64,000 bases of DNA from assembly GCA_965202585.1 (NCBI GenBank), contig OZ241827.1, positions 30,566,001 through 30,630,000 on the forward strand. The letters run 5' to 3'. A program made the translations under genes and the position numbers. Positions 1-64,000 of this stretch are shown piece after piece (the first letter of the stretch is position 1; every line of letters begins with the position of its first letter). This DNA comes from Thalia democratica. Lineage: Eukaryota. Below the pieces are notes generated by a model. That model did not search any database and was not told the DNA's origin. It saw only the letters and a list, made by a program, of their open reading frames with translations.

Positions 1-109
1 AAGAGCTTGCTGCCTTTCACTTTGCCTTCCCCTTCATAATCGCAGCTCAGTGGAAGCGAAGAAGAAGACGGACCTTGTTCAATGCACTCCGCAGGTTCAT
101 TGTTGCAAG
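1..109 (-). CDS. Partial downstream exon, non-sushi (CNNEPAECIEQGPSSSSLPLSCDYEGEGKVKGSKL...)
   Basis: CAG acceptor at 110-111, phase-1 open frame to window edge. Confidence 0.65.
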
Positions 110-3100
110 CTGTTGAAAAAAGAATAAATAAAGTGCGCGGTAGGTTGCATCTGGTGCCCATCAAAAATAGATCCGGCAAAAGTGTCCAACTAAGTTTTTT
201 TAAGTTTGTAGCTGCTAGAGAGCAGAAAAAATCAGACCAGTGAAAAATTAACTGAAGAGAAAACTCACACAGTCCGCAGTTTGGAGCCGTCTCAGGATTC
301 CACGTACCATTCCTTTGGCACGTGAACACGTTTCTTCCGTTTGCGACGTCTTCAGGGTACAAAAGATATTGTTCAGCCTTGCAAGATTTGTAGGTTACAG
401 TTGTGTTGAGCCAGTACTGGTTAGGTGCAACGCTGTACGTAAATTCCACTTCGTAATCTTCTATCTTCGGCGGCGCACCGCATTCTGTTGTTGACAAAGT
501 TGAGTTTTACTGTTTTGTTGTGCTCAAAAAGTGTCAAAACACAACTTTAACAACAAACGTTTAACAAAATAGCGTAGATTTCTAAAAAAAATGTTTCAAC
601 ACAGTTACTGACTTTTCATGCAAATTGCTTTTACACTGTTGTTCCAAGTACCGTCGTTCGAACATTCGTACGCATTGTCAGCTTCCTTGTCGAAGAAAAC
701 GAAATCCGCACTGCAAACAATTTTAACGACTTCCCCACCGGGTCGATGCGTTGGATTATGCAAAAAAACCGCTTCACCATCATCAGGAACATGTAGCTGA
801 GGGCATGCTGTAAACATATATCCGGTTTGAAATTAAAAAAAAATAATGCTTTTTTAAAAGTTCTTAGAAGTTCATAGAAAAAATCTACAACGTTTATCTG
901 CAGGTTTTTGCAAAAAAAAAATACTTTATAGGTAATTTGACTACGAAAATGATTTTGAATAATTCAAATTTTTTACATTCGTTTTTCTCACCACGATAAC
1001 AAGTTCCTACGTCTCCTACCCACTCGCCGTTCTCAACACATTCTCTCTTGTTGTTATCTGCTGGATGAAGAGTATAATCCGTATTACATTTGTAAATAGA
1101 TGTCTGGTTCCAAGCACTATGTTTGGTTAGGGTAGAAAATCCATTATCGAGACTTTGTGTATCAGATGGACAATCTAGAAAGCAAAGTTATTTAGTTTTA
1201 TGTAATTTATTGTTAATTTTTTTTTAAAAGTAATTTTCATGTACTTTTTTTGTAATTATAAGCATTAAAGATTTATAAATATAACAAATGATTTATAAAT
1301 AAATATTTGCCTGCGTCAATTTTTCGGACTTTACCCACAAACGGACGCTTCAGTACTTCGTACTTAAGCCCGTTTGGTTAGATCACAACAGCGGTTTCAC
1401 GCGACTATTCCTGCCTGACGAGTCCTAATAAGGACGAAACCGGTCGTAGGATTGTCTCGGATGCTGTTGTTGTAGATCGTGCGGTGAAGTTCATTGTTTA
1501 TATTCGATGGCGAAAAACATCTCAACTTGTTGACGATGGCCGAAATAAATACTGGCTAAAACTGATCAAAACGAGCGTAGAGAGTAAAATCTCACATTAA
1601 GCTGACAATGTCTAAGACGTTGAGCTGTGAAGATTTGCCTGCGTCAATTTTTCGGACTTTACCCACAAACGGACGCTTCAGTACTTCGTACTTAAGCCCG
1701 TTTGGTTAGATCACAACAGCGGTTTCACGCGACTATTCCTGCCTGACGAGTCCTAATAAGGACGAAACCGGTCGTAGGATTGTCTCGGATGCTGTTGTTG
1801 TAGATCGTGCGGTGAAGTTCATTGTTTATATTCAATGGCGAAAAACATCTCAACTTGTTGACGATGGCCGAAATAAATACTGTCTAAAACTGATCAAAAC
1901 GAGCGTAGAGAGTAAAATCTCACATTAAGCTGACAATGTCTAAGACGTTGAGCTGTGAAGATTTGCCTGCGTCAATTTTTCGGACTTTATCCACAAACGG
2001 ACGCTTCAGTACTTCGTACTTAAGCCCGTTTGGTTAGATCACAACAGCGGTTTCACGCGACTATTCCTGCCTGACGAGTCCTAATAAGGACGAAACCGGT
2101 CGTAGGATTGTCTCGGATGCTGTTGTTGTAGATCGTGCGGTGAAGTTCATTGTTTATAAATATAACAAGAAACTAGAACTATTTCGTACAATAATTTGTT
2201 TTTAAATTAAGGAGTTTAGTAGGTTTTTAATAAAACGAGCGGATAAAATGATGAAAATACTTACAACTTCTATTACAGTTTTAAAGAATCATTTTCAAAC
2301 ATGTTCATTCTAATCTTAACATAATAAAAAGCAATCATAATGTAAGAATTTTTAAAGTCTTCAGTGAAAATATTCATTTATCTAAATGGTATACAAAACT
2401 AGTATTGTACATTTGAACAAAACAACTTGACTTTTTTTTAATACAATATTGCACAAAACGAGCATTATTTGTAAAAAAATGTATATTTTTACAAAATTGG
2501 TTTTTTTTGTATGTTGTTTAAACTTCTTAAAAACTTATATGTTTTATATTTTAAATTGAAAAGTGTTAATAATTATAACTTGTTGATATATTTTTTCAGT
2601 TATTTTAAACTTGATTTTCTCACCACGATAACAAGTTCCTACATCTCCTACCCACTCGCCATTCTCAACACAATCTCTCTTGTTGTTATCTGCTGGATGA
2701 AGAGTAAAATCCGTATTACATTTGTAAATAGATGTCTGGTTCCAAGCACTATGTTTGGTTAGTGAAGAAAATCCATTATCGAGATTTTGTGTATCAGATG
2801 GACAATCTAGAAAGCAAAGTTGTTTATTTTTATGTAATTTATTGTTAATTTTTTTTAAGTAATTTTCATGTACTTTTTTTGTAATTACAAGCATTAAAGA
2901 TTTATAAATATATCAAGAAACTAAAACTATTTCGTACGATAATTTATTTTTAAATCAAGGAGTTTTATAGGTTTTTTATAAAAAAAATCAGATAAAATGA
3001 TGAAAAATCTTACAACTTCTATTACAGTTTTAAAGAATCATTTTCAAACATGTTCATTCTAATCTTAACATAATAAAAAGCAATCATAATGTAAGAATTT

Positions 3101-6100
3101 TTAAAGTCTTCAGTGAAAATATTCATTTTTGTAAATGGTATACAAAACTAGTATTGTACATTTGAACAAAACAACTTGACTTTTTTCTAATACAATATTG
3201 CACAAAACGAGCATTATTTGTAAAAAAATGTATATTTTTACAAAAAGGGTAATTTTTTGTATTTTGTTGAAACTTCTTTAAAACTTATATGTTTTATATT
3301 TTAAATTGAAAAGTGTTAATAATTATAACTTATTGATATATATTTTCAGATATTTCAAAATTGATTTTCTCACCACGATAACAAGTTCCTACGTCTCCTA
3401 CCCACTCGCCGTTCTCAACACATTCTCTCTTGTTGTTATCTGCTGGATGAAGAGTAAAATCCGTATTACATTTGTAAATAGATGTCTGGTTCCAAGCACT
3501 ATGTTTGGTTAGGGTAGAAAATCCATTATCGAGATTTTGTGTATCAGATGGACAATCTAGAAAGCAAAGTTATTTAGTTTTATGTAATTTATTGTTTTTT
3601 TTTTTTAAGTGATTTTCATGTACTTTTTTTGTAATTATAAGCATTAAAGATTTATAAATATATCAAGAAACTAAAACTATTTCGTACAATAATTTATTTT
3701 TAAATCAAGGAGTTTAGTAGGTTTTTTTATAAAACGAGCGGATAAAATGATGAAAAAAGCTTACATCTTCTATTACAGTCTTTTTTTATACAATATTTTT
3801 GAATGTTGTTTAAACTTCTTAAAAACTTATACGTGTTATATTTTAATTTGAAAAGTGTTAATAATAAAAATTTATTCATTTATAACATTAATTTATTTTA
3901 CAACTGATTTTCTCACCAGGATAGCAAGTTCCTACATCTCCTACCCACTCGCCGTTCTCAACACAATCTCTCTTGTTGTTATCTGCTGGATGAAGAGTAA
4001 AATCCGTATTACATTCGTAAATAGATGTCTGGTTCCAAACACTATGTTTAGTTAGTGAAGAAAATCCATTATCGAGATTTTGTTTATCAGATGGACAATC
4101 TAGAAAGTAAAGTTATTCAATTTTTTTCTAATTTTTTGTTGTAGTTATTTTTAGATGTAATGATCATATACTTTTGTTTTAATTATAAGCCTTAAAAAAA
4201 TTAGTACGAGTTAAAAACTAAGTTATTTTTTAAGGTAATTTTTTTAATTGAATAGTTTAGTAAGTTTTTTTTAAGGAAGAAATAAAAAAGTAAAAACATT
4301 TTTTATTAAACATACAAATTCTCATACAGTTTTAAACAACCATTTTCAAACATTTTCATTCTAATCTGAACGTAATAACAAACAATAACAATGTCAGAAT
4401 GTTTTAAATCATCAGTAAAAACATTCATTTTATAAAAATGTAAGCAAAACTAATGTTGTACTTTTGGACAAAAAATGATTTTTTTCCTTTAATACGTTAT
4501 CGCACAAAAGGGCCATTATTTATAAAAAAACATAGTATTTTCACAAAAAAGGTAATCTTTTAGATGCTTTATTTTAAACTTCTTAAAAACTTATTCGTGT
4601 CATATCTAACATTGAAAAGTGTTAATAATGATAAATAATTGATTTATTATTTTCTGATTTTTAACGAAAATATTTTCTGACCACGATAACAAGTTCCTAC
4701 GTCTCCTACCCACTCGCCATTCTCAACACAATCTCTCTTGTTGTTATCTGCTGGATGAAGAGTAAAATCCATATTACATTTGTGGATAGATGTCTGGTTC
4801 CAAGCACTATGTTTGGTTAGTGAAGAAAATCCATTATCGAGATTTTGTGAATCAGATGGACAATCTAGAAAGCAAAGTTGTTTATTTTTAACTAATTTTT
4901 TGTTGTAGTTATTTTTTGATGTGCTTTTAATGATCATGTACTTTTGTTTTAATTATAGGGATTTAAGATTTAGCTATGAGATAAAAGCTAAAATTATTTC
5001 TTAGGCTGTTTGTTTAAATTGAGTAGTTTAAGAATTTTTTGTAAAAGAAGCAGATAAAAATATAAAACGACTTTTTATAGCATTTAATTTCTCCTACAGT
5101 TTTAAACAATAGTTTTCATACATTTCAGTTCTTATCTTTTAATAGAAAACAATAATATTATAAGATTATTTAAAGGCTTCAGTGGAATTTTTTTTTTAAT
5201 GTTAAACAAAACGTATGTTTGTTGTTCTTTTGGTCATAAATAAACTTTTTCTAATACATTTATCGCACAAAACGAGTATTAATCGGAAAAAAAAATTCGC
5301 ATTTTCACAAAACAGGTAATATTTTAAATGCTTGTTTTTAACTTTTTAGAAACTCATACGTGTTTTTATCTATATTATAAATTGTTTATAAATATGATTT
5401 ATTCTTAATTTTTTCAGATTTTTAAAGAAAATATTTTCTCACCGGGATAGCAAGTTCCTACATCTCCTACCCACTCGCCGTTCTCAACACAATCTCTCTT
5501 GTTGTTATCTGCTGGATGAAGAGTAAAATCCGGATTACATTCGTAAATAGATGTCTGGTTCCAAGCACTATGTTTGGTTATAATAGCAAATCCATTATCG
5601 AGATTTTGTTTATCAGATGGACAATCTAGAAAGCAAAATTATTTAGCTTACATTATCATATTATTTAATATATTTTATAGTTTATAACTTTTTTTTTAAT
5701 TATTATATGTATTAATGTAACATATTGTTATATGTATAATTCACTTTTCTTTTAGTTATAAGCATTGAACATTTAAATTCAAATTAAATTTTTTATTTTT
5801 TTTAATAATAAAAAGTCATTAAGTTTGTTAGGTTTTTTATAAAATGAGCGGATAAAAAAATTAAAACATTTTTTATAAAATATACAATTTCTCCTAAAGT
5901 TTTAAATATCATTCTCAAAAGTTTTCATTCTAGTTTTAATGTAATGATAAACCATCATAATGTGTAAAGGCTTCAGTTTCTTCTCAAACATTTTCATTCT
6001 AATTTTAACGTAAATTCAAACAATAATTATGTCAGAATTTTTGAAGTCTGCAGTAAAAATACTATTTATTTAAATAAACAATAAAATTATTTTTGTTTCT

Positions 6101-9100
6101 TTTTATCATAATATAATTTTTCACTAACAAATCATCGCTCAAAACGGGTACTATAAATAAGTAAAAACGTTATAGATCACAAAACAGGTAATGTTTTTTA
6201 TCTAACATTGAAAAGTGTTTATAAATTTAATTTATTCATTGATATTTTTCATGTTTTTAAAGAAAATATTTTCTCACCACGATAACAAGTTCCTACGTCT
6301 CCTACCCACTTGCCATTCTCAACACAATCTCTCTTGTTGTTATCTGCTGGATGAAGAGTAAAATCCGTATTACATTTGTAAATAGATGTCTGGTTCCAAG
6401 CACTATGTTTGGTTAGTGAAGAAAATCCATTATCGAGATTTATTATATCAGATGGACAATCTAGAAAGTAAAGTTAATTTGTTTTTCTTAATTTTTTAGA
6501 TGTAAATATAATGTTTTTTTTGTTTAATGATAGGCATTAAAGATTTAAATATAATTTTTTTTAAATTATTAACATTTTATGAGATTGTTTTTTAATAGTA
6601 GAGTTTAAATTTTTTTATAAAAGGAGCGAATAAAAAAGTTAAAAGACTTTTTATAAAACATGCAATTTCTCATACAGTTTAAAAAATTATTTTTAAACAT
6701 TTTCATCCTTATCTTAGTTAAAAAGAAAAAATCATAATTTCAGAATGTTTTAAGTCTCAAGTGGATATTCAATTTTTATAAAATGGTAAACAAAACTAAT
6801 GTTGTACTTTTGGACAATTTTTTTTTTTCTGATAAAATATTGCACAAAACGAGCATTATTTGTTATAAAACATCATACTTCACAAAACAGGTAACATTTT
6901 AAATTCATTTTTTAATCTTCTTAGAAAATCATACGTTTTTTATCTAACATTAAAAAGTGTTAATAAATATAATTAATTTATTGATATTTTTCAGATTTTT
7001 AAACAAAATATTTTCTCACCAGGATAACAAGTTCCTACATTTCCTACCCACTCGCCGTTCTCAACACAATCTCTCTTGTTGTTATCTGCTGGATGAAGAG
7101 TAAAATCCGTATTACATTTGTAAATAGATGTCTGGTTCCAAGCACTATGTTTGATTAGCGTAGCAAATCCATTACCGAGATTTTGTGTATTAGATGGACA
7201 ATCTAGAAAGCAAAGTTATTTAGTTTATCTTAATCTGTGTTATTTTTTTAAAGTATAAATAAACTACTTTTCTTCTAAATATAAGCATCATAGATTTAAA
7301 TAAAAAAATTTAACTGAAAGTATTACTTAAGATAAACTATTTCAAAGCATACAGTTTAATAAGTTTTTTATAAAACGAGCAGAAAAAAAAAGTATAAATA
7401 CTTTTTATAAAATATACAACTTCTCCTACAGTTTTTCATAAATCATTTTCAAAAATTTTCATTCTAATCTTAACGTAAAGTCAAACAATAATTATGTCAG
7501 AATTTTGAAGTCTGCAGTAAAAATGTTATATATTTAAATATATAACAAAATTACTTTTGTTTTATCTTGTCATAACATAATTTTTCACTTTAAAGTTATC
7601 GCTCAAAATGGATGCTATAAATGAATAAATAAAAAAATTATACATCACAAAACACGTAATCTTTTAAATGCTTTCTTTAATCTTCTTAGATACACATGCG
7701 TTGCAAAGTGTTGGTAAACATAATTAACTCAGTTACATTTTTTCGATTTTTTAAGAAAATATTTTCTCACCAGGATAACAAGTTCCTACATCTCCTACCC
7801 ATTCGCCGTTCTCAACACAATCTCTTTTGTTGTTATCTGCTGGATGAAGAGTAAAATCCGTATTACATTTGTAAATAGATGTCTGGTTCCAAGCACTATT
7901 TTTGGTTAGAATAGCAAATCCATTGTCGAGATTTTGTTTATGAGATGGACAATCTAGAAAGTAAAGTTATTTATTTTTTACTAATTTTTTGTTGTAGTTA
8001 TTTTTAGATGTAATGATCATATACTTTTGTTTTAATTATAAGCTTTAAAGAATTTAGTACGAGTTAAAAACTAAGTTATTTCTTAAGGTAAAATTTTTTG
8101 ATTAAATAATTTAGTAAGTTTTTTATAAGGAAGAAACAAAAAAGTAAAAACATTTTTTAAAAAACATACAATTTCTCCTACAGTTTTAAAAAACCATTTT
8201 CAAACATTTCCATTCTAATCTGAACGTAATAACAAACAATCATAGTGTCAGAATGTTTTAAGGCTTCCGTGAAAATATTTATTTTTAAAAAATAGTAAAC
8301 AAAACTAATATTGAACTTTTGGGCACAACATGTTTTTTTTACTTATACGTAATGGCATAAAACGATCTTTATTCGTAAAAAAAATTTGTGTTTTTACTGA
8401 ACAGGTAATCTTTTAAATGCTTGCTTTTAAACTACTTAGAAACTTATAAGTGTTTTATCTTAAATTGAAAAGTGTTTATAAATACAATTTATTCATTGAT
8501 ATATTTCAGGTTTTTAAAGAAAATATTTTCTCACCAGGATAACAAGTTCCAACATCTCCTACCCACTCGCCGTTCTCAACACATTCTCTCTTGTTGTTAT
8601 CTGCTGGATGAAGAGTATAATCCGTATTACATTCGTAAATAGATGTCTGGTTCCAAGCACTATGTTTGGTTATATTAGCAACTCCATTTTTGGTATTTTG
8701 TGTATCAGATGGACAATCTAGAAATCAAAGTTATTTAGCTTATCGTAATTTATAATAATACTTAATATATTTTGTAACTTATACTTTTTTTTTTTCATTA
8801 TATGTATTAATGAAACAAAACAAAACAAGTAATCTTTTTAAACTTCGTAGAAAATTATACGTGTTTTATTTGTGAAAAAAATTGTTAAATATAGTTAATT
8901 TGTGTATCGTTGACAATTTACTTGGAACACATTCTCCTAGATCTCCTAATCATTAAATTATTAAAACTTAGGATAGGTGATAACTTGACTGAACTAATAC
9001 AAAAATCTTAATCACTTTATATTTAAAATTAAAAAAGTTAACACTAGATAAGTTGGTTTTATATACTTTAATTGTTTTAAGCTAAAATTTATTACTAAGA

Positions 9101-12100
9101 AAGTCTGAATAAGATTTAAGCTTACTGGTTTAATTTGATTAAACATGGTTTTCCAAAATAATTCTTGCGCCCCATTTATCAGAAGTTTAAAATTAGTCTC
9201 CCCTTTTGTTTTTTAAATACCCTATCACTTTTTTGCGCTTTATTGTCTAATGCTTCTTGATAGGAACCACTCATAAAAACCCTGGTTTTAATCTCACCAG
9301 TAAAAAATATTAAAATGTAAACTAATTTTAGTAATATAGCAAACTAAAAAGTAAATTTTATGATTGCTTAAAATTTCAAAACCGCCCAAACTAGACGGTA
9401 TTAAACCCTTTAAAAAGCCTAAATTAATCGGATATTATATAAAAATGTGTGAGAACTAGATGAGTTTTTCTTACTAGGAATACATCCTCCTAGATCTCCT
9501 ATCCATTCGCCAGTGCTATCACACACTTTTTTGTTTTTTCCAGGATAGAGTGTAAAATTTTCATTGCATTGGTACTTAGCAGTCTGGTTCCATTCATTAT
9601 GTTTTGTTACTAAAGGTTCCGTTCCATTGTCAAGATTTGGAGCAGGTGGACAATCTTAGAAGGAAAACTTTAGAACGTGCAAACTATATTGTTTATTGAA
9701 CGATTAAAAAAAACGCTAAAAAGGTTTGGTTTTATGTTCAGAGATTAAAAACGCTCGTAAATTGAAAAATAAAAGTCTCAAATAGTTTTTATAATAATTG
9801 CTTTAATGTTTTTACTTCAAGAAGGTTACTAAACTATTTTAATTTTTAAAGCTCATTAGAAAACTTTAATGCCAATAAAACACCTTTAGCACCGAATTTA
9901 ATATTTTACTGGTTGAATATTTTATATTTATTAAAAAAATATTTTAGTTAATTGTTGTTTTCAGTTTATGTAAAATGTCTGAAAGTAGCAAAACTTTATA
10001 TAATCAACAACACCAGATGATTAATTAAAATTAATTTAACCAACATACGTGGATAGCACGTTGGTGCAATGTCACCATTCCAACTACCATCTAGTTCACA
10101 CAAGAGAGAATCGTCACCGCTTGAAAGTCCGTATTTGCTGTCACATTTAAAAGTAACTATGTCGCCGGTAAGAAAATATTCAGGTCGTTTTTGCAAAGTA
10201 AGAACTTTTCCGTTGTTTATAGTTGTATTCACTCGTGGACACTCTGTTGAATATTTCAATAAATAATACTTTACTTTTATACATGATGAAAGAAAATTAA
10301 ATCAAAAATAACTAAAGTTTTATATTAGTTTAAACACAATCATTACTATTGACATGAATATTAGTTAATGAAGGTTTAAGTAAAAGTGCTTTATAAACTT
10401 TAACTAAATCATTACAAAAAGAAATAAGTTAATTTAGCTTTAATAATGTTTAGAAAGTAAGTTTTGTTAGGTTCCTGGAAAATAAAACTATACAGAAGTC
10501 AAATACCGAGTTTAACACAAAACATAATAATTGGTGTTATTAATATAAAAGTACCAAAAAAGTTAATGCAGCAACTCTATACTTGGTTCAAGTTTAACAA
10601 TAAATCATCTAGAAATGTACAAAATCAATAAAAAACTACTTTTAACACACTATCCCACCCTACTATCAACCAAGCATGTTTTATAGTGTTTGTGTTTAAA
10701 TAAAAACAAACAATATATAAAATACAAGTTAACCTTTCATACACTCTCCCACTTTACCATCAATCAAACTGGTTTCAAGGTCGCACTCCACAATTGCCAC
10801 TTCTTCAGTGTAAATCCTTCCGCTTTCGCATTCATATTTCACTTTGGTTTCGATTATTTTTATCGAGTTCACCGTTTTGTTCGACAAAGTTATTTTCTTG
10901 CCGTTTGATATAGTTGGGAAATTGTCGCAAGCTGGTATAAATTGTTTGAAACAAATTGGAAATTTATATTTTAACAAAAGTTTGCTTCTGGGTTTAAGTC
11001 AACTTTTCCCACAAGTTTAAATTTTTTATAGTTTATTTCAACTTAGAAAAATTTTTATTTTTTACTCATTTTTAACTTTAACAACATATTTCACAATTTT
11101 ACTTTTATCATGGTTTTTACTTTGATAATTGCAAGGATTTAATGGCATAACAATAAAAAATCGAGTAAACTTATACCTTTAACTTTACCTTGCTTTTTAC
11201 TTTAATAAATCTAAGGAGTCAATGGCATAGTTAAAGTATGTTTTGAGTAAAACTCACAACTTTATTTCATTATAATTTTTAGTGAAAATATGCATACAAA
11301 CTGAAAACTTACATCTGACGCACTTTCCAACAACTCCTGTTGGCTTGAACGACCAAGCTCCATATAAACCGCACTCGGAACCCCTAAAATTTTCGGGCAC
11401 CATCGTGTAGTCCGGCCTGCACGTGTACTCTACAAGGGTGCGGGGCAGGTAGACGCCTTTGAAAGTCCAATTCGTGACTTTGCGGTCCGAGTTGTCTATC
11501 GTCGGGATCACGTCTTCGCTGCATCGCGTCACTGTTTGTGAGTTTGGGAGTTTAATATTACAACTTTTGTCACTTAATATAAATTTGGATAATTACTACA
11601 CTATAAAAGAGTAAAGTACTTTTTTTTTCCTCAAAATGGTTTCACGCTATCAAATGTTACAAACATTTAAAATCAAATAACTGATTTTTTTGTATAAAAC
11701 AATATAAAAAAAATCACATGTGTAGCATTTTCCGACTTCTCCTTGCCAAGTTCCGTTCTCAACGCACCTGACTTTGGAATTTTCTTCCGGCAGTATCTCG
11801 AACCCTTCATTCTCGCATTTGTAACTCACAACGCTTCCTTTCAAATGAACAGATCCGGATGCCAAGGCGCTCGTGTTGGAAAACTTTGGGGGTGTTCCGC
11901 AGTCTCGATGAATAATTTGTTTGAAAAAGTGGTGAAGTTGGGCACACTTTATTTAAACAAGTATTTTTCGTACTAATAACTTTGAAACGTTTATTAATTA
12001 GTTCTGTATTTAAAAAGCTGTTTAGCAATAAATTTAACTAAGTTTTATGGTAAAATAAATACGATGTTACGTACATAGTGTTTCTTTCTTTTGCGAAACT

Positions 12101-15100
12101 AAAAATCTTTTAATTTACTTATAAACTTAATACTTTTGTCTTTAGTCAGTTTTCAAACTGCTTGAAAATAAAAACAGAAATATTTATTTCTTCAGCGCTT
12201 ACTTGCGCCGCACTCTGACGTTCCAAACACATCTTAATATTTAGTTTGACACTAAACACCTTTTTATCGAACTTCTTAATAAACGAAAACATTTTTCAAA
12301 TATTTCACTTACTTATGACGCATTCTGGCGGCTGAGGTTTGAAATTTCCGCTGGTCGCGTCGCAATTCAGCGTGGAAATGGAATCCGGCCTTATCGCGTG
12401 ACCCTCATGGCACGAATACCTGACCTGCTGATAAACTTTAAACTCATCTCCGGACGCGTCGGTCGCCGTCAGGTATGTGGTCTCGAAGCTTCCGTCGTCG
12501 ATGGTTTCAGGGGTGCCGCAATCTAAATAAGAATTAAAATTATGCGACTTTGTTACATCGTAGTCTCGTTAACTTGTTGAAAATTAAGAGTTGGTAAAAT
12601 TTGAAGATTAGTTTTTTAAAGCAGAAGAATGTCGATCTCTCTTTTTGTTAAATAGAGCTTTAAACATATATGATGTAAAAAAAACGCAGGTTCAGTTTTT
12701 ACTGATAAAACAAAAACTTTCTTTTGTAACAAAGGGGAAGAGTCACGTTCCAATTTCCGTCGTCTGAGCATTCTGCGGTTGATTTTTGCGTGTCACTGAT
12801 GACGTAGTTATTTTCGCAACTGAATTTTACTACGTCACCAGTGAAGAATCCCTCCCTTTTAGTTGCAATGAGTTTGGTTAGATCGAAACTTCGACCCTCA
12901 GTTTTATCAAAATTCGGGCATTCTGAAAGCAAAAAGTGTAAAAAAGGAGTAAATTTGAATAAAAGGTTTATAAACTTTTAAATTATATAAGTTCACTATA
13001 CTTTATAGTTTGATTGGTTTTATAAAATAGTTCAACACTTTTACATTGTTTGAATTTTTTTAAATAGAATGAGTAGATTTCAGCTCTAGTTTAATATCTT
13101 TTGTGTTTAAACTTAAACTTTAGAATATTTCTGAACTAAACTGTTGCATAATTTTTTTTTTTATAAAAAACAAAAATGATAAACAGAACATAAGTAAATT
13201 TAAATAACAGCATTAATAAACTACAGAGTTATATAAAACTATTATTGTGATATTTTGACCGGTGTATAAATTGTTTCTATACTTCTACAGGGTTACAAAA
13301 GTTTTGTTGTTTATACTAAATAGAATTCGACTCTATTTTATCTCCTTTATGTCTAGAACTAAATTTTAAAACGAATCTAAACTTGTTTGTTGCAAGAATG
13401 AATTTTTGTATTGAAAACAAAAAACAAAGCTAATTTAAACTTTTATACTAAGTTAATGTTCCATGACTCAGACACAAGAAGCATTAAAAACTTTTTTTCA
13501 CCAAATCAATCACTCCTTGAGCAGTGGATTCGTTCCAGATAATTCATAAAATATTTTTGTTATTAAAAACAAAATATGTCACATTACTAATATTTTTCAA
13601 TAAACCATTAAAAAAAAAATCAGTTTAATATCCTAAATCAAACTTAAAGTAACTTTTGTGAACTCACTTCTTAAGCAGTGGAAATCAGATTCGTTCCAGG
13701 GTCCTCCAATCAAGCAACGGGAAACCGTATCAGCATCATCAGGTATCAGGAAATAATCATCCTTACATTCGAACGAAGCTGATCGTTCAATTGTTAAAGA
13801 GTCGTTGATCTTCAGCTTTTTCACGTTTTTAAACGCGTTTGAAACGTTCCTCGACTGTCCACAATCTGCAGTTTGTCATCACTAAGTTTTTGACATTAAT
13901 ACATGTTAAACTGAGTAATAAACATGGGTTTGAAAGCAGCTTTCGTAAGACGACTTCAGATTTGACTCTCTTTTTCATGTTTAGTTTTTTTTTTAATTTA
14001 AATGCGCGGTCAAGTAAAGCAAATCATATATATTTTATACACAAGACACTGACTCGGATAGCAATGAACTTTCGGAGCCCACTTGCCGTCCACGTCACAC
14101 TCGACAATATTGACGTCTGTGACGTAATGATCCTCGCACATGTAGGTGAGGCGGGTGCCGTTCACAAGCACTTCTTCTCCTCCCGAGTCGGCTCTGCTGA
14201 AGTTTTCAGTTGCGTACAAACCGGAATTGTTGAACTGAGGAATGGCGTCACACTCTGTATTAAATATTTATATAATAGTAGTTAAGTCTCTTGAATAGCC
14301 TACTGCTATGTCAATCGTTATATGTCTTTTTTTTTGTCTTCATCGTTGCCACAGAGCCCAGTTGAAAGGCTTTTAAATAGTTTATTTCGAAAATTTAAAT
14401 TTAAAAAGAACAGTACATGTGTTTATTTGTTCATTTATTTATATATTTGTATAGATAGACAGAAAGTAAGTGTTAATACTTTATAGAATAGTAAAACCGT
14501 AGACTAGTTTAGAATTTTAAAGCTAAACGTCCTATTTTGTTGGCTTGACTTTATGCATAGCATAGAGTCTTAAAAAAAAAGGTCAAGTTGTGTAATCGAG
14601 TCCAAGCTTTTTCTTAAAATTGCTTCACCTTTTAGTAAAAAGTATCTAGAACAAAATAAATTTTTGAAATGAAAAACTTTTTGTTACAATACAGAAGTAG
14701 GTTTATAGGTAAACTTGACGCCCAATTTATTTAAAAAAAGTTCAAACTGAAGCACAATATACAACTTTAAGTGTAATGTTTAATAAATAACTAAAACTAG
14801 TAACTCTAACAGTATAACACCTACAAAATTTTATTATAATGGTATAATTTTTTCAAATAGTTGTGATTGTATGCTTTTAAAACACTACAGATCGAAAAAG
14901 TCTTGACAACCTTTGATGCAAGTTGGCGGTTTTTTAGGATTCCATTTCGCGCCTAGATTGCAGGTATATTTCGCTTCCACAAACTCATCGCTGAAGTAGT
15001 AACCCTTGAAACAGTAGTACTCAATATCTCTTTCTTCAGTCGTTCCAATTGCAAACGTTGTGTGTTTTGTTACGTTGTAAAATCCATTTTCCAGGACTGG

Positions 15101-18100
15101 GGGGTTATCACAGACTGAAAATTTTTGTTTTGCTTTCATTAATATGTACACTGAAAAAGTTGTTGCTCAATTTTCAAAAAAGTCACATTTACTGCTATGC
15201 ACATCCAAAACTTTTTTTGTTAACTAAATATAATTAAAAGAGTTATAACAGTCACTATAAATAATTGTGAAATACAAGAAAGCGTGTATAGCAGTCTTTA
15301 TCAAATTTAAAAAGTTTTCAAAAGTAAAGTTTTACTCAAATACAGAAGAAACAATATACTTGGTCCGCATATTGGAGCGCGGTCGAAATCCCACTTTCCG
15401 TCTGACCCGCAAGTCAACAAGTCTTCTTCGGACCACACCAATCCGTGATCTTCATCGCATGTGTACTTGACTCTGGTGTCTGTGAAGTAGTTGCCTTCCA
15501 CATAGCTGAATTCAATGTTCACTTTTACGAAGTCGCCTTCGGGTGGCTGAGGGCATTCTGTTATTAAAATATTTCGATTTTAAAAATTTATCTAACTGCT
15601 TAATAAAGCTTTTATTTTCCGTCAACTTCTTTTAAAAAATTAAGCCTGAAAAAAAAAAAAAAACTTCTGATGTATCTTTAAGCTATGAACTCTAACTACA
15701 ACAAAACATTTTTCACAGAGTTTTGAAGCTTTCGATTATTACAATTTAATAACAACAAGTGCACACACCTGTGATACATATTGGGCTGGCTGTTGAGTTC
15801 CAGCTGCCTCCCTGGCACTTGTAAGTGTAATCACCAGCGCTGCCCTCATTAAACACGTATGATGCGTCACAATCGTATCTGATGACGTCATTTTCGAGGA
15901 GCAGCCCGGCACGCAATTGATGGACGGTCACAATCTTCCCGTTCAAAAGGTCTTTGATAGAAGGGCACTCTTAAGAATAAAAATTGTTTAGAGCATTTTT
16001 AAAATAACTTTATTATCTATTAGTTTACTAATATTGTTTAGTAAATGTTTTGTTGTGAATCTTATTTTTTATGTATATTGCTAACTCTTTTAAACGAATA
16101 TATAGATTCAATTAAGAATAAAGTAAAACACATAAAACAAATATGTTTTTTTAATTAATTAATCTTAAAAACTTATCATTGCGCTTTTAAAAGAAAAAAA
16201 AACAAACGTTGCAGGCAGATTGGGACGGAAGAGTTCCACGCTCCAACTTCCAGACACTCCACAGTGGAAAGATCTGGTTTGTTGAGGGAGTAGCCTTCCT
16301 CGCACGAAAGCTTCAAAACCGTACCGCTCAAGTAATTGAGGTTTTCGTCCACTCGAATGTGCGTGTCTACCGTCAAGGCAGTGGTCATTTTCACGTCTGG
16401 ACATTCTGTACACAACATTTTTTATCATTTAAATTTTGTTCTGTTATGCCGGTTGAAATGTGTTTTTAAGTACTATTTAAAATTTAAATAAAACCAAATC
16501 TAATAACATCTAAAAGCATAACTACTTTTGAGAGAACCACAAAACTATTTTAATCAAATAAGCTGACATAAAATAACAAAATGTTAATAACTAATTCTAA
16601 TAGCTCGAGTATACACAAATCATGAATAATATGCTTTTTAATAAAAGTATTTTAAGTTTTTTTGCCTTACTCGACTTTCAAAAGTTTTCATCTTACTTTT
16701 TAAGCACATGAACGTGACAGCAGGCCAGTATCCGGCAACTTGGCACTCATAAGAGATTGCAGGGTTCGATTTCGAGTATGGAAATTTGAAGTATCCTGCA
16801 GCACACTCGTATTCAACTACAGACTCCACATTCACTCCACCCTCGACAATCAACTCGTTTGACTTTTTAGTGGAGTTTGGAACAATCGGAGAAGGGCCAC
16901 AATCTTTATTTATGTTGGCCATTTTTAAAAGTTTTAATAAATAGAAAAAAAATGTGCTAATAAAGTTGTCATACTTGTAGTTGGTAATAAAGTTAGCAAT
17001 AGTTTAAAGTATTAACTTTATACAACTAAATCTAAAGCAAAGTTTGGGATTTCAAAGGCTTGTTATGAACACTTTTATTTAAGTAGGAAATAAAATTCGT
17101 ATTCAGCAATTTTTGATCAACTTTTTTTTGATTATACAAGCATTTGACTTCATCAAAAATTCAGCTAACCTCAATTTAAAAAAGTATTTACTTCATTAAC
17201 ATTTGTTCATCAAAAATGTTGCACCTGAGTTAAGTTTATTTAAATTAATAAATTGTACCTCTGTAACATCGAACAGTTGGAGTCCATACTCCGTCGTCGC
17301 CACAAGTCGTGACGTCAACGTTTTGTGCGTAGTCATTCTCACAAACGTACTGCAACGCAAAACCGCTCAACCGTAGCGATTTTGAATTGAAGCTTTTGGT
17401 TAAACTCACTGGCGCCAAAGTGTTTGCCACCTCCGGTATTTCGTTGCATTCTGAATATTGAGTTTGGTTTCGTTGTTATGTTTGATGGCTTACACTTTCA
17501 CAACATTGATATTTTTTTGCAAGTAACTTTGTACATTGCTAAATTTGAAGTTAATATACTTAGTTTTGTAACAAAAAGTTTCCTTTGCCACGTCTGGGTT
17601 TTCGTTGCGTTCTAGTTTTTGAGTTGAATTTATTTTGCTTCGTAAATTAAGCTGTGGAACTATATTAGTTCTCAATACAAAATTAGATAAGCAACATTTT
17701 AAAGTGCAGTTTACTACTTTTTTATACTTGACAAGGTCGTGATTAATTTACCAACGAAACCTGGTAGTAAATAAATAGTTAGTTCGCACTTAAATTATTA
17801 TTAGGTAGTTAATATAAATTGGAAATACTGTAAAAATTTAAAACATTGAGAAATTTTCAAGTGAAATATTTTGTTTCTTAAAAATGTTAATGAGACCATA
17901 TTAAGAAAACTATTTTGTTACTTATATAAGATCTTACTTACAAAACTATTCTTTTACTATTATAAGATCTTCTTAAGAAAATTGTTTTCTTACTTTTATA
18001 TGATCAAGTCACAATTCTGTTATAATTTATGTAATCTACTATACAGCTTTTAGCAATGCCATTATTTTTTTGTTTAGAGTAAATATTATATTAACACAGG

Positions 18101-21100
18101 TACTATGTAGTTTGAAACCTAATATTGTTCTTTTTTTTTTGGGAATATGAACCTAAGTTTTAAGTTTTATTCTTTCCAAAAGCAAAATAAAAACATTACA
18201 AAATAAAACCATATTTTTTTAAATGAATAATTAATCTTAAATAGTCCAATATTTTTCATACAACTTATAAATAGTTAAAATATGTTGATTACACTTTTGT
18301 AATAGATACTTAAATGTCAGTGACTTGAACGAGGATTTTACATCTAAAAATTAAGGTACACGGTTCAGAAGTTTTAAATCAAAACAGTTTGAAGTAACAA
18401 TTAACTGAGTAAAGACGGTTTTAAATGCTAAATATACTTATAAATGTCTCTGTCTTATTGATAAAGTTTTTAACCTTTCAAGCACTGTGGTAATTTTTCA
18501 AACTTCCATCCGACACCGTACGAACATCCAATAACTCTGTGAGTACCATCCTTGAACGAATAGCCGTCGTAGCAAACGTAGAATACCTGTCTCTTATATA
18601 CGATGCCGTTGGACTGTATTAAATTGCCAACTCTATCTACTCTCCACACTCCTTTCTCTATAGACGGCGGCAGCTCGCAGACTGAAAAGGAATGAGATTA
18701 ATCAGATAAAAGCTGAACAGAATTTTAGTAAGGTTGACTGTTTTTCTACTTTTTTTCACCGTTCACAAAAAGCCTAAAGTACTGTTCAACTTTAAACTTT
18801 TGGGTTTCAGAAACGATTATGATAGATTTAAAAAGAACTATTTTAAAGCAAGAATTTTATCAATAAGATTCTACTATTGTTTATAAAAAATGCATGTAAA
18901 CACATGCATTTTTAAAAGTTTTACAACATTACCTAAATTTTAAAACAAAAGTCTACAAATCAAGATAGACTCGTAAACAAAAAATGGATTCCAGTATGTC
19001 TTATATAATAAAGAGAAAAATTAAAAAATCTCAAACCTTGTGCACACTCGGGGGCGTAAGAGGAGCTCCACATGCCGTCCGATTGGCAGTTCAAAAACTC
19101 TTTCTGGTCACGCTTGAAGCTGTACGCATCGTTGCACTCATAAGTCACCTGCATACCGCTGTAAAATTTCGATTCGTCGAAATAATATTCCGTTTTCCAG
19201 CTCGAAAAAAGACCTTCCGGCGGAGAAGTACACTCTGAAACAAGTTTGCAAGTATTTGCGGTGTGTGGTTTTATTTGACTGGAATTTTAGCAACCGTTTT
19301 AGTGTTTAATAAAACTATTATTGTTTTTGGCACTTCATTTTTATTAAACTGTTTCAAATATTTTAAATGTTATGTCGAATCGTTTTGGGGTTTACTGATA
19401 ACTCAACAATATTTAATTATAGTCCTTACCAAGCATGCTTATTGGATTTGAGTGACATTTATCCTGTCTAGATTGTAACATTCAGTATTATACATTTTTA
19501 AATTTAGACATTTAGTAAAATTTTCATAATATAAATTGACACATCTTTTGTGTTTGTCAAGTTGTAATTACTCAGTTGACATTTTTGTATTCATTGAATT
19601 TTTAATGACAATGAAACGTGTTTGCCAGCATTACATGCTAACCAAAAAACAAACCTGCTAGCTCATACTCTGGGCAGAAAGGATTTCTACTCCATCCATC
19701 AACACCACACTTAATAACACCAACAAAGTTATCAGGGCCAAAATCGCATGTGTAGCTGATAATTTCTCCCTTTTCATAAAATTCCAACGCCTCATTTAAG
19801 TACTTGCCGTAGTTTAGTGCAGGAGGAGCGTTGCAATCTACTAGTTTTTACATTTTTTATTAGTTTTTTATATAAAAAGAGGTGGTTAACACCAGTGGCG
19901 AGGTATTTTTTTAGAAGGTTGGGAACATTTGAGTATTTGAAAAAAGTTATTAATTTGATATTATTTAAGCTAATATAGTAAGATAAAAGTCAACGAAAAC
20001 ATCGGCGAAAGTCTACAGAACCTAAGAAACTCCAGGCTTAGGCTCTGTTGAATATCGCCGATGTTTTTGCTGATCGTTTTCAATGAGCGTAACAGCTGTC
20101 TTTCGTAGTGGACAGTGTATTAAATGTTGCACGACAATATACAATGCTGATATCACTGATATAATACTGATATGTGAAAGCATGATACTCCGTTTGTAGA
20201 TTGACGAATACAAGTTTTTCAGATGATCGAGCTGGCATGATCAAATTTTGTGTAAACTTGAGTAAGATAAAAGTATAACAATTACAATAAACTGCTTGTA
20301 AACAAAAGTTTTTGAAGGTACAATAATTTTTAAACTTTATAACATTATAATAAGTTTTTTTTTTTTGGATTGAACATCTGCTCTAATGGTACACGCGAGC
20401 TTAAGGCCATAGGGGGGTCCGACTTTTTTTTTTTTACAAAAAATAACTTTGGCTTTTATATGAAAGCTTTAAATACAAACTACAAGACTGTTTTTATAGA
20501 ATTCAAAAACATCATTTAACTTTTGAGATATTTTATTTTTTGTAAAAAGTTTCCGATACAAACGTATGGACCGCAAATTTTTCGGGGTCAATTTTCTCGG
20601 AAATTTAAAAATTCACTAAAAATCTATCTCCTCCTTCATTTTTCAAGCAATCTTCTTCAAATTTTCAGGAAATGTTCCTTATGTTAAAAGAAAAAAACGT
20701 TACTTTAGAATTTAAATAATGTGAACAAATTAAAATTTTATGACAAAAATTTTAAAAAAAAGTGTTTTTTTTTCAAAAAAAAAAATGTTTACAATTTTTT
20801 TTTTTATTCCAAAGTAACGTTTTTTTGTTATTGTATAAAGATTAGACTGTGAAAGTTTGAAGAAGATTGCTTGAAAAATGTAGGAAGAGATAGTTTTTAA
20901 ATGAAATAGTCTTTTTTCGCTGTTTTAGTTTTCCCTTCCTATAGGAAACCTGTTATGCGACCCGACTTTAACTGGTCATATCTCAAAAAATAATTTGAAT
21001 TTTATAAAACAATAAAAAGCATCTTCAAGCTTAGAAAAAACTCTTTAAAATAATATCAACTTGTAAAAAACATGTTTTACCCCCCCCCCCCCTATGGCCT

Positions 21101-24100
21101 AAATACAAATATTTAGTAGGCTCTTAGTTTATCTGGAAAAAAAGTAACTTTATTGTAGCTAAACTAACTCCGCACACAAACAGGCCTGTTTTCATTTTGA
21201 AAACTCCAAGTGGCGTTTACATCGCAAACAACGTACTTTGGTGATTGCTTGCTCAGCACATAACCAGAATCACAGCTGTAAGTGTAGTTTGACCCGACAG
21301 TCGGCTGGCTCGGGCCGCTCACTTTTCCGTTTTTTAATGGCAGTGGTGGCGTGCTACACACTTTAAAGAAACAAAATAAACAAAAGTTTTTTTTACAAAA
21401 ACATGTTAAATGCTAAACTCACTTTTTTAAAACGTTATTTATTGCTAATAAGTATTGTTTTTCAAATTTTGTATGAATAACAATAAAGTCAAGACTTTAA
21501 AGAAACAAAACATTAACTACATCAATTTAAGAGTCAATGCCGTCAGATTTCTTTTTTTTTTAAACTCTTCAGTTAATAAATAACAGTTATTTAATGTAAA
21601 TTTACTCTCTTAACTTTAAACTTTTACGTTTCAGAAACGATTATGATAGATTTAAAAAGAACTATTTTAAAGCAAGAATTTTATTAATAAGATTATACTA
21701 TTGTTTGTAAAAATTGCATGTGAACACACCGTAAAGTTTTACAACATTACCTCAATTTTAAAACAAAAGTCTACAAATCAAGATAGACTCGTAAACAAAA
21801 AATGGATCTCACTATGTCTTATATAATAAAGAGAAAAATTAAAAAATCTTAAACCTTGTGCACACTCGGGGGCGTAAAAGGAGCTCCACATGCCGTCCGA
21901 TTGGCAGTTCAAAACTTCTTTCTGGTCACGCTTGAAGTTGTACGCATCGTTGCACTCATAAATCACCTGCATACCGCTGTAAAATTTCGATTCGTCGAAA
22001 TAATGTTCCGTTTTCCAGCTCGAAAAAAGACCTTCCGGCGGAGAAGTACACTCTGAAACAAGTTTGCAAGTATTTGCGGTGTGTGGTTTTATTTGACTGG
22101 AATTTTAGTAACCGTTTTAGTGTTTAATAAAACTATTATTGTTTTTGGCACTTCATTTTTATTAAACTGTTTCAAATATTTTAAATGTTATTTCGAATCG
22201 TTTTGGGGTTTACTGATAACTATTCAATGTTTAATTATAGTCCTTACCAAGCATGCTTATTGGATTTGAGTGACATTTATTCTGTCTAGATTGTAACAAT
22301 CAGTATTATACATTTTTAAAATTTAGACATTTAGTAAAACTTTCATAATATAAATTGACACATCTTTTGTGTTTGTCAAGTTGTAATTACTCAGTTGACA
22401 TTTTTTTATTCATTGAATTTTTAATGACAATGACACGTGTTTGCCAGCCTTACATGCTAACCAAAAAACAAACCTGCTAGCTCATACTCTGGGCAGAAAG
22501 GATTTCTAATCCATCCATCAACACCACACTTAATAACACCAACAAAGTTATCAGGGCCAAAATCGCATGTGTAGCTGATAATTTCTCCCTTTTCATAAAA
22601 TTCCAACGCCTCATTTAAGTACTTGCCGTAGTTTAGTGAAGGAGGAGCGTTGCAATCTACTAGTTTTTACATTTTTTATTAGTTTTTTATATAAAAAGAG
22701 GTGGTTAACACCAGTGGCGAGGTGTTTTTATTAGAAGGTTGGGAACATTTGAGTATTTGAAAAAAGTTATTAATTTGATATTATTTAAGCTAATATAGTA
22801 AGATATAAGTCAACGAAAACATCGGCGAAAGTCTACAGAACCTAAGAAAGTCCAGGCTTAGGCTCTGTTGAATTTCGCCAATGTTTTTGCTGATCGTATT
22901 CAATACGAGCGTACTAGCTGTCTTTCGTAGTGACAATGTATTAAATGTTGCACGGCAATATAAAATGCTGATATCACTGATCAAAACCAGCAAACGGTTT
23001 CTTCATGTGAAAGCATGATAATCCGTTTGTAGATTGACGAATGCAAGTTTTTCAGATGATCGAGCTGGCATGATCAAATTTTGTGTAAACTTGAGTACGA
23101 TAAAAGTATAACAATTACAATAAACTGCTTGTAAACAAAAGTTTTTGAAGGTACAATAATTTTTAAACTTTATAACATTATAATAAGTTTTTTTTTTTTG
23201 GATTGAACATGTGCGAGCTTAACACAAAAATTTAGTAGGCTCTTAGTTTATCTGGAAAAAAAGTAACTTTATTGTAGCTAAACTAACTCCGCACACAAAC
23301 AGGCCTGTTTTCATTTTGAAAACTCCAAGTGGCGTTTACATCGCAAACAACGTACTTTGGTGATTGCTTGCTCAGCACATAACCAGAATCACAGCTGTAA
23401 GTGTAGTTTGACCCGACAGTCGGCTGGCTCGGGCCGCTCACTTTTCCGTTTTTTAATGGCAGTGGTGGCGTGCTACACACTTTAAAGAAACAAAATAAAC
23501 AAAAGTTTTTTTTTACAAAAACATGTTAAATGCTAAAGTCATTTTATTAAAACCTTATTTATTGCTAACAATTATTGTTTTTCAAATTTTGTATGAATAA
23601 AAGTAAAGTCAAGACTTTAAACAAACAAAACATTAACTACATCAATTTAAGAGTCAATGCCGTCAGATTTCTTTATTTTTAACTCGTCAGTTAATAAATA
23701 ACTGTTATTAAATGTAAATTTACTCACTTAACACTGTTTGCCAAACAACATTAACTATATGGCAAGTAGAGCACTTCATTCTGCAATGTTTATTAATATA
23801 CGATTTATTTATCTTAATAAATTGTTTTCAAATAAATATTTTTTTATTAGATAACACAATGTTTATTGAACAAAAACAAAAAAAATTGTTCTATGGAATT
23901 GGTTGTACCAAAATATCTCTCGGACATCGAGTCGCATACTCAACTTTAAACAAAACTATCTTGAGCTAAAAAAAATAAAAAACTTAAAGTTCTAAATTCA
24001 AACTCTAAAACTAAAAAATTAACTAACTAGCCCAAGAAAGTTTTGATGAACAATTGAAATAATTAAGATAGGTTTTTGTTTATTAAAACTCATTTAAAAA

Positions 24101-26035
24101 AGTTTTTCTTTTAACATTCCTTACATGTTCTAACTTATTGTTTAGTTATGATGAAATTTGGATACCAAGTATTAGTTTTTGTATTAAGAAAATTATTAAT
24201 AAATAATAATTTTAACAATGATTTTTTTCTTTTGTAATCTACTGTGGACAGTAGTTTTTCAAGATTTTTGGAATTACTGCTCTAAAAATTAAATTGCGTA
24301 TTTTAAGTTAATTATTATTAGTTTATGTTATTTGTTTATTCTTTATTCATAAGTTTTATTTTTCACATAAAATGGTTTTCTTAGAACGTCAGTGTTAGTA
24401 TAAAACAACTCTACTCACTTACAACTACAAGTTAGCCAAACAAATACCAAAACTACTAAAGCTAATTTACCATGGATTTCATTAAATAATTAGTATACAA
24501 AACAAAAACAAAACTATACTACATAAAACTTTACGCTAGTTAAATTTTGTTAGGAACTTACTAAGAAAGTTTTTTATAGTCTTTATATTTTTCCTTAGAA
24601 GGATTAATTTAGATTAAACTTTACTTTTGAACATCAGTCGGTGGTAAAAGCTTTATTTATAATAATAACATAATTAAATAGAGTATGCAATAGTTTTAAA
24701 TGGTATAAACAGAACTATTTAGTATTTAATAAACTTATCAACAAAAACAAAAAAATAACATACCTTTAAAATTCTTCAATGGTGAAAGTTATTGAAGTAT
24801 TCTTGTCATTCAAAGCATATTAAACTACAAGTTTTTATTTTTCGTATAGATGGCAAAAAAATTAAGGGAACTGAATAGTTACATCACTATAAAAATAGCT
24901 CAGTTTTGTAGTAAACAACTTAATTTGCATACGTTTTGCATATATTATTTTAATCTCCTTCTTGAATAGATTACTGTGTCAAATTTAATTCAACAAATAC
25001 TTAAATTATTTTAAATAACGCAATACAGTGCTTATTCACTTATCCGGACTTTTATCCGGACGCTCACTTATCGATTTTGAAAATTCAAAAATATTTTAAT
25101 AGTAAACACAAAAATTCATTCAAAAAGTTTCGCAACTTTTTAAATTATATGAGTTTTCTGCTGAAAAGCGTGGAAAAACTATAAAACAAACGTCTATTAT
25201 TTCTAATTTTAGTAAAACTTCCAATAAAAGCTAGTTTGTTAGGAGTGATATGTTTCCGTTAAATTGACTTTAAACTTAGTCAAAGTTTCCCGTTTTCTTT
25301 TTGTCTGATTTTTTAATTAAAAAAAAAGTCTTTCATTTCATTTATAGAGATAGTTTACATTATTTTTTGTTTTTAAAGATAATTTAATTTATATTTTCTC
25401 TTAAACAAAAATTAATTTTTTTTTTTAATAAATAGTTAGGGCAGGTAGAATTATAAATGATGAATTTTACTTGCTTGACCCATAAAAAATGTATATAGTT
25501 GCAAAGAGTTAGTAAGTCTAATGTTTTTCTACCGTAGAACAAATAAATTTAATAATCTTAAGTTTAGCTTTTATTATTTATCATTTTATTATATATTACT
25601 TATAATAACTATGTGTTTGTTTTTACCATAACACTTTTATTATGCATTGCATTATATGCAGCAGTTATATTATTAAATGAAAAAAAATATTTTTTTGTAG
25701 TTATCCGGACACGTTTACAGAAAAATCTTGCCCAACGTGTCCGGATAAGTGAATAAGCACTGTACTTATATTATTTTAAATAACATACTTATTGTACTCA
25801 ATAAACTTACTGCTTGTTCAAACTGTATGAACTTTAGATTTAGTGAAACTAGTTTTTACAACAAATACTTCTTTGTTTAATAAAAAAATATTGAACATTT
25901 TAAAACTAAACACATTTTATAACTTATATAAAAAGTAGTAGCAATAACCAGAACTATTAATAATTAATTGAGCAAAGTATACTGACCTACCGCCCGCGTA
26001 ACTTCGCACGATAACATCCATAAGAGTGCGAACAT
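1..26035 (-). CDS. Multi-exon gene encoding a secreted or cell-surface protein with >=34 tandem sushi (CCP/SCR) domains (complement-receptor/SVEP1/selectin-like architecture); 3' end lies beyond window start
   Basis: 34 exons of 180-219 bp, all multiples of 3, phase 1-1, AG acceptors and GT donors (one exception), each encoding C-x-x-P...Y-x-C...C...G-x-W...C. No specific orthologue recognisable. Confidence 0.9.
269..484 (-). CDS. Sushi exon (CGAPPKIEDY...APNCGL)
   Basis: 216 bp, CAG/GTGAGT; read manually. Confidence 0.85.
613..807 (-). CDS. Sushi exon (CPQLHVPDDG...AICMK)
   Basis: 195 bp, CAG/GTCAGT. Confidence 0.85.
1403..1456 (+). ncRNA. Type I hammerhead ribozyme, copy 1 (predicted cleavage after GUC at 1445)
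   Basis: CUGACGA (1415-1421), stem II GUCC-UAAUAA-GGAC, GAAA, palindromic stem III ACCGGU, stem I GACUAUUCCUGC/GUAGGAUUGUC. Confidence 0.9.
1731..1784 (+). ncRNA. Type I hammerhead ribozyme, copy 2 (cleavage after 1773)
   Basis: Identical to copy 1. Confidence 0.9.
2059..2112 (+). ncRNA. Type I hammerhead ribozyme, copy 3 (cleavage after 2101)
   Basis: Identical to copy 1. Confidence 0.9.
9475..9654 (-). CDS. Sushi exon, diverged relative of the 10-exon array (CPPAPNLDNG...WIGDLGGCIP)
   Basis: 180 bp, AAG/GTAAGA; read manually. Confidence 0.85.
10049..10243 (-). CDS. Sushi exon (CPRVNTTINNG...PTCYP)
   Basis: 195 bp, CAG/GTATGT. Confidence 0.85.
10734..10931 (-). CDS. Sushi exon (CDNFPTISNG...GECMK)
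   Basis: 198 bp, CAG/GT. Confidence 0.85.
11313..11531 (-). CDS. Sushi exon (TRCSEDVIP...GKCVR)
   Basis: 219 bp, CAG/GTAAGT. Confidence 0.85.
11718..11903 (-). CDS. Sushi exon (CGTPPKFSN...GKCYT)
   Basis: 186 bp, GAG acceptor, GTGATT donor. Confidence 0.75.
12313..12522 (-). CDS. Sushi exon (CGTPETIDDG...PPECVI)
   Basis: 210 bp, TAG/GTAAGT; read manually. Confidence 0.85.
12722..12922 (-). CDS. Sushi exon (CPNFDKTEG...LPLCYK); the phase-1 donor that keeps the last Cys reads GAAAGT, not GT
   Basis: 201 bp intact sushi domain; donor non-canonical (see findings). Confidence 0.7.
13668..13865 (-). CDS. Sushi exon (CGQSRNVSN...FHCLR)
   Basis: 198 bp, CAG/GTGAGT. Confidence 0.85.
14054..14254 (-). 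CDS. Sushi exon (CDAIPQFNNS...VHCYP)
   Basis: 201 bp, CAG/GTCAGT. Confidence 0.85.
14911..15114 (-). CDS. Sushi exon (CDNPPVLENG...PPTCIK)
   Basis: 204 bp, CAG/GT. Confidence 0.85.
15360..15557 (-). CDS. Sushi exon (CPQPPEG...APICGP)
   Basis: 198 bp, CAG/GT. Confidence 0.85.
15769..15969 (-). CDS. Sushi exon (CPSIKDLLNG...PICIT)
   Basis: 201 bp, AAG/GT. Confidence 0.85.
16208..16405 (-). CDS. Sushi exon (CPDVKMT...PICLQ)
   Basis: 198 bp, CAG/GT. Confidence 0.85.
16697..16903 (-). CDS. Sushi exon (CGPSPIVPN...FMCLK)
   Basis: 207 bp, AAG/GTAAGA. Confidence 0.85.
17259..17450 (-). CDS. Sushi exon (CNEIPEVAN...TVRCYR)
   Basis: 192 bp, CAG/GT. Confidence 0.85.
18475..18681 (-). CDS. Sushi exon (CELPPSIEKG...LPQCLK)
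   Basis: 207 bp open phase 1-1 exon, CAG/GT; read manually. Confidence 0.85.
19037..19234 (-). CDS. Sushi exon C' (duplicate of C)
   Basis: 198 bp, near-identical to 21855-22052. Confidence 0.85.
19655..19837 (-). CDS. Sushi exon B' (duplicate of B)
   Basis: 183 bp, near-identical to 22474-22656. Confidence 0.8.
20405..21099. mobile_element. Non-autonomous DNA transposon (MITE), TIR GGCCATAGGGGGG, TTAA/TAA target; Kolobok- or Harbinger-like
   Basis: Terminal inverted repeats; absent from the duplicate intron at ~23220 (empty site GAGCTTAACAC); related copies at 42934-43528 and 52933-53585. Confidence 0.8.
21169..21360 (-). CDS. Sushi exon A' (duplicate of A)
   Basis: Identical translation to 23288-23479. 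Confidence 0.85.
21855..22052 (-). CDS. Sushi exon C (CTSPPEG...YAPECAQ)
   Basis: 198 bp, CAG acceptor, GT donor. Confidence 0.85.
22474..22656 (-). CDS. Sushi exon B (CNAPPSLNYGKY...NPFCPEYELA)
   Basis: 183 bp, TAGTAG acceptor, GTTTGT donor; read manually. Confidence 0.8.
23288..23479 (-). CDS. Sushi exon A (CSTPPLPLKNG...RPVCVR)
   Basis: 192 bp, AAG acceptor, GTTAGT donor. Confidence 0.85.
25026..25762. mobile_element. Tc1/mariner-type MITE
   Basis: Perfect 24-bp TIR CAGTGCTTATTCACTTATCCGGAC, TA on both sides. Confidence 0.85.
25987..26035 (-). CDS. Putative first coding exon (signal peptide MFALLWMLSCEVTRAV) of the sushi gene
   Basis: ATG at 26035 with upstream in-frame TGA, hydrophobic 16-aa stretch, phase-1 donor G|GTCAGT that joins in frame to exon 23479. 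Inference only. Confidence 0.5.
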
Positions 26036-26076
26036 AAACGGCAGGTGCAAAGAATCATGACAGGCTCAAAAATGTG

Positions 26077-26297
26077 TCTGCGTGCAAAATTATATGCTCG
26101 TGCAAAAATATACCCTCATGTAAAAGTGTCTTCGTGCAAAATTGAACCTTCGTGAAATTTGTCTACGTGCAATTTTATCTTCGTGCAATTTTGCGCTCTC
26201 GTGCAAATTAGTCTTCGCGCAATAATATCTTCGTGCAGTTTTGTGTTTTCGTGCAACTTTGTCCCCTCGTGCAATTTTGTACGCTCGCGCAATTTAG
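26077..26297. repeat. Degenerate tandem array of ~13 TCGTGCAA-core units (15-18 bp period)
   Basis: Direct reading. Confidence 0.85.
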
Positions 26298-26363
26298 ACA
26301 GCTACCCGTTAAGACACCTAAGCTATAAATGTCAAAGCCATAGAGTACAATAAGCTCCTAATG

Positions 26364-29300
26364 CAGGGTTTCCCAAACTCATTTATTAAATCGCCCCCTT
26401 TTCAGAAATTTGAAAAATAATCGCCCCCCACGATTTTAAAAAGTAGTTTTTCTTTTGAGTACAAACGTTTGAGCCAAAAAAATTGTGTTCGAAATGTAAC
26501 TTAGTCTGGTATTTCTTATGCACGCACTTTTGGGCTGTGTTCAAAGTAGTTTACAGGGCTTGATAAAATAAGTTACTGTTGTTTTCTTATAAGCCCAGTA
26601 AAGTGTATTAAAATACTTAAATATTAAAAAGCCTTGTGTAATCAGTAATCATTCCTGTTTAAATATGAATTGTTTTGAAACTAATGAAACTTTTAGGGTA
26701 GTGGTGGACAACTTTTGTAGTCAGCAATTCATATTTACTAAAAAATCTTTTTTTGTTTCAACTCGTTAAAAAAAATGTAATTGCGGGCTGCATAATTTAA
26801 AAAAAATAATGTATAGAAAACTAAAAAACTCGAGCAAAATTGTAATAAAATGATTTACTATTATTGTGATCTAGGAAATACTAAAGTAACTGAAAACCAA
26901 ATTGAAAGTGTATTTCAAAATCATAAGCATCAAAAAACTAAATTTTGTTTATTTTGCACAAGTAGTTTCAAGTTACTTGGCGGGTCGAAATTTGATTGGA
27001 TCTGGACCGTAAATTACCCATCTGAAATCTTAACTGAAACCTGATATTATAACTCTCTCTCTCATTTAACGAGTTTCGGACATTTAGAGTGAATACTAAG
27101 TAACTTATTTAAGCTGCACAAAATACTTAAATTATTTTATAAATAGGCATATTCTAAAATTAAATACCAGAGATTAAAAAACTATAAAAGAATGAACAGA
27201 TTTTTTAAACATAATGAAATATATATTAAAATATTATTGCTGATCCAGTTTTAGGAAGTTTGACCGACTGGCTGATTATCTCACATGAAAAGTGGGTTTA
27301 TCAATAGCTTCTGTTTATGCAGTAAAATTATTAATTTCAATGCTGAGATATATTATAATCAAGTTAGTTGCAAAATTAAAAATTTAATTCTAAACGTTTT
27401 AAACTACATGTTTTGTAGTAGAATACCATTAAATAGTATTTGACTTAAAATAACCTAAAAATTATTTTAATTGTGTAAAAACTTTCTTTTGTAACTGTAG
27501 CAGTCTTTTTGATTGCTTATTTAATACTGTTCAATTTTATTTTTTCTCTAGTTATTAGCCTATAATAATTTACCAGAAGAAAATAGTGAAAAACTAAAAT
27601 CTAGTGTTGAACTATTAAAATAAACAACATATTCTAATTGCTATTATATTAAAAAATAAGATAAAACAAAAAACAGTTGTATTAATAGTTTAAATTTATT
27701 TAATATATAGATTTTCTAACAGTAATAAATCAAGTTAGAAAATAAATTTAAGTTTAATAATCTTTTAAATGAAAAATTTGAAGTCATTTCAAATAGAGAC
27801 ATCAAATCTATACTCTTTTAAAACCAAAAATTATTTTTGAAATAAAAACTTTAATGGTTATCAAGGTTTTTTTATTTATACGGATTAAACAAGTAATAAC
27901 AAAAATATGTCAAATAAATTTCTTTCAAACAAATACTTTAACCACTATGCTATAAAAACTTTTAGTGTAATGTAAATCGACAAATATAAACTACAAAATT
28001 AACCAGGTCAAAACAAAGCTACTTACATATTTAAAACATAAAAAGTTTTATATATACAGTAGACTTCCTCTTCAATTCGCACTTTGAACAAAATAAAAAA
28101 GTTTAAACTCAAAAATTATTACCATTTTTTTTTACAAAATGATAAATTTAAATATGTTATATGCAATACCGTTATGAATAAACATGAAATCAACTAAAAC
28201 ATAAAACAAACATTCATAAAAAAAAAGATCTATATAAGCTATAAATATTGTGTATTTTTGTTTTATTAATACTTAGTTAGTAATAGACTTTATTTAAGTT
28301 AAATTTAAGAAAGTATAAGTTTGCAATTTTTTGGGTAAAAAGTGCGAACTCAAGAAGTAGAAGTCTACCGTAATTAATATTTATTAGGCATTATGCGAAC
28401 CTGTTATAGAATAAATAACTTAAAAGAAATTTTAATATAAAAAGACTACTTAAATACAATACAAACCAGGTTAAACAAGAAGTATTTTAAAAGATCAAAT
28501 AAATAAATAAAACTTTCATAAAATAATCTCTGCTACTGAATTCTAATATAATGCGAAGGATGAGGTTCATGAGTGCTTGCAAGTTTTTATAATCTGATTC
28601 TAAATCAGTCAAATAAAGCCTCAAGTCACTTCCTTTACAAATATCTAGATTAGATATTTTGCTCAAGATGTTGATAACTAAACTGAAAGCTTTCTCAACA
28701 ACATAGCCTAGAAGGAAAAACTATACACAACAATCTAAATTCCTCGCAAATGATTGGATACTTTTGCCTTAGTTTTTGTTGAGTCCAAAAGCTTTCATTT
28801 TGTTCTTTGGAAAAAAATACTTTAAGTTCAAGGTCAGTTTGTAAGTCGGAGAAGGTTTCCTGTGAGTCGTTTACTTCAAAAAGATCTGCCACGAAAGGAT
28901 CCATATTTTTATCTATATGATAGCTTTTTTGTGTGAAATCGGAATTTTACTACTAAATATGATGAAATTGTTAAAAATTCCAGATTAAAAAATTTTTTTT
29001 TGCCTAAGTTGTCAAATTCCCGGTTTTTCTAGGTAAATTGGCAACCCTGTATAGTTTTATTTCTTAGTCTAACTTAATGACTTTTCAAAAAACAATTGGA
29101 AATATCATGAGGTGATAGTTAATATAGAAAACATAGATTTTTACAAACCATAAAATCCTAAATAACATATATGTAAGGTTAAAAAATAGTGAAAAGAATT
29201 CCGATCGTCTATGATCTATGTAAGTGTTAAATAAGAAAATATTTAATTGAAAATATGTAATTGACTCGAAAAAAGAAGTCATAAGTAATTGATTTTTTTC

Positions 29301-29537
29301 TCTATATTTTACATAAACACAATAAACTTTTTTGTTAAAGTTTTACCACAGGGTCAAATATTTTAGAGCAAGGTAAAATTAGTAAAATACAAAAATCGAA
29401 AGTAAACATTTAATGACAACCCAAAATTTTCAAATCGCCCACCCTTTCGCCCCCTTGCTAATTATCGCCCCCCGAAATATTAAAATCGCCCCCAGGGATA
29501 TCGCCCCCAGGGATATCGCCCACTTTGGGAAACCCTG
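26364..29537. mobile_element. Decayed hAT (Buster/Charlie-type) DNA transposon, 3.2 kb
   Basis: TIR CAGGGTTTCCCAAA, perfect 8-bp TSD TCCTAATG (26356-26363, 29538-29545), subterminal ATCGCCCCC repeats at both ends, internal transposase remnant. Confidence 0.85.
28549..28905 (-). pseudogene. Frameshifted C-terminal remnant of a Buster/Charlie-type hAT transposase
   Basis: ORF 28695-28904 (..FWTQQKL..YPII....L..FPS) continues across frameshifts as VEKAFS.V...L....NLDI..SDLRL....D...L..HEPHPSH, matching the family C-terminus from memory. Confidence 0.65.
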
Positions 29538-32520
29538 TCCTAATGGAAGGCACAAACTAAAAATGCAAAAAAATTAATTTCGATAAAAATTATCCCTTAT
29601 GTTTTTCAAATTATTCACTTCAAATTTTTGAAAAGTCTTTCCAATACTATTTAGGAAATTCCTATTGTAATAATTTTAATATAAGAAAAAAAAAGTTTTA
29701 TTTGTTTTTAAAATTGTCTTTTTATTTAAGAAAATAAAAATATGATAAAAAATATCTAACTTAATCCACATGTTTAATATTACAGATTTATGATTTGTAA
29801 GTTTTTTTGTTATTCAAATGTCTGAAAAAATAACTTTCAAGTTGACAATTAAGTCAAAACTTGAAATTATTGAAGAGTAAAAATTAAAGTTTTTATTTTT
29901 TGAATTTTTTAGAATTTTAAAGTGCGTAACGTCACGAGTGCGTAAAGATGCGAGAGGTTACTGTAACGATTTACCAGGAAATTTTTTTTGCGGAGATTCC
30001 GAGATTTACCGTAGTTTTTATAATTTACAAAAAAATATATTTAAATCTCTAGACAGAAATTTGCAGTTTAGCTACCTATAATTGATTCCTAATGTTTACT
30101 AGTAGTCAACAAACATAACATATTGTTATAAAAATATTAAGTTAGCTAGTATATACATGTTGTTTTAAAGCTAAAAGATACGTAGATTTCTTCTTGGCGT
30201 TTGTTGACCCCTGCTTTAAAGTGCATATCGATTAAAAGCATTTCAGTAGTAATACTAAAACATTTTCTTTAATACTATCTTTAGTATACACGTATATATA
30301 AGTAAATACTTTTTGCTTTATTCAAAATGAACTTTACAATTAATGAGTACAGCCATAATATATGTAAAAAAAGAAATATTCGTAATACAGTATTGCATTC
30401 ATTGATCTGTTAAGTTAGAATTGTGTAATTATATTTTTAATTTGTTTATAAAATATTTAATAAATTTTTAGTATAAAAGGATAGAGAACCTTTTTTATAA
30501 TGCTTTTTTAACATAATTAAAAACTTCATTCAATACTTTTATAACTAACCAATATGCTTGCATTAGACTTGCTAAATTTACTTTTAAATACGATTTTTTC
30601 AAACTAATACTTTCTTTAATATAAAAGCTCATTATTAAAAAATATATTCACTTTAGAACTAACATAATCTATTTAGTTTTAATTATAAATTCTGTTTTAA
30701 CAGGTGTTATTAAGTTTAATAGCTCTGAACAAGACGTTTAAAGGTATCCAAGGGGTGTGCAACTCGATAGCCGAAAGGTTTTTTCGTGCACCAGGTCCTA
30801 GAACCAAATATTTTGAGTGTCTTTTTTTTCGTTATATAAACAATATAATATAATATCCAGCTTTCTTTAATTTCCTAAAAACTTTATATACAATTAACCT
30901 TAGTTTGTTTGAAAATTTTTTTGAAAACTAGAAAAAATGCTTTATTTATATAAGTCCCTACTGTATACTTTTCTATCTAATAAGTTCATTATATCAGACA
31001 ATTGAAACTTTACCATTGTTATATCTAATTAAAAGTTTATCGTTAATACAAAAATCAACAACATCATTAGAATATTTAATTTAAGTTTATTGAAAAAGTA
31101 CGGAGTTCTGCAACTGGAAAGGATGAAAAATGTTAATTTAACATTGTGTCCTGTGCTTTTCTGTTTGTAAGAATATTTTTTATTGCCTTTAATATAAAAT
31201 AACCTTTAAGCTTTTATTACAGTGAGTAGCTAATTTCTGACACACTTTTCAAAACAAAGTCCCTAAAATTTTTTTAATGTAAAACGATTTTATAGATTTA
31301 TAAACAATATACTTTAAAATAAACTGTCATATAATATGCATACAAATGATAAAGCTGTTTAAGTTAATTATGCTTATCAAATCAATGAGCTTACTTTCAA
31401 AATCTATTGCTTTTCTTTTTGTTTTTTATAAGTTTTTTCATTTGTATTTTTTAACTGGTTACTACTAATTTTTCTAATCAATGCTTAACTACAAAACTGT
31501 ATTCCTTATTATTTATAGTCTTTGACAAAAAACAAAACAACAAATTTAAACACCGTTAATCAAAAAACTTCAGTAGTAAAATCTAATAAGATTAGTATTA
31601 TGAACTAGTTTTAACAAAAATTTTATTTATTTAAGCTCTTGAAAAATAATTTGTCATAGATATTTTGGCTGAAAAGTTTGCGTTTTTATACAAAAAATTT
31701 TACCTATTGAAGTGTTTGTATTTTTTTGATTGTTCAAGAAAGTTTTTTTTATAATTAACTGAGGTTCAATTTTTATATGTGTGTTATCTTCTTAATCACT
31801 ATAAATTCTTATATCATTGTACTTATCATTAAGTTCTAAGAAAGTTATTACAAATAAGAAAGGTTAAACAGTACCTTTGTAGAATAAACACGTGTTTGGT
31901 GATCTTGGTAACTTACTTATTAGCTTATTGAACACGATAAAAAATCAACGTTCTAATATTTCGTTTAAAGGACCTGAGGTATAGAAAAACAACCGAGTCA
32001 CACACCTGCTATTTATCTAAAAGTACATGAAAAATTGTAATTTTGCGAAAATAAAATATATAACAAGAAAAAAAACACACAATAAAAATAAACAAAACTT
32101 AATGTGATAATTTACTCGGAACAACTTATCACGAAGATATATATTTAAAAGAATGAATAGTATTTAAGTAGTAGAACATATTTTGCTTATAACAATAACA
32201 TAGACCTATTGACTTGATTTAAATTATTTACAATTTTAAATATATACCTTTAAATTTAAATTAAACGGGATGAACTACGTAAGCAAACAGCAAAAGAAAT
32301 ACACAAAAGTTGTTTACTACAATATTTATCTAATAAAGATAAAATAAAAACAAAACTAGCTAAGGTATTTCCAATTTTAATTTTCACAGTACTTGAGTTA
32401 GTAATTAAACTATTTAACAATTTTTAGTCAATTATTTCAAATAATTACTTTTTAAAATTTATTATTAAAGAACTTTAGCAGTAGTCTAAATATCATTAAA
32501 ACATATTAATTCTTTCAAAA

Positions 32521-32574
32521 ATTTATTTTACAAACTAAGTTTCGGTCAAAGACCTCGTCAGTGCTTAAATAAAT
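32521..32574 (-). ncRNA. Minimal type I hammerhead ribozyme motif, inverted-arm copy
   Basis: Reverse complement of 34860-34913. Confidence 0.75.
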
Positions 32575-33581
32575 CTAAAAAAAGGATATGTGACAGTCAT
32601 GGAAAATAGCATTTAAACAATTAAATTAAAATAAAACCAAATTATTACTGAAAGTTTTTACTTAACAAACTAAACAAATTAAATTTTAATATTAAGACTG
32701 AGTTTTAGTAGAAGTTAGAATTTTTAGCTAAGTTTTAAAATCAATATAACAACAATAATAATAATAATCAAAGCTGTATGTAGCTTTCTTTTTTCTTCTA
32801 GATAATTTAGAGAGTAAACATTGCTTAAGCAAAAGTGTAATTAATGAAGTGAGTTAAAAATTTAATTGAATTTGGTGTAGCTTATTTTAATCGTGACGTA
32901 ATTATTGAAAATTTGAACAATCTTGTGCTTTTAATCGCTATTAAAATTTAAAATCCCGCTCAAATGTTTTATATGAAAGCTTATAGTTAAAATAAATGTT
33001 TACCTAAAACCAAAACAAGTTAAATTATGGTACTAAGTTTGAATTTTTGGCAAAGTTTAAATTCAAGTTAAATTTAAAAATCAAAGTACAACACAAATAA
33101 TAATAGTAAAAAATTCTTGTAGCTTTCTATTTTCTTCTAGTAGATTTTCAAAGTAAACATTGCTTAAATAAGAATAAGGTTAATATTAATAAGTGGGCTT
33201 AAGTTAAGATGCATTTTAATCAAGCTAAGTTTTATTGTGACTTGAATATTGTAAATTTAAGTAATTTTGTGCTTGTAATAGTAACGAAAATTTGAAAATT
33301 TTGCTTAAATAATTTAGAAAAAAAACTTTTAACTTTAAGAAAATTACAGTTACAAAAATTAAAAAGCATGCACAAAACCTGTATTACGAGTAATTTAAGT
33401 TTTGAAGTGGAGTTTTCGGAAGTGCGGGCAGGAATAAAAGAGTTCGTACCGTTTGTTTAGATTATCACTTCTGTCTGCTTTAGCGATCGCGACCTTTTCT
33501 AATATGCAAGTACTGCAAATGCTTTGTGGGTTTAAATACTTAAAATTGAATTATTAAATTAATTAAAATAAAATAAATAAA

Positions 33582-34034
33582 TACTTAAAAACAAGAAACG
33601 AAGATCCAAACGAAACACTTTGCAACTGCCGAACAAAAAACAAATGCCCCCTTAAGAATAAATGCTTAGTTGAAAATGTGGTATGTAAAGCGACAATCAA
33701 ATCGGAAAACGAAACAAAAAACTATTTGGGCTCAACGGGTGGAACTTTTAAAAAAAGATGGTACAACCATATTAGTGACTTTAAAAACTATAAAGAGAAC
33801 GGAACAGAAATATCGAAGTATATATGGAAGCTTAAAAATAAGAACATTGAATACAAAATAGATTGGGAAATTATCCACCATATTGGCAAAGCAAAAAACC
33901 CACAAAACATTTGCAGTACTTGCATATTAGAAAAGGTCGCGATCGCTAAAGCACACAGAAGGGATAATCTTAACAAACGGTACGAACTCTTTTATTCCTG
34001 CCCGCACTTCCGAAAACTCCACTTCAAAACTTAA
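33582..34034 (+). pseudogene. C-terminal GIY-YIG endonuclease domain of a Penelope-like element (no RT, no real start codon)
   Basis: Frame reads ...CNCRTKNKCPLKNKCLVENVVCKATIK...NYLGSTGGTFKKRWYNHISDF...EISKYIWKLK...W.II...C.TCILEK...LNKRYE...CPH, typical of PLE endonucleases. Confidence 0.85.
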
Positions 34035-34859
34035 ATTACTCGTAATACAGGTTTTGTGCATGCTTTTTAATTTTTGTAACTGTAATTTTCTTAAAGTTAA
34101 AAGTTTTTTTTCTAAATTATTCAAGCAAAATTTTCAAATTTTCGTTACTATTACAAGCACAAAATTACTTAAATTTACAATATTCAAGTCACAATAAAAT
34201 TTAGCTTGATTAAAATGCATCTTAACTTAAGCCCACTTATTACTATTAACCTTATTCTTATTTAAGCAATGTTTACTTTGAAAATCTACTAGAAGAAAAT
34301 AGAAAGCTACGAAAAATTTTTTTTTTTACTATTTTTATTTGTGTTGTTCTTTGATTTTTAAATTTAACTAGAATTTAAACTTTGCCAAAAATTCAAACTT
34401 AGTACCATAATTTAACTTGTTTTGTTTTTAGGTAAAAATTTATTTAACTATAAGCTTTCATATAAAACATTTGAGCGGGATTTTAAATTTTAATAGCGAT
34501 TAAAAGCACAAGATTGTTCAAATTTTCAATAATTACGTCACGATTAAAATAAGCTACACCAAATTCAATTAAATTTTTAACTTACTTCATTAATTACACT
34601 TATGCTTAAGCAATGTTTACTCTCTAAATTATCTAGAAGAAAAAAGAAAGCTACATACAGCTTTGATTATTATTATTATTGTTGTTATATTGATTTTAAA
34701 ACTTAGCTAAAAATTCTAACTTCTACTAAAACTCAGTCTTAATATTAAAATTTGATTTGTTTAGTTTGTTAAGTAAAAACTTTCAGTAATAATTTGGTTT
34801 TATTTTAATTTAATTGTTTAAATGCTATTTTCCATGACTGTCACATATCCTTTTTTAAG

Positions 34860-34913
34860 ATTTATTTAAGCACTGACGAGGTCTTTGACCGAAACTTAGT
34901 TTGTAAAATAAAT
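34860..34913 (+). ncRNA. Minimal type I hammerhead ribozyme motif (PLE-type), predicted GUU cleavage after 34901
   Basis: CUGACGA, GGUC-UUU-GACC, GAAA, near-palindromic AAACUUAGUUU, stem I AUUUAUUU..GCA/UGU.AAAUAAAU. Confidence 0.75.
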
Positions 34914-35029
34914 TTTTGAAAGAATAAATATATTACTTCTCCTCCAGCATTTGAGAACTCTCTATTTGTTTTCTTAAACCAAAACATATAATATCATTAA
35001 AACATAGTAGTACTTGCTATAGTCTAGAA

Positions 35030-35696
35030 TAGGGGTGGGCAACGTACGGCCCGCAGAGTGAAAATAACCGGCCCGCGAGCAAATTTATAGGCCCGCAAAG
35101 GGTCAATATTACAAAATTTTTACAAAACTTTGTATCATATTATTACAAAACAAAACTGTTAGAATTTGACTTCAACAACATGCTAAAAAATTACTTTTTA
35201 ATTTAATGTGTACTAATAAATACACCATTTTGTCCTAGTATTTTGTGTTGTTTTAACTTAGTTGGAATATTTTTTTGTAAAATTACCCGAAGCTAAGTGT
35301 TTTTTTTAAGTACGATATTTTACATCCGTACCTTTGTCAATTATAATGTCAATTGTTTTTATAGACATTATTTAAACATCTGACATGTCTCAATCTACAT
35401 CTTAAGTTGTCAGACTTGACAATTTTTTTTGAATTTGAAGAATTTAAAAAAGTGATCATCTGTATCCATAAATTTATATTCCGGCCGGATCCGAAACTTT
35501 TATTTACATTAGAATCCGACCGGATCTGTATCTCAACTTAAAATTAGTTTCCAGTCGGATTAGGATCTAAAAATTCATTAATCGGCTTGATCCGGATACT
35601 GGGTCCGGTAAATCACTAATTCGAAATGCTTCGGCCCGCAAAAGACTAAATTTTTCCGGATCCGGCCCGTTGATTGAAAAACGTTGCCCACCCCTA
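35030..35696. mobile_element. hAT-type MITE
   Basis: TIR TAGGGGTGGGCAACG, 8-bp TSD GTCTAGAA/GTCTAAAA, GGCCCG subterminal repeats, internal ATCCGG-rich block. Confidence 0.8.
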
Positions 35697-35799
35697 GTCT
35701 AAAACAATATAATCAGAATCCAATTTAAATAATTAGCAGGGACTGTTCCTAAGTGTAGTAATTTTTGGTATAATCTTAAACTATATGATAATAATTTCT

Positions 35800-36960
35800 C
35801 ATTGTAACATATTCATACATTAATCAATATATTGTTCTTTTAGTAAAAAGTTTCTCAGATGGACCTGATACCATACAAAATGAGCTTAATTTTCAAGCCA
35901 ATTAGGCATGTTAGCCAACAGTTTATTACCATGATATGCTAGAGATTTATGCTAATGTATATTACTGCTTGGTAGGAAATCTTTTCGAATGGTTTGTACT
36001 TTATCCACATTTTAAAAACAATACTTGAATTTAAATGGTAAAAGTCATATTCAAAATTATTTTAAAAAAAACACCTAAACAAAACTTGACATTTAGTACT
36101 ATTTGTTTTTTTTAATTTTCATCATGGTTTTTGAGCTTTTTTATCAGGACATTTATCTTATTAAATTTAGTTTCATTTGCTCTAGCCCAGTTTAACAGAG
36201 CGTATCTAATGTGGCTCATAAAGAGTGATTTAAATATTAAAGATTTTTTGTTCAAGAAGTATCTCGTTTTCTATAGAAGACCGAAGAAGATGATAGTCTA
36301 TGTTTTAATGTTTCTATATGTTTTGATCATTTAAGATTATTATCCATTAAAGTAGCAAAACATTTATAACTATTAACATTTTTTAATAATTGTGATACCT
36401 ATTTAGTATTGATATTTGTATTTTTCCAAAACTTTTTTTTTGCTCTTTTGTCAACACTTAAGTTTGTTTACAATTAGCCAGTTTTAAGTTTTGTTAAAAT
36501 TAAAAAATTAAAGTTAGCACGGTGTTATACATATGTGTTTTGTTTAAAAGTAGTATATATTAATACATCATCTGCAAAATTATAACTCTTAAGCTGGTGT
36601 TGTTTTTTAAATCATTAATATGTATTAAAAACAAAAGAGGTCCTAAGACTGAGCTTTATGACTTTGCAACATCAATGTTTTCACAAGTATAACCTCTAAA
36701 ATTCACAAACTGTTTTCTTTCAGATATATATGATCTCAACAACAAACTTTCTTTTCTCCATATACGATATCATTCCAATTTGTTTAACAAAACTTCTCTT
36801 TCAAAGCCTTAACCTAGATCCAGTAAAACTGTACATACAGATTCACAGCATTATTTATCATTCTTTAACAATTTAAGACAAAGCTAAGGTGGGAAAATGG
36901 CTTTCTCTGATATCAAATCAATATTTTTAAAGATGTTGTATTTAGCAAAAAAAACTTATA
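35800..36960 (-). pseudogene. Decayed CR1/L2-group LINE reverse transcriptase remnant
   Basis: Frameshifted motifs VLLDL.KA, LLNKLE*Y.I, SYISERKQFV, SVLGP (36637-36654), TRYFLNKKSL, SHIRYALLNWA. Confidence 0.65.
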
Positions 36961-37094
36961 TATAACCATTTTTATAGTAATTTTGTTTAAACTGGATAAA
37001 ATTGTATTGAGTCTATCTATAGTTTCTAGCTTTTTTGATCTTTTCTTGAATATTGGTGTTTCTTTTGTTAATTTTAAGCTAGTTGTATATTTAC

Positions 37095-37613
37095 TAGGGT
37101 GCTTATAAAAACGCAGCCTTTGAGTTTTTAGCTAACTTTTTCATGGAAAAATCACAAAAACACCTCGTGCAAAATTTTTGCCAATTTAAAAAAAAAACAA
37201 TTTCACGGTAGCAAGTTTTAATTTTCTTAAAACCACCCCAGTTCGATAACCGAAAGGTTTTTCGTGTACCAGGTCCTACGACCAAATTCAATAAAAGTTC
37301 AATAAGTATGGGACCCAAAAAATGCAACCTTATAGTTTCTAGCTGGGAATTGTTTCACATGTAGCAATTATCACAAAAACACGTTGTGCAAAATTTAAAA
37401 CGATTTTAAGAAAGTTTTACGGAGGCACTTCTTGATTAAAATAATAACTGAAATTTGAAGAAAGTTTTCAAAAAAATTACATTAATTAAGAAATACCTCC
37501 GTTAAACTATCTTTAAATCTTATAAAATTATTTACAATGTATTTTTTATACTTGCCTTATTTAAAACGATTTCCAGCTAAAAACTCAAAGGTCACATTTT
37601 TTAAATACTTCTA
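37095..37613. mobile_element. Degenerate palindromic MITE inserted within the LINE remnant
   Basis: Imperfect TIR around CCTTTGAGTTTTTAGCT and internal inverted segments. Confidence 0.5.
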
Positions 37614-37639
37614 AGACCTCACTATTCTAGTTTTTCCAA

Positions 37640-38250
37640 AGATAGATGTTTCCAACAAGTGTCTAAGTAAACTACCAATTATTAGTATTTTTGAACTTCC
37701 TTGCATAATAATGAAGTTCTATACCAAATGGTGAGAGATTTTCATTTCCCCGTTTTATTGTTTATTGAACGACAAAAACACGCTCTAAAACTTGATATAA
37801 ATAATATCAATATCTAACAACATCGCTTAAATCTTATACTTTTTTTTTATTTTCTGCAAGACTTTAATCTTTTGATCAGAAAATATAAATTTAGCTATAG
37901 ATGGATTAAGCAGCTTTTTTACCTTTAATCCTTTTTTGACATAATTCTTATCCAAGAAGCTATTTGGTTTCCTACAACATTTGAGTCAACTAATTTTAAA
38001 ACTTTTCATTACAACTATTTCAGTCTTTTTAGCATTCTCATTATCTTTTAGCGGTATATCCTTTATTTCATAAGTTGATTTCTTTTTAAGTTTACAATTT
38101 GGTTATTTTTCAGTAATAGCTACTTTTTATATTTTACAGTTTTACTAGCATTGACTAACAATCTACTGTTTTCTTTCGCTGCTGACTCACTTGCTGTGCT
38201 TTTTTTTTTTTTATTTGCTGTCATTTCTTCATTCCTTAAAATTGCAGTTT
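37640..38250 (-). pseudogene. Probable decayed LINE ORF1 remnant
   Basis: NENLSPFGIELHYYARKFKNTNNW*FT*TLVGNIYLWK resembles the C-terminal domain of invertebrate CR1 ORF1 proteins; same strand and upstream of the RT remnant. Confidence 0.4.
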
Positions 38251-40068
38251 TTTATAATTCGAAAAAGTTAACTTTTATGTCATAACAGAAAAGTATAAAT
38301 TATTGTTTTTGATAGCTGTTTTTTTTTTCTTTTATGAGTGAAGTTGTTTTTTATAATTCAAATTTTTTCTCCAAATATAAAAAATAAGATTGCTTTATTT
38401 AGTGTACAAAATTCCAAAAACACTAGTTTCTAGTGAAACATTTTTATCAATTTTGTTTGTTTTAGACAATAATGTACACGCTAGATAAGTGATAATTTAA
38501 AAAACTCACATGAACGCTGAATAAGTTGATGTTCATAAACATTACTATTCAGACAAAATAGGAATCTCTAAAAGGTTAAAAAACTAAGTATTGTGTATGC
38601 TTATTTTAGAGTATATAAATATATTGTTTATTGATAGATAAAAAAACGCTCAAAAAGCTTGGTCTAAGGACCAGGTGTACAAAGGAACCTTTCGGTTATC
38701 TAGTAGTACTCCACATATGTGGTTGTTAAAATAACAGGATAAGTTTAAAGCAGTATAAGCATAATAACACTGTAACCTAAAAAATCCTTGATTATCTAAT
38801 TAACATTTAATTAAAAAAGTTTTTATATTAAATTTAGATATTATTCTTCACTAATAAATCATTTCGCTATTATAAATCCCCATTTGCCATAAGTAAAATA
38901 TTTTTAATGGTAAACTTTTTAGTCATGAGTTTAAATTTAATTTATAATATGAAATCGTATTTATTACAATGAAAAATTGTTATACCGGTTTATACCCAAA
39001 AAACTGACTTAGCCTGACCTGTGGCAACGCTGTATACACATCTTTTGTGGTATAAAATTAAAACCAAGTTTTTCAATTAACGTTAGTCTATTTTCATTCA
39101 AATTTGTTTTGTAGAATAATTTTGTAAAAAAACAAAACAATATAAGATACTAAGAATATAATAAATAATTATTGAGTTGCCAATTATGTTTGCTACAATC
39201 TTTTTTTTTACTCAGTTATTGTAGGTACGGACTTTCCAGGACTTTAGATTTATTTTATCAACTGACGAGTTCATTGAGTCCATTTCAGTTTGCCAAATTA
39301 ACTATTGAAAAATTAAAACTGTTGTTCTCCTTTTACAACGTAGAAACTTAATGTTTTTTCAACGTAACATTTATAATATTTTACAATATAAGTTAAACTA
39401 TAAAATCTGGTAAAAAAAGCTTATTCAGTATAAAAAATTGTTTTATTCTATCTTTTTACCAGTTATATGCGTATATACTATATACACATGTGAATTTGTA
39501 AAACCAAACGAATTTTTGTTTTTAAATGTAAATTTAATTCTAAAACATTAATGTAATATTAAACTAAAAACTTAACTGATATGCTTATTAGAATCGATAA
39601 ACTTAATTTGTTGCATTTTGTGAAGGTCTGTTGATTATAATACTCAATTTTAACAATTGTATTGTTTAGAACTAATATTTTAAAATAGTTTAGCATTTTT
39701 TAGAGCAAAAAATATTGTTAAATAGGTACTTAACCAATAAAGCTTCACTAAAAACGTAATAAAATACATATATAAAATCAACTTTAGCTGTTAAGTATAA
39801 ATTATCCATTATAAATTAAATTACTTATAACAATATCTAAACTCCGTAATTTTTTGAAGAAAATAACATGTTTTCCATAACTTGTGGCAACCGCGAATAA
39901 CAATTATAGTAAGTTTTAGTCTTTAAAATTTCGCATGTTTTATTAAAAAGATATCAAGTATAAAACGAATCGTCAAAAAATAAAGATCTATTAGATGAAG
40001 GTTATTACCACAATACGTTATGTACAGACATCTGACTAGCCTACAAAAAAAAAGTTTTTTTTACAATT

Positions 40069-40174
40069 TCAATCTTTGGGAGAAGGGCTTCTGGACATGG
40101 CTTTTTCTTCGCTTTCTTCCTGATTGCTTTCTTTCGGTGACGCATCCTCAACTTCTTTTTCTAGTGATTTTGAT
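40069..40174 (-). CDS. SRSF4/5/6: SR gene last coding exon
   Basis: [10 protein letters not shown]...SRSPSPKD*. Confidence 0.85.
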
Positions 40175-43100
40175 CTAAATACAAATGAGTTATTTCGAAA
40201 GAATTAACAAAATATATAATATTTGGTAAAACTGCTAATGCAGGTAGAACACAATGAAGATTTAAAACGCGTTCTAGTATATTAAGTATATAGTCGTCAA
40301 TAAAATGTTTCAAAAATTACTTTAATTATTCGCAAAAATTTGTAATTAAAACTTAATTTACTCGTATGGACAAAAAAAAATAATAATAATCTAAAGTACT
40401 CTTACTTGCTTCTGCTACGTTTTTCCTCAACGCTCCTTGCTCTTTTCTCCTCGCTTCTAGACCTTGATCTTGCTTTGGATTCTGATCTGGATCGACTCCT
40501 GGATCTTGAATCTTTCCTCGAACGAGACCTGCTTCTTGAACGAGATCTGCTTCGTGAATCTTTCCTTGAACGAGATCTGCTTCGTGAATCTTTCCTCGAA
40601 CGAGATCTGCTTCGTGAATCTTTCCTTGAACGAGACCTCGAACGTGATTTGGACCTCGACCTGCGGGCTGATCGTGACCTGTAGAGAAAACATGTATTTG
40701 TATTTGTTGTTAATATTTAGAAGTTTGTTGTTTTGTTTATATTTCATAATTAATACCTGGATCGAGAACGTCCTCTTGAGTGCGATCTTGACCTAGATCT
40801 TCCTCTGGAACGGGACCTCGACCTACTTTTGCTGTAACTTCTGTCAGGAACCAGTTTAATCCTCCTTCCGTTCAATTCAGTGTCGTCCATTTTCTCAATT
40901 GCACGTTTCATATCATCATAAGTGGCAAAATCTACAACTCCTGCGCAAATTTAAAACTTGTTATTAAAAAACCAAGTAAAATGAGTTTTTTTTTTTGTTA
41001 AAAGTTTTTGTCAGATCTTATTAATATTACTTTTGTTTTAAAAGATTTAACATATCACATTAATTATAAGTACAAATTGTGTATAAATAGTTTCATTAAC
41101 TTTAAGAGGCATAATTGTTTTTTTTTCTTATTGATAAATCTTATTGAAATGAAATTATGTTAAAACTCTAAAATAAGTACTTACCTACTTCATCAACAGT
41201 TGAGTTTTTTTTTGGTATATTAGGTTAAAGTAATTTGTTAATATATTTGTTAACCTAATATCAGCTATATAGTTATTAGTCTTAACTAAAAATAAGCAAC
41301 ATTGTTATGTGCAGTTTAGTATTTTATTTAACTTGAAGAGGTCACAATTGTTTGTCACCAAACCCGTTTGTGAATAAAATATTTAATTTGCACATCTTTA
41401 TTTACCTCATATCAGCTTAAATTTTTTTTTATATATTATTGTATACCTTCATTCTGACGATGTTTGTGCGCGTCAGCATAGCTAACTTCGCCTGCTTCTC
41501 TTAAATAATCTTTCAAGTCTTGCCAGCTGACACGCGACGACAGATTTTCAACAATGACACGGTATTTTGTGCGTACTGGAGGTCCGTACCTTTAAAATAA
41601 ATTTTCCATTTGCAAACTAGTTAAATTACTTTTCTTTTGTTATCAGAATCCGTGAAAAATTTATAAATGTAATATGTTTGATCTATTGCAACCATACAAT
41701 TCTAAAAAATCAATGGCTATCTCTTTTTACTAGCTATTTTTTTATCGACAAGATCTTTTGATAAAAAAATCTTAATACTTTTATGTTCTGGTAATTTAAC
41801 CGTAAAGGAGGTCAAACTATTAGTTAGGTGTAATATTTTACACTATTTTTTTTAATAATGTTTACAGCGTGATTAACTTTTAAATACATCGTATTTTTAA
41901 AAGTAAGCTTAAAAACTAATGACATTTACAATTTCATCACTAATCTTGTTAAAAAGTTAAAACTTCAGTACAATAAATAAAATGCTAACTTTCCTATCGC
42001 TCTGGAATCATAATAATTAGTCCTTCGACCGCCTCCATAACCGCCCCTGTCATATCCTCTATCACGGTATGAATCTCTGAGTAATTAATATTTGTAAACA
42101 ATACAACTACTTTATTAAAAGCATTTGAAGACAAAGACAAAATAGATCAGTTTTTTCTGTTTATTTTTAATATTATCATTCGTTTTATATAATGTATAGA
42201 GTCATGTGCTTATTTATATAATTATAAGTCAAACTAATAAATATTAACTTCAATAATATGGAATGTATTTATTCTTTCAAGAATTTATTTTACAAACTAA
42301 GTTTCGGTCGAAGACCTCGTCAGTGCTTAAATAAATCTTATTCAAATATAATAGTTGAGATCTCTTTATTTATTTTCTTAAAACCAAAACATATAATAAT
42401 ATAGGATGTAATACTTTACCACAAAAAAAAAGAAAAAAATAAACTACTATTCAAGTTACAACAAAATTTTAAAATATATAAGTTACAATTTACATAATTT
42501 TATGGTTATTTACGAATATTATTAACATGTTTTTGAGAATTTTTTTCAGATTTTTGAAAGTACAAGTTTTTGGGTCTACTTTTAGTGTAAAATTAAGTTT
42601 AAGGTAAAAAACTGTCTTTATTGTATAACAACATTGGAAAGTTACTGTTAAGCTAATTTTATTGTGTTTTTCAAAAAAATTTAATGATACCAAAAAAATT
42701 ATCTACATGATACATTTTTTGTGGTAGACTAAATTTCATTACTTTACATGTAAAATTTGTTTAAAATATCTGGTTTTTTAGTGATTTTTGTTAAAAATTC
42801 CAAAGTTTTTTATTCTAAATATCTCACATTCCATGTGTTTCCAAGTTTTAGCCTAAATTGTCAAATTATAGGTTATTTTTGCAATTCTCTATTAAGTATA
42901 TATTATTATTATAATTAAGTTACAAGTGTTCAAAGGCATAGGGGAGTTAAAACTTTTTTTTTATTTAGTCTTATTTTTCACTTAATTAATTAAGCTACCA
43001 ACTATCTTTCATCAAATTTATAGTGACTTTTAAGATATAAGCGATCAATGTTAGAACAATCAATAGGTTCTTTATGGGAAGCGCAAAACTAAAAAGACGA

Positions 43101-45683
43101 AACTTTTCGCTAAAAATCTATCTCCTCCTTCACTTTTTGAGCAATTGTTTTAAAACATTCTCAGAGTAATATTTAATAAATTTTAAAAACTTGATGAGCA
43201 TTTTTTTTTATTAAACAAAAAAAAAAGTTTATTTTCGACGTTTTTTTTTTATCAGCTTCTACAAATTTTTTGAAATATCAAAAAGAAAATTTCCTGAAAA
43301 TTCAAGTAAATTGCTTTAAAAATGAAGGAAGAAATAGATTTTTAGTGAATTTTTAAAAGTTCCGAGAAAATTTGTGATTTCGTACTTTTGTATTGGATTT
43401 TTTTTTACAAAACTGGTTATATCTTAAAATTTAATTGATTTTTATTCTATAAAAAGTATAAACCTCAAGCTTTCAAATAAGAGCCAATATAAATTTTTGT
43501 AAAAAAAAAAGCTGGACCCCCTAAGCCCTTAAATTCAAGTATTAAATTGTTATAAATTATCTTTAAAATTACATAATAAACTAATCGTAGGTAAAAAACA
43601 AATGGTTTATATTGCCAGAAGTTGCTGTTTGGTCAACAAAAATAAAAACTTTATTCTACCATAAATATAATTTATTTCTTTATTAAAAACATTATAAAGC
43701 TCTAACTTAATTTTCAAAATTAAAACCAAAACAGTTTTACAAATGTTCCACTACTAACCTGAAAATAAAAACTCAGTTGATAAATGAAAGTGTTTAAAAT
43801 TTTATAAACCACATTGCGTAATGTTCAATGTTAGTCATAAACTATGTATTCTATCTGAATTTCAAACATAAATTAAAATAATTAAAATTACATAAGAAAC
43901 TGTTAGTATTTAAGGCTAGATTATTACTCAATCATAAATATAGCTTAGTAAGTTTTCATTTTGTTAAGTAACAATCCATGATAGTGAAAGCAAATGTTTT
44001 GTCATTCGTTTTTCGTTTTTAAGGATACTTATATGTTTTATTTAATTTTTTTCTTCAACATATCTAAACCATAGAGTATTCAAACATTTGGTATTGAAAT
44101 TTTGTATTTTCCTGATAAATATTTTTCACTTAAATTAAAATAAAATTATTTTACAGACACTACATGATCAACATTATTGATATTAAACTACAACAGTATA
44201 GTTAAAGGTTTAGAAAAACAAACTCAGTTTTTGATTGATTCAGGTTTAAATTATATAAGTCCAACCACCTTCAGATAAGGAAAAAAGATGCACAATAACT
44301 ATTTACCTGTGCGAGTCTCTCCTTCCAAAACCTCCTCTGAATCCTCCGCCGCCGCCTCCGCTTCTCGGTGTTCCCTTGGCATGCTCGATTGTCACTCTCT
44401 CGCCACAAATTTCCCGGTTGTTCAACTCGTACACTGCGTCTTCCGCATCTCTATAAATACTTTTGTTTAAAGAGGAGATAAATATGGATTCAAATTATAA
44501 AAAAATTGATATTTTTATTTTCATTCAAGTTCGTAATAGTTAGTGAGGAGCAATCATAATGACACATACATCTTAAAACGGTGATTTTAAGAAAAAATCA
44601 GTTCTAGAAAACTTCTTAAATAACCATTTAAAACCTTCATATATAAATGTACTTTGTTTCATAATAGGCATTAATTAATTTCTTCTAAAAATTAAAACTT
44701 ACTTATTTATATATATATATTTATTTATTTAATTATATAAAAACTATAATTTAAACAGCTGTTTCACACATTGAAATGTAAAATTTCATGTGATCGTCAG
44801 TAAGTTACAGTTTATTATAATAGTGAACAGAAATTTCGATTTTAGAATTTTTTATAATAATTATGACGTAGTAATGGTACAGTTTATTGTACGATTAGTT
44901 GAATTTGAAATACGCTGTGAATATTATTCTATGCTTTTTAGGAAAGTTTAAAAAGGTTATTTTGTAATTCTAAGATCGAAATTTCTGTTCACTATTATAT
45001 TATAATAAACTGTAACTTACTGACGATCACATGAAATTTTACATTTCAATGTGTGAAACAGCTGTTTAAATTATAGTTTTTATATAATTAAATAAATATT
45101 AAGCTCCAATTTGATTTGTCGAGCACTATCGATCAGAACTTTGTATAAAACCTTTGTATAAAGACTCCGTAGATCTGTTCTTAAATTTATTTGAGAGCAG
45201 TGAAACGCCGTTAGTCGGAATAAAGTTTTAGCACAAGAACATCTGTGATATACATTCCGATAAGCTTAGCTTATCAGGATCTCCAGGATTTAACGCCTTA
45301 TAACGTTACATCTTATATATATATATATATATACATAATAATTTCATAACTAGCTTCCTAAACATTTATAAAATATTTAAAACTAACAAAAAATAATAAT
45401 TAGCTTGAATGTCAAAGAATCACATTTGCTTAATTATACTTTTATTTTCCTTTATTTGAATTAGTATTTAGTTTTCATAAAAGGCAAACATAAGACCATA
45501 ACTGTGCAAAAAGAAAATATTAAAGTACATTATTATTAACCTTGCATCATCAAATTGAACAAATCCGTATCCGTTTTTCAGTGAGATGTCCCTCAACTTT
45601 CCATATCCTTTAAAGAATCTCTCAACATCACTTTCCCTGGCTCTGTGATTCAGGCGACCAATGAAAACTCTTGTGTTTGACAT
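40069..45683 (-). CDS. SRSF4/5/6: Serine/arginine-rich splicing factor of the SRSF4/5/6 (B52/SRp55) group, 359 aa, RRM1-Gly linker-RRM2-RS domain
   Basis: Coding exons 45541-45683, 44307-44450, 41990-42076, 41447-41589, 40757-40940, 40406-40678, 40069-40174 splice in frame (1080 bp). [14 protein letters not shown], and diagnostic [15 protein letters not shown] motif; RS tail. Paralogue not resolvable. Confidence 0.95.
40406..40678 (-). CDS. SRSF4/5/6: SR gene coding exon 6 (RS domain with 30-bp internal tandem repeat)
   Basis: ([10 protein letters not shown])n. Confidence 0.9.
40757..40940 (-). CDS. SRSF4/5/6: SR gene coding exon 5
   Basis: [29 protein letters not shown] then RS. Confidence 0.95.
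41447..41589 (-). CDS. SRSF4/5/6: SR gene coding exon 4 (RRM2)
   Basis: [42 protein letters not shown]. Confidence 0.95.
41990..42076 (-). CDS. SRSF4/5/6: SR gene coding exon 3 (G/R/Y linker)
   Basis: [18 protein letters not shown]..., phase 2-2. Confidence 0.85.
42269..42394. mobile_element. ~125-bp mini-derivative of the 32.5-35.0 kb PLE (inverted HHR segment plus 3' tail) in SR gene intron 2
   Basis: 42271-42338 matches 32509-32577; 42355-42398 matches 34955-34993; imperfect 17-bp flanking direct repeat (42252-42268, 42395-42411). Confidence 0.75.
42283..42336 (-). ncRNA. Minimal type I hammerhead ribozyme motif, sense to SR pre-mRNA
   Basis: CUGACGA GGUC-UUC-GACC GAAACUUAGUUU; core differs from the 34860 copy only in loop II. 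Confidence 0.7.
42934..43528. mobile_element. Older copy of the TTAA-type MITE family
   Basis: Degenerate TIR, shared AAAATCTATCTCCTCCTTC motif, TTAA at right end. Confidence 0.65.
44307..44450 (-). CDS. SRSF4/5/6: SR gene coding exon 2
   Basis: [26 protein letters not shown]... Confidence 0.95.
44739..44815 (-). ncRNA. Atypical type I hammerhead motif, inverted copy, sense to SR pre-mRNA (intron 1)
   Basis: Reverse complement of 45005-45081. Confidence 0.6.
45005..45081 (+). ncRNA. Atypical type I hammerhead motif with long stem II, predicted GUU cleavage after 45066
   Basis: CUGACGA (45020-45026), U-CACAU-GAAAU/AUUUC-A-AUGUG-U, GAAA, palindrome AAACAGCUGUUU, ~12-bp stem I; U.U at 10.1/11.1 is non-standard. 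Confidence 0.6.
45541..45683 (-). CDS. SRSF4/5/6: SR gene coding exon 1 (RRM1 N-half)
   Basis: [28 protein letters not shown]...; CAG acceptor at 45693-45694 implies an unlocated upstream non-coding exon. Confidence 0.95.
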
Positions 45684-46720
45684 AATTTACGCCTGGAAAC
45701 AATTGTTATTGAAACTTGAGTTCATCATACAAATAAAAATTGAACAGTGTTTTCAAAAATCAGTTAAGATAATTTTGTTTATTTTCATGACTTCTTTCAA
45801 GTATCTAATCAAAAGAAACCTATGTTAGAAAATTTAACTTACTAGAAATTATTTAAAAACAACTTATCTATCAAAATTTAAGTATAAAGAAGCTTGTATA
45901 AGAGTAAAACACTTGAATAAAACAACAGTAGGAGCTCTTGGTACGAATTGATCTTCACTAGTATTTACTTTTTTAAATAAACTTTTAAATACTTACTCAA
46001 GCTTCATTGTTACTTTTTTGGCACAAAAAGTTGACACTTTTCTAATAAGCTTTTTATTTTATTTAAATTCTTAAGTTTTCTTATAACAAACTTAGATTTG
46101 TATGTGGGTTATCTTAAAATTTAAAATTTAGAGAGTAAAAATAAATACTTTTTTATTACCAGTTTAATTCATGAAACGGTAAAGAAGAAAATTAAAACAA
46201 CACTTATAAAAGGAAATATTTATTCTAATACACTATACTAGACAACTGAACTTATATTGTAGTAAGTTTAAACTTTTAGGCTCTTTTGATTGTATCTCAA
46301 GAATGTTGAAAAACACTTATCATCAAAAAAAATCAGTAGTTATATGAAAATATTAGGTCTTTCATTTTACTATAACAGTATCTGCCTTTAATTGGAAAAA
46401 ATAACAAAATGCAAAGTTATATCATGGTTGCCATTTAATAAGGCATACAAAGTAACCTATGTAGTTACTAACTAAGGCTGACCTAAATAAGCTAGTTTTT
46501 TTTTACTCTTAAAAATAAAATGCTTCTGGAACAACCTATAAAACCTATAAACTTTTACTTAATTTTAAGTCATAGTGAAAATGACTAGAATTTTATGTAT
46601 TAAAGCCAATTTCTAGAAAACATACCTTTGTAAAAGTATAGTAAGTTCAAAATTTGAAGACTTTTAAAAAATTTATATGCAGAATTGGAAGTAAGCATAT
46701 TTTTGTTTTTATAAAACAGC

Positions 46721-47112
46721 CAGGGTTGCTAAAGGTTTTTTGTAAACTTCTTCCAGGTTTTCTTGTTTTCTTCCATGTTTAAAACAAACAATACTTATAT
46801 TTGTAGTATAAAATCAAACTTAAAGTAAAAAAACTGTCTTAAATAGTATAAATAATTAAAAAGATAATGTTTTGCTATTTAGAATATGTTTTTTTATGAT
46901 AAAAAACTAAAATTATAAAAAAAATTTTATCTTTACAATAGATTTCGTATGTAATTGAAACTTCTTACTTTACTTTAAAAATAGTTTGAAATTCAATTTT
47001 TTCCAGGTTCTTTGGTAGTTTTTTTTTTCAAAATTCCAGATTTTTCCTGTTTTTTTTTTTAAGTTTTCAAATTCTAAGTTTTTCCAGGATTTTAGATTTT
47101 TTGGCAACCAAG
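46721..47112. mobile_element. MITE family A (TIR CAGGGTTGC), 6-bp TSD AACAGC
   Basis: AACAGC at 46715-46720 and 47113-47118. Confidence 0.75.
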
Positions 47113-47141
47113 AACAGCACTCAGATTAAAAACATAATATG

Positions 47142-47886
47142 CAGGGTTGCCACTCTTTAAGCTAAAAAAACTGTCTCGAGTTATTCTGAGCTTACAAAAA
47201 AATTATGTTAAATAAATTCAAAAAAACAAAACAAACTTTTAAAAATACACAAAATTTGAGTTTTAGCTTAAAAAAGATATAAAATATCAAAATATTGAAA
47301 CTAAAACAATCAAATCTCATTCAAGACCCAGAAGAAAAAACTGTGTATAAGACTTTCATTAACACTATCTTGATTTTTTAATTTTTAAACTATCGAGTTA
47401 TCAAGAGTTTTTTTATTAATTTCAAGCTGTCCTTGCTTATCTTGATTATGTTGAGTGTGTAACTCTGAATATTAGAATATTACTAATATAAACACATAAA
47501 CTAGGTAAATAAGCTACAAAACCATTGTAACAACTTAATTTTTTAATATGAATTATTATCATCATTGTTTATATAATTTTAGCAGTAAAAAAAAGTTTAG
47601 ATTATTATATACAGTAAAGCTAGTAATAAGCCAGAAAATTTTACTTTAGATTGAAGCCAACGTTAAAAACTTTTAAAATATAAAAGGTAGAACATAATTT
47701 TAGTGAATAATAGCAAAACATTGAAAGATAGTCTAGTCAAAAAATTTTAGGTTTGTAATGAAACTAACTTGACTTTTCTATTAAAAAAATATACTACTCA
47801 AGCCAGCCTAAATTTTCAAGAAATAACAAAAAATATATATAACTAGCCTGAGTTACCCTGAATGGCCTGAACGTTTGGCATCCTTG
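47142..47886. mobile_element. MITE family B (TIR CAGGGYTGCCAC), degenerate
   Basis: Termini similar to 49260-50196 and 51863-52400; no clear TSD. Confidence 0.45.
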
Positions 47887-47983
47887 ATGTACGGTAATAA
47901 CATAATTATAAAACATGATTAAAAAATCATATGCGTGTATAAATTATACAGGCATATCCTAGTAAAAGTACTTGAGCTAACTA

Positions 47984-48355
47984 CAGGGTTGCCACTAATT
48001 TTTTCGAAACTTTTTCCAGGTTTTTCAAATTTTTTCAAGGTTTTTAAAAGTACACATTTTTGGGTCTATTTTTAGTTTAAAGTCAAGTTTTAACTGTAAG
48101 GTAAGAAACTGTGTTAAATAGTAAAAAAACATTGAAAAGATACTGTAAAGCTACTTTAAATATGTTTTTTAATAAATAAAAATTTTGATGATGACAAAAA
48201 AATTTTATTTATACGATAGATTTTTTGAGTTAAATCGAAATTTTACTACTGAAAATGTGAAAATTGATAAAATTCAAGGCTTTTTTAGTGACTTTACTTT
48301 GAAATTCCAGGTTTTTCTAGGATTTTCCAGGTTTCCAGGTAAAGTGGCAATCCTG
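47984..48355. mobile_element. MITE family A, 6-bp TSD TAACTA
   Basis: TIR CAGGGTTGCCAC/GTGGCAATCCTG; TAACTA on both sides. Confidence 0.8.
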
Positions 48356-49259
48356 TAACTACAACAAAATGCAAAAAATACTTAATAGTAATTAAAATTA
48401 AAGTTATATTTTAGTGTATTTGTAAAAGCTCTACCTAAGGAATTTTCATAATTTTTTTTTAACATTAAAAAATTTTAAACTCTAGAAATTTATTTAAAGT
48501 ACAATAATTATACTCGATCCAAAAAAAATTATCTTTAAAAACTGACTACTTAAACAGATAAAAATTATAAACTAAAAAATAGAACTATATATCCTTTTGA
48601 TTTAAAAAAAAATCGTAATTCTATGAAATTAGATTATACTAGCTGGAATTTATTTAAAAACAATGTACAAAGATATTTGAAAAATTAAAGTTCTAATTAT
48701 ATTAAATTAATCCATTTTAACATTAAAAAACAAAGCTTACAATTTTTTAGGATAAATGCAACACATCACATCTTCAGTAAAAATGAGTAATATAAAAACA
48801 GTGCATCAGTATGACATAGAGCTCCTTTTGTAAATTCAAGAAACAAATCCTCAAAATGATCTTAGTAATTGTTTTTTATCACCCACTTAAGTAAATCATC
48901 TACCATTTTGCACATCTTAAATCATAAATTCAGTGTGTATTTAAGGTCACCATTTTCATGATGTGAATTAGACCGGCCATCAGATTAAAGGGACCATTGG
49001 ACTTGCTCAGTTTTAAGAAGGTTGAAAAGCTCACAAAAATTGTAATGCAAGACTACAGCACTTCATATAAGTTACAGAAACCATCTTATCTAGTTTATGA
49101 CAGTGACCTGTTTTATAATTCAAACAGCTTTAATTCAGCAACTTATATAGACTTTCATATATTTAAAAAATAAATAAACAATATAAAAAAATGTATAGGC
49201 TCAGTAATAACTATTATAATACTAACTATTAGTTATGAAAGTACTAAACAATAATATAA

Positions 49260-50196
49260 AAGGGCTGCCACTATTTAAAACAAAAAACTAGTATGAGTTA
49301 ATTAAATTACCTTTAAAATATTGTGTGTTTTCAAAATTTGTTTCACATCTTGTATATATTTTTATTTTATTTTTAAATTACAAGGACTTGAATCTTAATA
49401 TGTTCTTGCATAGCACACTCTAACTCTAAGTGCAGAAAACTTTTAAAATGCCTTCTTAAAGAAAAAACTTGAAGTTTAATTCACTTAAAACTTTTGTACA
49501 TTGCAATTAAGCAAGTTTATTTCTTATCTTTATAAATACTATTAAAAGGGTTGCTATTGGTTTTTGAGAAACTTCTTTAAGGTTTTTAAAAGTACACGTC
49601 TTTGGGTCTATTTTTGGTTTAAAGTTAGGTTTACAATTAAAAACTGTGTTAAATAGTATAACAACATTAAAAAGATACTGTAAAGCTATTTTAAATGTGT
49701 ATTTAATAAACAAAAAATTTGATGATGACAAAAAAAATCTTTACCTATTTGATATATTTTTTGTGTCAAATCAAAATTTTAGTACTTAACATGTAGAAAT
49801 TGTTTAAAATTCCTTTTCAGGTTTTTTTAGTCTAAATTGTCAAATTCCTGGTTTTTTTCAGGATGCCAGGTTTTGTGGCAAGCCTGTTTTAAACTCTAAA
49901 AGTGGTTTCAAATAACTCTAAGACTTGTATATACTTAACTAGGATATAAAAAAAAAGTTAATTAGAGTGTGTTATAAAGATAAACTAATAGATTTTACAA
50001 GACATTACTTGATTTTTGGTATAAATACTAATTTTTTGCAAAAATAAACATTATCCTAAAGAAGGATTGGTTTATTTTGAAAAAATATAGAAATTAGTCT
50101 AATTCAAAAAACAATTCAAACAATCATGATTTTAAATTAACTTTAAATTAGCCAGTCTTTTTAAATTTAAACTAGCTTGAGTGTGTGGCAGCCCTG
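49260..50196. mobile_element. MITE family B containing a nested family A copy (49546-49886, TSD TATTAA/TTTTAA)
   Basis: Outer TIR AGGGCTGCCAC/GTGGCAGCCCTG; inner copy similar to 47984-48355. Confidence 0.6.
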
Positions 50197-51862
50197 TAGA
50201 TATTTATAAAAACTTTTTACAATATAAGTAATAGTATACATATATCATGACAACCATGAAAATACAAAGTAAAATCAATAGTCAAATTCATACTATTAGT
50301 TAGATTAGAAGAGGGAACCAATTTGAACTTAACTTTAAATTTTCTTTTAAAAAATTTGTTAACAATTATCATGTAAAAAGAAAAATAAGTTTTAGATTGG
50401 TTTAAAAGGGTTGCTTTAATTTCAGTGAAGGGATTAAGAGGGTAAACCACTTTTCCACAACTTCATCTTATTTTGTAGTAACTATGCTACAAGTTTCTTT
50501 TTACAGATATTTAAAAATTCAAAATATTTTTTGAGATATAGCAGGTAAAAGTTGGAGAGTACAAATATTAAAATTTTTTATTTTTTATTTAATATTTTTA
50601 TTTTAAGTTTTGTTAGCACATATTTCTTTAAATATTGCAAGGAATATTTCCTAAAAATTTGTGGTACTTTTCTCAAAAAACATCGGAAAACACAGACTTT
50701 TAGTGATTGCTACTTATTCACCGTTTTAGTTTTCTCCTATTACAAGGTTAATATCCTATTGTACTCTTCGACTTTAACCAGCTTTATTATCTCAAATTTA
50801 TTTGAAGTTTTTTAATATGTATAAAGCAACTTGTAGCTTAACTAAAACTCTACAAAATAAAATCAAGTTGTAAAAAAATTATTTTCACCTTCTGCCCTTA
50901 AACATGATATAGTATCTATTAAGCAAGCCAAACACAAATTTACAATTATCCAACATTCAGATTATAAAAATTTGCTTTTAATTCTTCATTGCAACCTTTT
51001 ATACGAGTATGTCCCAAAAACTATTAAATACTTGAAATTCTAATCAAAAATTAGGTTTTAAAGCTAATTTATAAATTTGTTGAAAAATTTCTCTGCCTCT
51101 ATGTTGTATTAATGAAATGCTCTATTGTATATACCTAATGATTTTTTAAAATCACCAACTTCTCAATTAAATTAGTCAACTTTAATTTGTTTTTTTAATA
51201 CTATCTTAAAAGATTTTTCATTAGTTTTCTTTTGTAATCAATAATTTGTTCTTACAAGAAATCATTCTATATTTCATTCAAAACTTGTCTAAAATATGAG
51301 TATTTTAGTAACCAGTAAAGTAGCACAACTTAAACTTTACTTTACCTATTAAACCTGTTTTTTTTTAATTTTACACATATAATTTAGGTAAAACTTTGCT
51401 TTCTTTTGTAATATAGATTTTATTTTAGTATTTGAGAAAAAAAATTGAAATTTTTGATTAAAACATTTTTTTATTTTATATGTATTTAAGCTTTAAAATT
51501 GATGAATATTAAATTTTAGGCTCTAGTTTGAAAGAATACACATTTGTAAAAAAAAAAAAAAGTTATTGTGTTTACACCAAATTTTTAACAAAAAAGGAAA
51601 CTTATGAACGTAAATAAAATTTCACTTTAAAAAAAATTAAGAATGATAAAAGAAAATAACATTATTTAAGTTATTTAAATTGGCTCTAAAATATGCAATT
51701 TTACTGGTAGCTAACAGACAAATACTTTGGACAACTTTTGAATGAAATTTAAATCTTGTTTTTTTATTAACTGGAAAATGGTTAGTTTTAAAAACAACTT
51801 ATTTTACAAGAGAAGAGTCTTTGAAAATGGTTTTAATTCAAAATATTTTTTTTAAGTTTCAT

Positions 51863-52400
51863 CTGGGTTGCCACTTTTTGAGTCAAAAACTATCTTAAGT
51901 GACCCAAAATCTGTTCTGGGTAATTTTGAGATTAAAAAAATTTTTTTTTAATGTTTTAACTAATATTTATTTCAACCATCATCAGTCAAGTTAAAGATGT
52001 TTTATCTATTAATAATAAATTATGAACTTCACCACATGACCATCAACAACAGCATCCAAGACAACAGGTTGTTGTTGATGGTCATGTGGTATAGTTCTTT
52101 ATTTATTATTTTTTCAATGTTAAAATAATTTAAAATATTATGAAAGTCAATAAAAATTTAGTTTTTGAAAAAAATTGGTAAAAAAGTATCAAAATATTGA
52201 AACTTGAACATTTAAATCTTAATCAAAATCTATAAAAATAAACTGGACTGAGATTTTCAAAAAATCTTAAAATTATTGATGAGTCATCCAGAGTTTTTTA
52301 GATTCAAACTAGCAAGTTATCCAGAGATTCTAGATTCAAACTAGCAAGTTATCCTGAGATTTTTAAAAACTGTAAAGAGTTGATACGTGTGGCAGCCCTG
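51863..52400. mobile_element. MITE family B
   Basis: CTGGGTTGCCAC...GTGGCAGCCCTG. Confidence 0.55.
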
Positions 52401-52932
52401 TAAAGTGGACTAATTAGCTACAAATGAATAACTCTACTGGTTGCTATGATATTTGAACATATCAGTTAATAAACAGTACAAATTTTAATTTTGTTAAATG
52501 AAATCTTAGTTTAAGTGCCTTAACATTTTTAATGTGCTAAAAAATCACACTATTGTTAATTACAGCTGAAAATTTTTTAGTGTATCATACACACTAAGTG
52601 AAACAAATTTCACTGGAACACAGAGACTTTTTCTTTTGAGGTGAAGTTTTTCTTAAAAATCAAGTGCATTGTATATGTAATATTTTAGTTTGATCATATA
52701 ATTTTATCTATTTATACAATTAACCTAAAAAAAAGGAACTAAAAGTACTCATTGTCTTATTTTATTTTAAGTTTTATTTAGTTTTTATAGAGCATTTATA
52801 ATAATATATGATTTTGTATTAATTATAAATAAAATAACAGATAATATTTAGACATTTTCTATTTAGATTAGTAGAAGTATAAATATTATTAAATACATAA
52901 AAAAATTCAACATATTTACATATTTAAGTTAA

Positions 52933-53585
52933 GGGCATAGGGGGGGACCAATATTTAGTTTTTTTACTAAAAATAACATTGGCTCTTATAAGAAAGCATA
53001 AGTACAAACTACAAGTTAGGTTTTATAGAATCAATTTTTTTTTTTTTTGAGACATAGTAATTTTTGAGAACAGTTTCCAATACAAACTTATGGACCATAA
53101 ATTGTTTGGGTCAGTTTCCTTAGAAATTTAAAAAATCACTAAAAATCTATCTTCTCCTTCATTTTTTGAGCTAAAGAACTTTCAGGAAACATTCCTTTTA
53201 TAGTTTAAAAGACTTGAAAAGTTAAAATTTTTAAAAGATTTAAAAATAAATACTTTATGTATAAGGAACAAAAGAAGTTGATTTTTTCAATTTTTTTTTC
53301 AAAATTATTTAAAAAAATTTTTGCATTATACTTTTTTTAATATTATAGTGGACTTTCTGTGAAAAATTGAAGAAGACTGGTTAAGAAATGAAGGATAAAA
53401 TAGATTTTTAAAGAATTAGTCTTTTACACGTTTTTAGTTTGTGCCTTCCATTAGTAACCGACATAGATCTCTTATATCTCAAAAACTACTTTGATATTTT
53501 AAGCAGTTAAAAACGTCTGATAGCTCAGGTAAAACTCTATAAAATAAGATAACTTGTAAAAATCAAGGTGAGCCCCCCTAGGCCC
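52933..53585. mobile_element. TTAA-flanked MITE (same family as 20405-21099)
   Basis: TTAA-GGGCATAGGGGGG...CCCCCCTAGGCCC-TTAA. Confidence 0.75.
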
Positions 53586-53893
53586 TTAAATATATAGTAA
53601 AGATTTCAAAAATAACTTTCAGTGAATAAAAACTTATTGATGTATAATATGGTAAATTATAATTCATTTTCTACTAAATTAAGAATTACAATTATAAATT
53701 TTTAACTGAACATGAATCTTAATTTAATCAAAATTTTCAAGTAATATTTAATGCATTTAAATTTAACTTTAGATAAAAAACTAACTATGTTGTTGTAATC
53801 TAGTACTAATATAAAATATGCAAAATATTATATTAGTACTTACTTATTAAAAATATTATATTTTCTTCTATACAGATTAAAAACACTTTTTGG

Positions 53894-54575
53894 TTATGCT
53901 TAACTTTAGGTGAGCACGCTTTGGGTTGATATACAGGAATTTTCCAGCTTTATTTTCAATGATTTTCAATTTTATTTTGAAATTTATTCATATTATATAT
54001 TTATATTACTGAATGTAATTTTAGCTGGCACCTTTAGTGACTCTTCAACTTTATATAAGAGTGTCATTTCAACGATGCAACTTTTTTGTATTCTTTTATT
54101 AATATATTTTATGTATGATACATATTGGTGTGAACTTAGTATAAAAACTTATTTGTTTTGTTAGGCTTTAATTGACTCAAACAATAGTGTCAAATCAACT
54201 TCAGTCATTTCAATTCTAGTCTCAACAACAAGAGTCATTTCAAATTATATTGTACATCATTAGATAAATAAAACAAAGATTTTTATAACAAAACCAGTTA
54301 ATTTTCATACTAAGTTCACACCAATACGTGACATAATAAACGATAATACTAAAAGTTTACAAAAAAGTTTAGTAGTTGCGATGGCGAAATGACACTATTA
54401 TATACTGTTGAAGAGTCACCTTAGGTGCCAGCTGAAATTAAATTCAGTAATATAAGTACATAAGCAGGGTAAAGCTTATGTACTTATTTTCAAAATAAAA
54501 TTAAAATCATAGTAAATAAAGCTAAAAAAATCCTGTATATTAAACCAAAGCGTGCTTACTTAAAATTAAGCATAA
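53894..54575. repeat. Diverged foldback (long inverted repeat, ~255-bp arms)
   Basis: 53894-54150 is the imperfect reverse complement of ~54300-54575. Confidence 0.75.
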
Positions 54576-57230
54576 TTCACTTTTTTTTTAGTTAATTCTA
54601 CATACTTTTTTAATAATTTTTTTCAAAATAACATCAAAACAAAATTACCTGGATTAAGTTTCTTAGTTATAGTGATCAGGCTGGCCAAGATGATCTAAAC
54701 TAATTATAGTATATTCCCTGCAAAATATTATAAAACATAGTTGATGTTTATATCTAAATCCTAATGTTTATAAATATTTATTTGATTAAAGCTTCAAATC
54801 TCAGATTTTCGTTCAAAATAGGCAAATATTGGAACTAAAAGTTTTTGGCAGCTGACTTATATGGCTTCATGAATATAGTTTTTCTAAATATTAAAAAAAA
54901 AAGCATTTTTATCATTAATGCTATTATGCAGGGATCAGATAGAAGGATAAAAACAAACTAGTTAAATTACTTCTTTTGCCAACCTAAATCAATTCACGTT
55001 CAAATAATTTTCTGTAAAAAATATAACTTATCCGATTAATTAACACTTAAAATAATTCTTGTCCGATTATTTACAATCTGATCAATTTCAACTCCAATTG
55101 CTTCCTATTCGATCAGTTCCTAATGCATTTGCATAAATTTTTAACGAATATTAAGGCTTTTTTTTAACTGTAATAGTATCATATGTTTTTAGTGGAAGTG
55201 CTATAGTTTAAGTAAGTGCATTATTTAAACAAAGCAGGAGCGTGTCTAGACTATTTTTTAAGTGGGGTAAAACAGTTTTATTTTTATGTAATAATAGATT
55301 TTTCAGAATTATACTTTGTTAAAACTCTTTTAGAATAATGTAAGTACTTACTCAAATGTTAAAGCATTTATTTTTATTATGTAAGTAAGTATTATTAAAA
55401 CTAATTCCTAATTAAAACAAATCTTTTTTTTGTCATTTACCTACATTTTTATTATTATTTTATAAAGAAAATGTTTTATAGATAGTGTCTAACTCAACAA
55501 GCTCGTTATGATAAACAAAATTTTTTTTCTTGATTTAACTTAGAGTATAGTGTTGGTTGACATTAAATATTGGATAAAAGTTTGAAATAGAATTAAGAAA
55601 AGTTATCTGTTTGTTGAAAGTAGTAAAAAACTTTCAATTAATTTGTGTTTGTAAAATTTTTAACTGTTTTTAGTATATTAACAGTTAGTTGATATATAAA
55701 GACAAAATATATTATAATTAAAATACAAGAGTTAATATATTGTAAAAACTAAACAACTTATATTTGTCGAGTTTGTAAAAAGTGAATATAGATATTAACT
55801 ATTTGTTTAAAAACAAACCAAGTTATATATTTGAAATAAATACAAAAATTCTCTAAGTTATTTCTATTTACTGGACAGTTCTTAGTAAAAACAGAAAACA
55901 AAAGTTATTTATTTTTAATGATTTGTTTCAACTTATAAAATTAAAAAAATTAATTAGTTTATTAAATTAAAAATAAAAAAAAATTAATTAGTTTATTAAA
56001 TTAAAATTAATTAGTTTATAAAAAAAGTTTTACTTGTTTTATCATTATTGTCAAACTATCTTCTTTAAACGATAGATAAACAAATAATATTTTAAGTTTA
56101 ACAAAAACTTTTTAAAATATCACTATATTACACTAAAAGTACAAAATTAGTACACTAAAAGAATCAAAACTAAAAACACTAAAAAAAAAAAGAACAAAAA
56201 GAAAATATCATGCTAAAAAATTTGTGGAATACAACATGTGTTAATATAATTTTGTTTAAAAAGGTTAAAAAATAAATAAAAGTTTTATACGTATAAACCT
56301 AATCTTCAAGTTAAATAGTATAATATAATAATTTTAGAAAAACTGCAGTACGTAGTTTAAAATTAAAGCATAAATCAGTTAAAAAAAAATTCTTACAAAC
56401 AGGCTCTCAAAAGGAAGAAAATTATTTTTTATTAAAAAAACATATTTTAAAACTATTATCCGCTGTACCTAAGTAGCGCACAGCACAAAAGTAAAACTTT
56501 TTATGACTACAAGAAAAGTTTGCCTGTTGTTATGCCAGTTAGTTGTTTGTATTTCTTTATTCAAATGATAACATAAGTGCAAATTAACTATTTAGTTTAT
56601 TACCAGGTTTTGGAAGGAAAACAAAACTAATAAAGTTTGAATAAGTTTGACAAGGTCGGAATTTTTATTACCGAAACCTGGCAACAAGTTGAATACTTAA
56701 TTTACACCTGTGTTACGATTTAAGCAAGCTCTTTACCTAGTAAACTAAGTTTTTTTATTGTCAAAAATAATAATCACATTTTTATATTCAAAATTTAAAA
56801 AGTTTAGAGAAAAAAATTAGCAAATCTATTAAAATAAGTAAAAATGTTGTTTCAAAAACCATTTAATTTTTTAGAGGTCGCACCGGCTCTAGGAAACTAG
56901 TATAAACATGTCCCTGAAACACGTCCTATCTAGTTAAAGTTAGACTTATAAAAATATTAAGTACCTTGTATTTACAATTAAACTTCTTGGTTTGAAAACA
57001 ATCGAAACTAAGTAGACCTTACATTTGTAAAAAACTTCTAACAGAATTGCCATCATAAATTCGTATACTAACAAAATACTCGAGAACAAAAAATTAATCA
57101 AAAAAAAAAAATAAAGTATTCAATGTTTAGATTTTACGATTTCTAGCATTCATACTTTTTAATCTTTTTTTTTTAGGTTATTAACTTGGTAATTGTAATT
57201 TTATTCTTTTTTATTAAATACACATAGTAC

Positions 57231-58777
57231 CAGGGGCGTGTCTAGACTTTTTTCAAAGAGGGTTCACAATTTTTTTTGTTCTTATTTTCCCGCATAAGTA
57301 CGCTTTTCTTAGGTATGCACTGCCACTTAAGTACGCAATATTTAGCCGAAAAACTCTGTGTTTAAAATGCTTTTTTTCTGCTAGAAATAAATAAAAACAT
57401 ATAAGTAGTAATGGAAAAATATAATATTTTTTTATCTATTATACTGTATTAAATTTAAATAAATTAAAACTAAAAGAACCAGAAAAAATTATATTTATAA
57501 TAAAAACATTTTTTCAAGTAGTTTAATCTATAAAAATTGAAATTTCATTAAAAAAATGGGTAATTACCTAGGATGGTGTCTCACCAATATCAAGCTGAAA
57601 TTATATTGAATTTAATGTTGTTTTTTACCATAATTATAGACATAAAAATCATGTTTTATAAATACATAAATAAAACTTTTTTATCATAAACCAATATAAC
57701 TTATATATTTAATTCCTTTTATTTTTAAAATAAAGCAAATGATACAATAACTTGTATACATTACAATACTGTAAAACGAAATTAAATGAATTAAGTATTT
57801 TAGTTTATAATAATTTATTTTAGTTCTAACTATATATTTATATATCTTTTTAAAAACGAAGTATAATTTTAGATCAATCATATAAGGATTAAAATCAATA
57901 TTTTAAGCCTTATATGATGTTAATTAATATTGATTTTGAGCCTAAAATTATGGTTTAAAAAGATATTAAATACAATATAATTTCAGCTTTATATTGGTGC
58001 GACATCATCCTAGGTAATTACCTAAAAATATTTAAAGTTATACAATTAAATTAAAATATCTTTAGATTATAATTAAATGTTTGCCTGATGGTGCAGGAGT
58101 TCTAATGATTTTGAAATCTCTCTGAGTTAAAAATTTCAAAAAATCAAGAACCAACTTTGTGGCCAACAGATGTACAAAAATAAAAAAACTTAAATAAAAA
58201 TATTAAAATACCATTTAATGATTAAAGAATAAATTGTCAGGTGGTGTAGTTGTCTAAAGATGATTTTAAAACTCTCTGAATTGAACTTTTCTAGGTTTAA
58301 ACCCAGTTGGTTGACACATAAACAAGAAATATAAATTTTAAAGTACTAAAGCTTCACACAACATTATTATATAAACTAAGTAAAATAAAACTTTAGTAAT
58401 TATATTGGACATTTTTTAAGTAAAATTTTACTTACTAGTTCAAAAAAATACTTGATCAAAAGTTATTTACTATAAGTAACAATTTATAGTGGGAACTAAG
58501 AGCATCTTAGTAATAAAAAATACTACTTTGAAACTTTTACCTATTATTACGTCACGATTAAAATTTTAATTAAAACCTATTTCAGCCGGGAAAAAACGAG
58601 CATTTTTTGTTAAGGAAACTTATAATCTTTCAGTGTTATAAATTCAACATTCATTATTCAAAATTTATCAAATAACCAAAACAAAGTCAATAAACAACGT
58701 TTTTAGTGATATTCTAAGAATCTTTTTTTTTTCAGGGGGTTCACAGGAAACAGGAAACCAGTCAAAACACGCCCAAG
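57231..58777. mobile_element. Old hAT-like MITE (TIR CAGGGGCGTGT) with nested palindromic element 57559-58022
   Basis: Degenerate TIR, 8-bp TSD CATAGTAC/CGTAGTAT; related left end at 55235. Confidence 0.5.
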
Positions 58778-59769
58778 CGTAGTATTATACTAAAGTATAG
58801 TGTTAGTAAGGGGTCAGCAGGATTTTGGTGGTCGAGATCCAAGGTTGAAAAATAAAAAAATATTCTGAGTTGTAATTTAGTTTTTACTCTTTATAACAGA
58901 CCCGAAATATTTGGTTGCAAGTTTTAAATTTCCCTTAAAATGTACCTATACCTTTTTTTGCTCTTCATATTGAATACCAAAGTCCAAACAACTTCTTTCT
59001 CGGGCAAAGTTTGCATATTCGCGGGCTGCAGGTTTTACCTTTCATGGGCCGCATTGGATTAAAAGATACATACTCGCGAGCCGCAGTTTGCCCACCATTA
59101 GTGTATGTAAGTATAATAGTTGATTGTTTTTTTTTTAACTATAAACTTTTTAAAACGAAAATGTAAAACAACATGGACTATTTACAAAACAACGAAAGTA
59201 AAAAAAAAATAAACAATTAGGTGAGAAACCGCTTGAATGGAATTTGGTCGAATGATAACTTGGATGACGAGTAATTTAAACATGAGTTTTATGATTGTTT
59301 CCCAAACAGACTGAAAATGGTTTAAAAAAAGCTGTTAAGGTTTTATTGATCCGTATCTTAGTAAATTGCATGAACTGAAGTTTGTAGGTAAATAATGACA
59401 TTAAACTACCAAATAAAACTCTGCCTATTGTTTTTTTTCAATAATTACTATTTTAAGAATTCTTATTATTAAAAAAACTATCTTTTTGTAAAAATTAAAT
59501 TAAAAAAATTTGTCAATAAAAATTTATTCAACTTAAAAATATTTGCTGATTGTTTTACAATTAATGTTAATTTTTACCACAAAAATAATCTTTGATTGAA
59601 TTCTCAAAGTCAAAAAATTGAGATGTGTATAATGATAGGCCCGCTTCCAATAGAAACAGGATATGCGTGTTGTGCTCCAAAAAAATTTACAATGTACAGA
59701 ATACACAACAATAAAGATAAATACAAATTAACTTTGATTCTAACTCGTTCGTCTGCTATTGTTTTCAAA

Positions 59770-61000
59770 GTACTGTTTTTATCCTTTCTTCATTCTTTTG
59801 TCAAATAGAAGATCGCCAATTGTCGCAATCATTAGTATGCTTTCCTTACCAAAATTTCAAAAAATAAGATGTTCTTTTAAAGGCCTATTTTGTCCAAAAC
59901 TAAATTTCCACAAGCTTACTACAAGCTCTGAAGTAATCTTCGAAATATACTGTTACAAGTTCTTTTAGTCTTATTTTGATGAGTTAAAACATCTCAAAGC
60001 TAACAATATATTTTATTCGTCATCTGCTCTTAAAAGCTTAATTTTAATGTACCTTAAACTAAAGCTATTATTTCTGTGCTGATACGCTATATATAGCTTT
60101 GAAAAAAAAAAGTAATTGATTAAATTAGCTACGGAAGAACCAGAATTAAGCTTTAATAATGTCGTTAATATCGACAGGTATACGGTGTAAAAATAGCTTT
60201 CTAGTTGTTTACATTTAAGTTGTCAAATATTTCATAGGTCAACATGAACACAAGATATTACTAGACTTTATTCCAAACTATGAAAAATTTAAGCATGTAA
60301 ACAATTGTTTTATTATGACTAACAGTGAAAAAACAGTTTATGTGATTCTATAAATTAAATATAGTACATAATACGTTGAAGATTAACAACGAAATCGAGC
60401 TAAATAAACAACTTTTAGTTTTAAAAATCATTATTAATAGAAATGATAATTTAGTTATCATTTAGTTTTTAGAAAGCTTATAATTATTGGAAAGTAGTTG
60501 AACTTCAAACTATATTGCAGAAAAGAAGAAAAGCTGAACTAACCCAAACTTTTTATCACAGAGCTAGAAAAATCAGTTCACCCGAAAAATTTTCAGTTGA
60601 ACTTAATGTCATAGGAGTTACTTCTAAAAACTGAATAGCCTAGGTCTTGAGTTAAGAGAACACTAAAAGCTGAATCAAAAAGATTAAAGATCAATATTTA
60701 TTTTCTGCCTTAATAATGTCCAGTGTTATAAATTTAATATTATGTAGGTGTTCCATCAATTCTAGTTCATAGAAGTATCAATAGAATGACTCAAAAAGTT
60801 TACTTTGCATTTAAGCCCAGAACATTTTTTACTTCTAATTCTTATTGCAGCTTTAAATGAAAAAAGGACCATATATACAATAGGTAAAATAGCTGTGTGG
60901 TTTACAAACTAAATTTGCTGTTGTTTAATCAGCTACACAAGTTAAACCTCGAAGAATTTAGAAATAATAATAAAAGAACATGTTACAAATTGTGTTATGG
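59770..61000 (+). pseudogene. Heavily decayed Penelope-like RT plus GIY-YIG remnant
   Basis: Ordered frameshifted motifs: PIV..I, LIKLATE..ELSFNN, YRQV.GV, YVED (60372-60383, cf. YVDD), HRARKISS, SCVVYK..CCC..SY..*TSKNL..IIKEHV. Confidence 0.6.
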
Positions 61001-64000
61001 AATCCTATCAATATTTTGCGTTGATGAAGTACTAAAAAATTATTTAATTATGTCATATAAGCTAGATATAAAAACTATGATAGATAGATGTCCTGGACAA
61101 GACATTAAAAGGTATCCTTGGTGTGCGTCTTGATAACCAAATGTTTTGAGCGTTTTTTGTCGTTCAATAAACTATAAAGATATTAAAGTTTTAATAAGAT
61201 ATGTTTATAGTTCATTTTAAGCACTAAAGATCTCTTTGAACGCAACTAAGCTTGCCAAATAAACTATTGAAAAATAAAAAAGTATACTTTTCTTCCTTTT
61301 ACAAAGAAGAGTCCTCTATTTTTTTTTAATCAATCAAACTTATAATAAATATTTAAGTATTGAGGTTTTAAATCAAGTTAAGAAGATCATGAACCTACAT
61401 AAAAATAATAAAATCTAATAAATTATTAACTATTATTAACTATTATCTGTAGAAAATATTCTATTTTAATGAAAACATGTATACACCTACTTTACTCTAT
61501 GCTTCTATTCTTTCATTACAGTAATTATTTTTTACAGAACCCAGTTGAAGTGTGTTGATTCGTTGACACACAGAAACATATGTTGGTACAATAAAGGAAG
61601 ATTACTGTACAATTTGTTTTTATAAAATCTAATAAACTGCTTTTTCCAATAGCTATTGAGAGACAAAAAAATTAAAATTTTTATTTTTCATTTATCTGTT
61701 CAATTTCTATTTTCTTTAATTAGGAACGTGTTAGGTTTACAGTTTAAAAGAAAAAAATCATTTGCAGAGAAACAGTACTTTTGAAAAATAATACTTTAAA
61801 ATAAAATAATTAGCTAAATATGAGAAAATGTTTAGTAAAACATATATAAAGAAGCTAGCAGTTTAATCTCAAGGAAAAATATCATGTTATAAAATTTTCA
61901 AAAATTTAAATACTCTGCATTAGTTTTTTTAGCTACAAAATTGAATAAATAAGCAAATCACCGGCCAATAACTTTTGCTTTGGCTGCAGATTGCCGACTC
62001 CCAACAAACACTTGTTTCAAATTAATTTTCAAACTACCTGCTATTATACTGTAATTTAAAAAAATTATACGCGATGTGACATTACTCTTAAATTCCCTGT
62101 GGTCAAGCATATAGTTTTTAATTAAATAATGTTGTAAATGTTAAATATACTTATTAGTTTAAAGCAATGGAAAAATATATCTTAAAAGTTTATTTTATAA
62201 CTAAAAGTATTACTAAAATAAATTAATTATTTATATTTCAAGCAATTTCTTTTTTATAGAAAAAATTTAATACAAAATTAGCCTAATTTTGAAATAACTT
62301 TTCAAATTGATTATGACGTTCAAAAGTTTTATTAATAACCTCGAAAAAACCGAATAAAAATATTTCAACTTTCGTCAAGTTGGTTGTTACAGCTTATATA
62401 CTATTGCTAATACTTTTTGCAAACTCAAAGTATATTGATTGGAAATGTCTGTGGTTTCATCATCATCACGTACTTCAATGCAATCATCATTTGAATCTCA
62501 TACCAAGTTTGTTGTTTTATGTTTAAATTTCATGTTAAACTTTGTAAAGCTTTTGAGTAGTAATTTAAAAAAAAAACAAGTTTTTTCATGTTCAGAAACC
62601 AACTTATAGATAGAATATTTAAACAAAGTTAAAAGCTTTTCAAAATTGTACATATACAATATACATTCACATAAAAGTTGATTATACTTTAATAATTAAT
62701 TGCAATCTTTTAGATGTAATCCTTTAATTTCAAAGCCTAAAATGAGATTAAGAAAAGTTCTAATTTTAAACAGTATATTTTCCCCATAATTAAAGCTAAT
62801 TATTTTTAGTGTTAAGAATGTAAAATACTCTAAAGGAAATTTTTGTTTATAATATCTTATTTAATTTCATATAACAGTGATGACATATACATACAATATA
62901 AATTAACATAAAAATTAATTATAAGTTGATAATTAATTATAATCTTTTAGATGTAATCCACCTATTTCAAAGCCTAATATAAGATTAAAAAAAATCTAGT
63001 TTAAAAAAGTTTGTTTTATAACTAAAAATATTATTAAATATAAATAAACTAAATATATTTCAATTAAAGCTTATCATTTTTTAATGTTAAGTATGTAAAA
63101 TATTTTAAAGGATTTTTTATCTATAATATCTTACTTATTTTCATATAACAGTGATGAGATCATGCATCTTCTTCAATTGATTAAAAAGCAAAATACTGAA
63201 AGGTTTATTAAAGGTCAGCGACCTTCGGCAATGAAAATTTATCCTGATGACATAATCTTTGCCTTCTTATGTTTGGGTGAAGAAGTAGAAATGGCTTTTG
63301 ATGATTTCAGTCAAGATAATCATGTTTGTTTATTAGATATGTATTACTAAAAAGTGTTTATATAAGAATATTTAATTGTGAAAACGATTTTGGCTTATCA
63401 CCTTTAGCCGTTTATAATGTTTCTGATGTTAGATTTCATTTACATATTAGAAAACAACAGTAACTTTCTTAACTCCTTTATAAGAGGTAGACCACTATAG
63501 AAGTAAAACATTGTTTTGTTTTTGATAATTTGTTGGATAGAATCTAAATTGTCTCCTTATATGCACTAAAGTTGAGAACTTTTTATTGTTCGATTCAAAA
63601 TAAATTACAATATCTTATTTCTTATGTGTTTAACATACAAGTAAAAAATAAGTAACGTATAAACATACAACAAATCATAAACTACTTTTGCTACAAAAAT
63701 TAAAATTGTACAAATATAAAAAAAATCTATTTTTCATTCAATACTAAATCTAAACTGAAATCATACGTTATATATTTGAAAACAATGAAATATTAAAAAT
63801 CACAATTAGAACTTGAACTGGTACACACAATTTGAGTATGAAAAAAGGGAAAAAGGAATGTTTGAGAAATTGAACCCTGAAAATAGAAAAAACTGGGGTT
63901 CAGTTCTTTCATATGAAGGTAAAAAACTCAAATATTTGACATATTTAGTAAACTTTAATTTTATATTAGTATATACTTTTAATTAAGTAATAAAGATGTA

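What the first reader, a model, noticed from the sequence alone, without database searches (positions are those of the whole stretch)
1305..2158. Recent retrozyme-like insertion: tandem 328-bp units, each with an intact hammerhead ribozyme
Seen: 2.6 head-to-tail copies differing at ~3 bases, GC-richer than the host, each with a full HHR core and GUC site. The array is flanked by a 16-bp target duplication (1272-1287, 2153-2168) plus a 17-bp filler that partly recopies the target. The neighbouring duplicated introns supply the empty site. Established: metazoan non-LTR retrozymes are non-coding tandem repeats of a few hundred bp with minimal type I HHRs, which yield monomeric linear or circular RNAs and are thought to be mobilised by other retroelements such as PLEs. 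Inference: a young, possibly active and possibly undescribed family, integrated by target-primed reverse transcription of a multimeric or circular template. The non-integer copy number fits rolling reverse transcription.
Basis: partly seen in the sequence, partly recalled or inferred. Interest (0 to 1): 0.9.

Follow-up and report, generated by a model that had tools for sequence, protein, structure and literature searches.

The report
Young hammerhead retrozyme insertion, Penelope-style
A 2.6-copy tandem array of a 328-bp non-coding repeat, each copy carrying an intact self-cleaving hammerhead ribozyme, recently inserted into an intron; it is a typical member of a known class (animal non-LTR retrozymes), and its relatives in this genome carry the insertion marks of Penelope-like retroelements.

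Summary
There are 2.6 head-to-tail units of 328 bp at 1305-2158, and they differ at 3 bases. Each unit carries a full minimal type I hammerhead, with cleavage predicted after 1445, 1773 and 2101. A perfect 16-bp target duplication flanks the array, a 17-bp filler recopies 12 nt of the target, and two paralogous introns show the uninterrupted empty site.

The retrozyme reading is supported but not new in kind. The assembly holds 1,516 exact copies of the family's 31-nt ribozyme core. Sampled copies end at only two unit positions, about 198 and about 255, which lie 57 and 114 nt past the cleavage site. Their 5' ends vary. Most are head-to-head inverted pairs, and in 24 of 25 pairs one arm ends at 198 and the other at 255. 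TSDs are 8-18 bp in AT-rich DNA.

The genome's own RT/GIY-YIG Penelope-like elements show the same signature: inverted arms, a tail at one end and 10-12-bp TSDs. This matches published PLE biochemistry. The 0.6 copy therefore reflects internal initiation at the 198 site, not random termination.

All three units share a haplotype found nowhere else in the assembly, which fits copying from one template unit. RNA evidence is inconclusive and no sequence-related autonomous partner was found.

Verdict: new member of a known kind, moderate interest.

The parts
1272..1287 (.). Left copy of the 16-bp target-site duplication (TTTATAAATATAACAA).
   Evidence: Read directly. Identical to 2153-2168. Present once in the paralogous empty sites.
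1288..1304 (.). 17-bp filler at the 5' junction. Positions 1290-1301 recopy the 12-mer GATTTATAAATA of the target (1270-1281).
   Evidence: Read directly. Absent from the paralogous empty sites.
1305..1632 (+). Retrozyme unit 1 (328 bp, non-coding).
   Evidence: TRF. No ORF longer than 42 aa. 89-99% identical copies lie on many chromosomes.
1633..1960 (+). Retrozyme unit 2 (328 bp). It differs from unit 1 at 1834 and 1883.
1961..2158 (+). Partial unit 3 (unit positions 1-198). It ends at the family's proximal 3' terminus (...GTTTATA). Its last 6 nt (2153-2158) are shared with the TSD as microhomology.
   Evidence: In one search, 42 contigs in run X1 and 49 in X3 leave the unit at 1501 and run into unlike AT-rich sequence.
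2153..2168 (.). Right copy of the 16-bp target-site duplication.
   Evidence: alignment A1.
1397..1468 (+). Hammerhead ribozyme 1, minimal type I. Helix I is 1409-1414 with 1446-1451. The core CUGACGA is 1415-1421. Helix II is GUCC/GGAC. Helix III is the palindrome ACCGGU. Cleavage is predicted after C1445.
   Evidence: Rfam RF02275, 36 bits, E 3.5e-7. Cofolding of two motifs predicts a 6-bp intermolecular ACCGGU helix, -46.5 against 2 x -21.2 kcal/mol.
1725..1796 (+). Hammerhead ribozyme 2. Cleavage predicted after C1773.
2053..2124 (+). Hammerhead ribozyme 3. Cleavage predicted after C2101.
2891..2924 (+). Paralogous empty site 1, in the next ~750-bp exon-intron repeat of the host gene.
3641..3674 (+). 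Paralogous empty site 2.
897..1187 (-). Stop-free stretch holding the Sushi/CCP exon on one side of the host intron. The host gene is on the minus strand, so the ribozymes are antisense to it.
   Evidence: 32 Sushi-pattern exons on the minus strand in 1-24 kb; the paralogous exon 2544-2894 hits Pfam Sushi at E 0.0013, just under the cut-off.
2547..2912 (-). Stop-free stretch holding the Sushi/CCP exon on the other side of the host intron.

Best explanation
The array is a recent insertion of a non-autonomous, non-coding hammerhead retroelement, an animal non-LTR retrozyme. It was most likely integrated by the RT/GIY-YIG machinery of a Penelope-like element (PLE) through target-primed reverse transcription.

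Inferred sequence of events:
1. The PLE endonuclease nicked an AT-rich intron site.
2. The bottom-strand 3' end, ...TATAAA, sat on the UUUAUA at unit position 193-198. This is the proximal of the family's two internal initiation sites and lies 57 nt downstream of the ribozyme cut site.
3. RT copied about 2.6 unit lengths from a template that repeats one unit. That template was a 328-nt circle or repeated passes over a monomer; a homogeneous multimer is less likely.
4. The 5' end was joined by a microhomology-templated filler.
5. A 16-bp stagger was filled in to give the TSD.

The ribozyme's helix III cannot close in a single motif, because it would be 2 bp with a 2-nt loop. It is expected to cut only as a double hammerhead in multimeric RNA, releasing 328-nt monomers that can be ligated into circles.

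Shown here: the anatomy, the TSD, the empty site, the family, the two termini, the inverted arms, and the same signature in the genome's PLEs. Inferred: the RNA intermediate, its topology, ribozyme activity, and which PLE supplied the enzyme.
For: Anatomy, TSD, filler and empty site.

Family size and spread:
- At least 174 scored matches on at least 9 chromosomes.
- 1,516 exact 31-nt HHR cores, 755 on + and 761 on -.

Termini and arms:
- Outer ends cluster at unit positions 191-200 or 249-261, while inner 5' ends vary.
- Of 25 independent head-to-head insertions, 24 pair one short end with one long end. My arithmetic gives P about 8e-7 if the ends were chosen independently at 50:50.
- Among the first 100 HHR hits there are 15 close (-,+) pairs and no (+,-) pairs.
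- TSDs of 11-18 bp with junction microhomology occur at 10 other loci.

PLEs in the same genome:
- 144 GIY-YIG matches; open reading frames around the matches reach 964 aa, and RVT_1 plus a C-terminal GIY-YIG was confirmed by Pfam on three sampled ORFs.
- Three sampled insertions have 99-100% inverted arms and a ~67-nt tail at one outer end only; two of them show clear 10-12-bp TSDs.

Literature:
- PLE insertions are 5'-truncated partial tandems with an adjacent inverted copy and a tail at one end (PMC8557442).
- A purified PLE protein cuts AT-rich DNA on both strands, extends both, and starts RT at two internal RNA sites; the interval between them is the tail (PMC11167929).
- Retrozymes are proposed to be non-autonomous PLE derivatives (PMC7229834; 10.64898/2026.07.22.740005).

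Other support:
- The monomer RNA 1446-1773 folds to -108.8 kcal/mol, z -5.9.
- All three units share T at unit 69 and C at unit 115, a combination found nowhere else in the assembly.
Against: - No autonomous PLE with sequence similarity to the unit was found in 24 sampled PLE loci.
- Those loci have no Rfam-detectable hammerhead.
- The window copy has neither an inverted arm nor a tail, so its own link to PLEs rests on its 3' terminus, TSD, AT-rich target and family membership.
- RNA-library contigs cannot be told apart from DNA carry-over. The flanks have zero depth, but the DNA-run unit-to-flank ratio would predict that anyway, and some RNA-run contigs run into genomic flanks.
- The three unit-specific differences mean the units are not identical, as a fresh rolling-circle copy would be. 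They need later mutation or RT error.
Confidence: 0.8

Rival explanations
1. The array is not a separate non-coding family. It is a heavily 5'-truncated partial-tandem piece (pseudo-LTR) of an autonomous Penelope-like element whose coding part lies elsewhere.
For: PLE pLTRs carry type I hammerheads and form partial tandems (PMC8557442, PMC4209133). Xenopus retrozymes are sister to PLE pLTRs (10.64898/2026.07.22.740005). The insertion signature is the same as that of PLEs.
Against: Units repeat exactly every 328 bp with no ORF longer than 42 aa. Arrays of up to about 10 units occur without coding sequence. None of 24 PLE loci shares sequence with the unit. No listed HHR hit on C1 lies within 5 kb of a GIY-YIG hit.
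Confidence: 0.08
2. A LINE-type (non-PLE) reverse transcriptase inserted the RNA by classical TPRT, with twin priming producing the inversions.
For: The TSD, variable 5' ends, 5' inversions and microhomology at the 3' junction are also seen with L1-type TPRT (established knowledge).
Against: There is no poly(A) or simple-repeat tail. There are two fixed internal start sites, and the short/long pairing is almost obligatory. That is the PLE 'tail' signature (PMC11167929, PMC8557442) and is reproduced by this genome's own PLEs.
Confidence: 0.06
3. A DNA-level event produced the array: capture of an extrachromosomal circular or linear fragment of a satellite array at a staggered break, or local amplification after insertion of a single unit.
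For: Filler DNA and microhomology are typical of end-joining repair. Tandem arrays readily give rise to circular DNA (established knowledge).
Against: Random breakage of array DNA would not give two fixed outer termini across dozens of loci. It would also not give exclusively head-to-head inverted arms with discordant ends. The TSD flanks the whole array.
Confidence: 0.05

Closest known systems
Metazoan non-LTR retrozymes (Cervera and de la Pena 2020, PMC7229834)
   Same: Short non-coding tandem repeats (150-450 bp; here 328 bp) with GC below 50%. One type I hammerhead per unit. TSDs longer than 4 bp. A highly self-paired monomer RNA. Co-occurrence with PLEs in the genome.
   Different: The unit and ribozyme sequences are specific to this genome; no text match to the HHR core was found in the paper library. 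Helix III is the minimal palindromic form, closer to PLE, newt and Schistosoma variants than to the canonical loop-loop type. Circular RNA has not been shown here.
Penelope-like elements and their insertion signature (Craig et al. 2021, PMC8557442; Frangieh et al. 2024, PMC11167929)
   Same: AT-rich targets, 5' truncation and partial tandems. An adjacent inverted 5'-truncated copy. An optional tail at one end that corresponds to two internal RT start sites downstream of a hammerhead. The genome's own PLEs show the same features.
   Different: This element has no RT/GIY-YIG ORF. The tail is about 57 nt rather than 30-40 nt. In vitro, the two strands showed no preference between start sites; here the two arms almost always use different sites (24 of 25).
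Hammerhead satellites: newt satellite 2, Schistosoma Sm-alpha, cave-cricket pDo500 (my own knowledge, plus PMC7229834 and PMC8490949)
   Same: Tandem units of about 330 bp with a hammerhead whose short helix III requires a double-hammerhead conformation.
   Different: Here the copies are dispersed, TSD-flanked short arrays, not long satellite blocks. There is no sequence relationship.
Plant LTR retrozymes (PMC4918200)
   Same: Non-autonomous, hammerhead-bounded units thought to propagate through circular RNA.
   Different: The plant elements have type III hammerheads, LTRs, PBS/PPT, 4-bp TSDs and Gypsy partners. None of these is present here.

Membership tests
Metazoan non-LTR retrozyme | Head-to-tail repeats of a 150-450-bp monomer | tested here: met
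   TRF: period 328, 2.6 copies, 99% matches. Longer arrays of the family elsewhere.
Metazoan non-LTR retrozyme | A type I hammerhead with a complete catalytic core in each unit | tested here: met
   Rfam RF02275, 36 bits, E 3.5e-7, three times; this is below the 52-bit gathering score. All core positions were read by eye. The family consensus keeps the core, while single copies carry scattered disabling changes.
Metazoan non-LTR retrozyme | Self-cleavage of the transcript at the GUC site | not testable with these tools
   Thermodynamic support only: cofolding predicts the dimeric ACCGGU helix III.
Metazoan non-LTR retrozyme | No protein-coding capacity, no LTR, no PBS/PPT | tested here: met
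   The longest ORF in the array is 42 aa. There are no terminal repeats other than the unit itself.
Metazoan non-LTR retrozyme | Low GC (below 50%) and TSDs longer than 4 bp | tested here: met
   GC is 0.42-0.44. The TSD here is 16 bp, and 8-18 bp at other loci.
Metazoan non-LTR retrozyme | Expression as linear and circular monomeric RNA | tested here: inconclusive
   Marine metatranscriptome contigs cover the unit. One 636-nt contig carries a head-to-tail joint, 1631 to 1305. DNA carry-over or tandem read-through is not excluded.
Metazoan non-LTR retrozyme | PLEs present in the same genome | tested here: met
   144 GIY-YIG matches. RVT_1 plus a C-terminal GIY-YIG in ORFs of 832-964 aa.
PLE-type TPRT product | Two alternative 3' termini (tail present or absent) at fixed internal positions | tested here: met
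   Family ends lie at unit positions 191-200 or 249-261. The window copy ends at 198.
PLE-type TPRT product | An adjacent inverted 5'-truncated copy | tested here: met
   Met for the family: 25 independent head-to-head insertions, and 15 (-,+) against 0 (+,-) close pairs. Not present in the window copy, which has a 17-bp filler instead.
PLE-type TPRT product | 3'-end sequence shared with an autonomous PLE | tested here: not met
   BLASTN of the unit against 24 PLE loci from three families gave only chance 12-15-nt matches. The sampling is incomplete.
Autonomous Penelope-like element | An ORF with RT and GIY-YIG endonuclease | tested here: not met
   No ORF longer than 42 aa. tblastn of four PLE proteins finds nothing in the window.
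Plant LTR retrozyme | Type III hammerheads in LTRs, with a 4-bp TSD | tested here: not met
   The topology is type I, there are no LTRs, and the TSD is 16 bp.

The most novel reading that the evidence does not exclude
In vivo, the two DNA strands of one PLE-type integration may use the two RNA initiation sites in a coordinated, mutually exclusive way. One arm starts at unit ~198 and the other at ~255 in 24 of 25 inverted insertions. This would fit a dimeric RNP holding one template region with one start site per protomer. In vitro work saw no strand preference. A short, abundant, ORF-less family like this one would be a convenient natural read-out of that step. Separately, the haplotype shared by all three units of the window array would be sequence-level evidence for rolling copying of a single 328-nt circle.
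Probability: 0.3. Interest if true: 0.55.

Novelty: new member of a known kind. Interest (0 to 1): 0.4.

Why it matters
Animal retrozymes are known, but how they move is still argued from co-occurrence and sequence kinship with PLEs. This genome offers three things:

- A very young insertion with an intact TSD, a templated filler and natural empty sites.
- A family with over a thousand ribozyme copies whose sampled insertion ends and inverted arms reproduce the biochemical signature of PLE integration: two internal RT start sites and both strands extended.
- A near-obligatory pairing of the two start sites across the two arms.

Together these support PLE-mediated mobilisation of retrozymes from insertion anatomy alone, and they point to a testable detail of PLE integration. 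For annotation, such arrays should be labelled as PLE-dependent non-autonomous retroelements, not as satellites.

Tried and rejected
- **Rfam at gathering thresholds.** It found nothing in the window. The hammerhead appears only in E-value mode, below the gathering score.
- **Search for the autonomous partner.**
  - BLASTN of the unit against 24 PLE loci gave nothing beyond chance.
  - A regex and Rfam found no canonical hammerhead in those loci.
  - One PLE family (L043/L047) has a hammerhead-like motif 170 nt upstream of its ORF. Helix I is 8 bp and there is an AGUACU palindrome, but helix II is not viable and Rfam does not support it.
- **Covariation in the ribozyme.** The 28 distinct HHR sequences are 97% identical, so they say nothing for or against the helices.
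- **A stem-loop at the tail, as in the Anolis PLE.** The region 1485-1575 folds no better than shuffles, z -0.33.
- **Presence/absence at this locus and expression.** Logan contigs confirm head-to-tail joints and the 198 terminus in two organisms' runs. They do not show a contig bridging 1287-1305 among the rows listed, and the RNA runs are ambiguous.
- **A short inverted arm hidden in the filler.** Rejected by eye: the filler matches the target (12 nt) better than the unit's long end (8 nt).
- **Paper search for the ribozyme sequence.** No hits, which is weak evidence that the family is undescribed.
- **Host species.** It was not identified. Runs holding the repeat are coded organisms and marine plankton metagenomes.
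Full report
**Observation.** The repeat is exactly as described. Tandem Repeats Finder gives 1305-2158, period 328, 2.6 copies, 99% matches and no indels. The units differ at three places: 1990 T against C at 1334/1662, 1834 A against G at 1506, and 1883 T against G at 1555. Array GC is 0.42-0.44, against 0.20-0.30 around it. The longest ORF is 42 aa.

**Ribozyme.** Rfam's default thresholds report nothing in the window. In E-value mode the three units each match Hammerhead_HH9 (RF02275) at 36 bits, E 3.5e-7, below the 52-bit gathering score, at 1397-1468, 1725-1796 and 2053-2124. Reading the sequence:
- Helix I is UCCUGC (1409-1414) with GUAGGA (1446-1451), plus a distal extension.
- The core is CUGACGA.
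- Helix II is GUCC/GGAC with a 6-nt loop, followed by GAAA.
- Helix III is only A-C-(CG)-G-U, that is the palindrome ACCGGU, followed by C17. Cleavage is therefore predicted after 1445, 1773 and 2101.

A 2-nt loop cannot close, so a single motif should be inactive. Cofolding two motifs predicts a 6-bp intermolecular ACCGGU helix, at -46.5 against 2 x -21.2 kcal/mol. This is the double-hammerhead mode known from newt, Schistosoma and PLE minimal variants (established knowledge; PMC7229834). The C at position 7 is private to this array. The family has U there, and position 7 is the free N of CUGANGA. The monomer from cut site to cut site (1446-1773) folds to -108.8 kcal/mol, z -5.9, with its ends brought together by helix I.

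**Insertion site.** The 16-mer TTTATAAATATAACAA flanks the array at 1272-1287 and 2153-2168. Its first six bases also end the last unit (...GTTTATA), which is microhomology at the 3' junction. The 17-bp filler 1288-1304 repeats 12 nt of the target.

The host DNA is a ~750-bp exon-plus-intron repeat. A probe across the reconstructed empty site hits the next two repeats, at 2891-2924 and 3641-3674, with 2 mismatches each and none expected by chance. The alignment shows one uninterrupted target there.

The host gene lies on the minus strand, with at least 32 exons of one Sushi/CCP domain each in the first 24 kb. The ribozymes are therefore antisense to the pre-mRNA. By my reading, the array sits about 110 nt from the inferred acceptor near 1178.

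**Family.** The unit has at least 174 scored matches at 89-100% identity on chromosomes C1, C2 and C4-C10. The 31-nt U7 ribozyme core occurs 1,516 times exactly, 755 on + and 761 on -. Two independent read sets from coded organisms A and B each give more than 4,000 matching contigs, head-to-tail joints (1631/1632 to 1305), and many contigs that leave the unit at 1501 for unlike AT-rich sequence.

**Architecture of other copies.** BLAST maps of 20 distinct loci, plus the coordinates, show a rule.
- Outer ends fall at unit 191-200 (...GTTTATA) or 249-261 (...GGCTAAAA). These are 57 and about 114 nt downstream of the ribozyme cut at unit 141.
- Inner 5' ends are scattered, for example at 13, 27, 45, 74, 82, 118, 140, 166, 202, 260, 281 and 302.
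- Most insertions are two arms joined head to head.
- In 24 of 25 independent cases, one arm ends at the short site and the other at the long site. The exception is C2:57414325-57415388. Under independent 50:50 choice, P is about 8e-7 (my arithmetic).
- Among the first 100 core hits there are 15 close (-,+) pairs and no (+,-) pair.
- TSDs of 11-18 bp with microhomology at both junctions are clear at L003, L006, L010, L011, L012, L018, L021, L026, L030 and L058.

The window copy is the simple form: one arm ending at 198, with a filler where others have the inverted arm.

**Link to Penelope-like elements.** The genome has many canonical PLEs:
- 144 GIY-YIG matches.
- ORFs up to 964 aa in the sampled loci; RVT_1 followed by a C-terminal GIY-YIG was confirmed by Pfam on three of them.
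- Frequent inverted or tandem pairs.

Three sampled PLE insertions (L050, L051, L054) have 99-100% complementary head-to-head arms. One outer end stops at ...TTTATTTATATTTA or a few bases earlier. The other continues for a ~67-nt tail. Two of them, L050 and L054, show clear 10-12-bp TSDs in AT-rich DNA; L051's is shorter and less clear.

This is the published PLE signature: 5' truncation, partial tandems, an adjacent inverted copy, and a tail at one end (PMC8557442). It has a biochemical basis. A purified Anolis PLE protein cuts AT-rich DNA on both strands, extends both, and starts reverse transcription at two internal RNA sites downstream of its hammerhead. The interval between the sites is the tail. 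Ribozyme cleavage was dispensable in vitro (PMC11167929).

The retrozyme family reproduces this pattern without any ORF. This supports the proposal that animal retrozymes are PLE-dependent (PMC7229834; 10.64898/2026.07.22.740005). The '0.6' of the 2.6 copies therefore reflects initiation at the proximal site. It is not arbitrary termination of rolling synthesis.

**Template.** All three units carry T at unit 69 and C at unit 115. The 60-mer with both variants occurs only in this array. One copy on C10 has T69 alone, and two single copies elsewhere have C115 alone. No multi-unit source array with this haplotype is in the assembly. This favours repeated copying of one unit, from a circle or by template jumps on a monomer, over a heterogeneous genomic multimer. 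A missing source locus or later homogenisation is not excluded. The three unit-specific changes, one of them CpG to CpA, need later mutation or RT error.

**What is not shown.**
- No PLE sharing sequence with the unit was found in 24 loci from three families, and none of these has an Rfam-detectable hammerhead.
- RNA evidence is ambiguous. Two marine metatranscriptome runs hold contigs over the unit, including a 636-nt contig with a head-to-tail joint. Their depth profile parallels that of the DNA runs, and some contigs run into genomic flanks.
- Copy number and presence/absence at this locus were not verified.

**Earlier notes of this scan.** Other first-stage notes on this genome mention tandem-plus-inverted hammerhead arrays and outward-facing twin-hammerhead insertions. 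They agree with the architecture I had already measured and were not used as evidence.

**Verdict.** This is a real, well-preserved and recent insertion of a non-LTR retrozyme, a new member of a known kind. Its value lies in the clean junctions and in the family-wide PLE-type signature, including the near-obligatory short/long pairing of the two arms.

Noticed in passing
window 32500-34990, and 42230-42323: A second, unrelated hammerhead family (CUGACGA-GGUC-UUU-GACC-GAAAC-UUA-GUU) has motifs at 32561 (-), 34873 (+) and 42323 (-). The stretch 32500-34934 is a head-to-head inverted insertion with outward-facing ribozymes and arms 93-97% complementary. The right arm carries an extra ~56-nt tail before an ~11-bp TSD (ATATCATTAAA) that also ends the left flank. 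This is the same one-sided-tail signature as in the 328-bp family.
   Followed up: partly
window 1-24000, minus strand: The host is a very large Sushi/CCP-repeat gene with one domain per exon. There are at least 32 such exons. The first ~9 kb is a recent ~750-bp exon-plus-intron tandem amplification whose copies are 70-94% identical.
   Followed up: partly
L004 (G000:C8:63483740-63487067) and L005 (G000:C8:63157874-63161201): Two retrozyme insertions 326 kb apart have identical flanks but differ by one whole unit in the left arm. L012 and L013 on C1 are a similar pair. These are segmental duplications or haplotype duplicates, with a unit-number change after duplication.
   Followed up: no
G000:C1, pairs at 7203438/7203567, 7212582/7212711, 8506129/8506258 and 8849624/8849753: Four separate loci have a (-,+) pair of ribozyme cores spaced exactly 129 nt apart. 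Either a particular fold-back dimer has itself been copied, or the inner junction recurs.
   Followed up: no
L043:3159-3202, repeated at L043:6739-6782, and in L047: A hammerhead-like motif lies 170 nt upstream of a 964-aa PLE ORF. It has an 8-bp helix I, CUGAAGA, GAAA and an AGUACU palindrome, but helix II is not viable and there is no Rfam support.
   Followed up: partly
L054 and L050 (PLE inverted insertions): In two independent PLE insertions, exactly 70 nt separate the perfectly complementary arms, although the central sequences differ. This may reflect a fixed offset in how the two cDNAs are joined.
   Followed up: no
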